A stretch of DNA of 57,614 bases, counting the filler, from Sphacelaria rigidula (taxonomy: Eukaryota), in NCBI GenBank assembly GCA_964200075.2. It is 7 parts of 7 records of this genome, joined end to end, with 100 filler letters (N's around TTAATTAATTAA, not from the genome) between each part and the next. Parts side by side here need not be neighbours in the genome. Positions count along the whole stretch, not along the records: positions 16,491 to 24,635 come from CAXNAA020012130.1; 6 more parts are not named here. The stretch is one strand, 5' to 3'. A program made the position numbers and the translations under genes. The notes under the pieces are model-generated. The model saw only the letters and a list, made by a program, of their open reading frames with translations, was not told the DNA's origin and searched no databases. The number at the start of each line of letters is the position of its first letter. Position 1 is the first letter of the stretch. Positions 1 through 57,614 of this stretch are shown in pieces.

Positions 1-23
1 GATTCATTCACTGATTGACCGCT

Positions 24-72
24 TTTCACTCTCAATCGTATCATCTACTCTCAATCTCACGAAAACACTGTT
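24..72 (+). repeat. Dispersed repeat family A fragment
   Basis: TTTCACTCTCAATCGTATCATCTACTCTCAATCTCACGAAAACACTGTT recurs identically at 49471-49519 and in diverged form at ~34302-34346. Confidence 0.8.
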
Positions 73-105
73 TAAGGCAAGCAACAAATGAGTACGCCCC
101 TCCCC
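73..105 (-). repeat. Dispersed repeat family B (poly-G + CGTACTCATTTGTTGCTTGCCTTA)
   Basis: Reverse complement of the motif at 8081-8141, 14250-14314 and 16341-16390. Confidence 0.8.
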
Positions 106-354
106 TGGCTCCCTTTCGGACGCAAAATAACACAGATGGACAAAAAATAGTGCTACGAGCTGGACCAGCAGTAAAACCCGCATTTGCATGTCACACCATA
201 AGTTATCAACTTTACCAAATCAGTCCGGCTTGAGAGCATAGTGGTGTGACCTGCAGACCAACGTGGAAACGCACGGGACCGCTGCTGAATGAAAAAACAA
301 TGAAAAAATGAACTGCATAATGTGTCACCTAACCGACGGAACAAAAAAACGAAT

Positions 355-433
355 CCGTTGGGATTTGAACTCGTGACCTCCATCACTGGCGTCAATTGCG
401 TCATTTGAATTATTTGAGCGCAGCCGTGCCAGA
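355..433 (-). mobile_element. Degenerate tRNA-like SINE head
   Basis: The minus strand has a B-box-like GAGTTCAAATCCC. The A box is weak and no full cloverleaf is evident. Confidence 0.35.
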
Positions 434-2399
434 CGAAAAGTTGGATGCTGCGCCAAATTTCTTGAAGTTTTGGCCGCAATTACACCAGGATCTTCTCCAC
501 TGAAGGACGCAACAACTGCAGTCGGGATGTCCACATATTTTTGTTTTTCATGGAGTTACAACATTTTTATAGTCTTTGAAGAAACTTCAAATCGCTTCAG
601 CTGCATGTTTTTGTTTTTTTTCTTGGCATCCCCATGAAGGTTGTGCGTAGTGACACTAAAAATGTTGTGTCAAAGTTTTAGCACCCAACGCTTCGCATTA
701 CCCACCGCCCGGCCCGGATACATTCGCAAACCCCTGTCAACTGACCCAGCTCGCACAGTATTTTTTTGCGTTGTTTGCCATGAGAACTGAACTTAGAGGC
801 GGAGGGGTCACGGCCTCGCTGACGACAGTATGCGTGTATGTGTGTACGAAATGTTTTGGGCAGCGACCTCGCGCGCCACCGCAGCTATAACGTCATGTAC
901 ATGTTTAAACCATATTCTCTGCCGATCGGCAACGCTGTTGCGTCCACGGAAGAGTGTGGGAGAATATATCTACGACTGCGAACACACCTAAACGCGGCGC
1001 AATTACCGACCTAAACGCGGCGCAATTGTTGCCGGCTTATTTTGGATACCGGCTTCCTTTGTATCTGATGCGCTTTTCCACCGTATCTCATGTGTCCCAA
1101 CTCCCAACACCCCGCACCGAGATGGCAATATCAATACACACAGCAGCTGCAGCGACAAATCAAGTTCATCTGTGTAGTTAAGACGCATATCTATCAGCCC
1201 TCGACAGTGCGGCTGAGCATACCCTTGCCTCACATGGAAATGTTGACGTATAGTAATGTTCGTCTATTATTGCGATTTCCACACGATCCCGATAATTAAT
1301 TGGTGCGATTTTGATGTTAAGCAATGGTTATTAGCACTTATTACCTATCTCTTGAGTTTCAGCTGGCTGGCATTTGTGCAGCGCGAGTAATTTGCGATCG
1401 CGTGTTGGTTGGTCATATTGGAAAATGACTTTTGGGCTTGTAGTCTACAGGTTTCGTCGCCTTTTTTCCCAGTCATCCGCCGACCGTTTGTGTGCTGAAA
1501 AAAGGCGGAGGGGAAGCTTAGGATAAGTACTACACCTGTGCGGCACCATAGCTGTCATTGTTTTGCCCTGTCGACTATTTTCACCCCACCAAATCGCGTT
1601 TTGGGGGTGGTGGTGAAAAATCTGACACTAAAGTGGGCGAAACACTGATCGGGTGCAGAAGAGCACACTGGAAAATGACGTCTTGGCTTGTACATAATAG
1701 CGATCTATCTGAGCTGCATTGGGAGGGATATCCATCGCTGGTTTGGGTGCTGTACCGAGTGGAAATAAGCCAGACTTCTACGAGGACATGGATCCCGATA
1801 CTTACTACAGCTGTACATAACAGTTGTTGTCATTTTTGGCTTTACCCACTTCTTTGACTCCATCGCGTCGTACGCTTGGGGTGGTGGTGAAAAACGTGAC
1901 ACTAAATCGGGTGTGGTGCCGCCTCTCCATGCGTTACCCCATATCCGCTACGACGAGTCGTACAGTAGTTTTTGTTTGCCAACACACGGCACAGGATATC
2001 AGCAATACATATAGATACGTAGAGGACCATCTTCAGCAAGAGCGAACATACCCTTCAGCGTGAAGGGGTGCCTCGGCATACGAATCAAGTCTGCGCTGCA
2101 GCCTGTCTCGGCGAGCACGGCAGATATCCAACTCTGACTTGGACTTGAGGATGCCCGTACCTACTTCACATGGCCTACCTTGACGTGCGTCATCCAAAAC
2201 CCCGGGCATCCGACGGCTGACCGAAAGGGTCGTGTAGGAAAGGTGCTATTTAAAGGGCTCATACTCTGCGACAGCGATGGCGATCGGCGGCCATTAACGG
2301 GTGAGAAGATGCCACTTCACTTGCTTCTTGTGTTGCGAGAGAAAAACCACGAGCTGTCTTCCTGTCGCTACAAGTATCGTTTGCAGACATGGGCTGCAC

Positions 2400-3540
2400 T
2401 AGAACAGTGGTACGCGCAGCATCGACTCCCGCACGTTACTACAGAGGTATGCAATGAAAGGTGGTAGACTTCAAGCGAGTTGGGCGACCCCGAAGCGTGG
2501 CTCATGTTGTAGTGAAGGAAGCAGTTTCGGCGGCTGGCAAAGGCAGGTGCATGCTGGTGATTAGTTTCGTTCTGGATCTTGAGTGAAGACAGCAGAATAT
2601 TCGGCAGAGTTCACGCGACTCAAGCTCTCCAAACATATTGTTGAGCATTTCTTGGTTTTTATGAACCGGTGTTGTTACTTTAAACGATATGAAGCCGGCG
2701 GTATTTTCGAAGGCTAGATGTCCGGCGTCTGATGATGCTCGCACTTCACATATGTGTAGGTTGATACCGAAGGTAGGTGTTGACGGAACGGTATCGGTTA
2801 CCCGAGGTGTTTCGTGCGCTGGGTGGCTTGAAAGGATGTACTGTGGGGACAAATCACGGTTTATACGAGTTGGCTCCTCATGACATGACAGGAGTAAACC
2901 TGTATCCAAGTGTTGGTCCCGCAAACACCCGACGGTGAATAAAATATGCAGTACAGTCATCTCAACCGCATACTGATTGGGAGAAAAGTACGACTGATGC
3001 AAGGCCCATGTCATGGCAGGATTCAACGACGTGCCGACTCTTCGTCCCGCACGGAGGCATACGCATGACATAGATGTAGATGCCATTCACGCCTCATGGT
3101 AAGAGTGGGTGGCATGTACAATCGATCTATTCCGCATTTTCCTACAGGGGGTTAACATGTGTCCATGATCTACCCCTTATGACCTGGAGGTAGGAAACGG
3201 GTACCGTTGACGGTGTACCGCAGGACACAATAGCTCGAAACCTGTATGAATTACACGTGATGTACGACTCGTATGATTTATTCGTTGGGGATGACGAACA
3301 TGAGTTGAATAATGATTTTATTTGTCCTAACCGTGAAAGGATAACTATACACGATGCTGGAACTCATTTCGGAACATTTTTCAGTTCAGGAATACACTTG
3401 TACAGAGGGCGATATCAAATCGGTGAGGAGGCAGCGGCAGATCTTACCAGCATGGTCGTCTTACTCGGTCCGCTTATCGGTCGATGCTCGCAGTACAAAT
3501 ATAAATATACCAACTACCATCAGGTTTCTTCATATCTTCG
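2400..3540 (-). pseudogene. Possible highly decayed Ty3/Gypsy reverse transcriptase remnant
   Basis: The minus strand has KKPDGSW (~3510-3530), then RMP (3063-3055) and xDDC (2961-2953) in frame 34 codons apart. The order matches Gypsy RT but there are many stops. Confidence 0.25.
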
Positions 3541-3889
3541 AGGTTGCTGCCGTGAGGTATTTACACCGTCTCGTGTTGGACGTGCATGGCCGTACAGTCG
3601 AGTCGAACAGAAGAGCGTCCTAGCCCAAGGACCACTGTGCAGCTGCTCAGAAGGGGGCAATATCCCCTTGCAGACAGTACCAGAGCTCGCGGCCCAATAT
3701 CGCAACAGACTAACCACGAGAGGGGTGGTTGCTGTTATTGCCTTCTGCTCTTAGAATCAGCCACAATTTTCCTCGATGGTGCTCCAACATGATCTTCAGC
3801 TTTCTCCGATGTTCACCTGCTCGACATCTCAACATGCGATTATACAAATGGAGGGTAGTTTTTTTTCAAGATGGACCTTGGCAACCTTT

Positions 3890-4370
3890 GGACCATTTTC
3901 GTACGGCTCGTACCCTTTGGGGATCGTATTTTCCACTTCTGGGACTTTTGACACGGCCTTTGCCCCCCCAAACAGGGGATATCGCCATCATACAGTACGC
4001 CTTGCAAAATTCACATTGCCCCACCGAGAGGAGTCTTGCCCACTTTTCATATTCGCTTGACTCCGAGGTTATAGAATTGGCCTCAGGAGAAAAACACGGC
4101 TGAAGGGAGACGGTGTCTGCAGATATTGTTAAACTAGAAGCTACCCGCAGGTATTGCATTTTCTCTCAGCCGTATTTCTGTTCAGAGGCCGCTCTCGAAA
4201 CCTCGGAGCCAAGCGAATCTGAAACGTGGGCTAGACTTCTCTCGGTGGGGCAACGCAAAGTAACCAAGGCAAATAATGGCGACATTTCCTGGTTGGGGGC
4301 CAATAACGCCTAAAAAATCCCAAAAGTGGATAATACAACCCCCAAAAGAATCGAACCGTAAGAAGCGATC
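3890..4370. mobile_element. Foldback/MITE-like element with ~220 bp degenerate inverted arms
   Basis: For example CATTGCCCCACCGAGAGGAGTC...CTCCGAGGTT (4014-4070) is the reverse complement, with mismatches, of AACCTCGGAG...GACTTCTCTCGGTGGGGCAACG (4199-4255). Confidence 0.65.
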
Positions 4371-7300
4371 TCACAAGCATCGAAAATTCGAAAAAAAGGC
4401 AATTGCACTATTCGGCCGTGGTGTGCGTGCCACTCATCCCCCCCAAAATCAGTCGGTGATTTCTAGAAATCCCGTGTTGTTTGTGAATTTTGTTAACCTT
4501 TTCAGGTGCTCTCAGAGTGCGACAGAGAACAATTTTAATTTGAAAGGATTGATGGCGGGTATTCCAGCCCTGCCGAGGAGTGGTTCGCGTCGTACAGTCA
4601 GTACAATGCTGCCGGCTCGAAGCAGCAGTGCGAACCTGGTTGTGACTTCGACGCGCATGGTACGTTTCGCACATTGAGCTCTTCTTCCTTCCCACACAAT
4701 GACTTGCATCCTTTGCCATCCGGGTGCCTCAGCCACCGACGTTGTCTGCAGCGCCAGCTTCCCGTACTGATGAGGACACCTTTCTCCCAAGGCCGTGTGC
4801 TTATCTAGTCGCAGCACTTTGCACGCCGCGGGGCATGGCTACTTGACATGCAACCCCCGCGTTAGGATTTATTATGCACCAAAAGGTCTCCGTAAGATCG
4901 AAAAGAGACCAAACTGGAACATGATCATATATATATATATATATAATCGGATTTTGACAGGGCTCACAGTCCCAAGAAGTGTCCGCCCAGTGCGTTCCGC
5001 ACGGGTCTTGGGCCAAACTCGCGAATAACTCCCCCCAAACATCGTAGAATAACCCGAAGTAGAAAGGAAGCGCAAAGTTGACGCACACCTATACGCATAT
5101 CCGTTAAAAACACTTCTTCTCCGATATCCTCGTGAGGGTGCACCACGTTTTGTCGGTGCTGTCTAGGGGGCACATACGGGATCGTTAAGGCTACGTTTTT
5201 GAGATTTTCGAGTCCAGCACATTGAAAAACTCATCATGACCCCCAGAGTTCGATAGGTGGCGCGCACTATAATAGTGTGTAAACTACATCGGGCAACTTG
5301 GATTGGGGCGGGGGATGCTTGGTGGTGCAGGGGACGAGAAAATGGCAATCCGTGGAGTGGTTCCCACCCGTGATTTTGGGGTTGTATCCACCGTTTTGTC
5401 CTATAGCGTGCGAATGGCAATGCGTTTGAGCGACAAACAAGCAATCTTCGAATTATCGATATATGAAGAAAATGGAAAAACAAAGCGTTCCTTACCCCGA
5501 GGATCTAATGCACGCACCCCTCCCGAAAACCATGGTGCCACGGGTGGTATCTATCGTTTCGGCGAGTCACAGACGAATGTCGATGCACCCAAGCACACGA
5601 GCGCGTCGATGGGACGTCTACAAAGTCAAGTGTTTATCTCCGACTCCCCTTTTCTACCCACCCTGGGATCAAACCGCTCTTTCCCCTTCCCGAACAGGAT
5701 GGGAAGGTTATCTACCATCTGGCTAGTGGCATTGCATTCACAGACAAATGGCGATGTCTCTGAACACGCGGAAGGCATCGTTAAAACATACCCACCCCAT
5801 CCTGCCGCTCTATGGCCGTTTCTTCCCTCCATTGTCTTTCTCAGGGACGAAGTCAACTCATCCCCTCCGCGAGCAGTATCAGCAGGAAGAGATATTCCTA
5901 TTCGACGTGTTAGCCATTCGCGGCCGGACAAAATATGAATCTCAGCTCGTGACCGACATAGACAGAAGGTCTAGAATCTACGGTAACTAGCAATACGTTT
6001 TGTCTTCCTTAAATGGACTGCAGACACCCCGGGGAAGGTATTCCACCATTACCCCTCCCTAAGTACACGCAATTGTCATTACCTACAGTCGGAGCCTGTT
6101 GACATACAAGTGGCGATGCCCCTTAAAACGTGACAAGTATCGTCGAACGTATTCACCCTACTCTACTGCTTAGGACTCTTCCCGCCCCCCACTCCCTTTC
6201 CCGAGGTTAGAATCAACGTACTCCCTTGCAGAACGCTCTCAGTGGGAAGGAAGATGTCATCCGACATGATAGCCATTTGCGGCTAGACAACAATGAATCT
6301 GTACAGGCCACACAGGTCACAATGAGCTGCATCCTGCTGAGATTGTTTGGCCCGAAGCATGCTGATTATTTTGCATGTGGATAATAGCCTCTAATAAGTA
6401 GCTGCATTTTCTGGTATCACCACTGCCAGAGACAGCCACGGGTAACACACTGGCCCATGGGTGTTTCACCATGATGTGGAGGGGGAGGGGGTGTTTTGTT
6501 TAGTTTTGCGTTTTCGATTAACGGGTCTGGTGGACGGGCGGGGGGTTTCGTTCTCCTGAGGCTTTCGTTTCAAGGAGACCACGGATGAAACGAAATCTGT
6601 AAAATATCCGGCAGAAATGAGAACAATCAGACATGTGCCCGAAAATAGAAGAAACCAAATTACGGTGAACGGGACAAAATGAGGAAAATGAGATATGCGG
6701 TCGAATCCGGAAATAAGGTCTTCTTGAAGCGCTTCCTGATGAAGATTTTCAAATCGGTCGCAAACTCCTTTGCGTCGTTGGCATCACAGGCAGGCAGCGC
6801 CCAGGAGTATGTAGCGGGTTACACCGTCAGCTTCGAGTCAGTCTCGATCGCAGAGCCGTTCTCAACCACCACGCAACCCCCTCGATCAGGTACGTTATTA
6901 GAAACTACTGGAGATGGCACATGTATATATATATTATATATATATATGCATATACAAGGGTTTTGGCGGCTTACGCCGCCACGCCTAGTGGATCGACTTC
7001 CAAGCTACACAAGCACCGGAGATGGCCGTAGGCATTGCGTCATGGCACATCTCATGGTGTTGAAAAAAAGGCGTAGCCTCTCATCAGCTGAGGACGTTGT
7101 GTGTGACCTTGCACAACCCTGTCCAGACTTTTCAACGAAAGCCGACCCGAAAATGACGCAGATTCAATTGTTACGTAAAATGATGTCAATTCAAATCTGG
7201 AAACGGAGTAGAGTCGTTGTTTTCAGCGATTCGTCACCTACATTCTGATACAGTAAGCTTTTGTAAAGCTAGTGCTTCTTCAGTGCCGAAACCTGATGCG

Positions 7301-8080
7301 CGTCACTCCGGCACTGGATACGCAAACAAACGCCGAAGAACACGTGGGACGCAAGAAACCACCACCATTTCCCAGACATTTCGCATAGCAGTCGCTCCAG
7401 CTATCTTCAGAGGGAAAATCACGCTGAATGTCGTCACGGGGGCAACAGCAACTGTATTTATACTAGGGCTGTGAACTGGACCAGTTTGTACTGGCAGTTA
7501 AACTGGAACTGGAGTTTAACTGGAACTGGTGATCAGGACTCCAGTTTATCCAGTTTATTTGAAGTTTGCCGTTACCGGCTATGTTCATACCATTTTTAGT
7601 ATGGTTATTTTATAACAAAGATGTTCACATGATCACGAAGAAATAACAGTAGAATTGGGGTCTGCACCTGACAACAGTTCAGGTACAGACAGCACAGTAC
7701 AGTACTCATCGTCACTACACCTCGAAGTGATGCTGCGGATATATGCCAGGTTTGTCGTTCCATAGAACGACATCCGGAACCAAAAATAGCAAGCAAACGG
7801 TGATCCGCGACCACAAAATACAAAGTACACCATGGCTTTCAATTCAAGTGCATGCGTGCTTGTGGGGCCCGATGTGAATCATTTTGCGCTCTTATCCCCG
7901 CGTGTTGCTAGCCTTGGCTTACTTGCATCCTCCTCTACTCACGGAGAGTCTGCTGCTTCAAATTACAGATGAATGGTTTTCGAATTGCTCACCGCTTTGA
8001 ACTAGATTTGAATGTCATCCGAGAGTGCCGAAAAAAGAATCCGAGACCCTATGCCCCTTTTTTTAATGCTGGAGTTTTTT

Positions 8081-8141
8081 GGGGGGGGGGGCGTACTCAT
8101 TTGTTGCTTGCCTTAGTCATTTGACCATTGACCACGCATCC
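8081..8141 (+). repeat. Dispersed repeat family B at a contig end
   Basis: G-run followed by CGTACTCATTTGTTGCTTGCCTTAGTCATTTGACCATTGACCACGCAT, matching 14250-14314 and 16341-16390. Confidence 0.85.
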
Positions 8142-8145
8142 CTTT

Positions 8146-8245
8146 NNNNNNNNNNNNNNNNNNNNNNNNNNNNNNNNNNNNNNNNNNNNTTAATTAATTA
8201 ANNNNNNNNNNNNNNNNNNNNNNNNNNNNNNNNNNNNNNNNNNNN
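8146..8245. other. Artificial 100-nt contig linker
   Basis: N-run containing TTAATTAATTAA (stops in all six frames). Confidence 0.97.
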
Positions 8246-8315
8246 GAATCGAACCCCCCAACTCAACCATCAGAAGGTTACGAGGTTACCAACTGAGCCA
8301 CCGGGGCGACCGGCT
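8246..8315 (-). mobile_element. tRNA-derived SINE head (Pol III A/B boxes), cut by the contig edge
   Basis: The minus strand reads ...GGTGGCTCAGTTGG (A box)...GGTTCGATTC (B box). No normal anticodon arm is visible. Confidence 0.6.
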
Positions 8316-9761
8316 ACGTATATGATCTGCAATTGAGTTCAGGGGATGTTCCCCGTCTGGCACATGTCAACAGGCACGCGGATGTGTCACTGAATATATC
8401 GTCAGTATAGCGGTACCTTGCATCCAGCAAATAAATCATATATTGGATCTTGTGTCTTGCCCCCCAGGGTCCTAGTCACCGCGGTCATGGTAGACTACAA
8501 CGCCGGCGATGATCATCTCATTTGACTCAACGTTCCCAAGAGGGAGTGATATTTTTTTCTAAACATGCCAGTTGTCGACAAATCTCGAAGCTGGTACGTT
8601 TATCTGTCGTTGAAAGTTGCGCTACGCGTGAACATGCAGCTACGTTGCGAGAATTCATGGTGAATGACAGTCCTTAACACCCGGGGTGTTATCCCCCGTC
8701 TCTGTTTTGGGGTTATGCCATACCCCTGTATCTTGTGTCTGGCGTCTTATTCCCTCTCGTTTACTGAACAGTGCTGTAAATGTACAGATAGTGTGAATGA
8801 TGTCAACATCATCTGTGTATTTCAGTCGATTGTGGGGCAACTTCTGCCTGACCCAATAATATCGCAGCCGGTCACCACGAGTGTAGATACAGACAACCGT
8901 ACAATCCAAAAGCTTGCGGCTTACTGGACAGCGCAGGACGTACAGCCGCCGTCGGGTGTGCGAGGTACAGTATTGCGTCTTGCAAGTATGATCAATACTG
9001 CATCCGCGTATCTAGAGGTATGCATACGGCGACTTCTGCTACCCCCTGCATTTGTATTGCGTCTGCCGCGTTCAAGTGTACGATACCCGGTGAACCATTC
9101 CGTCAGACCCACGCGTCCAACGCTCTCCAGACCAAATACGACTCCTCGTCGTGCTGGATAATGACCCGCCCCACGACACCTGACTCCACTATACCCCTCC
9201 TCTCACGCGATGCATGCACGAACAGCAGCCGGAGACCCTGATGAAAACGCCGACAGTGACAGCAACGATAGCGCTCCCACTTCAGTACGCCCCCCGATGA
9301 CGGCATCGCTCGACGCTAAATCGCCGCGTGTGGGTACCGGGTGCTGCGGCAGCGACAGCACCACCGATACAACACCCGACGACAAAGTACCGACCAACAA
9401 CGGCGATCTCCTTATTGGTGGTGCATTGAACGACAACGCGACCCCCCCTTCTCCCAGCCACACCAGACTTCCCTCCCACGCGGGCAGCGACGACTTGAAT
9501 GATGACCAGGAGTTAGGTGGAGGCTGTGGCGGAGTTTCCGTATGCATGACCGTCAACGGACTGCGACGGAAGCGCGGAGCTGGACCCATGTATGTGTTCA
9601 TACTGTGAGCTTTTCCCAAGCTTCAAAGAAGTGGGGAAATGTGGCCGCTTGGTGTTCAGTTCACATGGTCGTAAGGAGTACAGTCTACTGTATGTGTTTT
9701 CAATCACGCTGCGCATGTAGAAAATGCGTGCGTGCATGAGTCCAGGGATTTTACAAACTGA

Positions 9762-9959
9762 GGCCGTGTCTTATCAAATTGTTTTCGTGTTTTCGTGTCG
9801 AAAACGTGCGGTCGAATCGAATTCCCTCGTTTCTGATTCGCCCACGCTCTTTTTTTTCTCAGATGGTTGAGAACATGGATGTCGTGGACGTATCAGGTGA
9901 GAGCAAATTCGATCCCGCCGTACGTTTTCGAGTCGAAAACAATCTGATAAGTCACGGCC
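9762..9959. mobile_element. Tourist/PIF-Harbinger-like MITE
   Basis: TIRs GGCCGTGTCTTATC / GATAAGTCACGGCC with a 3-bp TSD (TGA) on both sides. The same TIR occurs at 30036-30203. Confidence 0.8.
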
Positions 9960-10024
9960 TGAGATCAACTCTCATGTGCCGAAGAAGGAAAATCGCGTTG
10001 AAACGTCCATTATTTTACTCTTTT

Positions 10025-11252
10025 CTATCGTTTTTCGCCCTAAACGAGGGCGAGACGGGCGTTGACACCTTCGAATGACTTGATGTACTCCTTGAGACCG
10101 TTCCAGAGCGCCTTTGCGTTTTCCGTGGGTCACAGTTTCGTTTTTGACTAAACTTGCATTTCCTTTTTTGCATTTCCAATACGGGCCGTAATAATCGACA
10201 AATGAAAAATTCGGGAGAAGGTTTGAAATTTCGACAATCGCCTGAGGCTCATTATTATGTAGATCTATTGTTGCTGTTAGATATCTCATTGCAGATGGTG
10301 CTGATCTCGTCGTTTGCTTACCTTCGCCGGCAAAATAAAGGACAAGGTTATGCTACCTGCCCGTGAATGACGTTCATAACTGTGGTAAACATATTTCTCA
10401 CAACCTCTCTGTGACACGCGGGAGCAGTCTGACAGGCTAGGGCTTGGTCGACCGGCTCTCTCGGGATGCTGCAGCAGCACACAGGAGTAAAAATACCGAC
10501 TGTAGAAAGCCCCGTGCATACTGTAGATTGCAGCATGTTTGCTTTCTGTGAGTTGTATGCGACCAAATAAAACCACCAGCTATACACTGTTCAGACGGTG
10601 GGGTAGCGTACACTCGTAGCAGCACGACAGGCAAGTAAGTAGCTACTGGATTGCTTCTGCTCTTCACCATGTCTGTGCGCATGTGTGCAAACGACGACCA
10701 CCGTGCTTGACCACAACAGCTCCAACACCGCTGCCGGGGCACACACCGTCTAAGGAGATAGATACCGTCAACCCGCGGTGCGTTTTAGTCTACGACATAG
10801 CCCACGGTATCTCTAGCAAGGTTCCTGATGATTCTCGCATGCTTGCGAGCGCCACGGCGTGCGCCAAGGGCAGCTCTGCGGAGTATTGCGCTGCGGTTCG
10901 AAATAAAGGGGCGTTCGCCAAACGTCAAGGCTTGGCGAAAAAATCTAGCCGCTTCATTTTCGGAGAACGCCAAGCACAAGGGGCGAAAATGCCTAAAATT
11001 TTGGCGATCTCCAAAAACACTGTGTCGATAATAAAGGTCCTAACAAACGGTCAAGTTATCGAAAAACAGGGAGTAGACTGCCATTTCTTCAATTACTTGA
11101 CCGTTTGTTATTGGGAATGCAAGTTTGGTGAGAAACGAGATTGTGACCTACGGGAAACGCATAGGTGCTCTGGGACAATCTCTACGAGTACAGCAAGTCA
11201 TTCCAAGGTGTCAACATCCGCCTACTCCTCTCTTCGGGCGAAAAACGATAGA
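10025..11252. repeat. Inverted pair of ~140-bp repeat segments (10025-10163 and 11114-11252)
   Basis: GTTGACACCTTCGAATGACTTG... versus ...CAAGTCATTCCAAGGTGTCAAC. A third related segment lies at ~31085-31140. Confidence 0.7.
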
Positions 11253-11379
11253 GAAGGGTCAAGAATACACATTCAACATTTTGTTTTTTAATACATTAGA
11301 AGTAGCCTGATGAATATAAAAACGGTCAAGTGATGAAAAAAAAACGACAGTTTTCTTCCTGTTTCTTTATCACTTCCCT

Positions 11380-11720
11380 GTTCAGGAAGCGAAGAGAAGC
11401 GAACAGTTTACCCACTGAACTATTGAGCGCTCACTGGCTCAATGGGTAAACTGTTCGCTCGATCACTAGTTCAGTGGGTAAACTGTGCGCTTCCTGAACC
11501 AAAGATTTGCTGTGTGGTCCGTCCCAGCATGACACATCAATGATCTCCGGGGTCCCTTGCCCCTCGCAAGCCTCATTGTTCACAAACCAAACTCACACCT
11601 TCCACAATAGATCATGCCGGTCCTCGAGCCGCATATCTTTTGTCCAGGAAGCGAACAGCTTACTCATTGAACCAGTGAGCGCACACTAACTCAGTGGGTG
11701 AACTGTGCGCTTCCTGAACA
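11380..11720. repeat. Two short palindromic elements built on CAGTGGGTAAACTGTGCGCTTCCTGAAC
   Basis: The motif and its reverse complement recur at ~11380-11500 and ~11645-11720. Confidence 0.6.
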
Positions 11721-12497
11721 AGTGCAGCGAATCCCGACCCGATTCATCCTACTCCTACAGATTGTGTCACGTAAACGTTTCGCCTCCCCAAACCATGCAC
11801 GTTTGGGGGGGGGGGGGGGGGGGGGGGGAGAAAAAAGGGGGGGGGGGGGTGGAAAAAGAGGAGGAAGACCAAAAANNNNTCTCGTTTTTTTTTTTTTTTT
11901 TGTCTTTTTTTTTTTTTTTTTGTTGGGGGTTTGTGTGGGTTGTTGGTACCGTAAAAAGGGTCGATTGTTCGGAAAAAAACACGGAATTCCACAAACTGCG
12001 GGAGAATGTTGTTTTGAGGGTGATCAAGGCCACACATCACGGCCGGAGAGTGCATTTGCCCGTTTATTTCGTATCGAAGCCCATGAATTTCCTCAAGGTT
12101 CATCCTCAACAAGAACATCCACCCTCTTTTAATCCCGGGCCATTATGCTGACTTCGCGTGACACATTCTGTAGAGTGGGAGGAATGGGGTCGGGGTACAC
12201 TGCACTTGGGTCTAGTGGTGCACCTATCACCGATGAATATTTGGCGACAAGCTGCAGATAATAATGCCTGTGATTTCCTCCCTGCAGCATTTCCTGTGTA
12301 TACCCCCACGACCCACTGCCGCCCGGCGCACCCTGCCTCGTTTCAGAATACGGTAGACCAAAACAGCGCCAACAAAATATTGTTGTTGGCCTGGTCTCAA
12401 CAAGCATACCCTGTTCCACCGGACGTTCGTTACTTGTATGGATCATGGGATTTGACGTGTATCGCCCTTCCTTTGATTTTTGTTGTATTTTCCGCAG

Positions 12498-12701
12498 GTG
12501 TGCGCCGTGCGCGCTAGGCTGGGCCCCAGAGACCCACCGTTGTTGCCCGGCCAATACCTGAGCTCTGCTTGCACCACCGCCTCGCCTTCACCAGCGCCGC
12601 CCTCTCGCCCCAACGGGTTCTGCCTGTCGTCATTCGAATGTGGCGAGGTTCGAACCACCACCGGGCACGAGCCGATCGCGTCGGAGATGATTCTGTGGAA
12701 A
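12498..12701 (+). CDS. Candidate internal exon, product unknown
   Basis: Pyrimidine-rich acceptor TTTTCCGCAG and donor AA|GTAAGA enclose a 204-nt open frame (VCAVRARLG...TGHEPIASEMILWK). No family was recognised. Confidence 0.35.
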
Positions 12702-13496
12702 GTAAGACCGTCTGTGGTTGTGACAGGGGGACATGGGCGGTGGAGGAAGATGAGACCGGGCTATATTGATTTCCAAAGCCGTAGATGGTGTTGAACATTC
12801 CCGTTTGCCGAAATCACACTCCCGTAACATGTCGAGATGATATTCATGTATGGGGGGCAGTACTGGACCCAGAGCTGAATTGCCCCACACGCATGGGAGT
12901 GCATTTTAGAGTCGAACGCATTACCGTAGGTTCAAGATGCGTTTGGACTATTGAGCAAGAAACGTGCCTTCGTCCCACCCCTACCCCGGTCACACTGTCG
13001 TCGTCGACGGATAGGGAGAGAATATGACGACATACAACAATTTATCGACACTTTCTGATGAGCACATGAGGGAAGCTGTAGTCTCTTCCCCTCCGCACGC
13101 GTCAGCCGTTTTGGGCCCCTTTCCGGCCGTTGTATTGGCCAGCAGTGCCATCGTGCCCGAGAGACTTGGACAGTCTCAGGCATGAGTCTGGGACGTGATG
13201 TCGACCACTGTATGCGATTTCACTGAGCACGGACGTACAGCACAAATGCTTACGTCCACCGGTCAAGCGTTGTGCTGCACGTAATGTGCTCTCTCATGTA
13301 CGATACCGCAGTTGTACCAAGCCATATCCATCGTACGTTCACGTGTTCACCAATCCTGTCGACGCGAGTCGAAAACTCCTACGAGAACTCCTTGCTGGTC
13401 GAGATGGCGGTTGGATTCCACCCCTTCCCATTCCATGGGGCGGTTGGATTGCCCTTCGAGACAAGTATTTTCCTAGCAGGAGCGTACACATGTCAA

Positions 13497-14250
13497 GATT
13501 TCGAAACACCTGTCGGGAGTACTCGAGGACAATTTGAACATATTCCAATCGGCATGTCACCAATTTCGTACTGTAGCGTTATCATCCCTCTCTCCCTTCC
13601 TCCCCGCCTGTCGTTGTCTACTGCTAAAGTCGTTCAGGTGGATGGCATCGAGGAGGCGAGGAAGAAGAGAGGGTCCCGCTGACACCGAAAAGTTGGCAGA
13701 ACGATCAAGGCCAAGTCCACTCGTGGGGAGAAGGCGAACGAGGACACCGAGAACGACGGCATCAACCCCAAGACAGAGGATGTGGTGAGTGCTGTGCATT
13801 CACCACGTCCTTTAACTTGGGCTTGATGTCGTTCTCGTTGTCCTTTTTTGTCTTTTTACCGCGAGTGAACTTGGCCTTTATCGCTCTCCCCACTCTTTGG
13901 TACTAGCGGGATTCTCCCTTCTTTCTCGCCGCCTCGATGCCATCCACCTGAACGAAGGTGTTCGCCACGTGGTAGAGCTGACAAAAGGATTGCTCTAGTT
14001 CTCGACGCTTGACGATGACTCCTTCACGGTGTGTTCCATAATGGTTGTTCCAGAAGTGGAAGTCCGTGCTGTCATCTCATTTGCCCTGCCTAAAAGAAGT
14101 GCGACTTTGTCCCAGCGTCTGTTTAAATCTAGCCCAGGCCTCAACGCAGCCCAACAAGGAGATGAATGACGACCTGCAAAAGGGAGGTGAGCGACGTGAA
14201 GGTGAGACTTTGCCGTCATCAGGTACTGGACACCGTGCCGTGGACTCCAG
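13497..14250 (+). repeat. Tandem duplication unit 1 (contains a long hairpin)
   Basis: Colinear with 14503-15235 on both sides of the hairpin, e.g. GGCATGTCACCAATTTCGTACTGTAGCG and AAGGTGTTCGCCACGTGGTAGAGCTG. Confidence 0.85.
13630..13955. repeat. Long imperfect hairpin (~160-nt arms, ~3-nt loop); candidate hpRNA/pre-miRNA
   Basis: TCGTTCAGGTGGATGGCATCGAGG... pairs with ...CCTCGATGCCATCCACCTGAACGA, and complementarity continues up to the loop. Confidence 0.85.
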
Positions 14251-14502
14251 GGGGGGGAGGGGGGCATACTTATTTGTTGCTTGCCTTAGACGCTTGAGCA
14301 TTGACCACGCATATCTTCAGAGACGGAGCACCGTTCCTACTCCTAATAGAGACACCACCAACATTTAGGTGCTCATAACGTTTCTTCCATAAATTACGCA
14401 AAACCTTTTACACATCTTTCCCCGTCCTGTTTCGTCGTCTGTGGCCACCATCTCTCTCCCAGTGTAGCCATCGTTTTCTCGCTACTGTCTAAGGCATTGA
14501 AC

Positions 14503-15235
14503 GACTTCGGAACACCTGTCGTGAATACTTGAGGACGAATTGGTCATATTCCCATTGGCATGTCACCAATTTCGTACTGTAGCGATATCATCCCTCTCTC
14601 GCATTCACCTTGCCTGTCGGTGTCTACTACCACAAATGTTCAGGTGGATGGCATCGAGGAAGCGAGAAAGAAGAGAGAATTCCGCTGACACCGAAGAGTG
14701 GGCAGAATGATCAAGGCAACATTCGCTCGCCAGGAGAAGGCAATAAAGAACACCGAGAACGACGGCATCAAGCCCAAGGTAAAGGACGTGGTGACCTCTG
14801 CCTTGGGGTTGATGCCGTCGTTCTCGTTGCCCATCGTTGCCTTCTCCCGGCGAGTGAACGTTGCCTTAATCGCTCGTCCCACTCTTCGGTGTCAGCGGGA
14901 CCCTCTCTTCTTCCTCGCCTCCTCGATGCCATCCACCTGAACAAAGGTGTTCGCCACGTGGTAGAGCTGGCAAAAGGGACCGCTCTCGACGCGTGACGAC
15001 GACTCGTTCACGGTGTGTTCCACAAGTGGAGTGTGCCAAAAGTGAAAGTCCGTGTTGTCATCTCATCTGCCCTGTCTCAACGAAGTGCGATTTTGTTCCG
15101 GCGCTCGTTTGAGTCTAGCCCAGGCCTCGACGCAGCCTGACAAGGAGATCAATGACGACCTACAAAAGCGACGTAAAGGTGAGACTTTGCAGCCATCATG
15201 TAGTGGACATCGTGTCACGTGCTCCGTGGGGGGGG
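14503..15235 (+). repeat. Tandem duplication unit 2
   Basis: Diverged direct copy of 13497-14250. Confidence 0.85.
14637..14943. repeat. Second copy of the long hairpin (~150-nt arms)
   Basis: TGTTCAGGTGGATGGCATCGAGG...CCTCGATGCCATCCACCTGAACA. Confidence 0.85.
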
Positions 15236-16340
15236 GGCGGCGGCATTGAATGACCGCCAGCTGGATCGTTGTAAAGCCCCGACTTGATGTGCGGTAGAGA
15301 TCATCATGGAGACCATAAAGATGTACAGTACTCCAGTAAGATCGATACATCTCATTCTCCCTCGAGTCTCGTTTTTGCCCGTTTGGCTGTCGACATTTTT
15401 CTCGGCCTTTGTCTAGTGCTCTTGTTTTGCTCTCTTCTATATTTCCTACCCGCCCCGTCGTTTTCGTGCCGTGTTTATTTTTCGTCTAGCTCTCGTTTAT
15501 TTTTCATTCCCCTTTTTTTTCCTTCGCGAAGGGAGTTCACTACGCGCTGATCTTCGGGGTGCGTCTACCTTTGTCACCACGGCTTGATTCGTAGAGGATC
15601 AATCTATTAACGACAATTGATCAATCATTTAAACAAACCATCGATTCGTGTACTCAGAAACGGCCGCTTCTACGTCGTAACGCCTTGAAAAGATTTGATA
15701 TAAAGCGCTTATGGCCATGTACCCAAGAACATTCCGAACCAATTGATGCGACACATTGGAAGTCCCCTATGTCGTGCACCACACAAGGTATCACCATGAG
15801 CCCTGATCCACCATCCTTTTCCCCCGTTCCGACACCGGGCTCTCGTGTCCCCCATCTCCGCCCGAATCAGCTCTACATGAACAAGGAACGAATGGCCCTA
15901 GCGGGGACGAGACCTCACGCTATGTCACGTGGCGGCTTCTAGGGGTGGAGAAAGAGGAAGACCAAAAAAACCGAGATCCTGTACCAGTCACCGAAGCCCA
16001 AGGGATACTGAGAGACATCTGTCTCCATGTTGAGTAAGCCTGGTCGGGAGAGCCGGGAGTCAGAGCTGGTGGCTAAACCAGAGGGCCTGATTGACGTGGA
16101 AAGGGTAAAGGGGAAAGTTCTGGGAGCCGTCCCTGAACGCACCAGGGTCTGAGCTTGACGAAGCGTAGGTGTAAGAGAGAATGAACCCGACCACAATCGT
16201 CGGTTGTAGTCGCATTGGCTCATTTGCTTTCCACTCTGTAGTCGCACACGTTTGTTTTGTCACCGGTCTTTCCTTGACCGGCATGTGTTTTGGGAAGCAA
16301 CAGCTGTAAGTTTCAACATTATTTCGGGAAGGCATGGGGT

Positions 16341-16390
16341 GGGGGGGGGGGGCGTACTCATTTGTTGCTTGCCTTAGTCGTTTGACCATT
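16341..16390 (+). repeat. Dispersed repeat family B at a contig end
   Basis: Same motif as 8081-8141. Confidence 0.85.
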
Positions 16391-16490
16391 NNNNNNNNNN
16401 NNNNNNNNNNNNNNNNNNNNNNNNNNNNNNNNNNTTAATTAATTAANNNNNNNNNNNNNNNNNNNNNNNNNNNNNNNNNNNNNNNNNNNN
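16391..16490. other. Artificial 100-nt contig linker
   Basis: N-run containing TTAATTAATTAA. Confidence 0.97.
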
Positions 16491-16633
16491 CTTCCCTGCA
16501 AAAGAGAAATGCCACTTCAACCCCATATTTGTATGACCCTCATTTTCTAGGATCCACTGTTATTTGTAGCCCAACGCCATCTTTTGTATGAACCTTAGAC
16601 CGCGATGCGGGTAGTTCATATGGATCACGCATA

Positions 16634-16693
16634 CTTTTCCCAGTGAAAGTGATGCCGATTCAGCAGGTAACCTACCCTCGCGGTCCAAGGGTT
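16634..16693 (+). repeat. Dispersed repeat family C (TTTTCxxGTGAAAGTGATGCCGATTCA...)
   Basis: Related copies occur at ~54246-54303, ~54842-54885 and ~56776-56833, with an inverted copy at ~56848-56874. Confidence 0.65.
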
Positions 16694-19544
16694 CACTAGC
16701 CTCGTTCCGCGAATGTTTTTGTTGGGCGCACGTTTCTTTGCACTGTATTGCTGAATGCTATCACTGTTCTGTCCCTATTTCTATATCCGTAACGGCCAGT
16801 ACTGTATCCGCGCGTGGGTGGCGGAAGAGCCTAACTTGACCCTGACGCCAGCCCCGAGATCGCAACGGCACGATGTTTCACAACACGCCGCATCACAAAA
16901 GACCGACGTGCTGTGAGTTGTGAGTCCAGTTATTGTGTCGATGTAGAGAGACTCGGGAGCCACTCCCCGGGAGAAAGGGGCGTGGCCGTTGTGGCGTCCG
17001 TGACCGGCAAATGAGTGAGAAAAGAGCCGAATGTGTGGGCGCCATGGTTGAAGTTGGCGCGTGGATTCCCTTGCGCGCGATGTGCCGCATCAGGTACAGT
17101 GGAGAGAGCGATGGCCTAGCAGAGGTACGTTATCGATCGATCGGTGGCCCAGATAAGGTACGACTTAAAAAAAATCATACATCAGGTATAACTGGCCGAA
17201 ATTTGGCCTAGAAAATGTAGGCGGTTTCTGGTGACGAGACGTCCCTTTTCGCGTGGCCATATATCGCGAGTAACTTGTTTGTTTTTTCGGGGGGGTTTAG
17301 GGGTCCAGGTGCCAATTTCCCCCCGAATGATGTGCGTGAAAAATTCGGAGCGAAAACGGTCAAACTAGCGTGCTTTGCTTTTTTCGCGTTTGGGGTCATT
17401 TTTCGTACCTTCTTTAGGCAAAAAACGAGAAGGTACACTTTTTCTAGGTCATCGCCCTAATTTTCATGTATTCACATTTATGATCGGGATCGAATCGGTC
17501 CACTGAAAGTACCGAAAAGCTAGAACCTGGGGTTTCAATTTCGCAGGACCCCCGAAGATCGGTCAAGCCCGTAAGTCACTCATTATTAATCGCAGTTTTT
17601 TTTATCTCGACATTTTTCAAGAGGATTACAATACTGTATCTCTAGATCCCCACTTTCTGGAATTCAACCTTCACTTTATGAGCCGTGGCAAGCGAAAGAA
17701 ATTTGGAGATTTTCAAGTAACTAAGAAATTACAAATTCTACAGACTTCTGATGCTGACTTCTGTACTCGTGGCATATCTGCTCTCCTCGGCAACACGGCA
17801 GAGGTCGGGAGATTTACGCAAGGATTCGTGACAGCGCGACAGTCAGGGTTTGATAGATGACTCTTTGACGCCTTATGTTCGTAGTGGTATCGGCAGCATC
17901 GCTGGGTGCAAACAAACGTGTCTTGCAGCAGGTGTAAACTGGAGCAATAGTGTGGGTGTGTGTCGGAGTTTTCGTCGACGCAACAGAGGTTACGACTGTA
18001 CAACTTTTATCTCATATTCAACAACCTCGCGGGTGCTCACGACTCTCCGATCCAATTCGGGCCTCCTATTCTCAGAGCAAAGCGCCTCGAAGGTTCATAG
18101 AAGTTGATTGTATGTCAGCGAGTGTCACAAGTCGCGAATGCTGGCCCAGCTGTAGCCCGTGCCCACCGCCATAGGTACCACAATCTCCGGGATAATACAA
18201 CTCATCCTCTAACAAGACACACAAATGCTGCAAGGTATATGCGTGTGGCAGGCATGTCGGTAAGAGCCGTTGTCCCCCTAGGGTATGAACACCCACAACA
18301 CAATAGTTTGCGAAGCTGCTGGTGGCGGTAGCGGGGGATTTTGTGTTGGCATACTACACCGTACACCCTGATAAAACATTCCAGTACGGTCCTTGAAGTA
18401 TGGGGGCGTGCTCTTACACTCCAGAGATGGTTCGAAACGGCATATATATGCCGGTGAACGACCTTCTTACTTCATCTTTGTGGGCATGCACCTTAATTCA
18501 AGATGATATACCCTACAGAGCACAACCTGGCAGCTTTGTCTTCCCGTCTTGCCCTCGAAATGCCTTCTACAGCGGGATTATTGCACAACATGCGTCGTAT
18601 CCGCAGAGTCACGACGATAGGATGGGGCATGGCTTTGAGCACCCCTCAGCATCGTGGTCTCAGTGGACCGTACACCCGTCTGAAAAAAAAACAGGTTTGC
18701 ACAGTGAACATGTTTCCTCGACATTCATTCGTGGCTTGAATAACTGTACATTATGCGCTGCCTTCACCGTCGAGAGTTAGGACCTGTCTCTGCGCCATCC
18801 CTCCACATAGCCCCCACCCAAACTGTTGCCGCCATGAGACAAATAACGGCGAGCTAGATCCTAAGTGCCGGCGCCACCACGGACTAAGCTCCGGCCTCGC
18901 TCGATCGTCGGCTATGACGTGCGCCTGCAACCGCACCACCGGGCAAGGAAGGACGCCCAGCAAACCCTCACCACCGACTCCGTCACAAATGCCGCAAAAC
19001 TCGACATCCAGTAGCCTAACCATCACGTCAAAGACACTTGACCTATTCATAAAGCATGATGGAAACGAACACGGCACGCTGCCTGGCGCCATTCCGAGCC
19101 CATGCACATCATCCGCGACTTCCTTCCTCGCCCACCTCTGCGGGCACCTGAGGGGAAACGTACTACGCGCGGCAAACATGAGGTAGTGCAGGCGAACAAA
19201 AGAACGAGTGAGAGTCGTGTTCGAATCATATTTCACGGACATCACACAACAGGAGGGTACGAAAAGTCCGGCGTTTTCATCGCAGCAAGAGCGTAATTAC
19301 GCCGGAACTCCTCTGCAAGGGCTCGCTAAAACTACGCTACTGTTATGTTGTCTGCCACTTGGCCCGATCTGTCCTTCAATCGCACTGTCTTTCAACTACC
19401 TGCCTCTATGTCTCGGGTACCATATATCGCCCGTCTCCTGATTACAGATCGCCCCACTCGGCGACAACGTCGGATCCAACATAATTATCAGTATATGTAT
19501 GGACGGGATAAATCGCACATTCGCGGTATGTGGCGAAATCACGC

Positions 19545-19777
19545 TGTCACGGTTGAGTATATAGTGGATCCTGGATGATGACCAGGGGACAAGGGCATCC
19601 TGTGGATGATGACCCTTGCTGTGTAGCCCAGGCCTGATGGTAGGCTACAGGTGTTGACTCCGAATAATGATCAGGTGTTGTAAAGGCTGACAACTGAGAC
19701 CTTGAGGCCAGTGAAGCTGGGGAGTCCCTCAACAGCATTTAGACTCTGCAGTACTAGCAAACCATGCTAGCGTCACA
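19545..19777 (+). repeat. 5' LTR of Gypsy element 1 (~233 bp)
   Basis: TGTCACG...CGTCACA termini. It shares a CAGGGGACA...ATCCTG...GATGA block with the LTR at 40470 and is followed by the palindrome AATATCGATATT. Confidence 0.65.
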
Positions 19778-20087
19778 ATATCGATATTAGTGCTAGTGCT
19801 GGCGTGCTAGTAGATGCTATCGTTTGAGGCTGCTGAAACAATTTAGCAGGGAGAGTCTGGACAAATTGTAATTAGCTTCGGGCATAGATCTTCACGGACG
19901 CGTGAGGAGGGATCAAGCTGAGGTAGCTGAAAAGGCGGCTGGCTCGTGATTGATCCAGACTGGAGACTTGCTGGAGCTGCGCACAGCGGGTGTTTATACA
20001 ACCCCAGGGCTGTGTTGGAGCGGCGAAGCAAGCAGGTGTGAAATGAAGTTTGAGAAGGTTTGAGAAATCCTCGATTTAGGCTCAAGA

Positions 20088-21041
20088 ATGTCGACTATGG
20101 AGGTACCGATAAGAGAGCCAGCAGAAACGACTGTAACCCCAGTCATTCTAAAGGAAGAGTTGCGGCCGCCCAGTTACGGGAGTTTATATTCTGAAGGTGC
20201 CTCTCGATCGTTTTACACGAGGTTAATTGAATACAAAAGGGGGGTGGAGCATGCGAATGTAGGGGGTGCGGTGAGGCATCAGGTGGTTTCTATGGCGCAA
20301 TAAGTACCAACACCCTTGCAACGCGTTTTCGCGAGACGGTTTCATGAAAAGAATACCATAACGCCGCTGCAGTTGGCCGCAGCGATAAAAAAGCACGCAG
20401 GGCATGCGGCAGGCGCGGAGGTAGAGCTTGCTCAGGCGTCCGCGGCCGTGGCAAAGGCTGTCGCAATGAACCACAAGGGGAGGACCATGCGTGAGAGGGT
20501 GGAGCCCATAATGGGTGAGTTGGAAACGTATTTTGCGGAAAATCCCAACGTAGAGATGATATATCGTTCGTCCGACGGGAAATTTCGCCCAGGGCCCGCT
20601 GCGGCGGTCACCAAAGCGATTGTGGAGGGCCTGGCACCGGCGGAATTTAAGCAGGTCGTGCTTGTACAGTTACAGCACGAAACAAATTGGAGGTCGGACC
20701 CGTATTTAGTCATGAATACCGTGGTGGCTGAGGCTCAGGCATGGCGGCGCGTCGAAGTGTTCGGAAAGCCATCCATTTCGTCGCCGCAGTCTTCGAGCTC
20801 GCGTAACCGCGGATCAAAATCCGCAGGCAGTTCCGCCTCCAATTTTACTTGTTTTCAGTGTGGCCAGGTCGGTCACATCGCACGGAAGTGCACAACGCCT
20901 TCTGAAGGGGAGTCTGGGCAGACGAATGCCGCGCGCCCTCACAAGGGCAAGAGACGAGGTAATCGTGGTGGCGGCGTCAGCAGGGGTCCGGTTCTGGATT
21001 CGGTTCAGCCGCAGGGGCTGCTGCTCCGCAACGGGCGGTGA
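20088..21041 (+). pseudogene. Gypsy gag with an internal stop
   Basis: ORFs 20088-20303 and 20316-21041 are in the same frame, separated by TAA. Zinc knuckle CFQCGQVGHIARKC lies at 20850-20891. Confidence 0.85.
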
Positions 21042-21275
21042 AGGTGGGACCGACCTCTCTAGTGTCGGGCTCGGTGCCGGCGCCGCCGGCAGCAGAGCAA
21101 GGCGAGCCGCCGGCTGCGGAGCCGGCCGGTTTTCAGCTGCAATTTGGATCGGCTGCTGCGTCGGTCGGGGTACCGCTGCAATTTGGTTCTGCGGGCGGGG
21201 CTTCGTACCCGCCGGCGGTGCCGGTGACCAGCGGGGGCGTCTCTGCCTTCGCCGCGCGCGCAGCCGTGGCGCCAA

Positions 21276-24200
21276 GTGGGGATTACGAACAATCAGTCGG
21301 CGGAGCAGGTGCCGTTCGAGGACCAAGACAATTATGTCCCTACCGAGTTATATCTGCCCGATCAACGGACGCGGGGAGTGATTTCGGCCAAAGCGGTGTT
21401 GGATTCAGGCGCCCACTTCACGAGCATGTCGGTGCTAATTGTGGAGATGCTGGAGCGTCTACTCCCCGGTGAGTAAATCCGAATTCCGTTTTCGCTCGGG
21501 GCGCGGCAGGCCATCACCTCATCGGGGCAACGTATAAGTGTGAGGGAGCGTACGATTCCCCTACAGTTGGCGTTCCTGACTACTTGGGGGCCAGAAAAAT
21601 TACCTCCAATATCGTTGGTGATCATGCCGGGGACGGATGGTGTCGTTTTGTTGGGTCTACCGACGCTTCGGGGACTCGCAGTCGATCCATATGATCGGTT
21701 GTTGGAGTCCCTAAAAACGAAAATGCCGTCGCCCGGTTCGAGTGTCGAGGCGCCTGCTTTTTTGGCCAGTCGCAGAGTGAGCTTGTCGGTTGATGCTCTC
21801 CAGGAGGCGGGGGGGCAGGTGTCCGAGGAGCGTGATGAGGCAGTGGAACGCTTGGTGAAGCGCGGCCCCGATATGTCTATGGAGCCGGCGGAAGAAGAGT
21901 CGGTGGAAAATGGCCTCGGAGTCTCAAAAGCGGAGCGCTTGCGTAGCATACTGTATAGCCACGTTAACGCGTTTCGTCGTGCGCTGAGGGGTGATCCCCC
22001 TGCGCACGTGGAACCCATGAGGGTTACGCTGAAGCCAGGGGTGGCCGCGGTGAAGGCAAAACCGAGGAGGTATGATCCGGTAAAGTTCAGTTGGCTAGCT
22101 TCTTGCATGGGAGCTCTTGTGGGGTTTGGGTTGGTGTTCAGGAATCTCCAGGCGGTGTGGTCCAGTCCAGCGATGGCGGTGCCTAAGAAGGACTCTTTCC
22201 GTCTTGTTAGCGATTCCGGAGCCGTCAATGATCAGGTGGAGAAGTCGCCGCGTGTCATGCCCAATCAGGAATCCGACATGATAGACCTGTTGAGTGCGCG
22301 ATGTTTCGGTAAGTTGGGCCTCCTACAGGGAACTGGCAGATGCCGTTGGCCGAAGAGGCGCAAGAGATATTCACAATCACGAGTCCGTTTGGCATGTTTA
22401 CCCCGCAAAGAGTACCGCAAGGCGTGTTGAATGCTACTTTCTATTTTCAAGGTGTCATGGTGGACCTTTTAGATGGCTTAAAATGCACGATTTGGGTGGA
22501 TGATGTATTTTTCTTCGCGGATACGGAAGACGAACTGTTGGATACGCTTGATGCAATCTTGGCTCGCTTGGAGAGCGTTGGTCTGTTTGCAGCTGCCCAC
22601 AAGTAAACCTTTTTTGCTAGTGAACTAGTGTGGTGTGGGAAAGTGTACTCACACGGCCGCGTCTCGCATGACCCGGTCCGCTCGCAAGGTTTGTATGACA
22701 TGCGGCGTCCAGAAACAGCCGCAGAACTAATGTAATTCCTGCACACAATGAACTGGTTGCGTACCTCGTTGCCACGTATGGCTGAAGTAGTGGCGCCCTT
22801 ACGCGGTTTTCTAGAGGAACTCATGGTGGGGGCAGCAAGGCGCACGAAGCGGGTGTCAAAAAATCGTGTTATTCCACCCGGCTCGTGGACGGAGGATAGA
22901 CTGCAGGCATGCGCGGCAGTGAAGGATCTGGTGGCTCACGCCGTGACGCTGTTCCATCCCCGCCCCGGTTTCCAGGTGCTGATGTTTCCGGATGCATCCG
23001 AGTGTCATTGGGGTAGTTTTGTCACGCAGGTGCCTAATGCAGAAATGCAACAACGGTTGCCGGTTGAAGACATGACGCATGAACCGCTAGCTTTTCCGAG
23101 TGGTAATTTCAAGGGTTTCCAGATGCGTTGGGCAAAAATTGACAAAGAAGGTTTCGCCATCGTGAGCACTTTTCGTCGTCTCGAGCATCTATTGTGGAAT
23201 GGCGTACACATTTTCACGGATCACCGAAATCTAGCGTACATTTTCAACCCGGAGGCATGCGTGACGTCTGTGTCGAAGGCGTTGGCACAGCGATTGGAGG
23301 GGTGGAAAGGAGTATTAGGACAGTATCGGTACATGATTTGTCATATTTCGGGTGAGCGTAACGCGTGGGGTGACTTGCTGGCGCGCTGGGTAAATATTCC
23401 CACTTTGCCTGCGGGCGCTGTGGCTGTGTATGGTCCGTGCGAACCTGATGACTCAATGCCGCCCAAATCTGTTGTCCGCCAAGCGCAACGAAAAGACCTT
23501 GGGGCCGAAGATGCGGGTGTGCATTCTTTCGAGTCGGACGTTGGTACTACTATCTTGGAAAATGAAGGTCTGTTTCGTGTGCATGTGCGTGGCCGAAACG
23601 TTTTGTGGATTCCGAGTTCTGACAAACAGTTGCAGGTGCGTGTGATGATATGCGCGCATATGCGGGACGCCGGGCACCGTGGTGTGGCTGCGACGCTCGT
23701 GCGCTTGCAAGAGTTTTGTGTCTGGCATGGGATAGAAACTCATGTGCGCGAGTTTGTCCGCCAGTGTCTTCACTGTGCTGACTCGAGGGCGGGCGGTGTT
23801 GTTCCCCGCCCGCTCGGTGAAACGGTCCATGGGACCACGCCGAATAAAGTCGTTCATTTTGACTTCTGGCACGTGGGCGAGAGTGGCCCGCTAGCTTCCC
23901 AAGGTTTGTCGGAGGATGCTGGGTTTCGATACATTTTGGTGATCATGGATGATATGAGCAACTTTGTGGCTCTGGAATCAGTAAGTAGCATTGTGTACTG
24001 CTGAGTCGACTGCTGCGTCTTTGCTAAATTGGTGCAAAACTTTGGGGGTGCCCCGTGTGTGGGTGAGTGATACCGCCACGCATTTCAAGAATGCGATCTT
24101 GGCTCGGTTGCGAAAGGCTCTGCGAGTTGATCACCACTTTGCGGTAGCGTATTCTCCGTGGTCTTATGGTACGTGCGAACGCATGGTCAAGGAAGTAGTT

Positions 24201-24400
24201 CGTGCTCTTCACTCTATTCTTCTCGAGCAGCGTCGAGAGGTGACCGAGTGGGTGGACGTGTTGCCGGCGGTGCAATGGGCGCTAAATACAGCATATCGCC
24301 GTCGGTATGATAGTACGCCGTATCACGCGATGTTTGGCCGTGCCCCTCGGACGTCTCTCTCAGTGTTGACGTCCTCGTCGGCAGGGGAATGGAAGCGTGA
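21276..24400 (+). pseudogene. Gypsy pol (protease, RT, RNase H, integrase), disrupted
   Basis: Protease AVLDSGAH; RT VPQGVLNA...IWVDDVF; RNase H FPDASECHWG...FTDHRNL; integrase CAHMRDAGH...CLHC, VHFDF, VSDTATHF, CERM. Stops at 21474, 22604 and 22733; frameshifts near 22330 and 23985. Confidence 0.92.
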
Positions 24401-24635
24401 TGTTCTGGTGTTACAGGGTGGATAATGACCCTGTATAGTAGACTATAGAGCAATTGGATCATGGCTACACCTTCTTCAGTCTAATGACGACTTGGTGGGA
24501 AACATATCGTGCAACTCTGTCCCCTACCGGGCCACAGAGAAAGCACACGAAAGCAAACCAATTCTGAAGGCAAAACTGATAATCGTCGCCCGACTATTGT
24601 ATTGCACTTCGCATCTGCTGACCACTGCTAACGAC

Positions 24636-24735
24636 NNNNNNNNNNNNNNNNNNNNNNNNNNNNNNNNNNNNNNNNNNNNTTAATTAATTAANNNNNNNNN
24701 NNNNNNNNNNNNNNNNNNNNNNNNNNNNNNNNNNN
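24636..24735. other. Artificial 100-nt contig linker
   Basis: N-run containing TTAATTAATTAA. Confidence 0.97.
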
Positions 24736-25353
24736 CCCCGATCGACCAAGCGCTCCACCGCTTCATCCCCGGGAGCCTCCTCCTCATTGGCTCTCAGGAA
24801 CGACCGTGAGGATACGGTCACACGTCTCACAGCAAGATAGCTGGGGTTATCCACGCCGGTTTGCACCGGCATAGCATGCGGGCGTAACCTACCCAAAACC
24901 AGCGAATAAAAATAACTCCCGCGCTCCTTTGTCGTCGCCATCCCAAACAGAACCACGCTGTCCCTGCCGGGCATGGCAGCGAACGTGATGGGCTGCAACT
25001 CGTCCCCCACGGCGTACGCACGCTAACAGCAATCGGCACCGTTTCATGTGTAACCGTCACGGGAACACCCGTGGCGGTCTGTGCCGTTTGCTGTCCATTT
25101 TCGGACGGAATCTGCGGCGGAGCGCCGTCAAACTGCGAAGTCAATTGTTCTAGCAACCCCACACCGACTGACGTGACGCGGGCCCAGAATCCAGAATAAC
25201 GCGGGCCATGAACGAACCTACGGAACCAGGCCAGGAAAGATCTGCGCGTAAACATTCAGCCTTGCAATCGACAGATACCACACCTGCCGAAGAACCCTCC
25301 TCGGTATGAAGACTCACCTGACGCCAGGGCTGCGCTCCAGTACTTGGCATCGA

Positions 25354-26560
25354 TCATTGAGAATAAGCGGTCCACCCAGACCACGTCGCCGAATATGCAG
25401 ACGGCGCTGTTACAGCCGTCGCAGCAGCAGGGGATGCACCAGACAAGGGTCCTGCCTGGCCGAGGGATTGCGAACTATTCGCTCCAGCACTCCCCACCGA
25501 AGTATTTACATTCCCCACGTATACTGTCCGCCCCGACACGGACGAACCAGAAGATCCAGAGTCACCACCTGATGGCGTAGTGGAAGAAAAAGCAGCGGAG
25601 GAACCACCATCCGCCGCCGATTGCTTGCTACCGCAGCCGCCGCGCCCGCGTCCATGGTTGGCACGGCCTCGTCCACCGTGGCAACCGCCGCGAGATCTTA
25701 ATGAATCCCGCACACACCCTTGAACAGCGCCTTGAGCACAAGGGCTGGGGCAATCCTTGATCAGGTGTCCGTTGTCGCCGCAGTTGTAACATGCTCGCGA
25801 TGACGACGCTCGCGAGGACAGCTGCTGTTCCTGTTGCTGTTGTTGTTTGCCGCGTGCACCACCTGCACTTGCCGCAGAATCGCGCCAGCCATGCGCCTCA
25901 ATGAACTTCCAGTGGTCGGCGGCATCAAATATCTTGTTGACCATCACCGTCGGATTCTTTTTCCAGCCATCTACATATGTCAGTACGCTTTTGACATACG
26001 CCTTAAATTCCGGAGGCGAAATCCTGTCCACCACAGTTGTGGAAACCGACTCGGTCGGGCCTGGCAACCAACTCCTGTCCTCCGCACGGCACATGGCTTG
26101 CACCGTGGGATCTTCAGCGAAAAACGTTCCCATCGATGCGTTAGCCACCATCGCTCAATCTGACGAATGTTCCACCGCTTTTCTGCATTGAAAGCACTCT
26201 ACGCAGGTCTGCTGCAGCCCGCGCAGTACTATGTTTGCCACCGGTTGTGGTGTACCCGGCATTGCTGCTTCAAAGCGTCCACCACTTCCTCGGGGGTCAT
26301 AGCACGACGGTCCTTGTACATGCCTTCAAAGCACCGATGAATTTATGAAGGGGTGAGTTGTCGTGCACTCACCCTAGCATGCCTCACAACTCCTTGTGCA
26401 ATCGCAAGGTGCAAACGCTTTATGTTGTCGAGATATGCGACGTGAAAAAGTCTTGATGCTTCCTCGGTCCACACCTCACCCTACTTTGGCGGGTCCAGCG
26501 GCTCACCCAACACCAGCGGCGCTGCCCCCGCTTCAGCCCTATCGTCTAGGATTCAAACAC
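25354..26560 (-). pseudogene. Gypsy gag of element 2, frameshifted
   Basis: The 265-aa ORF carries a CCHC knuckle. Upstream LDPPK*GEVWTEEASRLF aligns by eye with element 1 LRPPSYGSLYSEGASRSF. Confidence 0.75.
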
Positions 26561-26730
26561 TTCACGGAGAGACTCTTGCCTTACTTGTGCGTCCTCCAGC
26601 CCACGTAGCGTCCTCCCCCGCTGTGCGCTTCAAGTTGGTATCCTCCCGTCTGCGGGGCTGGCTTTCAGCTGCGGCCCCTTCTCCTCGGCCAGACTCCTCC
26701 AACAGAGAGCCGAGAATAATATCTAGATAT

Positions 26731-26984
26731 TGCAGCCTCTGCCAGACGATCTGGACAAGAGGACTTCTAACGAGGTACTCCTCCAGTATCACTGGCCTCG
26801 TGCTCGACAAGTCCTTTCTTATAACTTGTTATTATCTCGGAGTGATCCTCAATAGATCACGAGCCAGACAGCAATGGGCCACACAGAAAAGGGCCGTCAA
26901 TCCAGGATCCTCTGTCCCCTGCCACTGCTCCAATCATGCATGGGATTATTTTGAAACCCTACGGCTTGGTATTATTTGGCTACA
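26731..26984 (-). repeat. 5' LTR of Gypsy element 2 (~254 bp)
   Basis: On the minus strand it runs TGTAGCC...GGCTGCA. It is colinear with 40470-40727, and the homology ends essentially at the TG start. Confidence 0.8.
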
Positions 26985-28025
26985 GACGTCACTCAAACGA
27001 GTAGACTATAATGACCATAAAGAGGTACTACGCGAAAGGTACGTGGTTCGTGATTTTTTGAACCGTCATAAGTTGTACCACTTACTTTTGCTGCAACCAC
27101 CTCATCGAGACGCAATAAATATAGACTGTATCATCTAGATTCTCAAAAACCTTCGCCCGGTTATGGATCATCGCTCCAAAAAACCTTTGGACTTCGTTAT
27201 ATATATGAGGGTTGAGGGCTCAACGGTTTCGCTCCAAGTCGCTCGACAGCTTTAGGTTACGCTCCTCCCGCGCGAACAATGGGTTGTACCACGGACCCTT
27301 GCCGGCATACCACGCAAGCGGGCAACGTCGCGTTGCACGCAGTACCAGAACTTCCGGAACGGGTGTGCTGACGGTGTAGTAGCTACGGAAGTTGTTGTGA
27401 CAGTATTCTTTATTCTTCTACCGTTACCCACCTAGATTTTGCGCCGTTTCGGGTTTTTATGTGAATATTTGGTGCTTGACCAACTGCCACTTCCTCGAGA
27501 TCTCGCGAACTGTTCATTCATCAAAGTGAAATATGATGCAAGTCCCAAGGTTCATTTGACTGTACATCAGTAATACTAGCGTACCTCACCCTTCGAAGTG
27601 GGTCTTACGTTCGCACCGACATTCTATTCTGCTGATCCAATCACAGATCATGCAAACACGTGGTTATGTATATTCTTCATGGTATATGGAAAAAGTCAAA
27701 AATCTCAACATCAGCGCCGAGTGATGGATCGGTGGAGCTTTAGTGGATGGACGTGCTCACCAACCTTAAAGCTGGGCCAGACTAAAGTTCAGCACCCCAT
27801 GCACCCGTGCCCGTCACGAGAAGGGACAGACACAGCAAGTCTAATACGTTGACATGATATCTCGATCACATGAAAGTGATCTCAACTACATGCGCCGTGT
27901 GCTCAGCGGCCGAGCTACAGGGTGAAGCGTTGATGTGCCAATTAGTTCCGAAGGCTAGAGCGAAATCGTTCTCACGTGCCTTTGGACGCGGTTTGTACAA
28001 CAAAATGTGCCCGAGGACCTCTTAC

Positions 28026-28215
28026 CTCGTAGGTTGTTGTGAGATAGCTCAAGGATAACCACACGGCCGATGGAATTGAACAGGATCCCGTACCACGTCC
28101 GAGGGTTGGTCTGTGTATCCCACGAGTTCTTCCACGTGGATCCACCTGTTGCCTGGTGGAGGGCGACCAGTGTCTCAACATCTTTCGCGTGATAGACCGT
28201 TGAGATCTGGTTCAT
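28026..28215 (-). CDS. LRR N-cap exon of a brown-algal LRR/ROCO-type protein (probable first exon)
   Basis: MNQ...DVETLVALHQATGGSTWKNSWDTQTNPRTWYGILFNSIGRVVILELSHNNLR-G ends at a phase-1 G|GTAAG donor. The start codon is uncertain. Confidence 0.8.
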
Positions 28216-30035
28216 CTCACAATCGGTCCGCGCAGGGGCAATAACAACGTTGAGATAGGACAAACGCGGAGAGCACGTATGAAGTTTCGAGAACCCGACT
28301 AGAGAATCCCACCTCCAGTATGAGAAGGTATAACGCGGTGCGGCGTGCACTGTGGAATGGTACTGTCAACACAGGATATAAGAATGCGCACGTACGTCAG
28401 GGGCTGCATGCACGGAGTGGAGCGCGAGTGATACGCTTCACGTGCAAGTTCGGAAATCTGAAGCAGCCATATTTGAGAACGGCTTTGCGGGCAGGCGCCT
28501 GATTTTTCGACGCCTACGGCGCATCACTTGAAAGGTTTGTTTGAATGTATTTGGTAAAAGCATCGCAGAGTGACTACCCCCCCCGAACATCGAAAAACAT
28601 GGTGTAGTGCGTACTGTAGTCCTCCACTGCTGGTCTGTCGCCATTGTTTGAAAATGTTTGAGACATCCGAGGTACATTTGCAGAGCCGGAAAATACCACG
28701 TGCCATGGAAAGAATTCCACCAGATGGGGATGCGGAAGCGATCCCCAAACATTTTTCTCCTCCCCCGAAAAAGACCTGTAGGCCGAGGTATTCGAGGTTT
28801 CCGAACATAAGGGAGGGCACGCTCAAATCGGCACTTGGCGTCGGGTGACCTTTCGACCCGTCCCGTGCTGATTTACTGAGTCAGCAACATGTCCGCATGT
28901 GCATGTGAGATACGACTGCCAGGCTCACGTACCCATCTGCATCTGTTCGAAGAGTTAGTCTTGGCCGTATCGATGACATGTGAACCCTTCGTTCAAAATT
29001 TTTCATTTCGTTATGGCATCCCTGGAAATCAAATACAGAAAGTCTGACAGTGTGCATCAAAGTCACAACGAGCGCACACGCAGAAACGATCATCATGATG
29101 CGCTGCAGTATACCACAGTTGAGTGGGTGCCACTGTGTGGTGCCATCAACAAAGTGATAAGCACAGCACACCAATAATATACCTACTAAATTTGTTTCCA
29201 GATCACCCGATTTTCTTCCTTTCGCAGAACACAGACTTCACGGCTATGTGAAACTCAACGTGCTCAATGTACACTTGCATTGTGCACTACTTCCCTGCGA
29301 CTGATACAAAGTGCTTGGAAAACGTTTTCGTGCTCTCAGTACGTTACCTGACCCAGTAATCCAAACTGACATGTGCCAACGAAGAGCCCATGGTACCAAC
29401 CGAATCGATGTGCCGATGCCAGCGCTGACGTTGCAGACAAGTATCCTACTTTCCCTATACCAAGGGGGCCCTGTGAATCAACGTTTCGTGACATACAGGC
29501 CCCAGAGTTGAAATTCAGTAGGTTGTGGGAAAAGGGGGACGGACGCGTGGTCATACCCACGGTATATTGTATGCCTTCCCAGAACGAAAGATGTGCTCCA
29601 GCGCGAGGCGGAAGGGTGAAATATAGCATTCAAAATTAATAAAAAACATACACAGCAAAAACACTAGCGCCGGGTCGTACAGTGTTGCCAGTTACCTTCC
29701 AAATATGATCCATCCCGCCAGCCGCATATTGATGTATTTTCTACGTTCATCTGCACATTCCTCTATGCCACTAGCTGGTGGTGGAGGCTCGCGTGCAGCA
29801 GTATTCATGTGGATGCTGCCGTTTTACATTATCACAGTGTTGTGTGACTACACACCGCTATAGATGCATCCCCTTATGACTACCCCTTGCTTCATAACAA
29901 GCTCGTCTGCCCAAGGCCCCACATCAACGAGACAACAATGTGACAACACATGGTGAGATTCTGAATGAACCTGCCGGTTTTCGGTTTCTTACTGTGTGTT
30001 CTTCCGATTGGATGACGGCTGATGCCCCATTCTTA

Positions 30036-30203
30036 GGCCGTGTCTTATCGAGACCAAAAAACGAAGCGAGAAAACGAGCAAGCGCCCAAAATCAGCAGGT
30101 CGAATAGTCGCCGCAACCGTAGACCTGTCCGTGGATCAATCAAATGCTGCTTCTAGACGCTTGTTCATTCTCCCATTTTTTTTCCACTCCATAAGACACG
30201 GCC
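30036..30203. mobile_element. Tourist/PIF-Harbinger-like MITE
   Basis: Perfect 13-bp TIR GGCCGTGTCTTAT / ATAAGACACGGCC with a TTA TSD on both sides. Confidence 0.85.
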
Positions 30204-30680
30204 TTATCGCCCCCGGAATCACTCGTAAAACGCAGTCATATTTTATCTAGAAAAGCGTGAGAAGGAAGGAACAATTGCACGAGAACGCGACAGAGGCGGA
30301 CAATCATTGCCACGAGCAGGCAGTTCTGCTCATGGGATGCACAGCGGACTTTCCCGTAATGCGTGTTCAGACCGTGTGCTTTGAGGACTGCACCAGAGTT
30401 TGAACACCCCGGGACCGCTGGAATCTAATGGGAGCAGGGATCGCGCCCTGAGCACACTGGAGCCGCGTATTTGTCGAGCCGGGGGTAGCGGAGCCAGGTG
30501 AGGTGACTGGAGCGACACGGTGACGATGCAGTGTGCCCCGAAAGGGAGAAGGGCAAGGATTTCAAAACTATACAGATGGGCGTTTGGCTACCCCCTGTGG
30601 TGACCCTGTAGTGACCTTGTACAGGGCATTTAACCCTGCCAGTGTGGCGTGACAGGACCGTGTCGGTATAAACACCTTGA

Positions 30681-31092
30681 CAGGGTTTGACGGTGATCCC
30701 TTGTACATTTCGAGGCCTTATTCAGGGTAGTGTTTTAATACCTTGCGGAAGCGTCGACCTTGACAGGGTGGTGTTCCCATACCCTGGGCAAGCATCCACG
30801 TTCCCAAGGTGATGTTCCGACACCTTGAACATTCCGATACCTTCTACAGGGTAGTGTTTCAATACCTTGCGGAAGCGTCGACCTTGAAAGGGTGATGTTT
30901 TTATACCCTGGGCAAGCATCCACTTTAGCAAGGCTATGTTTCGACACCTCGTACAATGAACCACCTCGACCGGGTAATGTTTCGGTACCTTGTGCCAAGG
31001 CTTACCTTGATAGGGTAATGTTTCGATACCCTGGGTAAGCACCGATCTCGGCAGGGTACTGTTTCGAAACCTCGCGCGAGGGTCCAAGTCGT
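30681..31092. repeat. Phased array of ten 41-42 bp units, probably CACTA-like subterminal repeats
   Basis: Unit starts are 30681, 30723, 30764, 30805, 30847, 30888, 30929, 30970, 31011 and 31052. The core is AGGGTRRTGTTTCGATACCYTG. Confidence 0.8.
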
Positions 31093-32880
31093 GCCAAGGC
31101 GTCAACATCCGCCTAGCCCTCTTTTCAGGCGTAAAACGACGGACAAGGGCCAAAAGGGCAGCTTTGAACAGAAATTTTGAACAGATCCAATTCGAGTCGG
31201 TCTAGATCAAACCAACGGGTGAGGCCTGTCGGGTTTTCCTCGCTGACATATCGCAACCAGCTTCACACGTTTGTTAGAAAATGTCCGTGAACGGTTTTTT
31301 GGCGCATGGTCACGAAGGCTGACGCCAGTGGCAGTTCAGCCAAGCGGGCAGATATTCAGCGCTAGGAGTGTAGACAGAAGATAGTGTCATAGAGGTACCG
31401 CTTGTGGGCAAGACAGTCCAGAACAACCCGAGGACGACAAACAAAGGGAGGCTACCGGGCATCTTTCCCACTGTAGACCGAGATATCAGAAGTAGTACCG
31501 GCGATTTACAATTCTATTATATCCACCGTTGTACTTGTCCGACGATCGCATACAAAACAAAACGTTTCGAAGCCTTGACTGAATGAGTTCCAAAGCGATT
31601 TTTCCTAACAATGTTACACAAGATTTATGATGTTACAGGACGGTAAAAACATACAACTTGACAAAAAGACCGCCACTCACATGTCGGATGTATAACAATA
31701 TGACAGATCTTGCAGCATCTATTTCGTCGAAAATGACCGAGCCCTCAGTTGTGCCGAAGCTCTGTGTAGGCTCGCTATCGCACAAGAATTCTGAGCATTC
31801 TTATGACCTAGCTATGGGGATAGGCCAAGCCGCTGTACGCAGCTAGTTCTCTCCGGCGAATTTCTCCCGAGCGATGACGGTGGGATGAGAGCAGCTGGAG
31901 CACAGCGTTAACCACAATGTATGCGCATACATGCATGTTTGCGGAAAACAGATGTGTACAGTACAAACCGCTTGTACGAGCAGTACAGAATATAACCGTA
32001 CAACCTGCTTGTGGTCCGAACTGTTGAAGGGGCTCACGAAACTTGTTAGGTATACAGCGCGCGCATCGCGTGAACTCCAACTGAGCCCGCTGCTGAAAAG
32101 CTTCGCCCCTGTGCGATTGGCAGCATCTTGAAAATACACCAACCACCATAGGATGCATCCGATACCGAGCTTGACGCGTCCTCATTGAACAAGTCGCGGC
32201 ACAGTTATGGGTGCGCCTGACCCCACAAAATGGGCAAAAAAGTGTCACCGACCAAAATCACGAGCATATCGACTTTTGGGGCTTATCCAGGCTCTTCGGG
32301 TAAAATATGCCTGATGTCATCGGAAAAAAACGGCATGGATCCAAAATTCCCATTCTAAAATCAGAACCCTGCCGTTACTTCCGTTGTTCGACATAAATTG
32401 AATGCCACTGCCTCGCTTTTCGTCCACGCTTGCGATGCGCTGGAATGCCTGAAGGCTAGTTGGGTTGACCCAAGCCAACGCACACCGAGAACCCTCGGGC
32501 GAGAGCAGTACACACATTTCCTAAACAAAGTGAGGTCTTGGTAGACCCCAAACCGGCGCCTGTGGCGCCGATTTCAACGAAAACATTGTCTGCGCACACG
32601 AGGAGCACACAGCGGGACGGTCAGTCCTACTTGAATTCCGATTCTCGCTGTACACACTCAAATAAAGTAATACCAACCATGACCATTTGGAGACAGACGC
32701 CGGATATTGAAACGAGAACGCTGAACCATTTGTTTTTGGGAACGCGGATCGAATTGGCGCACCACATGTGCTCAACATGCGACAGAGCCATATGTACTGA
32801 TGAACTTGAACGAGGACGGCCCCAACACAGACGAGTGGACTACAGTCGCCGGGTGTGTGATATGGGCTGAGCGAATGTTG

Positions 32881-32980
32881 NNNNNNNNNNNNNNNNNNNN
32901 NNNNNNNNNNNNNNNNNNNNNNNNTTAATTAATTAANNNNNNNNNNNNNNNNNNNNNNNNNNNNNNNNNNNNNNNNNNNN
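32881..32980. other. Artificial 100-nt contig linker
   Basis: N-run containing TTAATTAATTAA. Confidence 0.97.
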
Positions 32981-35900
32981 AATGTGTCGGTATCGTCCTC
33001 GCGTGGTGCCAAGTAAATGGATACGTTTGGAAGCATCATCCCCACACGGGACAAAAGGACGTCCTGTTTGCGCCAGTTTCTAATTTGAAGTTGTTGAAAT
33101 TCGCCCAGCTGTACTGAAGCGCCCGATTTATCGACTGTAACCTGCCCCATTAACTCTTGCGATCACCCGTACCCTTCGCCGCTGCCCCCGATCAATCATT
33201 TCCGCAGGATCATGCAGAAGACGTGCAAGACGCATCCCTTTCAAGTGTCGACGCTCGGCGTGACATCAAATTGCGCAGAGTCAGCGATTTGTGTAGGCCA
33301 CGTACTGTCCCTCAAGGAGGAGAGCACGGATGGGGTAGAGGTGGAGCAGGAGCGGTGATCTTGGAGTCTACCGAGACCCAGCGTCCGGTGTTCGTTGTAC
33401 CGTTGATTGCTGTTCAGCACAGCATGACGTTTTGTTTTTGGTTGGCCAGTTCCAAGTGCTCCCGGGATTTTGCAGCCAACTTGCTGATGCGGTAGTATTT
33501 GTTTTCCCGTGTTGATGGCTTATGAGCTATTCTTGATGGGTCCTTCGGCACACGTTTCGAGTGCATTTCCGGAAATCCGATGCGGTTGACGAGAGTCCCT
33601 GGCAAAACCGATTTGCTGCAGCTCATAGACGGAAGGCGCTCCATTGGCTTCGTGCAAGATAATTTGTTATGATCCGCTGCCATCGAGGGTGAGATCATGG
33701 GACAGAATCCAGGGTCCCACCACGTTTTGCGACTTTTCTCGGCACAAAAAGGCGGGATATCAGCAGTCATATCACAAGCGATGACTTGCGCTTTCAAAAA
33801 CAACGACGGAAACTGCGGCGTAATTGTTGAACAGAAAAGTGATTTCAAGATATCCACGAGTCCCAAGTCCACACGACGAATGGTGGCATCAACTGCATTT
33901 GCGAATGAATTCGGGCACAACCTGGCTAAATCGTATCTTTTACTCGACCCGCACGACTCACACTACTTTGGAGACATCTTGAACGGTGCATTTTCCCACA
34001 AATACGACCTGTGGGCCAGCGCGCAACATTGTCTAACATTATTCTGCCATCATTCCATTCAGGCAACGGGTGGCAGGAATGTTCCAACATGCCACACATG
34101 TAAAATTTTCGTCTCATTATCGGAACCGGCGAAGCGAGACATGTTATGAATAAGACCACACTCTCAATCGCACTTTCAACGCTCGATAAAAGGAAAACAT
34201 TGTTAGGTTTATCGGCAGGATTTTGCACCAATGTGCGAGGTAAGCGTTTTGTCAATTAATGACGCGGGCACACCCGGCCGCTGAAAGCCATGAAAAGCCT
34301 GCTCTCAATCGTATCGTAGACTCTCAATCCCACGGAAATATTGTTTTATATGGGCTGATTCCTCATGAATATTGAAAGCGAATCATATACTAAAGGGTCA
34401 TCCGGTATGAATCACGGTTGATAAGGTTCTACGTTTGAACTCTTTCCGCACAACTCACGAACTGGAGATGTGTTCACGCCAAGTAGTTCCACACGAATCA
34501 AGAGTGCAAAGTATGTACGAATGACAAATTCTATATGAATGACTGACGGGGAACATGTACACTTGATTATGTTGCATGCGTCACAGGTGGAGAATATTTA
34601 CTTTTGATTGAAAGTGCCGTCGAAGCCAGTAACAGTCGTATACGATAAGAAGACCGACGAAGGGATTTGAACTTTTACACTCTCTGCGAAACGCAGGCGG
34701 ATCGCAAAGTGCTCTTTCCAGTTAAGCTACGTGGGTAGCATTGAGTGGACAGGACAGAGCTTGATTGAGCTTGACAGACAGAGTGGAGGCGAAGAGAAGA
34801 ATAGTGGTTGTGGTTGTTGTGCGATGAGGTGGGGATGATCTGCGATCTATCCATGCAGCTCATCTCAGACAAAAAGACATGGCTCAAGGGACTATGTACC
34901 GACAGACATTGGCCTGGAGTTCATTTCAACGTGTAGATCACCTTGGGTTTGGTGTGTACAACGTTTTGTGACTCGTGGGCATATTCGGTCTGATATTGTC
35001 CCGATATTTCGAGACAAATAGACCATCCTCCAAAGATCTAGTGGACGTCTGAGGAACCTTCTTCAGTGCTAGAACGTTTCGATGAATAGAACCAATAAAA
35101 GGTTCTTGGACAGAACTATATGGTATGATGGGTTCTCACAAGTGTGATTCACAGTTGAAGGTGGGGAAAATGTGCGAGTGATTCGTTTCCGTATGAAAGA
35201 AAATTGGGGGGCATATACGCTTGATTCACATGAAGTAGTATCTACGTACCCCATGATCATGCTGCATGAATGGAAATTTTAAGATATGTACGCTTGATTC
35301 ACCTCGTATAAGTGGAGGGTGGAAAAGACATGCGTATGATCCATGCTGCATGAATGGAAGGTTTAGGTTTCGTGCTACCGTTTGCTGCCCGCTATGGAGA
35401 TTATACATCACTTTGCTGTTCTGTTCTCTGTACTTTGTGCCCGTGAGTGGGGCCCGATTTTGGGCACTATATACCGGGAAAATGGACCGAACAACTATAC
35501 AGTTAGTTGAATTCACAATAAATGAAACCTAAACGAGTCAATCGGTATCAATCACAAGTACACTCATACAAAATGTACATCCTACAACAACCCTGTGACC
35601 GACGTGCTGAATACCTGTACACAGGGTTATAACAACAGGAGGATAGAAGATGCTGCTCGTGTTGTTGTCGTGCTCCTCATGTTGCAGTATGTTGTTGTGC
35701 ATATCTTTCGACCTAGTTTTCTCGGCAACGAAGCAGAGGATTGGACGGCGATTTGATGTGTACGCTTCCCACACAAGAGAACTAGTCAGTGTGGCGGCGG
35801 ATTTCTGTAACGGGTGCCGCAGAGGCCGCATCACTTTGCAAACCGCTGTACCAAACACTAAAAACACGTTTCCTTCAACATTCTGGGACTCTTTGGGTCC

Positions 35901-36073
35901 GCTGTGGCGAATTGAGCGACTCCGCCGCTACACTGACTAGGTGTAGTGTATGTGCGGGGAGCTTTGAAGTGCCACAGGCCGGTTTGCTCCTTGTCTCGAG
36001 AAAACATTGAAAATACTTGTACATATGCACAGAACAAACACTGGTCAACCCTCTCGACTGCGGGTCGAAATAC

Positions 36074-36111
36074 ATATATATATATATATCTATATATATA
36101 TATGTTAGCAG

Positions 36112-36145
<34 letters not shown>

Positions 36146-36152
36146 CGTTGTC
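36074..36152. repeat. Compound microsatellite (TA)n + (GTT)n
   Basis: Directly visible in the sequence. Confidence 0.9.
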
Positions 36153-38283
36153 GTACCGACTGCAATGAAAGGGTCTCTCACTATTGAAAGCAGAATGTGA
36201 AGATAAAAGGGGACATAGCTGATTCGAAGAACTACCCCTGGCATCGCGAGGACATCAAGGGAACCTCTGAGGACGTGTATTTTATCGAAACAAAAAAGAA
36301 GCAAAAATAGCGAAAAGAAGCGAGACATATATTTTTCTTTTTGGCGTTATTTGACGTTGAGGGGAACATGAATCGTTGGTGTGATGACCCTTGGTGTGGT
36401 ACACGCCTGTCGCAGAGCCCGAACCTGAGGCACAAGCACAAATCAGCGTCTGATCGCACTGTCCCAAGCATATACACAGTGCATAGCTTGAGCCGTAGGT
36501 GCTGATGAATAAAGTAAGGCGTTTTTGGATTGGGGTGAGTCGTCTCAAAGCTGGTTGGAGGCACAATGATTCCTGTTAGACGCGCGCCGTACAACACACG
36601 TACAGTCACCGAACTCCGTCGTGAGCAACTTTGTGGCACAAGCATGGTCGCCCTTCTTCCACTACTGAACAGATGATCGACACAGTGTATAGATGAGCAA
36701 AAGCTAGCGCTACGAGTGATGCGCTTGCTTGTGCTGTAGGCTTATGTGTGTAATTGTTCGGGGTCGGTTGTGTAGGCGTAAGGTGTTTCAGTCGCGCTCG
36801 TTGGGATTTCCAGAAGTGTTGCCGACTGCGTCCAGCAGCGAGGGAGACGCCGCTCTTCCTAAGAACGGGTTGTTGTGGGCTACCGGACACGTGTTTTTGC
36901 CCGCTTCTTTCATTCGGCTTCCTCTACTTTTTTGTCTCAACGAGTAACGGCCTGAGCCACACTCGATAACGGGTGCGGGGTCCCACGTAGGATTTATATG
37001 AGAAGTACACATTTTGTGGTTCAAATCACGTATGGCACGATACGAGTGATGTGCTGTGCGCACGGCACGGTAACAGCGCATCGCCGTACTTCTCCCTTAG
37101 TATTAATAGGGGAATAATTATGATTTGGTAACACCGTAATACGGTACGGTGCTGGAATTCCCAGGTTTATGCATAGTTGCGGTTAACCCTTCGGCCGCGA
37201 TCCCTCCTCAGATAGGCTCAGATGCCACATTTGGGGTTTGTTGACAGCTGTTTTTTCACTACACAAGCCATTTTATTCATGAACATGTGGATGTTGGGCA
37301 TATATACATGGAAATCAGTATCGGAGAACCCGTCACCGGTTTTGAGCCTGCAGTCAAGTGCGTGCAGAGTCAGCATGTATGTCTTCGCTGAGCAATCGTC
37401 GGTTTTCGTGAGTACATGCATCTTATGCTGGCAGTCGCAACTGCTGCGATGTATGCCAACGACATAATTCTCTCCTCTTCTCCATGCTTTTGCAGCAGTG
37501 CGGATACTTTCGGGGAAGGACTGTCACACCTTGAGCGTGTGATATCACACGCATGTCGCATCGTCCCAACTGCACTTACTTTTTTGTTGTCTGTGCTGCT
37601 GCTACTCTACCGTACATACATCATGCGAACGTTTTCATCGCGGGTGGCTGGATACAACGACAAGAAATAGTCAGCGTGCAATCGCTTCCCACTGAACATA
37701 GTCTAATGCACGCTGCTGATGTCTCTGCTTGGTGTTCCGCAACAAGACGTCAGACAGTGTGAAGCTTAGCTCGCAGCACAAGAGGGATCAGGCAGGCGAT
37801 AAAGACCACGAGCAGCGTGAAAAGCGCGTTGCTTTCCGGTATTATCTTTGGCTAAATGGTCAGGACCAAAAACCGTCAACTACAGCTGGACCGCGAGGTG
37901 GTCCATGTAGAGTCCATGTAGGGTGTGACGAAGTACGATTCTGACCAATCACAGCTATCAAAATGGGCACGTCCCTCCTCTCGGGGTTTGTTCCCGGCTG
38001 ACGAGTAGTGTTTTCCGTGGAAAACTTCGAAACACACATGGTTGAGTTCGTGAGCTTTCCGGCTGTTCAGCGAATAGGCACCCCCCCCTTCAAGAAGCCA
38101 ACCCCCCGCCCCCTGGGAACCCCCGGATGTTCCATACGTCACATAAACCGCGGGAAACGTTACTAGGAACGTTACGAGCAAGACGTGTCGAGCAAAGCCC
38201 TGTTTGTTCCGGATAGTGTCCATAATACCCCTCCCCCCCCCCCCATGCGCGTGCGCCGTCGTTGAATAAATTGAAATAAACAG

Positions 38284-38748
38284 TTACTAAAGTGGCTCAG
38301 TGCAAACGGATGTCCGTGGGATCACAACACGTGCGGCATGGCAGCTGAGGGAGGCCACCTCGAGCTCCTCAAGTGGGCGAGACGGCACGGCGCACCGTGG
38401 AACTACCAGACGTGTGGGATGGCCGCGAGCGGAGGACACCTCCAGGTCCTAGCATGGCTGAGGGACAACGGCTGCCCGTGGGGATATCGCACGTGTCGGC
38501 GTGCCGCCAAGACGGGCCGACTAGACGTCTTCCATTGGGCTTTGGAAAATGGCTACTTGTGCGGTGATAGCTTGACGTGTACCGTGGCGGCGGAGGGCGG
38601 GCATCTGCACGTTTTGAAGTGGGCTAGGGCGAACGGTTGCGAGTGGGGTGTGTCCACCTTAAGCCGGGCGGCGAAGAACGGGCATTTCGAGGTGGTCAAA
38701 TGGGCAAGGGAGAATGGGTGCCCTTGGGACGAACTGACGTGTGTTCGG
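38284..38748 (+). CDS. Ankyrin-repeat protein (GCPW-type repeats), penultimate exon
   Basis: CAG| acceptor, 155 codons of AAxGGHLxxLKWARxNGCPW repeats, and a phase-0 donor CGG|GTAAGA. Confidence 0.9.
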
Positions 38749-39529
38749 GTAAGAGAATGCAGGATGCTGTATGATATGGCCACCCCCCTTGCTGGCCTCC
38801 ATGGAGTGAGTACCCGGTGACGCCTTGGCTTGGAGGTGTACACGTGCTACAAATTCGCGTGGTTCGTCAACGCGAGAGAAGAGGGATGAATGCCTGTGTA
38901 GTCAAGAGACACAAGTGTGTGACCCGGCTTCCGATATTACCGTCGATGTACCACGAGTTCGAGAGATCGAGCTAATGTGCAGAAATAGCGATGATCATAA
39001 GCATGAAACAGATGCGGACTAAGCTCCGTGTCCGCCTATTACGTGGCGACTGGGGGTGATCTTGATATCATCTTTGAGCGCTGAGTGCCAAGCGAAACAA
39101 TGAATTCACGGTCGACGTTAGCGTGGCGCAGTCGATGCAAGAGAAGCCCGCCGGACGGATTCAGGCTATCTACTAGGACTGAAATGAGGAGCTTGCCGCC
39201 ACGAAAACTCATCGAAAACCCGTGTGATTGTCGTGCACACCGCCTCTTGGCGTCCAGCAGCCCGAAAGTAATAGTGAGATCACAGCGGTTAGTGTACTTG
39301 GAATCGTTTCACTGAGACGGCTGGGTAAAGCAAAACCTATGACAACTACTTGCTGGTGAAGTCGCTCCTAGTGGTACTTGTTCAAGGGCTTGAGAGCTTG
39401 AGTTCTTGGGGACTCAGTCTTGAGAACTCATGTCAAGAGACAGTGGGAGGCTGTTTTCCTCCTTTGAGAACTACGTCGAATTCAAAATATCTTTCTTATT
39501 CAGATATATTTTCTCTGTTTTATGTGCAG

Positions 39530-39664
39530 GCTGCATCCGGTGGGCACCTCGAAGTGCTGAGGTATGCCAGGGAGAATGGCTGTCCTTGGGACAAGGTGGC
39601 ATGCAGAGGGGTTGCCAGAGAGAGAAGACATATGGACGTTTTGGAATGGATGCGCGACATGTGA
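39530..39664 (+). CDS. Ankyrin-repeat protein, terminal exon
   Basis: Acceptor TGTGCAG| followed by AASGGHLEVLRYARENGCPWDKVACRGVARERRHMDVLEWMRDM-stop, in phase with the previous exon. Confidence 0.88.
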   Translation, partial: AASGGHLEVLRYARENGCPWDKVACRGVARERRHMDVLEWMRDM

Positions 39665-40469
39665 AAAAAACTCTGCTGTATCTTGCATACAGTACTCCAA
39701 CTGTGATGATAAATGACTGAGTGCCTGAGTTAAACTAGTTCTTTGGGATATGCAGATGGTCCCTAGAAACGACCGGCGGGTATGGAAATATTATAGTCGA
39801 ATATGTGTTTGTATAAGGCAGGATTTTGATCCTTCTATTCTTTGACGCAGTTACGAAGCGGGGTACAAGATTGTACCCGATTAGCCGCGTGACCCTGCTA
39901 CTACAGCTTCGATTAGCTGAAGGTACGGCGCGTCACGGTGATTTTCTTTTATAACAAGGTTGTAAGCGGGGCAGGAGGACGTACTGAGGGAATAGCTTTC
40001 CCCAGCTGCTGTACCTCGCCTACCGAGGTCACTCGAACCATCGACCCGTCTTCAGGCCTCATTGGATATAAAGAAGAGCTTTTACTCGTCATCTACCCAT
40101 CGATCTCCCGTCTTCAGTGTCGCGAGTCCACAGCCTTATTGACGTGAGTCTTAGCTGTGCTGTACGATCACCCTCATCCACGTTTGATATTGTATTCTGG
40201 CTTCGGGGCTGTGTGGTTTTCCCCTTTGACAGCTGGGCTATTGTATTGAGAGATTGAAACAGCAGTTTGAGTCTAGCAAGTTGAACCAGGATCGCTTGCT
40301 GACACCTCACAAGGGTGTGGCTTGCTTGCGTTCGGCGTATACGGTTTCACTGCTTGCGGTATTGCCGATATCGCCACACAACGGAATTATGCACCCCGTG
40401 TCCAGTAGCTAGAAGCGGCCCACGGGTGCTCCATGTGGCGTGGTTCGTGGAGTCGTGGCGTCTGTGTTC

Positions 40470-40966
40470 TGTAGCCAAATGATACCAAGCCGTAGGTTTT
40501 AGTGTAATTGCATGCATGATTGGAGCAGTGGCAGGGGACAGGGGATCCTGGATTGATGATCCTTATCTGTGTGGCTTCTTCCTACTTAGCTCTTGATGTG
40601 GTCTATAGAGGATCACTCCGCAATAATAACAAGTGAGAAGAAAGGACTTGTCGAGCACGAGGCCAGTGCTGCTGTATAAGTCCCTCGTGGATACTGCTCT
40701 TGTTTAGATCGTCTGTCAGAGGCTACAATATCTAGATATTCATCCGGCACTCTGTTGGAGGATTTTTGGCTAAGGAGAGATTGGGCTGCAGCTTAGAGCC
40801 AGTTCAGCCCGTAGACAGGAGGAGACCAGCCTGAAGCGCACAGCGCTGGGAGAACGCTCCGTGAGCTGGAGGACGCACAAGTCAGGCAAGAGTATTTACG
40901 TGAAGTGTTCGGAGCATAGACAACATCGCTCAAGCGGCGGCAGCGCCGCTGGTGTTAGGTGAGCCA
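40470..40966 (+). mobile_element. Gypsy element 3 fragment: 5' LTR (40470-40727) plus leader
   Basis: TGTAGCC...GGCTACA is a perfect 7-bp terminal inverted repeat. The region is colinear with the reverse complement of ~26500-26984. Confidence 0.8.
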
Positions 40967-41026
40967 CTACAAATGTTAGAGCAAATGTCTTCGCAGTTTG
41001 GCGGCGCTCAGGACACTTTTTATGAT

Positions 41027-41059
<33 letters not shown>

Positions 41060-41125
41060 ACACACACAAAAAAAAAACACAAACCCCCCCGGGCATTTGT
41101 GTTGTGCGGCGTGGGGAGCCGCCCG

Positions 41126-41225
41126 NNNNNNNNNNNNNNNNNNNNNNNNNNNNNNNNNNNNNNNNNNNNTTAATTAATTAANNNNNNNNNNNNNNNNNNN
41201 NNNNNNNNNNNNNNNNNNNNNNNNN
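41126..41225. other. Artificial 100-nt contig linker
   Basis: N-run containing TTAATTAATTAA. Confidence 0.97.
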
Positions 41226-41471
41226 TTCATAAAGGAATTTGTCTTCCCCTCTTGGGCTAAGTACGCCTCATCCTTTCCCCCCCCCCCCCCCCCCCCCCCC
41301 GGTCTCTCTCATACTTTTCACATTTTTCTTGCCTCGAATGGAGTTTGTTGTCTCAAGGAATCAAACCGCCTTTCCCCCGGGTACTTGTCTCACGAATTTC
41401 GTTGTCGAGCAACACTAGATGCTGATGACTGTCACTCACGAGTCGAGTGGAGAGGTTTGTTTGATCAACGA

Positions 41472-41472
<1 letters not shown>

Positions 41473-41500
<28 letters not shown>
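41473..41500. repeat. (TTGA)n microsatellite
   Basis: Directly visible in the sequence. Confidence 0.85.
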
Positions 41501-41502
<2 letters not shown>

Positions 41503-42138
41503 GTCGCACATCTAGTCATCCTCCAGGGATCCAGCCGCGGTCACATGATAGACGTACCCAAGACGAAACGAACTGAAGCACTCGCTGAAGAAAAATACGA
41601 AACAGAAAAAAGCAGAACAGAACGACAAAGTAGAGTAAGACGTGAAAAGAAAAAAAGGCGAGAAAATCACTCGGTAAAGCGCAACTTGTGCATTGAAATC
41701 GGTGGAGATTCTATGTTCAGGCTACATTATGTCTGCTCTTACAGATCGTATGTGTATGACCCATTGATAATGCCGAAAGTCTGTTTACTAGGCGGATGCT
41801 CTCCCCCTCCTTCGGGTATGGCCTTGGCCAGCGCCCGCCAGTTGGAGTGGGCGGTGAATGTTCGATGTCAAGCGCGAACAAATAAATAGATGTTCACCCA
41901 GGGGGCGGTACGTGGGAGAGTCAGGAACAAAGCATGATTGGCGTGAACATTGAAGCATAGTCATCCCCTCTCTCCTCTTCCTGACCCCATGCATTGCCAT
42001 GAGTTCGCGTATTTCATGACCAAACAGGAAATAAGTAAGGACGCCTTTTTCCCCCCCACCCCCTTTTCACTAGGAAGATATTTCATTATTCGTCGATCCC
42101 CGTCTCCAAACGAGAACACCTTCGTGCGCTCACGGCAG

Positions 42139-42674
42139 GGTTGCTCATTGATTTCGGCCTTGCGGAACCGGCTGAGAAATGGGAAGACAGGGCGGCGGCG
42201 CTAGCGCAGCATCGCGACACGAGAGACAAGAAAATTGCAGCACTTACGAAGAAACAACATAACCCAAAGCCTCCCTTCGGTGCGACCAGGGATACTGCGC
42301 ACAACAAAGCGGGCTTCCCGGCGGCCGCGGTGGCGATCTTTGATGCAAACACTTCTCCGCACGAAGAAAATTGCCAGAAAAGGAGTCTCGGGGATGAGGG
42401 GGAATTCCGACACGTAGGGCTACCGGTAAAAGCCAGTCACGAAGATCTTTCACGGGAAAGTGCGACAGCTGGGGGCCATGGAGGATACCGACGCGGGGAA
42501 CCGGCAGCGGCAGCAGCAGATCGCGAAGGAACCTCTCGGAAACATCATCGGAGTGAGGCGGGAGAGTGTGGTAAGCGGGAGCGGGAAGGCCGGTTGGAAT
42601 TACTGAGGAAGGTCGAGAGGGCGGGAACTACGGGGTTTCGGGCGCCGGAGGTTCTCTGGCATAGTCGGGACCAG
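42139..42674 (+). CDS. CDC7: CDC7-family Ser/Thr kinase, exon with DFG, long kinase insert and APE
   Basis: LLIDFGLA, a ~150-aa insert, then RAGTTGFRAPEVL, matching the CDC7 signature RAGTxGFRAPEVL. CAG| acceptor and CAG|GT donor. Confidence 0.88.
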
Positions 42675-43597
42675 GTGGGGTTTTGGAGCAGTAGAAGCCG
42701 TTATCTCTTCGAACCGATGTTTGCACTTGGGATACTTGCTGAAGCGTATGTGTGAACTTCATGATTTCCCTGCGTTACCATGCGGTACTGTAGAGTTTCC
42801 GCAACGATGATCGTGTGTCTCCCCTTTCGTCATGTTTGACACGCGACCACGCTCTCCTCTCAACGTAGAACCTATTTGTTGAAATGAAGCGGAAATTCGG
42901 AACACTCCCACGTGGCTGGTTTCAGAACGTGCAGTTTGCAGTCAGTACCGACGGCAGCTCCGTATTTTTGTCTCAATGGGTGCAACTATCGCGTTCCACT
43001 TCACATGCCCCCCGCGACGGGGCTGCAGTATCCTCTCCCGTGTGCTCGGCAGTCGGCTGTTCGGTGCTCGATGGAGGCCCATTTACCCCAACTTTTCGCC
43101 AACTTCCATGACTGACACACTCAAAAACTGGTGAAGTGAAGGCGCGATAGCTGCCCACAAGACAACACCAGGCATACCGAGGACATTCGGGCATGGACGG
43201 TGTGGTGGATGCTCTAGACAAAGTACACGTTGACAGAGCTCAAACAGGCGCCTAGGGCAAGCGTCGGCTTGAACAAACACGTGTACTGCTCACGCTGTGG
43301 AGGACCAGGGACTGCAAACCCCCCTCCCCGAATCCGAGAGCGATGATACACACTGAAACCTAGTGCTTTTTAACTGTGTCCTTAGGCAACGGGTTAGGGG
43401 TAAACTGGGCTTTGGTTCAATGGGACGCTGCTCCCAACAATATTTCACCCTTTTCAACTTCTACGACTGTTTTTTTGCGCTCAAATTTCTCGTGTGACCA
43501 AGTGTTGGTCAACCCTTGAAAAAATCAGCACATTTTCTCTCACGATTTTTTTGCCGACATTTTTGCATGCAGTTATGATCAATGGTTTCCTATTTTT

Positions 43598-43735
43598 CAG
43601 GGATAGACAGGTTACACGTGTCACAGCGTTACATGTTACGTTCAAGTTACGTTTTGGCCGAAAGTAACGTGAACGTTAATTTCTTCGACGTGGTGAACGT
43701 AACGTCAACGTCAACATGTAACGTGTATATCCCCG
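43598..43735. mobile_element. hAT-type MITE in a CDC7 intron
   Basis: The TIR CAGGGATAGACAGGTTACACG matches the reverse complement of the right end at 17/21 positions. There is an exact 8-bp TSD CTATTTTT and internal AACGT/GTTAC repeats. Confidence 0.85.
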
Positions 43736-44099
43736 CTATTTTTTATCCAATATACTGTCGCCAAGAATGCGGAGGATTGGCGAACTCGCGCACGCGTCGG
43801 AGGTCCGGAAATGACACGCATGGTTGATCACTTAATACAACCATTGCACACCCTGGATAATGTCATTAGATTCTATTGTAAATCATGTACTGCGTAAAGT
43901 ATGGAATCTATCGTCTGCTGCAATAGGCGCAATAGTCAACACTGTACACAGTACAGATTTTTCGACAGTGTGTCCTTTTTTTTGTCCAGGGTGTGGTCTC
44001 TTGTACTTGCCCACCGGTGCAAATCTACGTGTACAGTAAACCAGTCGGTATAGCCTCGAATGCTTGTTTCCAAGCGTTCATCATGCTTATTCTATTTTC

Positions 44100-44225
44100 C
44101 CCGCTAGTTGTCGATGCTGCCTCAATGTTGCATCAACTCTCAAAGAAGCTGCACCAGGTGACGAAGGGCACTTTCGGGGGAGCCCGGAAGATCCGCACGA
44201 CCGACGCACAGCGTTTTTTCTGCAT
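44100..44225 (+). pseudogene. Possible PIF1/Helitron-type helicase motif II-III remnant
   Basis: LVVDAASML...LSKKLHQVT...FGG...D loosely resembles the PIF1 pattern LIVDExSM...L...FGG...GD. Confidence 0.25.
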
Positions 44226-45109
44226 CTACAAGATGATGAACATCTCTGCCAAATTGACAACACAGACCATACCACTTCTAAGACCTTATCTCATGGAGCC
44301 GACACAAAACGGGGGTGGTTGGCTCATTCAAAACATGTCCAAAGACCCAAAGACGTCACGGGCGAATGTCTCTTGCTGTATGGAAATTTCGGGCGGCACG
44401 AAGTGAACTGGAAAAATCGCCGGAATTGCACATGCTGGAAGTAAACACGTCGGTGGGATCTGAAAAGATTTGCAGGGTGCGGTTGCTTCCTCCCGACCGA
44501 GGCATAGATATAAACCTACCGAGAGAAACTTAACGTGCAAGGTACATAGGCGCCTGGCCGTCGTTCAGTTGGGCGCGGTATGCTTTGCGAGAAGGGAAAC
44601 CTTCTAGTGTTGACAAGGTGGCATCGGGTTGCATTTCTCTGAAAAATCGTTGGGGGGGGTGTCAGGGGCTGTTGGCTATTACTTTTAGTCTAGACGAATC
44701 CGGAAAACATCGTCATCCCATCATTTTGGCACCGAAACAACCCGAAACGCGGCGCACTGGTGTGCTCAAGGACTACATCGTGGGCTATCGCATTGTCTGC
44801 ATGGTGGCTCCATAGATGATGCTGTGAAAGTCAGCGAAGCAAAAGTGGTGCGGTGCTACACCACACATAGTAGAATGTGGCACGTCCCTGTTTCAAACCA
44901 TTTGTAAATTTGTGTCGACGGGCCGCTCGGCACAAAATGCTCCCCCCCCCCCATTCTGTGTTGAGTTGATTGAAAAGGTTGTAGACACACTGTTGAAGCG
45001 GTGGCATATTTTTGAGTTTATCTCCCCAAGAGAGACGGTTATGTCTGCCTTGATGAAAAATCACCCATAAGGTATGGCTGATGTTGTTTCCATGACATTT
45101 GGTCTCAAG

Positions 45110-45443
45110 CAAGTTACGTGTTTCGGAAAGTTTTTTTTTTTTTCTCGTATCACCCTTAACCCTTCCCCTTCTTCGGAACGAGCCCGTGGTCCCGAGGGAT
45201 CAATCCATCTCTCCCCCAGTACGGTACATGCCTTACATTTTGGTATCGCAGAGTTGATAATGACCAGTACTCCGGCACGGCATCGACTCTCGTAAAAAAA
45301 CTCAAGCAGTCTTTTTTTTTGCTGATCACGTCCTGACGCTGTCTCGACAGAAACCCAAACTAAACGCACCTGGCGGGACTCGAACCCACACTGCCCCAAC
45401 GTTATGGTGTTAGTTGTACCATTACACCACCGAGGTTCGGGGG
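45110..45443 (-). mobile_element. tRNA-derived SINE in a CDC7 intron
   Basis: The minus strand has A box GGTGGTGTAATGG and B box GGTTCGAGTCC, a 3' body homologous to 52190-52280, and an A-rich tail. Confidence 0.7.
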
Positions 45444-46145
45444 TGTCAACAGCCATTTACCTTGAAATGCAGCTTCGTTGCCCTTCGCTGCTGCGTCTTG
45501 AACCAATAAACACGAAGTGACGCAAACCCAAGCCACCATCATGCAGAAATCAAAGCTGCTGATACGAAGGGCAGGTTGGCTCCCCATCATTGCTCAGCCG
45601 GGCACGGTCTGTGCTTTGTTAGACAGGAAGCGCCCAGTATAACTGAAGCAGGGGTACCGTAGTCGGTACGGCTCTGGAGAGTTATTGAGAAGCACATCTC
45701 CATGATATCTGCGTGAAATTCGTCAAAGCAAGGGACACCGCACTGGCATGCTCAACGCACGTTCCGTTGGTCATCGCATGTCTTGGTGATGACTCCATGA
45801 TTGTCGCGGACAGCGTACGGTAGGGATCCAACAGCTGTTCTGTGGTACTGGGTAGTATTTTCCTGCGTGAAGTGAGCATGGCACGCCATGTAGTACGTCA
45901 CAGCATTATCGGTCCCGTCGCCACTGCCCGTTTCTGCGCAGAATTGGGTGCCTATTTTTGTAGAGATGCTCAAAATTGTGAGCAATATAAATAAAATAGA
46001 AAGAAATCCTCCCGTCTTGTACCTGCGACAGATGATTTCGCTTTTTTTTCTTCGGTTCGTATCGTTCGCCTTGTATGTGCCTCCGAAAGTTGATGTCATA
46101 CTCACCCGATTGTGTGCTTGCGCTCTCTATGTCTGTGCGGTCCAG

Positions 46146-46280
46146 GATCCCGCCGTGGACGTGTGGTCTGCCGGAGTGATCCTCTTGTGCCTCCTGTCTC
46201 GACGGTATCCATTTTTCCCGACGGCCGATCACGACGAAATGGCGATGGTTCAAATCGCTGCCGTGTGCGGGTCGGATCAG
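46146..46280 (+). CDS. CDC7: CDC7 kinase exon (subdomains IX-X)
   Basis: DPAVDVWSAGVILLCLLSRRYPFF...AMVQIAAVCGSDQ; 135 nt, phase 0/0, AG/GT boundaries. Confidence 0.9.
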
Positions 46281-47972
46281 GTGGGTTTGCTAATCAATAA
46301 TACCGGCAAGTGCTCCTGAGATCGTACGCGGTAGTCTTTGTCCACTGACCTTCTGATACTGGGACGGAGCGCTATTGACGGGTTGTCACAGGCCTAGGTG
46401 TAGCACATGAAATACGTCAAGGTTGTCCCGTAGTTTACGCTTGGGAGTGCGGCATTTTTCGTTGGCACAGCAGACCATCCCGGAATGTGTATCGAACATT
46501 TCGGTGTGGCTCGGCAGGGTATCGAACCCTGTTTCGATCATCCCGATTTGGTTAGGAAGGGCATTTACCAGTACAACATCCCTGTTATTAATTCCGTAGA
46601 TACCCTACTTTTAGCCAGTATACCCTACAGAGCACAACCTTGACATACTCGATCATTGCTCTATTTTTTGTTCTTGGCTTACACGTACTGTCGACGCACC
46701 GACATCAAAGCCGTAAGGAACGCTATGAGGCCTTTTTTATCCCCTGCTTTCAAGGTTTCGTTCTGCGTTTTGTACGCGTTCATTTCAGTTTTACCACGGG
46801 CGCACAAGTACCAGGTGTTATTTTCCACGCATGCGAAGAGACCAAGGCATTATACACCATATCGCAATGCAGCGGAAACCTAGTCCCGTTCACAAGCACG
46901 GTCGTCTACTTGCCGCGCTCCGATGGCCCAATAGTACAACTGGAAGTCATTGGGTAGGAGGAATAATCATTCGATTTCGGGCAGATGCAGGGGGGTTTTC
47001 TCCGAAAAGTGTCCGATTTTCGTTCTTGAATGTATGAGGACGTGGGTGGCAACGAAGGTTCATTTGACGAGAATCGACGCGGGGTGTGAGTGCTGATACA
47101 ATTCGTGATGTTCAACCGTGTCAGGCATGTACCGAAGGAGAAATGGGTTGATCCTCTAGGACCATGAACTTGTTTTCGAATAAGGGAAAAGGTTGAAAGG
47201 GTGGCGAGGAGAAAAAAACCCTGTAATGCGGTAGACTGAATTTGCAGCGGGACATGATTTACTTGTTAACTGCCGATCAAATCGCTCCATTCCACTTGGG
47301 AATTGCCAAGAGAGTAGTTTAAAACCTAGTGTTCGCGCGGTCTAATCTCATGGCCAATGAAGCCCGCACTCACATGTTTCAACACTATACAGTAGTACAG
47401 TACAGGACACTGCCCCCACGCACAGCACCAGCCGAAGTGAAGGCAGCGGGCAGCACCTTGTTCCTTCTACGGAAGACGAAGCAGCCAACACACCGTGAAG
47501 TTTTCAGCAGTGTGCAGCCAGCACTGCGTGCCGACTGACATCATTTTCTGCAGAGACGAACACGATGGCAATATCGCAGCTCAGACAATCCAACCGTCTT
47601 CGCAATGTGTTTACACCCCACAGTACAGTGAGAGCTCCAACACATGAGAGAGCGCGTGGGTGTGTTTTCGCCGCGGTGCAGCGGAACAGAACATGTCCCA
47701 TGTTTTATGCCTTCGCCTGATTTTGAACAGGTCCTCAATTTGAGCGGGTGCCGAGTTTGAACGCTCGGCCATAGTCGCGCTTCTTTTTTAATTCACATTG
47801 AGTTACCTCCATCTGGCTAATTCAAGTAAGTAGATCCTGTCCCGGTACACCTTCAGTTTGCCAAGGTATAGTAGTGTGCTCGTCGTTATCGCGACGTCGT
47901 TCATCAGTGTCTCATCGTGTGACACGTATGAAAACGTGGGCCTCTCGCTTCACCTGCTGGTGCTCGATTCAG

Positions 47973-48209
47973 GTGCTGCGTGCAGCGCGAGAGTGTGGAA
48001 GGTGCGAAGTTTCGGAGTTTCCGTCTGTCAAGAAGGCATCTATTGAGGTGCTTTGTGCCCCCTTGTTGGGCGGGGTGACGTGTGATGACGAGGAGCGACG
48101 ATTGCGGTTCCAAGCTCTTCGGTTGGTGACGGCCATGCTGAAGGTTAACCCGAGGGAACGAGTTTCGGCCAAGGATGCGCTGGCGCACCCCTTTGTGGCG
48201 GCGGCCTGA
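47973..48209 (+). CDS. CDC7: CDC7 kinase terminal exon (subdomain XI)
   Basis: TTCAG| acceptor followed by ...MLKVNPRERVSAKDALAHPF...-stop. Confidence 0.88.
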   Translation: MLRAARECGRCEVSEFPSVKKASIEVLCAPLLGGVTCDDEERRLRFQALRLVTAMLKVNPRERVSAKDALAHPFVAAA

Positions 48210-49370
48210 TTTCGATTCCCTCGATGATGCTTGCCGGAGTACGAGCGTGTCGTATTTTAATAGTTTCTATCTCTGGAGTGTTGGTCCCTGCAAGAGGCTT
48301 TTCTTCAGTTGTCAGGCCGTTCTCTCGGGAATTGTAGCAGTGAGTAATGGCGTTGACACCGCGGTATCATTTCGTTGCCAGTTGGCGTCATTGATATGTC
48401 ATAGTCGAAATATTTTGTATCGTCCGGGAGACAAGCTGGACGCCACAAACGAGATACTGAAGCATCACTTACGTCGGGTGACCCGGGCAACGGTGAGACT
48501 CAACTGGGCGCTGTACACCACTCACCGAGGCTTGGGCTAGAACAACACGCATCTCCTGGTCTATGATCTCGTGCTTGGATTTGAGCAGCGTTTACAATAC
48601 GACACGCCCCCATTCCCTCTCTACCACAGGATAAGGGTTAGGTACGAGAGTGATGGGGCGAACCCGCGTCCAAATCACAGTCTCATGACGGAGAGGTTGG
48701 TGGAGTCAGGGTGGAGCTGGTGGTGGGAAATGCCAGTGGGTATATTTAAATGCCAAAACGTAAACTAGTTCTCCTCTAACTCCTCGCCAAATAGTCATCG
48801 TACCAAGAAACATCGTATGTGGGGCATCCTCCGTGTACCCTTCCCCCTCCCCCCTGACTGATCCGGCGAAAACCCGGTGTGCTTCGTCCCGGCTTTTCAG
48901 GGGTGCGAGGTATGGTCTTATGACTACGGCATTCAAGATCATGGGTACCCCCTGCCCCCTGACTCTATCTACTCCTCATGTGTTTTATTGCAAAACACGG
49001 CTATTCTTGCAAACTTGCCCTGCTCCTGCTTCTGCAGCAACGTTTTTTTCAAATCCCGAACGCCCTCCGGCGCCCTCGATCTACTGCGTCTAGTTACAGG
49101 AGAACAATGTCCTCGAATATGTGCTGTTTCTCGCGTCGCCATGCGCGGTTTCCATGTTACTGGTCACTCAACACTTCTGCACATACACTTACTCTTGACG
49201 CTGATTGTATAGTATGACATAATATGCGCACGTGGAATGATGAAAGTACATAATCGATCAGTTTGCACGATGCATGCATCCTGTTTTTTGTGTAGCTGCC
49301 AGTATGCCATTAGGCCGCTTCTTATAATAAACAAAAATAAAAACCCGGAAAAATGTATTTTTGGAGCTTT

Positions 49371-49470
49371 NNNNNNNNNNNNNNNNNNNNNNNNNNNNNN
49401 NNNNNNNNNNNNNNTTAATTAATTAANNNNNNNNNNNNNNNNNNNNNNNNNNNNNNNNNNNNNNNNNNNN
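49371..49470. other. Artificial 100-nt contig linker
   Basis: N-run containing TTAATTAATTAA. Confidence 0.97.
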
Positions 49471-50888
49471 TTTCACTCTCAATCGTATCATCTACTCTCA
49501 ATCTCACGAAAACACTGTTACGTGTCGTCGGATGCAGTTGTTGGGCGAGTATGGAGAATTGCGATAGCTTCGGTCGGGTGTAGGAAGGCGCGTACGTGAG
49601 GGCACAACAAAAAGAAACGTAGTTATTACTATTTTGTCAGGGCTAGCTGTCTTGTTCCACTCCAGGCCACATTAATTTGTCGTGGGTCGAAACGCTTGGG
49701 CTTTTCAGGGAGCCGACAAAAATGCCGAACCCGATTGAAGAAATGGAACTCACTTCTGGAGGGAGATTTCCAAAGATGATGGGTCGCGTTATGTGCGGCT
49801 GATTGGTGGGGGCGGGAACGGAAACTCATTCCGCAAACTTTCCCCCCCATCCTAACCACGTACATCGCCTCTTCAGACCTGTCTTGAGAGGGCCCGAAGA
49901 ATGGAAAATCATCAGCAGAAAATCACATGGTGATTTGCGCTCTCCTGTGATCGATAGCAATGCGATGACATATTCCATTTCCATACACTCCCTATATTAG
50001 AGTATAGGCGGTGAACGACCCAAAAAGCGAGATCATGTGTGAAAAAAAACGATGGAAGGACGTGTTCTCGGAATCTGATGAAGAAGACGGTACAGGCTGG
50101 TTCGCGGTTATGATCCAAACTTCACTCATCAGCCAAGACCCCCCTCGCGGTAGTACGTACCCAGCAGCCCAGGATGGAGCCCGCCACATTTTGGTGTATT
50201 TCAAGATCCTGGCCGAGAAACCTTCCCACTCAACGTCTTGCCCCTATCTGGTGGCCCACTGCCGAGAAAATATATATTATATCCAAGTCTTCCGAAACTC
50301 GCTAATACCTGTGATGGTCTAATTGATAACCAACTAGACTACTGATCGCAGTCAGCGCTGACTGGTCAGTAGTCTAGTTGTTTGTCTCCTTAAACCGTCA
50401 CACATACCTTACTTTTTCGCCACTACATGGCATCTTTAACATCACAACCATCCCGATAAAAGTAGCTGGTTAAAGCGATGTAAAATCCACATTTGGATCA
50501 AAGGGACAAAGTCGAATACAGTATACATACGGAGCAGCTGGGCGGAACTCCCCCATTGGGAATTGGGATCGTTTTTTCCAACGTCTTCCATACACATGAA
50601 GAGCTACATGCAGCCTGATACCAGCCATCATGTATGTGCTTCATGGGTATTTTCTTCGTGGCAGTTGTAGGGCTGGTTCGGGCGGGGGGCTATCGCGGCC
50701 TTGCTGCCGTATGCGTCGCACTACTGAAGCTCTGCTCCAGCAGGCGGCGACAAGTGGTTGCTGGGAGGGAATATGTCCACACATGCATTCACTCACAGTG
50801 AACATAATCTAGCTGCGAGATAGTCGCGTTTCGAGGGTATATCGACTGTATATTATCGGTATTCGCTTAGTTAGAAATTGCTCGATAG

Positions 50889-51225
50889 CACACGCGGCCA
50901 TTTGGCTACACCCCAAAATGCCTCCGGAGGGATGCGCAGCCCTCCAGGAGGAAAACAAGCCTGCGGAGGCCTTCAATCCTTCTGGAGGAAACCAAACTCT
51001 ACGGACCTGGAGGGCCGCGCACCCCCTCGGAGGAATTTGGGGGTATGCGCGGCCCTCCAGAGGCAAAAATAAGCCCCCGGAGGCGTTAAATCCCTCGGGA
51101 GGAAACCAAAAAATATCCCCTGGAGGGCCGCACACCCCTCCGGAGGCGTTTGATTCCTGTCTGTGGAGGCTCGAAAAGCTTACCCACCTGGAGGAATTAT
51201 GGAGGTAGCCAAATGGCCGCGTGTG
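50889..51225. mobile_element. Non-autonomous CACTA/CMC-like DNA transposon (337 bp)
   Basis: Perfect 21-bp TIR CACACGCGGCCATTTGGCTAC with AG on both flanks (possible 2-bp TSD) and about 13 internal CCTCCGGAGG-like palindromes. Confidence 0.8.
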
Positions 51226-51534
51226 AGGCGAAAGGAGCCGTTCTACGGTGCACATACTGCCTGTCTTGAGTCCGACTAGTGCAGCAAGTTTCATGGCGGT
51301 GATTTCATCCACGGTCGAGAAATGAACAGGGAAAATTTCTGTTCAAAAATGTGATGCATTTTCTATGCGGGTCAAGTGCGGCCACTCACAAAAATAGTGC
51401 GGGCATTCCAGGGCATTCCGGTATGTTTTCGTGTTAAAAAAAAAAATCATATCGGTGCAGGGTTGCATGATATCCCCGATGTGAAGAGGAGGTGGTCCCT
51501 CGACAAACACTTGCGGGGAATTTTTTTCCTTCTT

Positions 51535-51794
51535 CTAGCGAGTGATGCTACCGTAGGGGTGCACAAATATTTTCTGAGGTTAGAATTGTTAGGAGCCCTT
51601 TATCTCATGCAAAACACGTATGAAAATAGGTGAAAGTACGCCAGGATTACTACTCCAATGTGCTGGGGATATCCCGAATGAATTTGCAAACGGGGATGCC
51701 CTGACCCATATTTTTTTGCATGTAGAATCGTTAGGAGCCCCTGAACCAGACATAATTTCGCTCTAAGTGCACCCCTACCGTAGCATTTCTCTAG
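51535..51794. mobile_element. MITE-like element with ~28-bp imperfect inverted ends
   Basis: CTAG...ATGCTACCGTAGGGGTGCAC versus GTGCACCCCTACCGTAGCAT...CTAG. Confidence 0.5.
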
Positions 51795-52310
51795 CGCCCC
51801 GGTGGTGAAATTTCCCGACGGTCGCCATTACTAATTTAGGGTGGAGAGTACAAGGAAGGGTTCAATTCCCGAAGCGTTTGGTTCTTTCTTCGTGGTATCT
51901 GATTTCCACCGTGGAAAGCGTGAGAACTTGAGCAAATAAAATAGTTTACTGAGTTTGTTTGGCTTGAGTTGACGCACCGCGGGAGTGCCGATCCAATCCG
52001 CGAGACCAAACCCAAGGTGTTTACCGGGGAGAGATGGCTACTTGATCCCTTGAGAGCACAAGCGTTTGGTTTTTTCTTCGTAGTATCTGATTTCCACCGT
52101 GAAAAGCGTGAGAACTTGAGTAAACAAAGTAGTTTACTGAGTTTGTTTGACGTGAGTTGACGCAGTGCGGGAGTGCCGATCCAATCCGCGAGACCAAATG
52201 CAAGGCGTGTACCGGGGAGAGATGGCTTGATCCCTTGAGACCACGGACTCGTCCCGAGGAAGGGGAGGGGTTCAAAGTGCGACAGATAAAGAAAAAGAAA
52301 GAAAGAAAAT
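51793..52310 (+). mobile_element. tRNA-derived SINE with an internal ~188-bp tandem duplication
   Basis: B-box-like GGTTCAATTCC; 51872-52059 is repeated at 52060-52243; the 3' body is shared with the 45110-45443 SINE; (GAAA)n tail. Confidence 0.7.
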
Positions 52311-55157
52311 ATATGCGGTGGGTTTCTATATGATATATATGCCCTGATGGGCCTGGTGCGTTTGGGTGTGTGCGGCGGGTTTTTACTGGCGGGCCCTTAC
52401 ATGAGCACATATCACACCTGAAAATAAGGACCACGAACCCTCTTCCGGAAAAAATATAAGCCCCTAGGAAACCCACATGGCTTTTCATATAGCCCTTACG
52501 GTTTGCAGAAAGTCGCGAAGAAGGTGCATAGGTGATGGTGAAATCACAACCCGCCTGCCGTCGATGACTCCTGTTTCGCCGCTTTTTAAATGACAACCTG
52601 AGAACTTTTGTTGTGGACTTGTTTCAGCGGGCTATATTGCCACAGCCCCCTAAGCTTACGAATCTATCGTGATTCATCCGCGGTGTCTTCAGCCATGTCT
52701 CCGTCGCCACGTGGTGCTGCTGTTCAATCAATCCTTTCTAATTTTGAAATACGGCTTGAAGTCAATTTTAGCGCCATTCCCCCACAATACTGAACCCAGT
52801 ATATGACTGGTTGTGCCGCACTTCCGAACAATAACATGATCTCGTGTATAGCTACCCAAAAGAGGTGGATTTTCATAGATTGTTTTAAACCGGGCGCGAT
52901 TTGATTTTGAACGGCTCCCCCATGGACTGCCTGATGTGATTAGTTGACAGCCTAGGGTCAGTTTGATTGATCCACCAATTGGAGAATCAATCCAGCCAGT
53001 TCCTTGCACGTGTTTTTTGTCAGGCTCTTGATCTCTTGATCGTTCCTTTTTTTGTTGCCGCTCGCCAGTTTTCGATACGAACCCGGCAGTCGCTTGTCGA
53101 TTGGGAAAGGACACAACTGGACAAAAGCTGCCGCATCTTCAACAGGACACGATACAACAAAAGGTGCGGAGGGTGTGGACTGTGGATCCAAACAAACAAC
53201 ACATTGATACTTCCCGAGGTGAGCAAGCCGGAAGGGCCTACATAGTAAGGGGTTCTTGTGGTTCTGCACCTACCTTGCACCAGTTCCGCCATGCTGTCAT
53301 GGATTGTTGTGCCGACCCAGGATTGTTTTGTGCATGAAGGTCTTCTGAACAAGGATTTGGGTAAACCGTCGCCATAGTATGGTCGTATTAAAGTACAACA
53401 CAGTAAATGAGAAAATGGGCGCCATGAATAGTTCGCCAGACTCTCGTGGGGAAGTGGCACAACGCATGGTCGGTCTACGATGAACAGGGACGATGGGCGA
53501 TGAGAAGGCGTTATACAGTCGAGATCAACATCTGTATCAGCCGGTCTTGAGCATTGAGAAAACAGCATGGTCAGTACAGTGGTTACAGAAGTGTAACAGT
53601 CCATAGAGGGCCAGAGGGTATCCCGTCGTAGTGGACATGTGTTTGTGGGAACAACGGCAGAGAAGGAACGAACAACCCACCCCCAGAGGATCGCGACTTT
53701 GAATGTTCAACCTATTGTTTACCTTGTGCAGCTGCGCGCAGGCAGCTAGAGGCCGGTAGGGGGGGCGGGGGGGCACGGTAGCGGTTCAGCCGAGGTTCAG
53801 CTGTTCTCTCGAGAGCGGACAGACATCAGTAGTGGAGTCAACATACCAACCATGACTTCGCCAACAAAGAATAGACATGTATTCCACTCATGAGCGAAGT
53901 AGGAAATATTGAAAATTGCACCGCCAGCAGTTGACGGTAGCCGAAGTTTTTTGTTAGGGTGTTGCGCAGCTTCGCCTGACCCCTCTTGCCCACAGCGGCA
54001 GTTTCGTCGGCACTGTGACTATTTTCATGGTGGAATCCCCTCACCCCGAAGGTTCACGGTCTACCTTTCATCTGGGTCGGGGGGGCGGCTGAGTTGTCAG
54101 GTTGGTTGTGTTCGGGGGTGTGACGGTCCACAGCGCAGTGACACAAATAAATGTTCCTGTCCGGGTCGAATTGCAAAGCACAACAGTCGATAGATTATTC
54201 GGCCGCTACAGTGGGCGCGGCGGTCTGTGTCTCACATACCGTACCTTTTCCAAGTGAAAATGATGCCGATTCAACAGATGACCTGTCCTGGCGGTGAAAG
54301 GGTTGGTGGTCACTACTCTCCAGATATGCTCATCGGGGGTGTTGGAGCCTCCCTGAACGCGTTCATTTTACCTCCGCAGTTCTGATGGTGCTGACAGATG
54401 TTCGGAAGTCATATGTCGCGAGAACGGGGAAACCGATACGATTCCTTTACAACCAGCCAACCAACATCGTCCGCAGGACTGGGATCCGAGAACCCAATCC
54501 TCGAGGCGGAATCACCTTCCGACTGGCCGAAATTTTTAAATGACAAAAAAAAAGCAGTTTCCTCGCGGTACAATACCGTTGTTCGTCGCCTGGCAGGGTG
54601 GGTTATCGATCCGAGAACTCAAGCCCCGAGGCGAAATCGCCTTCCGACCGGCTGAAATTGTGGAATAATACTCGTACAAAATTTCAGATTCCGGGCGGTA
54701 CAAAAATACCCTTTGGTCGCCTGGCAGGGTGGGTCATCTAGGTCGTCTCCTTCAATAATATTTGCTCAAAAATGATGCCGATTCAACATACATAGGGCAT
54801 GCTCTTTGGCCGCGAGGGTGGGCGATCTGTTATTGTATCCATTTTTCACCTGAAAGTGCGTGATGTCGATTCAGCAGGTGACTGACGAGTCAAAATACAA
54901 GTATAGAATATAATAAGGGTGAGTCACGCTCATGACAATTTTTTTGTCATCAGCATAAATCTTCAGTAATATCTATACCAATGTCGCACACGTGACATCC
55001 TGCTGACCGCCACGTACAGCTCGAGAGGATGGCATGGCTGAGTTTTTGCTCACGGCCATAACGAACGGTGCGGTGCTAAGGGCGAAAATGCGCGGGGACT
55101 TCGAAATGTTAGTGTTCGTTCACAATAATTGATGGGAAACATCACGGAATGTTGCAA

Positions 55158-55207
55158 CTAACGCTAACACTAACACTAACCCTAACCCTAACCCTAACCC
55201 TAACCCC
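55158..55207 (+). repeat. Interstitial telomere-type (CCCTAA)n tract
   Basis: CTAACG CTAACA CTAACA grading into (CTAACC)5. Confidence 0.85.
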
Positions 55208-56712
55208 GACCCAAGGCACACGAGACTCTCGGGCAGGAGGGTGCATAGATTTCCCTAGGCAAAGCGTGCGTCGGCAGACCTCGAATCGTCGCCGCAGGCG
55301 CCGATTTTGACAAAAGCACGTTCTGGACGAGCTGGGTCCACTGCTCACCTGCCCCAAACCATATTTTTTTCAAAATTTATAAACTTGAAAATCGAGTAGT
55401 CATCCCTATCAACCATATTGTGTACGAACATTTATTTAGGTCTATTGGGAAATGCACCAATCGGCGGCCTTCAAATTCTTCTGAAATAAAAAATTATTAC
55501 GAATTTTCAACTTAAATTTTCTACCCTTTCCCCACATATTCCTCAAATCATAGTAGCCGCGCCGCCAGGTCGGGAATTCAAGAGGGAAAACATACTGCCC
55601 AACTACATGAAAGCAGTTACTGTAGTATACTGGGGATCGAATTATACCCAAAATCGCGGTGTGTGTGTTGTCGTCCCATTTATTCGGTATGGTGTGGTAA
55701 TTTGGAGGAACGGTTCTCGACGATTACTAGCAGTTCTATCGAACGGATGTGAACGTGAGATATGTTCGGATAGTCGCGGATTTAGGATCCAACTCATCAT
55801 GGTTGCGTCGGTGTACGGTGCACGAGTGTCATTCGAGATTGGGATATTTAGTTTTATCGTCCCGCAGAGCATCAGCCGGTGCTCGGCAGGTCGTAATAAC
55901 GACTCTACCGGTCATGGGCTACAACGGCGGGCTTTCATGGTGTTCTTTATTTTGAGCATATTACCAGGCATGTTTGGTTCTATTTCTGGTTCTGGGTGTG
56001 GAAGACGACAATTGTCTAAGATATGAGTCTTTCTGAGATGGGTCGAGGCTACGAATAGCACCCTCCCTCACTCTGGTTTTGGACCAAAGCAACGACCTTT
56101 GAACAACACTCTCTCGCTCCCATGGGTCAACCGAGTCCCTACTGGTGAGCCTCTGTATGTGGTTAAGGGCTTGTACTCGTTTGTGTTGTACCATTCAAAA
56201 CTTGGTTTCTCCCACCGCCTGAGATCAACTTGGGCCCTGCATGCATGCACCGTGAGGCCAGTTTTGATGTCATGACTCGAGCCGCTAGCTGCTTTTACGA
56301 GTAACCAGGACTTTTGTTTTGAGGCACTTGCGAGTCCCACTTGGGGGAAAACTCCTTTCTGCACGCAATACTATATCACACGGTCATGTGGAGTTTTGCC
56401 GTCATCGGATTTCAACTGATTTTATGCACCCAAACCTGGAAATCCTTCTCTTACTATTTTCCTTGTATCTCCCAGAAAAAAAGTCAGGCCGCCCTCGAAT
56501 AAAAAAGTTCGGTAGGTAAGTTGGTGCTCCCAATGGAAAATTAAAACATTGAACAACGTTTCAAATTTCTCCGCCTTTCGCTGGCTTTCGGGGGTTCCAG
56601 CGTGAAGACGTAAAGACCCCCGGAATCCGGTACGAAATCCCTCGAGATAAACAAAGTTTAATTATACGTTCCGGGGCATTACAACGAGCAGTTGTAGAAA
56701 TAAGTATTATTA

Positions 56713-56921
56713 GAGGTATATCAAAATCGGCTCCCGGTATCCTGGTTTATTTGCTGAGTATTGGTTGTGTATTCATTTTTCAAGTGAAAGTGATCGCGAT
56801 TCATAGGACGAGCTGACCTGGCGCTGAAAGGGTCTCATCATGTGATGAATCGCCATCACTTTCACTTGAAAAAATAGAACAAAACAAAACAGGATACTGG
56901 GAGCCGAGTTTGAGATACCTC
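56713..56921. mobile_element. Hairpin MITE-like element (repeat family C)
   Basis: GAGGTATATCAAAATCGGCTCCCGGTATCCTG / CAGGATACTGGGAGCCGAGTTTGAGATACCTC, plus an inner inverted pair. Confidence 0.7.
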
Positions 56922-57066
56922 CACTACGTGAATAAAATCTGATGCAATTTTTTCCCGTTTGAATGCGCTTTCAGACTACAGTCGAGTAGTTGGGAGTCAA
57001 TGACAAAGAGACTCTCCTCGGAAATGAGGTTGAACATAAAAGTGAGGTTCAACTCCAAAACAATCC

Positions 57067-57536
57067 TTTTCCTGACCTAACGTCATGACACGCGTTACTT
57101 TCATGTGAACGACCTCATCATCCCCGATCTCCCTGAAACTGTTTTTTTTTCTGTGGGGGGGGGGGGGGGGGGGTATGCTTTCCGTTCCCCTAAAGAGTTT
57201 GTGTGGAAAAAATTTTTTTCCTTTTTTTTTTGTGATAAAATGTGNNNNNNNNNNGCCAAGAAGAAAAAAGGCCCTCGGTTGGGGTGGGGGGGAGAGCGGG
57301 AGAGGGGGGTTCAGCCTTCCGTTCCCCTAAAGAGTGTGTGCGAAAACACTTTTTTGCCTCTTTTTCGAGGTGCAAAACGTGGCTGACGCCTTCTAGCCCG
57401 AAAATGGTGCTTTCGCAAGTACCCTCGGGAGGAAGGGAAGTCGAGAAACCCCCCGAAAAAGTTTTCGGGAGGTTTGGGGGAATGACGTCGTCTTTCATAT
57501 GAAAATCATTGTCATGGCTTCAGGTCACGGAAAATC
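57067..57536. mobile_element. Foldback-like element with ~80-bp degenerate inverted arms
   Basis: TTTTCCTGACCT...CATGACA...TTTCATGTGAA versus TTCATATGAAA...TGTCATG...AGGTCACGGAAAA. Confidence 0.5.
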
Positions 57537-57614
57537 ACTGTTAATAGGTGGCCACTGAGGCCCTTGATATCCCTGGGTAGGATATCGACGTGTAGCTGTA
57601 AGCACACGCAAGTG

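Follow-up and report, generated by a model that had tools for sequence, protein, structure and literature searches.

Palindromic sites at the primer-binding position of a protist Ty3/Gypsy clade suggest priming by paired element RNAs

Element copies and their LTR ends

The window analysed here, 57,614 nucleotides of Sphacelaria rigidula DNA, is made up of seven ~8.1-kb contigs joined by spacers, and the three palindrome copies that it contains therefore sit on different contigs. The family A element begins with a 249-bp 5' LTR on the plus strand (19529..19777, TGTGGCG..CGTCACA, with a 7-bp imperfect terminal inverted repeat), whose terminal A is the first letter of a perfect 12-bp palindrome, AATATCGATATT, at the primer-binding position (19777..19788). 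On the same strand follow a broken gag, seen as an open stretch with a CCHC zinc knuckle (20304..21041), and a broken pol with RT, RNase H and integrase (22128..24403), which carries stops and frameshifts and whose 3' end lies beyond the contig. Family B is present twice. Its minus-strand 5' LTR (26731..26984, 81% to the copy at 40470) adjoins a perfect 14-bp palindrome, AATATCTAGATATT (26718..26731), and its gag (CCHC) and the start of pol (24736..26154, minus strand) are cut by the contig end. The plus-strand copy has a 258-bp 5' LTR (40470..40727, TGTAGCC..GGCTACA) and the same perfect palindrome, AATATCTAGATATT (40727..40740), after which the family B leader runs on to about 40968, where the copy is truncated. 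The initial annotation had reported these three palindromes, and all of them prove to be perfect and to lie exactly where it put them. With TG..CA LTRs, a target duplication and gag followed by RT-RNase H-integrase, the elements belong to Ty3/Gypsy (Metaviridae). In Pol, the nearest named relatives belong to Sphacelaria and Scytosiphon (76-90% identity), which makes a brown-algal host likely, and other copies of families A, B and C have a chromodomain at the C-terminal end. Elsewhere in the window lie an open frame with ankyrin repeats (38275-38820), unrelated to the palindrome finding, and a duplicated ~1-kb unit with long inverted repeats (13497-15240), possibly a non-autonomous DNA transposon.

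LTR ends were set without use of the palindrome, from paired LTRs, solo LTRs and 4-bp target duplications. Both 3' LTRs and solo LTRs end at the same A and then run into unrelated flanking DNA. Exact 4-bp target duplications surround the paired LTRs of L058, L059, L068, L136, L137 and L144 and were not seen at the paired-LTR loci L051, L052, L056 and L065; in supplement 1 of PMC12477816, the curated Ectocarpus Gypsy families with a stated value all have 4-bp duplications. These independently fixed ends bear out the earlier claim that the palindrome includes the terminal A of the LTR. No TGG was found directly after LTR A or LTR B, and an LTR running further to a TGG site, which would have undone the earlier claim that such a PBS is missing, was looked for and rejected because the paired and solo LTR ends and the target duplications fix the terminal A. 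The two LTR families are also as diverged as had been proposed, with short local matches only, the best being 46 nt at 80%.

A polypurine tract, CTTTGGGGGTGC, precedes the 3' LTRs and has 446 genome matches against 6 in the control. The tract is near-invariant in families A-D though their LTRs are largely unalignable, and a similar tract occurs in the metagenome relative L208. As a separate observation on insertion, a C stands just before the TG of the LTR in 15 of 20 left flanks of family A insertions (L001-L020); in several paired family A copies this C is part of the 4-bp duplication, which suggests a target-site bias.

Covariation of the palindrome and extent of the clade

A palindromic site at the primer-binding position is a real, clade-wide feature of these elements. 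Of the 5686 CA sites in the stretches examined, 24 anchor a perfect palindrome of at least 10 bp, and 15 of these are the target sites. The nine others, in about 5670 CA sites, mean that some CA-anchored palindrome may well turn up in a 5-kb locus, so that position, not mere presence, constitutes the evidence. Between them the 15 elements carry 13 different perfect palindromes, of 10, 12 or 14 bp and with eight different central 4-mers. All 15 start at the final A of the LTR, and only one of them has a complementary pair just beyond the palindrome. This constancy of the left edge, together with the changing letters, identifies the boundary at the terminal A, and not the sequence, as the conserved feature.

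Within family A, the anchored pattern has 182 genome matches and the reversed control none. The perfect palindrome is kept in 50 of the 100 matches listed (counted by eye), and the others show one or two scattered changes, as expected of old copies. No symmetric double change occurs among the 100 family A copies listed, and repair to symmetry within the family is accordingly not visible. Among fetched loci, in tallies that take in a few fusion sites and loose matches, the perfect share is 20/35 for A, 12/24 for B, 21/42 for C, 3/10 for D and 0/2 for E. Between families, the changes are two-sided: C and D, which were reached via the common purine tract, carry AATGAACGTTCATT and AATAAACGTTTATT, respectively, and the RT sister elements L210 and L212 form a second compensatory pair, AAAGAATTCTTT versus AAAGTTAACTTT. 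The proposal in the initial annotation that symmetry is kept while the centre differs, made on two LTR families, thus extends through compensatory changes to many more (13 palindromes). Two further copies have near-palindromes: a family E copy (L350:1239-1520) with AATAAACGTTCATT, and an unassigned end of another family (L351:1500-1524) followed by AATACACGTGCATG.

A metagenome scan returned 61 relative loci at 26-53% identity, and none were found in viral contigs. Sixteen distinct metagenome elements have upstream or circularly collapsed sequence, and in 12 of these a palindrome stands at a CA, with LTR 3' ends taken from the polypurine tract and terminal repeats rather than from host junctions. 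The LTR is marked by the purine tract and/or a terminal inverted repeat at nine loci (L206, L208, L210, L211, L212, L214, L218, L236 and L250), while L207, L243 and L251 contain its 3' part only. In the other four of the 16 (L219, L237-239, L241 and L244) a convincing site was not found.

RT-RNase H trees, with an ingroup gathered by similarity, were built by a quick IQ-TREE run on 52 rows (L285, too short, was left out) and by FastTree on 50 rows (17 rows dropped and 15 added). A branch with 100% SH-aLRT sets the 31 rows of the group apart from two further Gypsy lineages of the genome. Placement of the RT in a phylogeny, as the initial annotation had advised, thereby yields a separation from two lineages whose readable sites begin TGG, in trees without labelled reference clades. 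Named proteins inside the group, compared as proteins only, come from Ectocarpus, Phytophthora, Aphanomyces, Pythium, Plasmodiophora and an 'Rmarinus' entry, and the clade takes in oomycete (including a P. ramorum protein), Plasmodiophora and red-algal proteins. The Ectocarpus protein P0118, a single ORF of 1649 aa, nests among the Sphacelaria rigidula families. So does P0124, a protein labelled as from a Marinobacter MAG, which is probably algal DNA in a bacterial bin.

A chromodomain lies at the integrase end in three of the four copies scanned (Chromo E 2e-6 to 1e-4, one above the curated cut-off) and also in P0118. All eight of the aligned palindrome elements are extended by a lysine/arginine-rich segment ahead of RNase H and have an insertion behind its first aspartate, both of which are absent or shorter in five outgroup rows; one may speculate that these additions have a role in handling an RNA duplex. 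The clade is chromodomain-bearing and probably ECR-1-like. The Ectocarpus element ECR-1, which PMC12477816 describes as intact and expressed, resembles the present families in its short LTR (273 bp versus 245-274 bp here), 4-bp duplication and C-terminal chromodomain, and unclassified chromodomain-bearing oomycete Gypsy elements such as Gypsy-20_PR are likewise ECR-1-related (PMC11541908, PMC12477816). Kinship to the ECR-1 lineage is inferred here from its description and not from ECR-1 sequence; the Ectocarpus chromodomain lineages are described as not being chromoviruses (PMC12477816). The searched text and supplements of PMC11541908 and PMC12477816 make no mention of a primer site for ECR-1 or its oomycete relatives: in the latter, the terms 'primer', 'tRNA' and 'palindrom' are absent from the main text, and none in the five supplements is tied to LTR elements. 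Neither the oomycete paper PMC5348765 nor PMC6875170 has a passage on the PBS.

Tail-to-tail LTR fusions

Three tight fusion searches, whose reversed controls returned nothing, gave 13 sites, of which six were kept as fusions. In all six, two LTRs meet tail to tail at a single palindrome, which runs from the terminal A of the first to the terminal T of the inverted second, and in four (L347, L349, L352 and L355) the two arms belong to different families or subfamilies. At locus L200 (L347/L360), a D LTR is followed by one palindrome and an inverted C LTR, which is a 3' LTR because the polypurine tract and 3' internal sequence stand on its far side; the structure closes with a second inverted D LTR, between flanks GATA and GGTA. 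None of the contigs listed from four other runs, possibly from other individuals, bridges this fusion, which for that reason speaks neither for nor against it. L355 joins two B-type LTRs that are 72% alike, and in L349 a short D-type end meets an inverted LTR of E type. In L352 a full A LTR meets a 15-nt collapsed inverted A2-type end, with TAGC on both sides, and the empty site is present in the neighbouring host repeat unit. L353 consists of an A LTR, then 10 nt of inverted U5, then inverted pol, so that the inverted LTR is reduced to 10-15 nt in these last two cases. L348, whose two identical arms stand at the end of a contig, may be an artefact of assembly. An exact target duplication is absent in five of the six.

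Among the sites not kept, L350, L354 and L356 proved to be normal 5' junctions, L351 had no counterpart in the LTR library, and L357-L359 were set aside on the matched letters without mapping. A loose fusion pattern was uninformative, with 108 matches against 111 in the control and no fusion among six fetched candidates. The idea that the 10-nt extensions in L352 and L353 derive from a 21-nt small-RNA primer was dropped, because for L352 a target duplication enclosing a collapsed inverted LTR is the better reading.

To the right of L355 and L349 there is neither the duplicated site nor the leader, so simple insertion into the site is excluded for both, and a genomic join of two palindromic sites could account for them. 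Short-homology genomic joining explains L352 and L347 poorly. Judged from their sequence, the fusions point to pairing of the palindrome between molecules, and it probably sits on cDNA ends.

Primer types and a proposed priming mechanism

The recognised primers of LTR retrotransposons are of three types, the whole tRNA, the half tRNA and the Tf1-type 5' self-primer (PMC6317226). In the palindrome elements, no TGG complementary to a tRNA 3' end lies within a few nt of the LTR. Against 70 distinct tRNA sequences from 50 fetched loci, a mostly organellar set whose nuclear part is incomplete, the best Watson-Crick complement is 5-7 nt (shuffled mean ~6.6), rising to 9-10 nt with G-U pairs (null 8.8-9.9), and no internal segment of the kind used in half-tRNA priming matches above the null. 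Families C and D have a 10-nt wobble match to one tRNA-Met (null mean 8.8-9.2), and A and B lack it. Complementarity to a host tRNA, which the initial annotation had named as the finding that would overturn its reading, hence does not exceed shuffled controls in this set. Unrelated Gypsy elements of the same genome carry TGG sites where these are readable (L285, L274, L276, L289 and L278), with TGGTGTCC, TGGCGAC and TGGCGAAC as examples of the sequences in those lineages.

The Tf1 type is defined by at least 10 nt of the 5' LTR complementary to the site (PMC6317226), and no such complement was found in 13 elements, where Watson-Crick matches reach 4-6 nt against a null of 4.6-5.6 (the family D row being offset by 2 nt); L236 has a 12-nt match to its own LTR, only with G-U pairs. 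A CHSeq2-like inverse complement 12-41 nt downstream was likewise not found, the best having 2-4 mismatches in 9 nt, and the vicinity of the site in eight loci gave no Rfam match to a known ribozyme or RNA family at E<=1. For the correctly indexed perfect palindromes (n=11), the predicted RNA self-duplex has -9.0 to -19.3 kcal/mol, versus 0 to -1.8 for the hairpin, which in the 10-bp palindromes has 3 bp at most.

On balance, we favour a mechanism in which these chromodomain Ty3/Gypsy elements start reverse transcription by pairing two of their own RNAs through the palindrome, one priming the other. Two co-packaged RNAs would anneal antiparallel across the palindrome, and a 3'-OH at its 3' edge would probably arise from an RNase H cut of the RNA duplex as in Tf1, a step for which Levin's 1996 work is said to provide the precedent, or alternatively from a short transcript ending at that edge. 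RT would extend this primer into U5-R, and the cDNA would begin at the LTR end. In the standard scheme, plus-strand strong-stop DNA copies the 3' end of the primer; here it would end in the same palindrome, making second strand transfer possible. Occasional annealing and mutual extension of two such ends, including those of different families, would leave fusions behind. A palindrome after a 3' LTR and back-to-back LTR pairs are what a primer ending in the palindrome would leave once two of the DNA ends had annealed. Four families of one host have different palindromes, which makes the element's own RNA the likely source of the primer. The far greater stability of the RNA self-duplex over the hairpin favours RNA-dimer priming over fold-back, a dimerisation signal or a host RNA. 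The initial annotation had suggested tRNA-independent priming through either a fold-back or an intermolecular duplex; tRNA independence is upheld as a reading of the sequence, with the energetics and inter-family fusions favouring the duplex and the fold-back disfavoured.

In a fold-back, a single RNA cut at the 3' edge of the palindrome would snap back and prime itself, with symmetry kept only for plus-strand transfer. Because this also demands full symmetry, for second strand transfer, symmetry alone is no proof of an RNA dimer; the fusions, too, need only palindromic plus-strand ends, which a fold-back also yields, and a longer, imperfect hairpin of U5 and leader has the palindrome at its tip in A, B, D, L206 and L218. 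However, that stem is missing in L208, L210, L236 and L250 and would be destroyed by cutting, and the isolated hairpin, at 0 to -1.8 kcal/mol and with only 3 bp for the 10-mers, makes self-priming of this kind unlikely. Priming by a host tRNA fragment or another host small RNA, with the symmetry incidental, we regard as highly improbable. If a tRNA primer regenerated the site, an exact complement of that tRNA would be expected, whereas the best Watson-Crick match is only 5-7 nt, and one host contains four palindromes, out of 13 overall, with compensatory changes; against this stand the wobble-rich 10-nt match of C and D to tRNA-Met, the incomplete nuclear tRNA set and the fact that half-tRNA priming is a known type (PMC6317226).

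The palindrome might instead serve RNA dimerisation or packaging, as the dimer initiation site does in retroviruses, with some other primer in use. Palindromes drive retroviral RNA dimerisation, as discussed in PMC5445492, and the predicted duplex energies fit, but the left edge coincides in 15 of 15 elements with the LTR's last A, where DNA synthesis must start, and in L347 the palindrome follows a 3' LTR, as expected of a primer ending in the palindrome; we consider a pure dimerisation role quite unlikely. A more serious contender, though still a doubtful one, accepts the priming site as real and treats the fusions as unrelated genomic or assembly events (short-homology repair joins, precise insertion or chimeras) that are uninformative on reverse transcription. 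The identical arms of L348 at a contig end and the lack of target duplications in L355 and L349 suit this reading; the mixed parentage of the arms in L347, L349, L352 and L355, the position of L352 within a 4-bp duplication in a contiguous host repeat and the right flanks of L355 and L349, which exclude simple insertion, speak against it.

Among known systems, the fungal GalEa Ty1/Copia elements have a Conserved Hairpin Site (CHSeq1/CHSeq2) whose 9-mer is palindromic with the final A of the LTR; it was proposed as a PBS substitute, without a mechanism and with the statement that none of the models fits (Donnart et al. 2017, PMC5445492), and that work is cited in a paper on bivalve TRIM elements (PMC6934838). 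The palindrome Gypsy elements share with GalEa the lack of a tRNA site and the short palindrome directly after the 5' LTR that includes the terminal A (15 of 15 elements here). They differ in being Ty3/Gypsy, with integrase after RNase H, from a stramenopile and other protists, in having palindromes of 10-14 bp that change freely between families where two 9-mers serve 85% of GalEa families, in lacking a CHSeq2 partner and in showing fusions through the site, which do not figure in the GalEa passages of PMC5445492. Tf1/Sushi, Tj1, Tcn1 and TAR similarly use element RNA instead of tRNA, probably with an RNA-duplex cut, but their primer is the 5' end of the transcript and their site is non-palindromic (PMC6317226, PMC4600332, bioRxiv 10.1101/2022.12.06.519325), whereas here the site is self-complementary and has no 10-nt Watson-Crick complement in the LTR. 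The dictyostelid Skipper is also a chromodomain Gypsy element without a TGG site or a Tf1-type complement, for which novel self-priming was suggested, but it has a polypyrimidine stretch and not a palindrome (PMC5006619). The palindrome Gypsy site works like self-priming, yet the elements are members of neither the Tf1 nor the GalEa group. Our literature search, whose scope did not extend to subscription journals, Repbase reports, figures or bioRxiv supplements, found no report of a palindromic primer site in Gypsy, and the six tail-to-tail LTR fusions sharing one palindrome are new here.

More broadly, and with our judgement evenly poised, these elements may represent a deep, widespread protist Ty3/Gypsy clade with a fourth kind of priming, in which RNAs pair through a self-complementary site and the edge-cut RNA primes. 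Priming, dimerisation and second strand transfer would then be merged in one family-specific password, the fusions would be its fossils, and GalEa Copia elements would have converged on it independently. A geometry described for GalEa in 2017 without a model now recurs in a superfamily unrelated to Copia, where compensatory changes are free, and with the fusions as physical traces of the site's action, how it works becomes testable. Annotation steps that score a tRNA site overlook such elements. Cross-priming could occur only between families with the same palindrome, and palindrome-primed elements would be independent of host tRNA.
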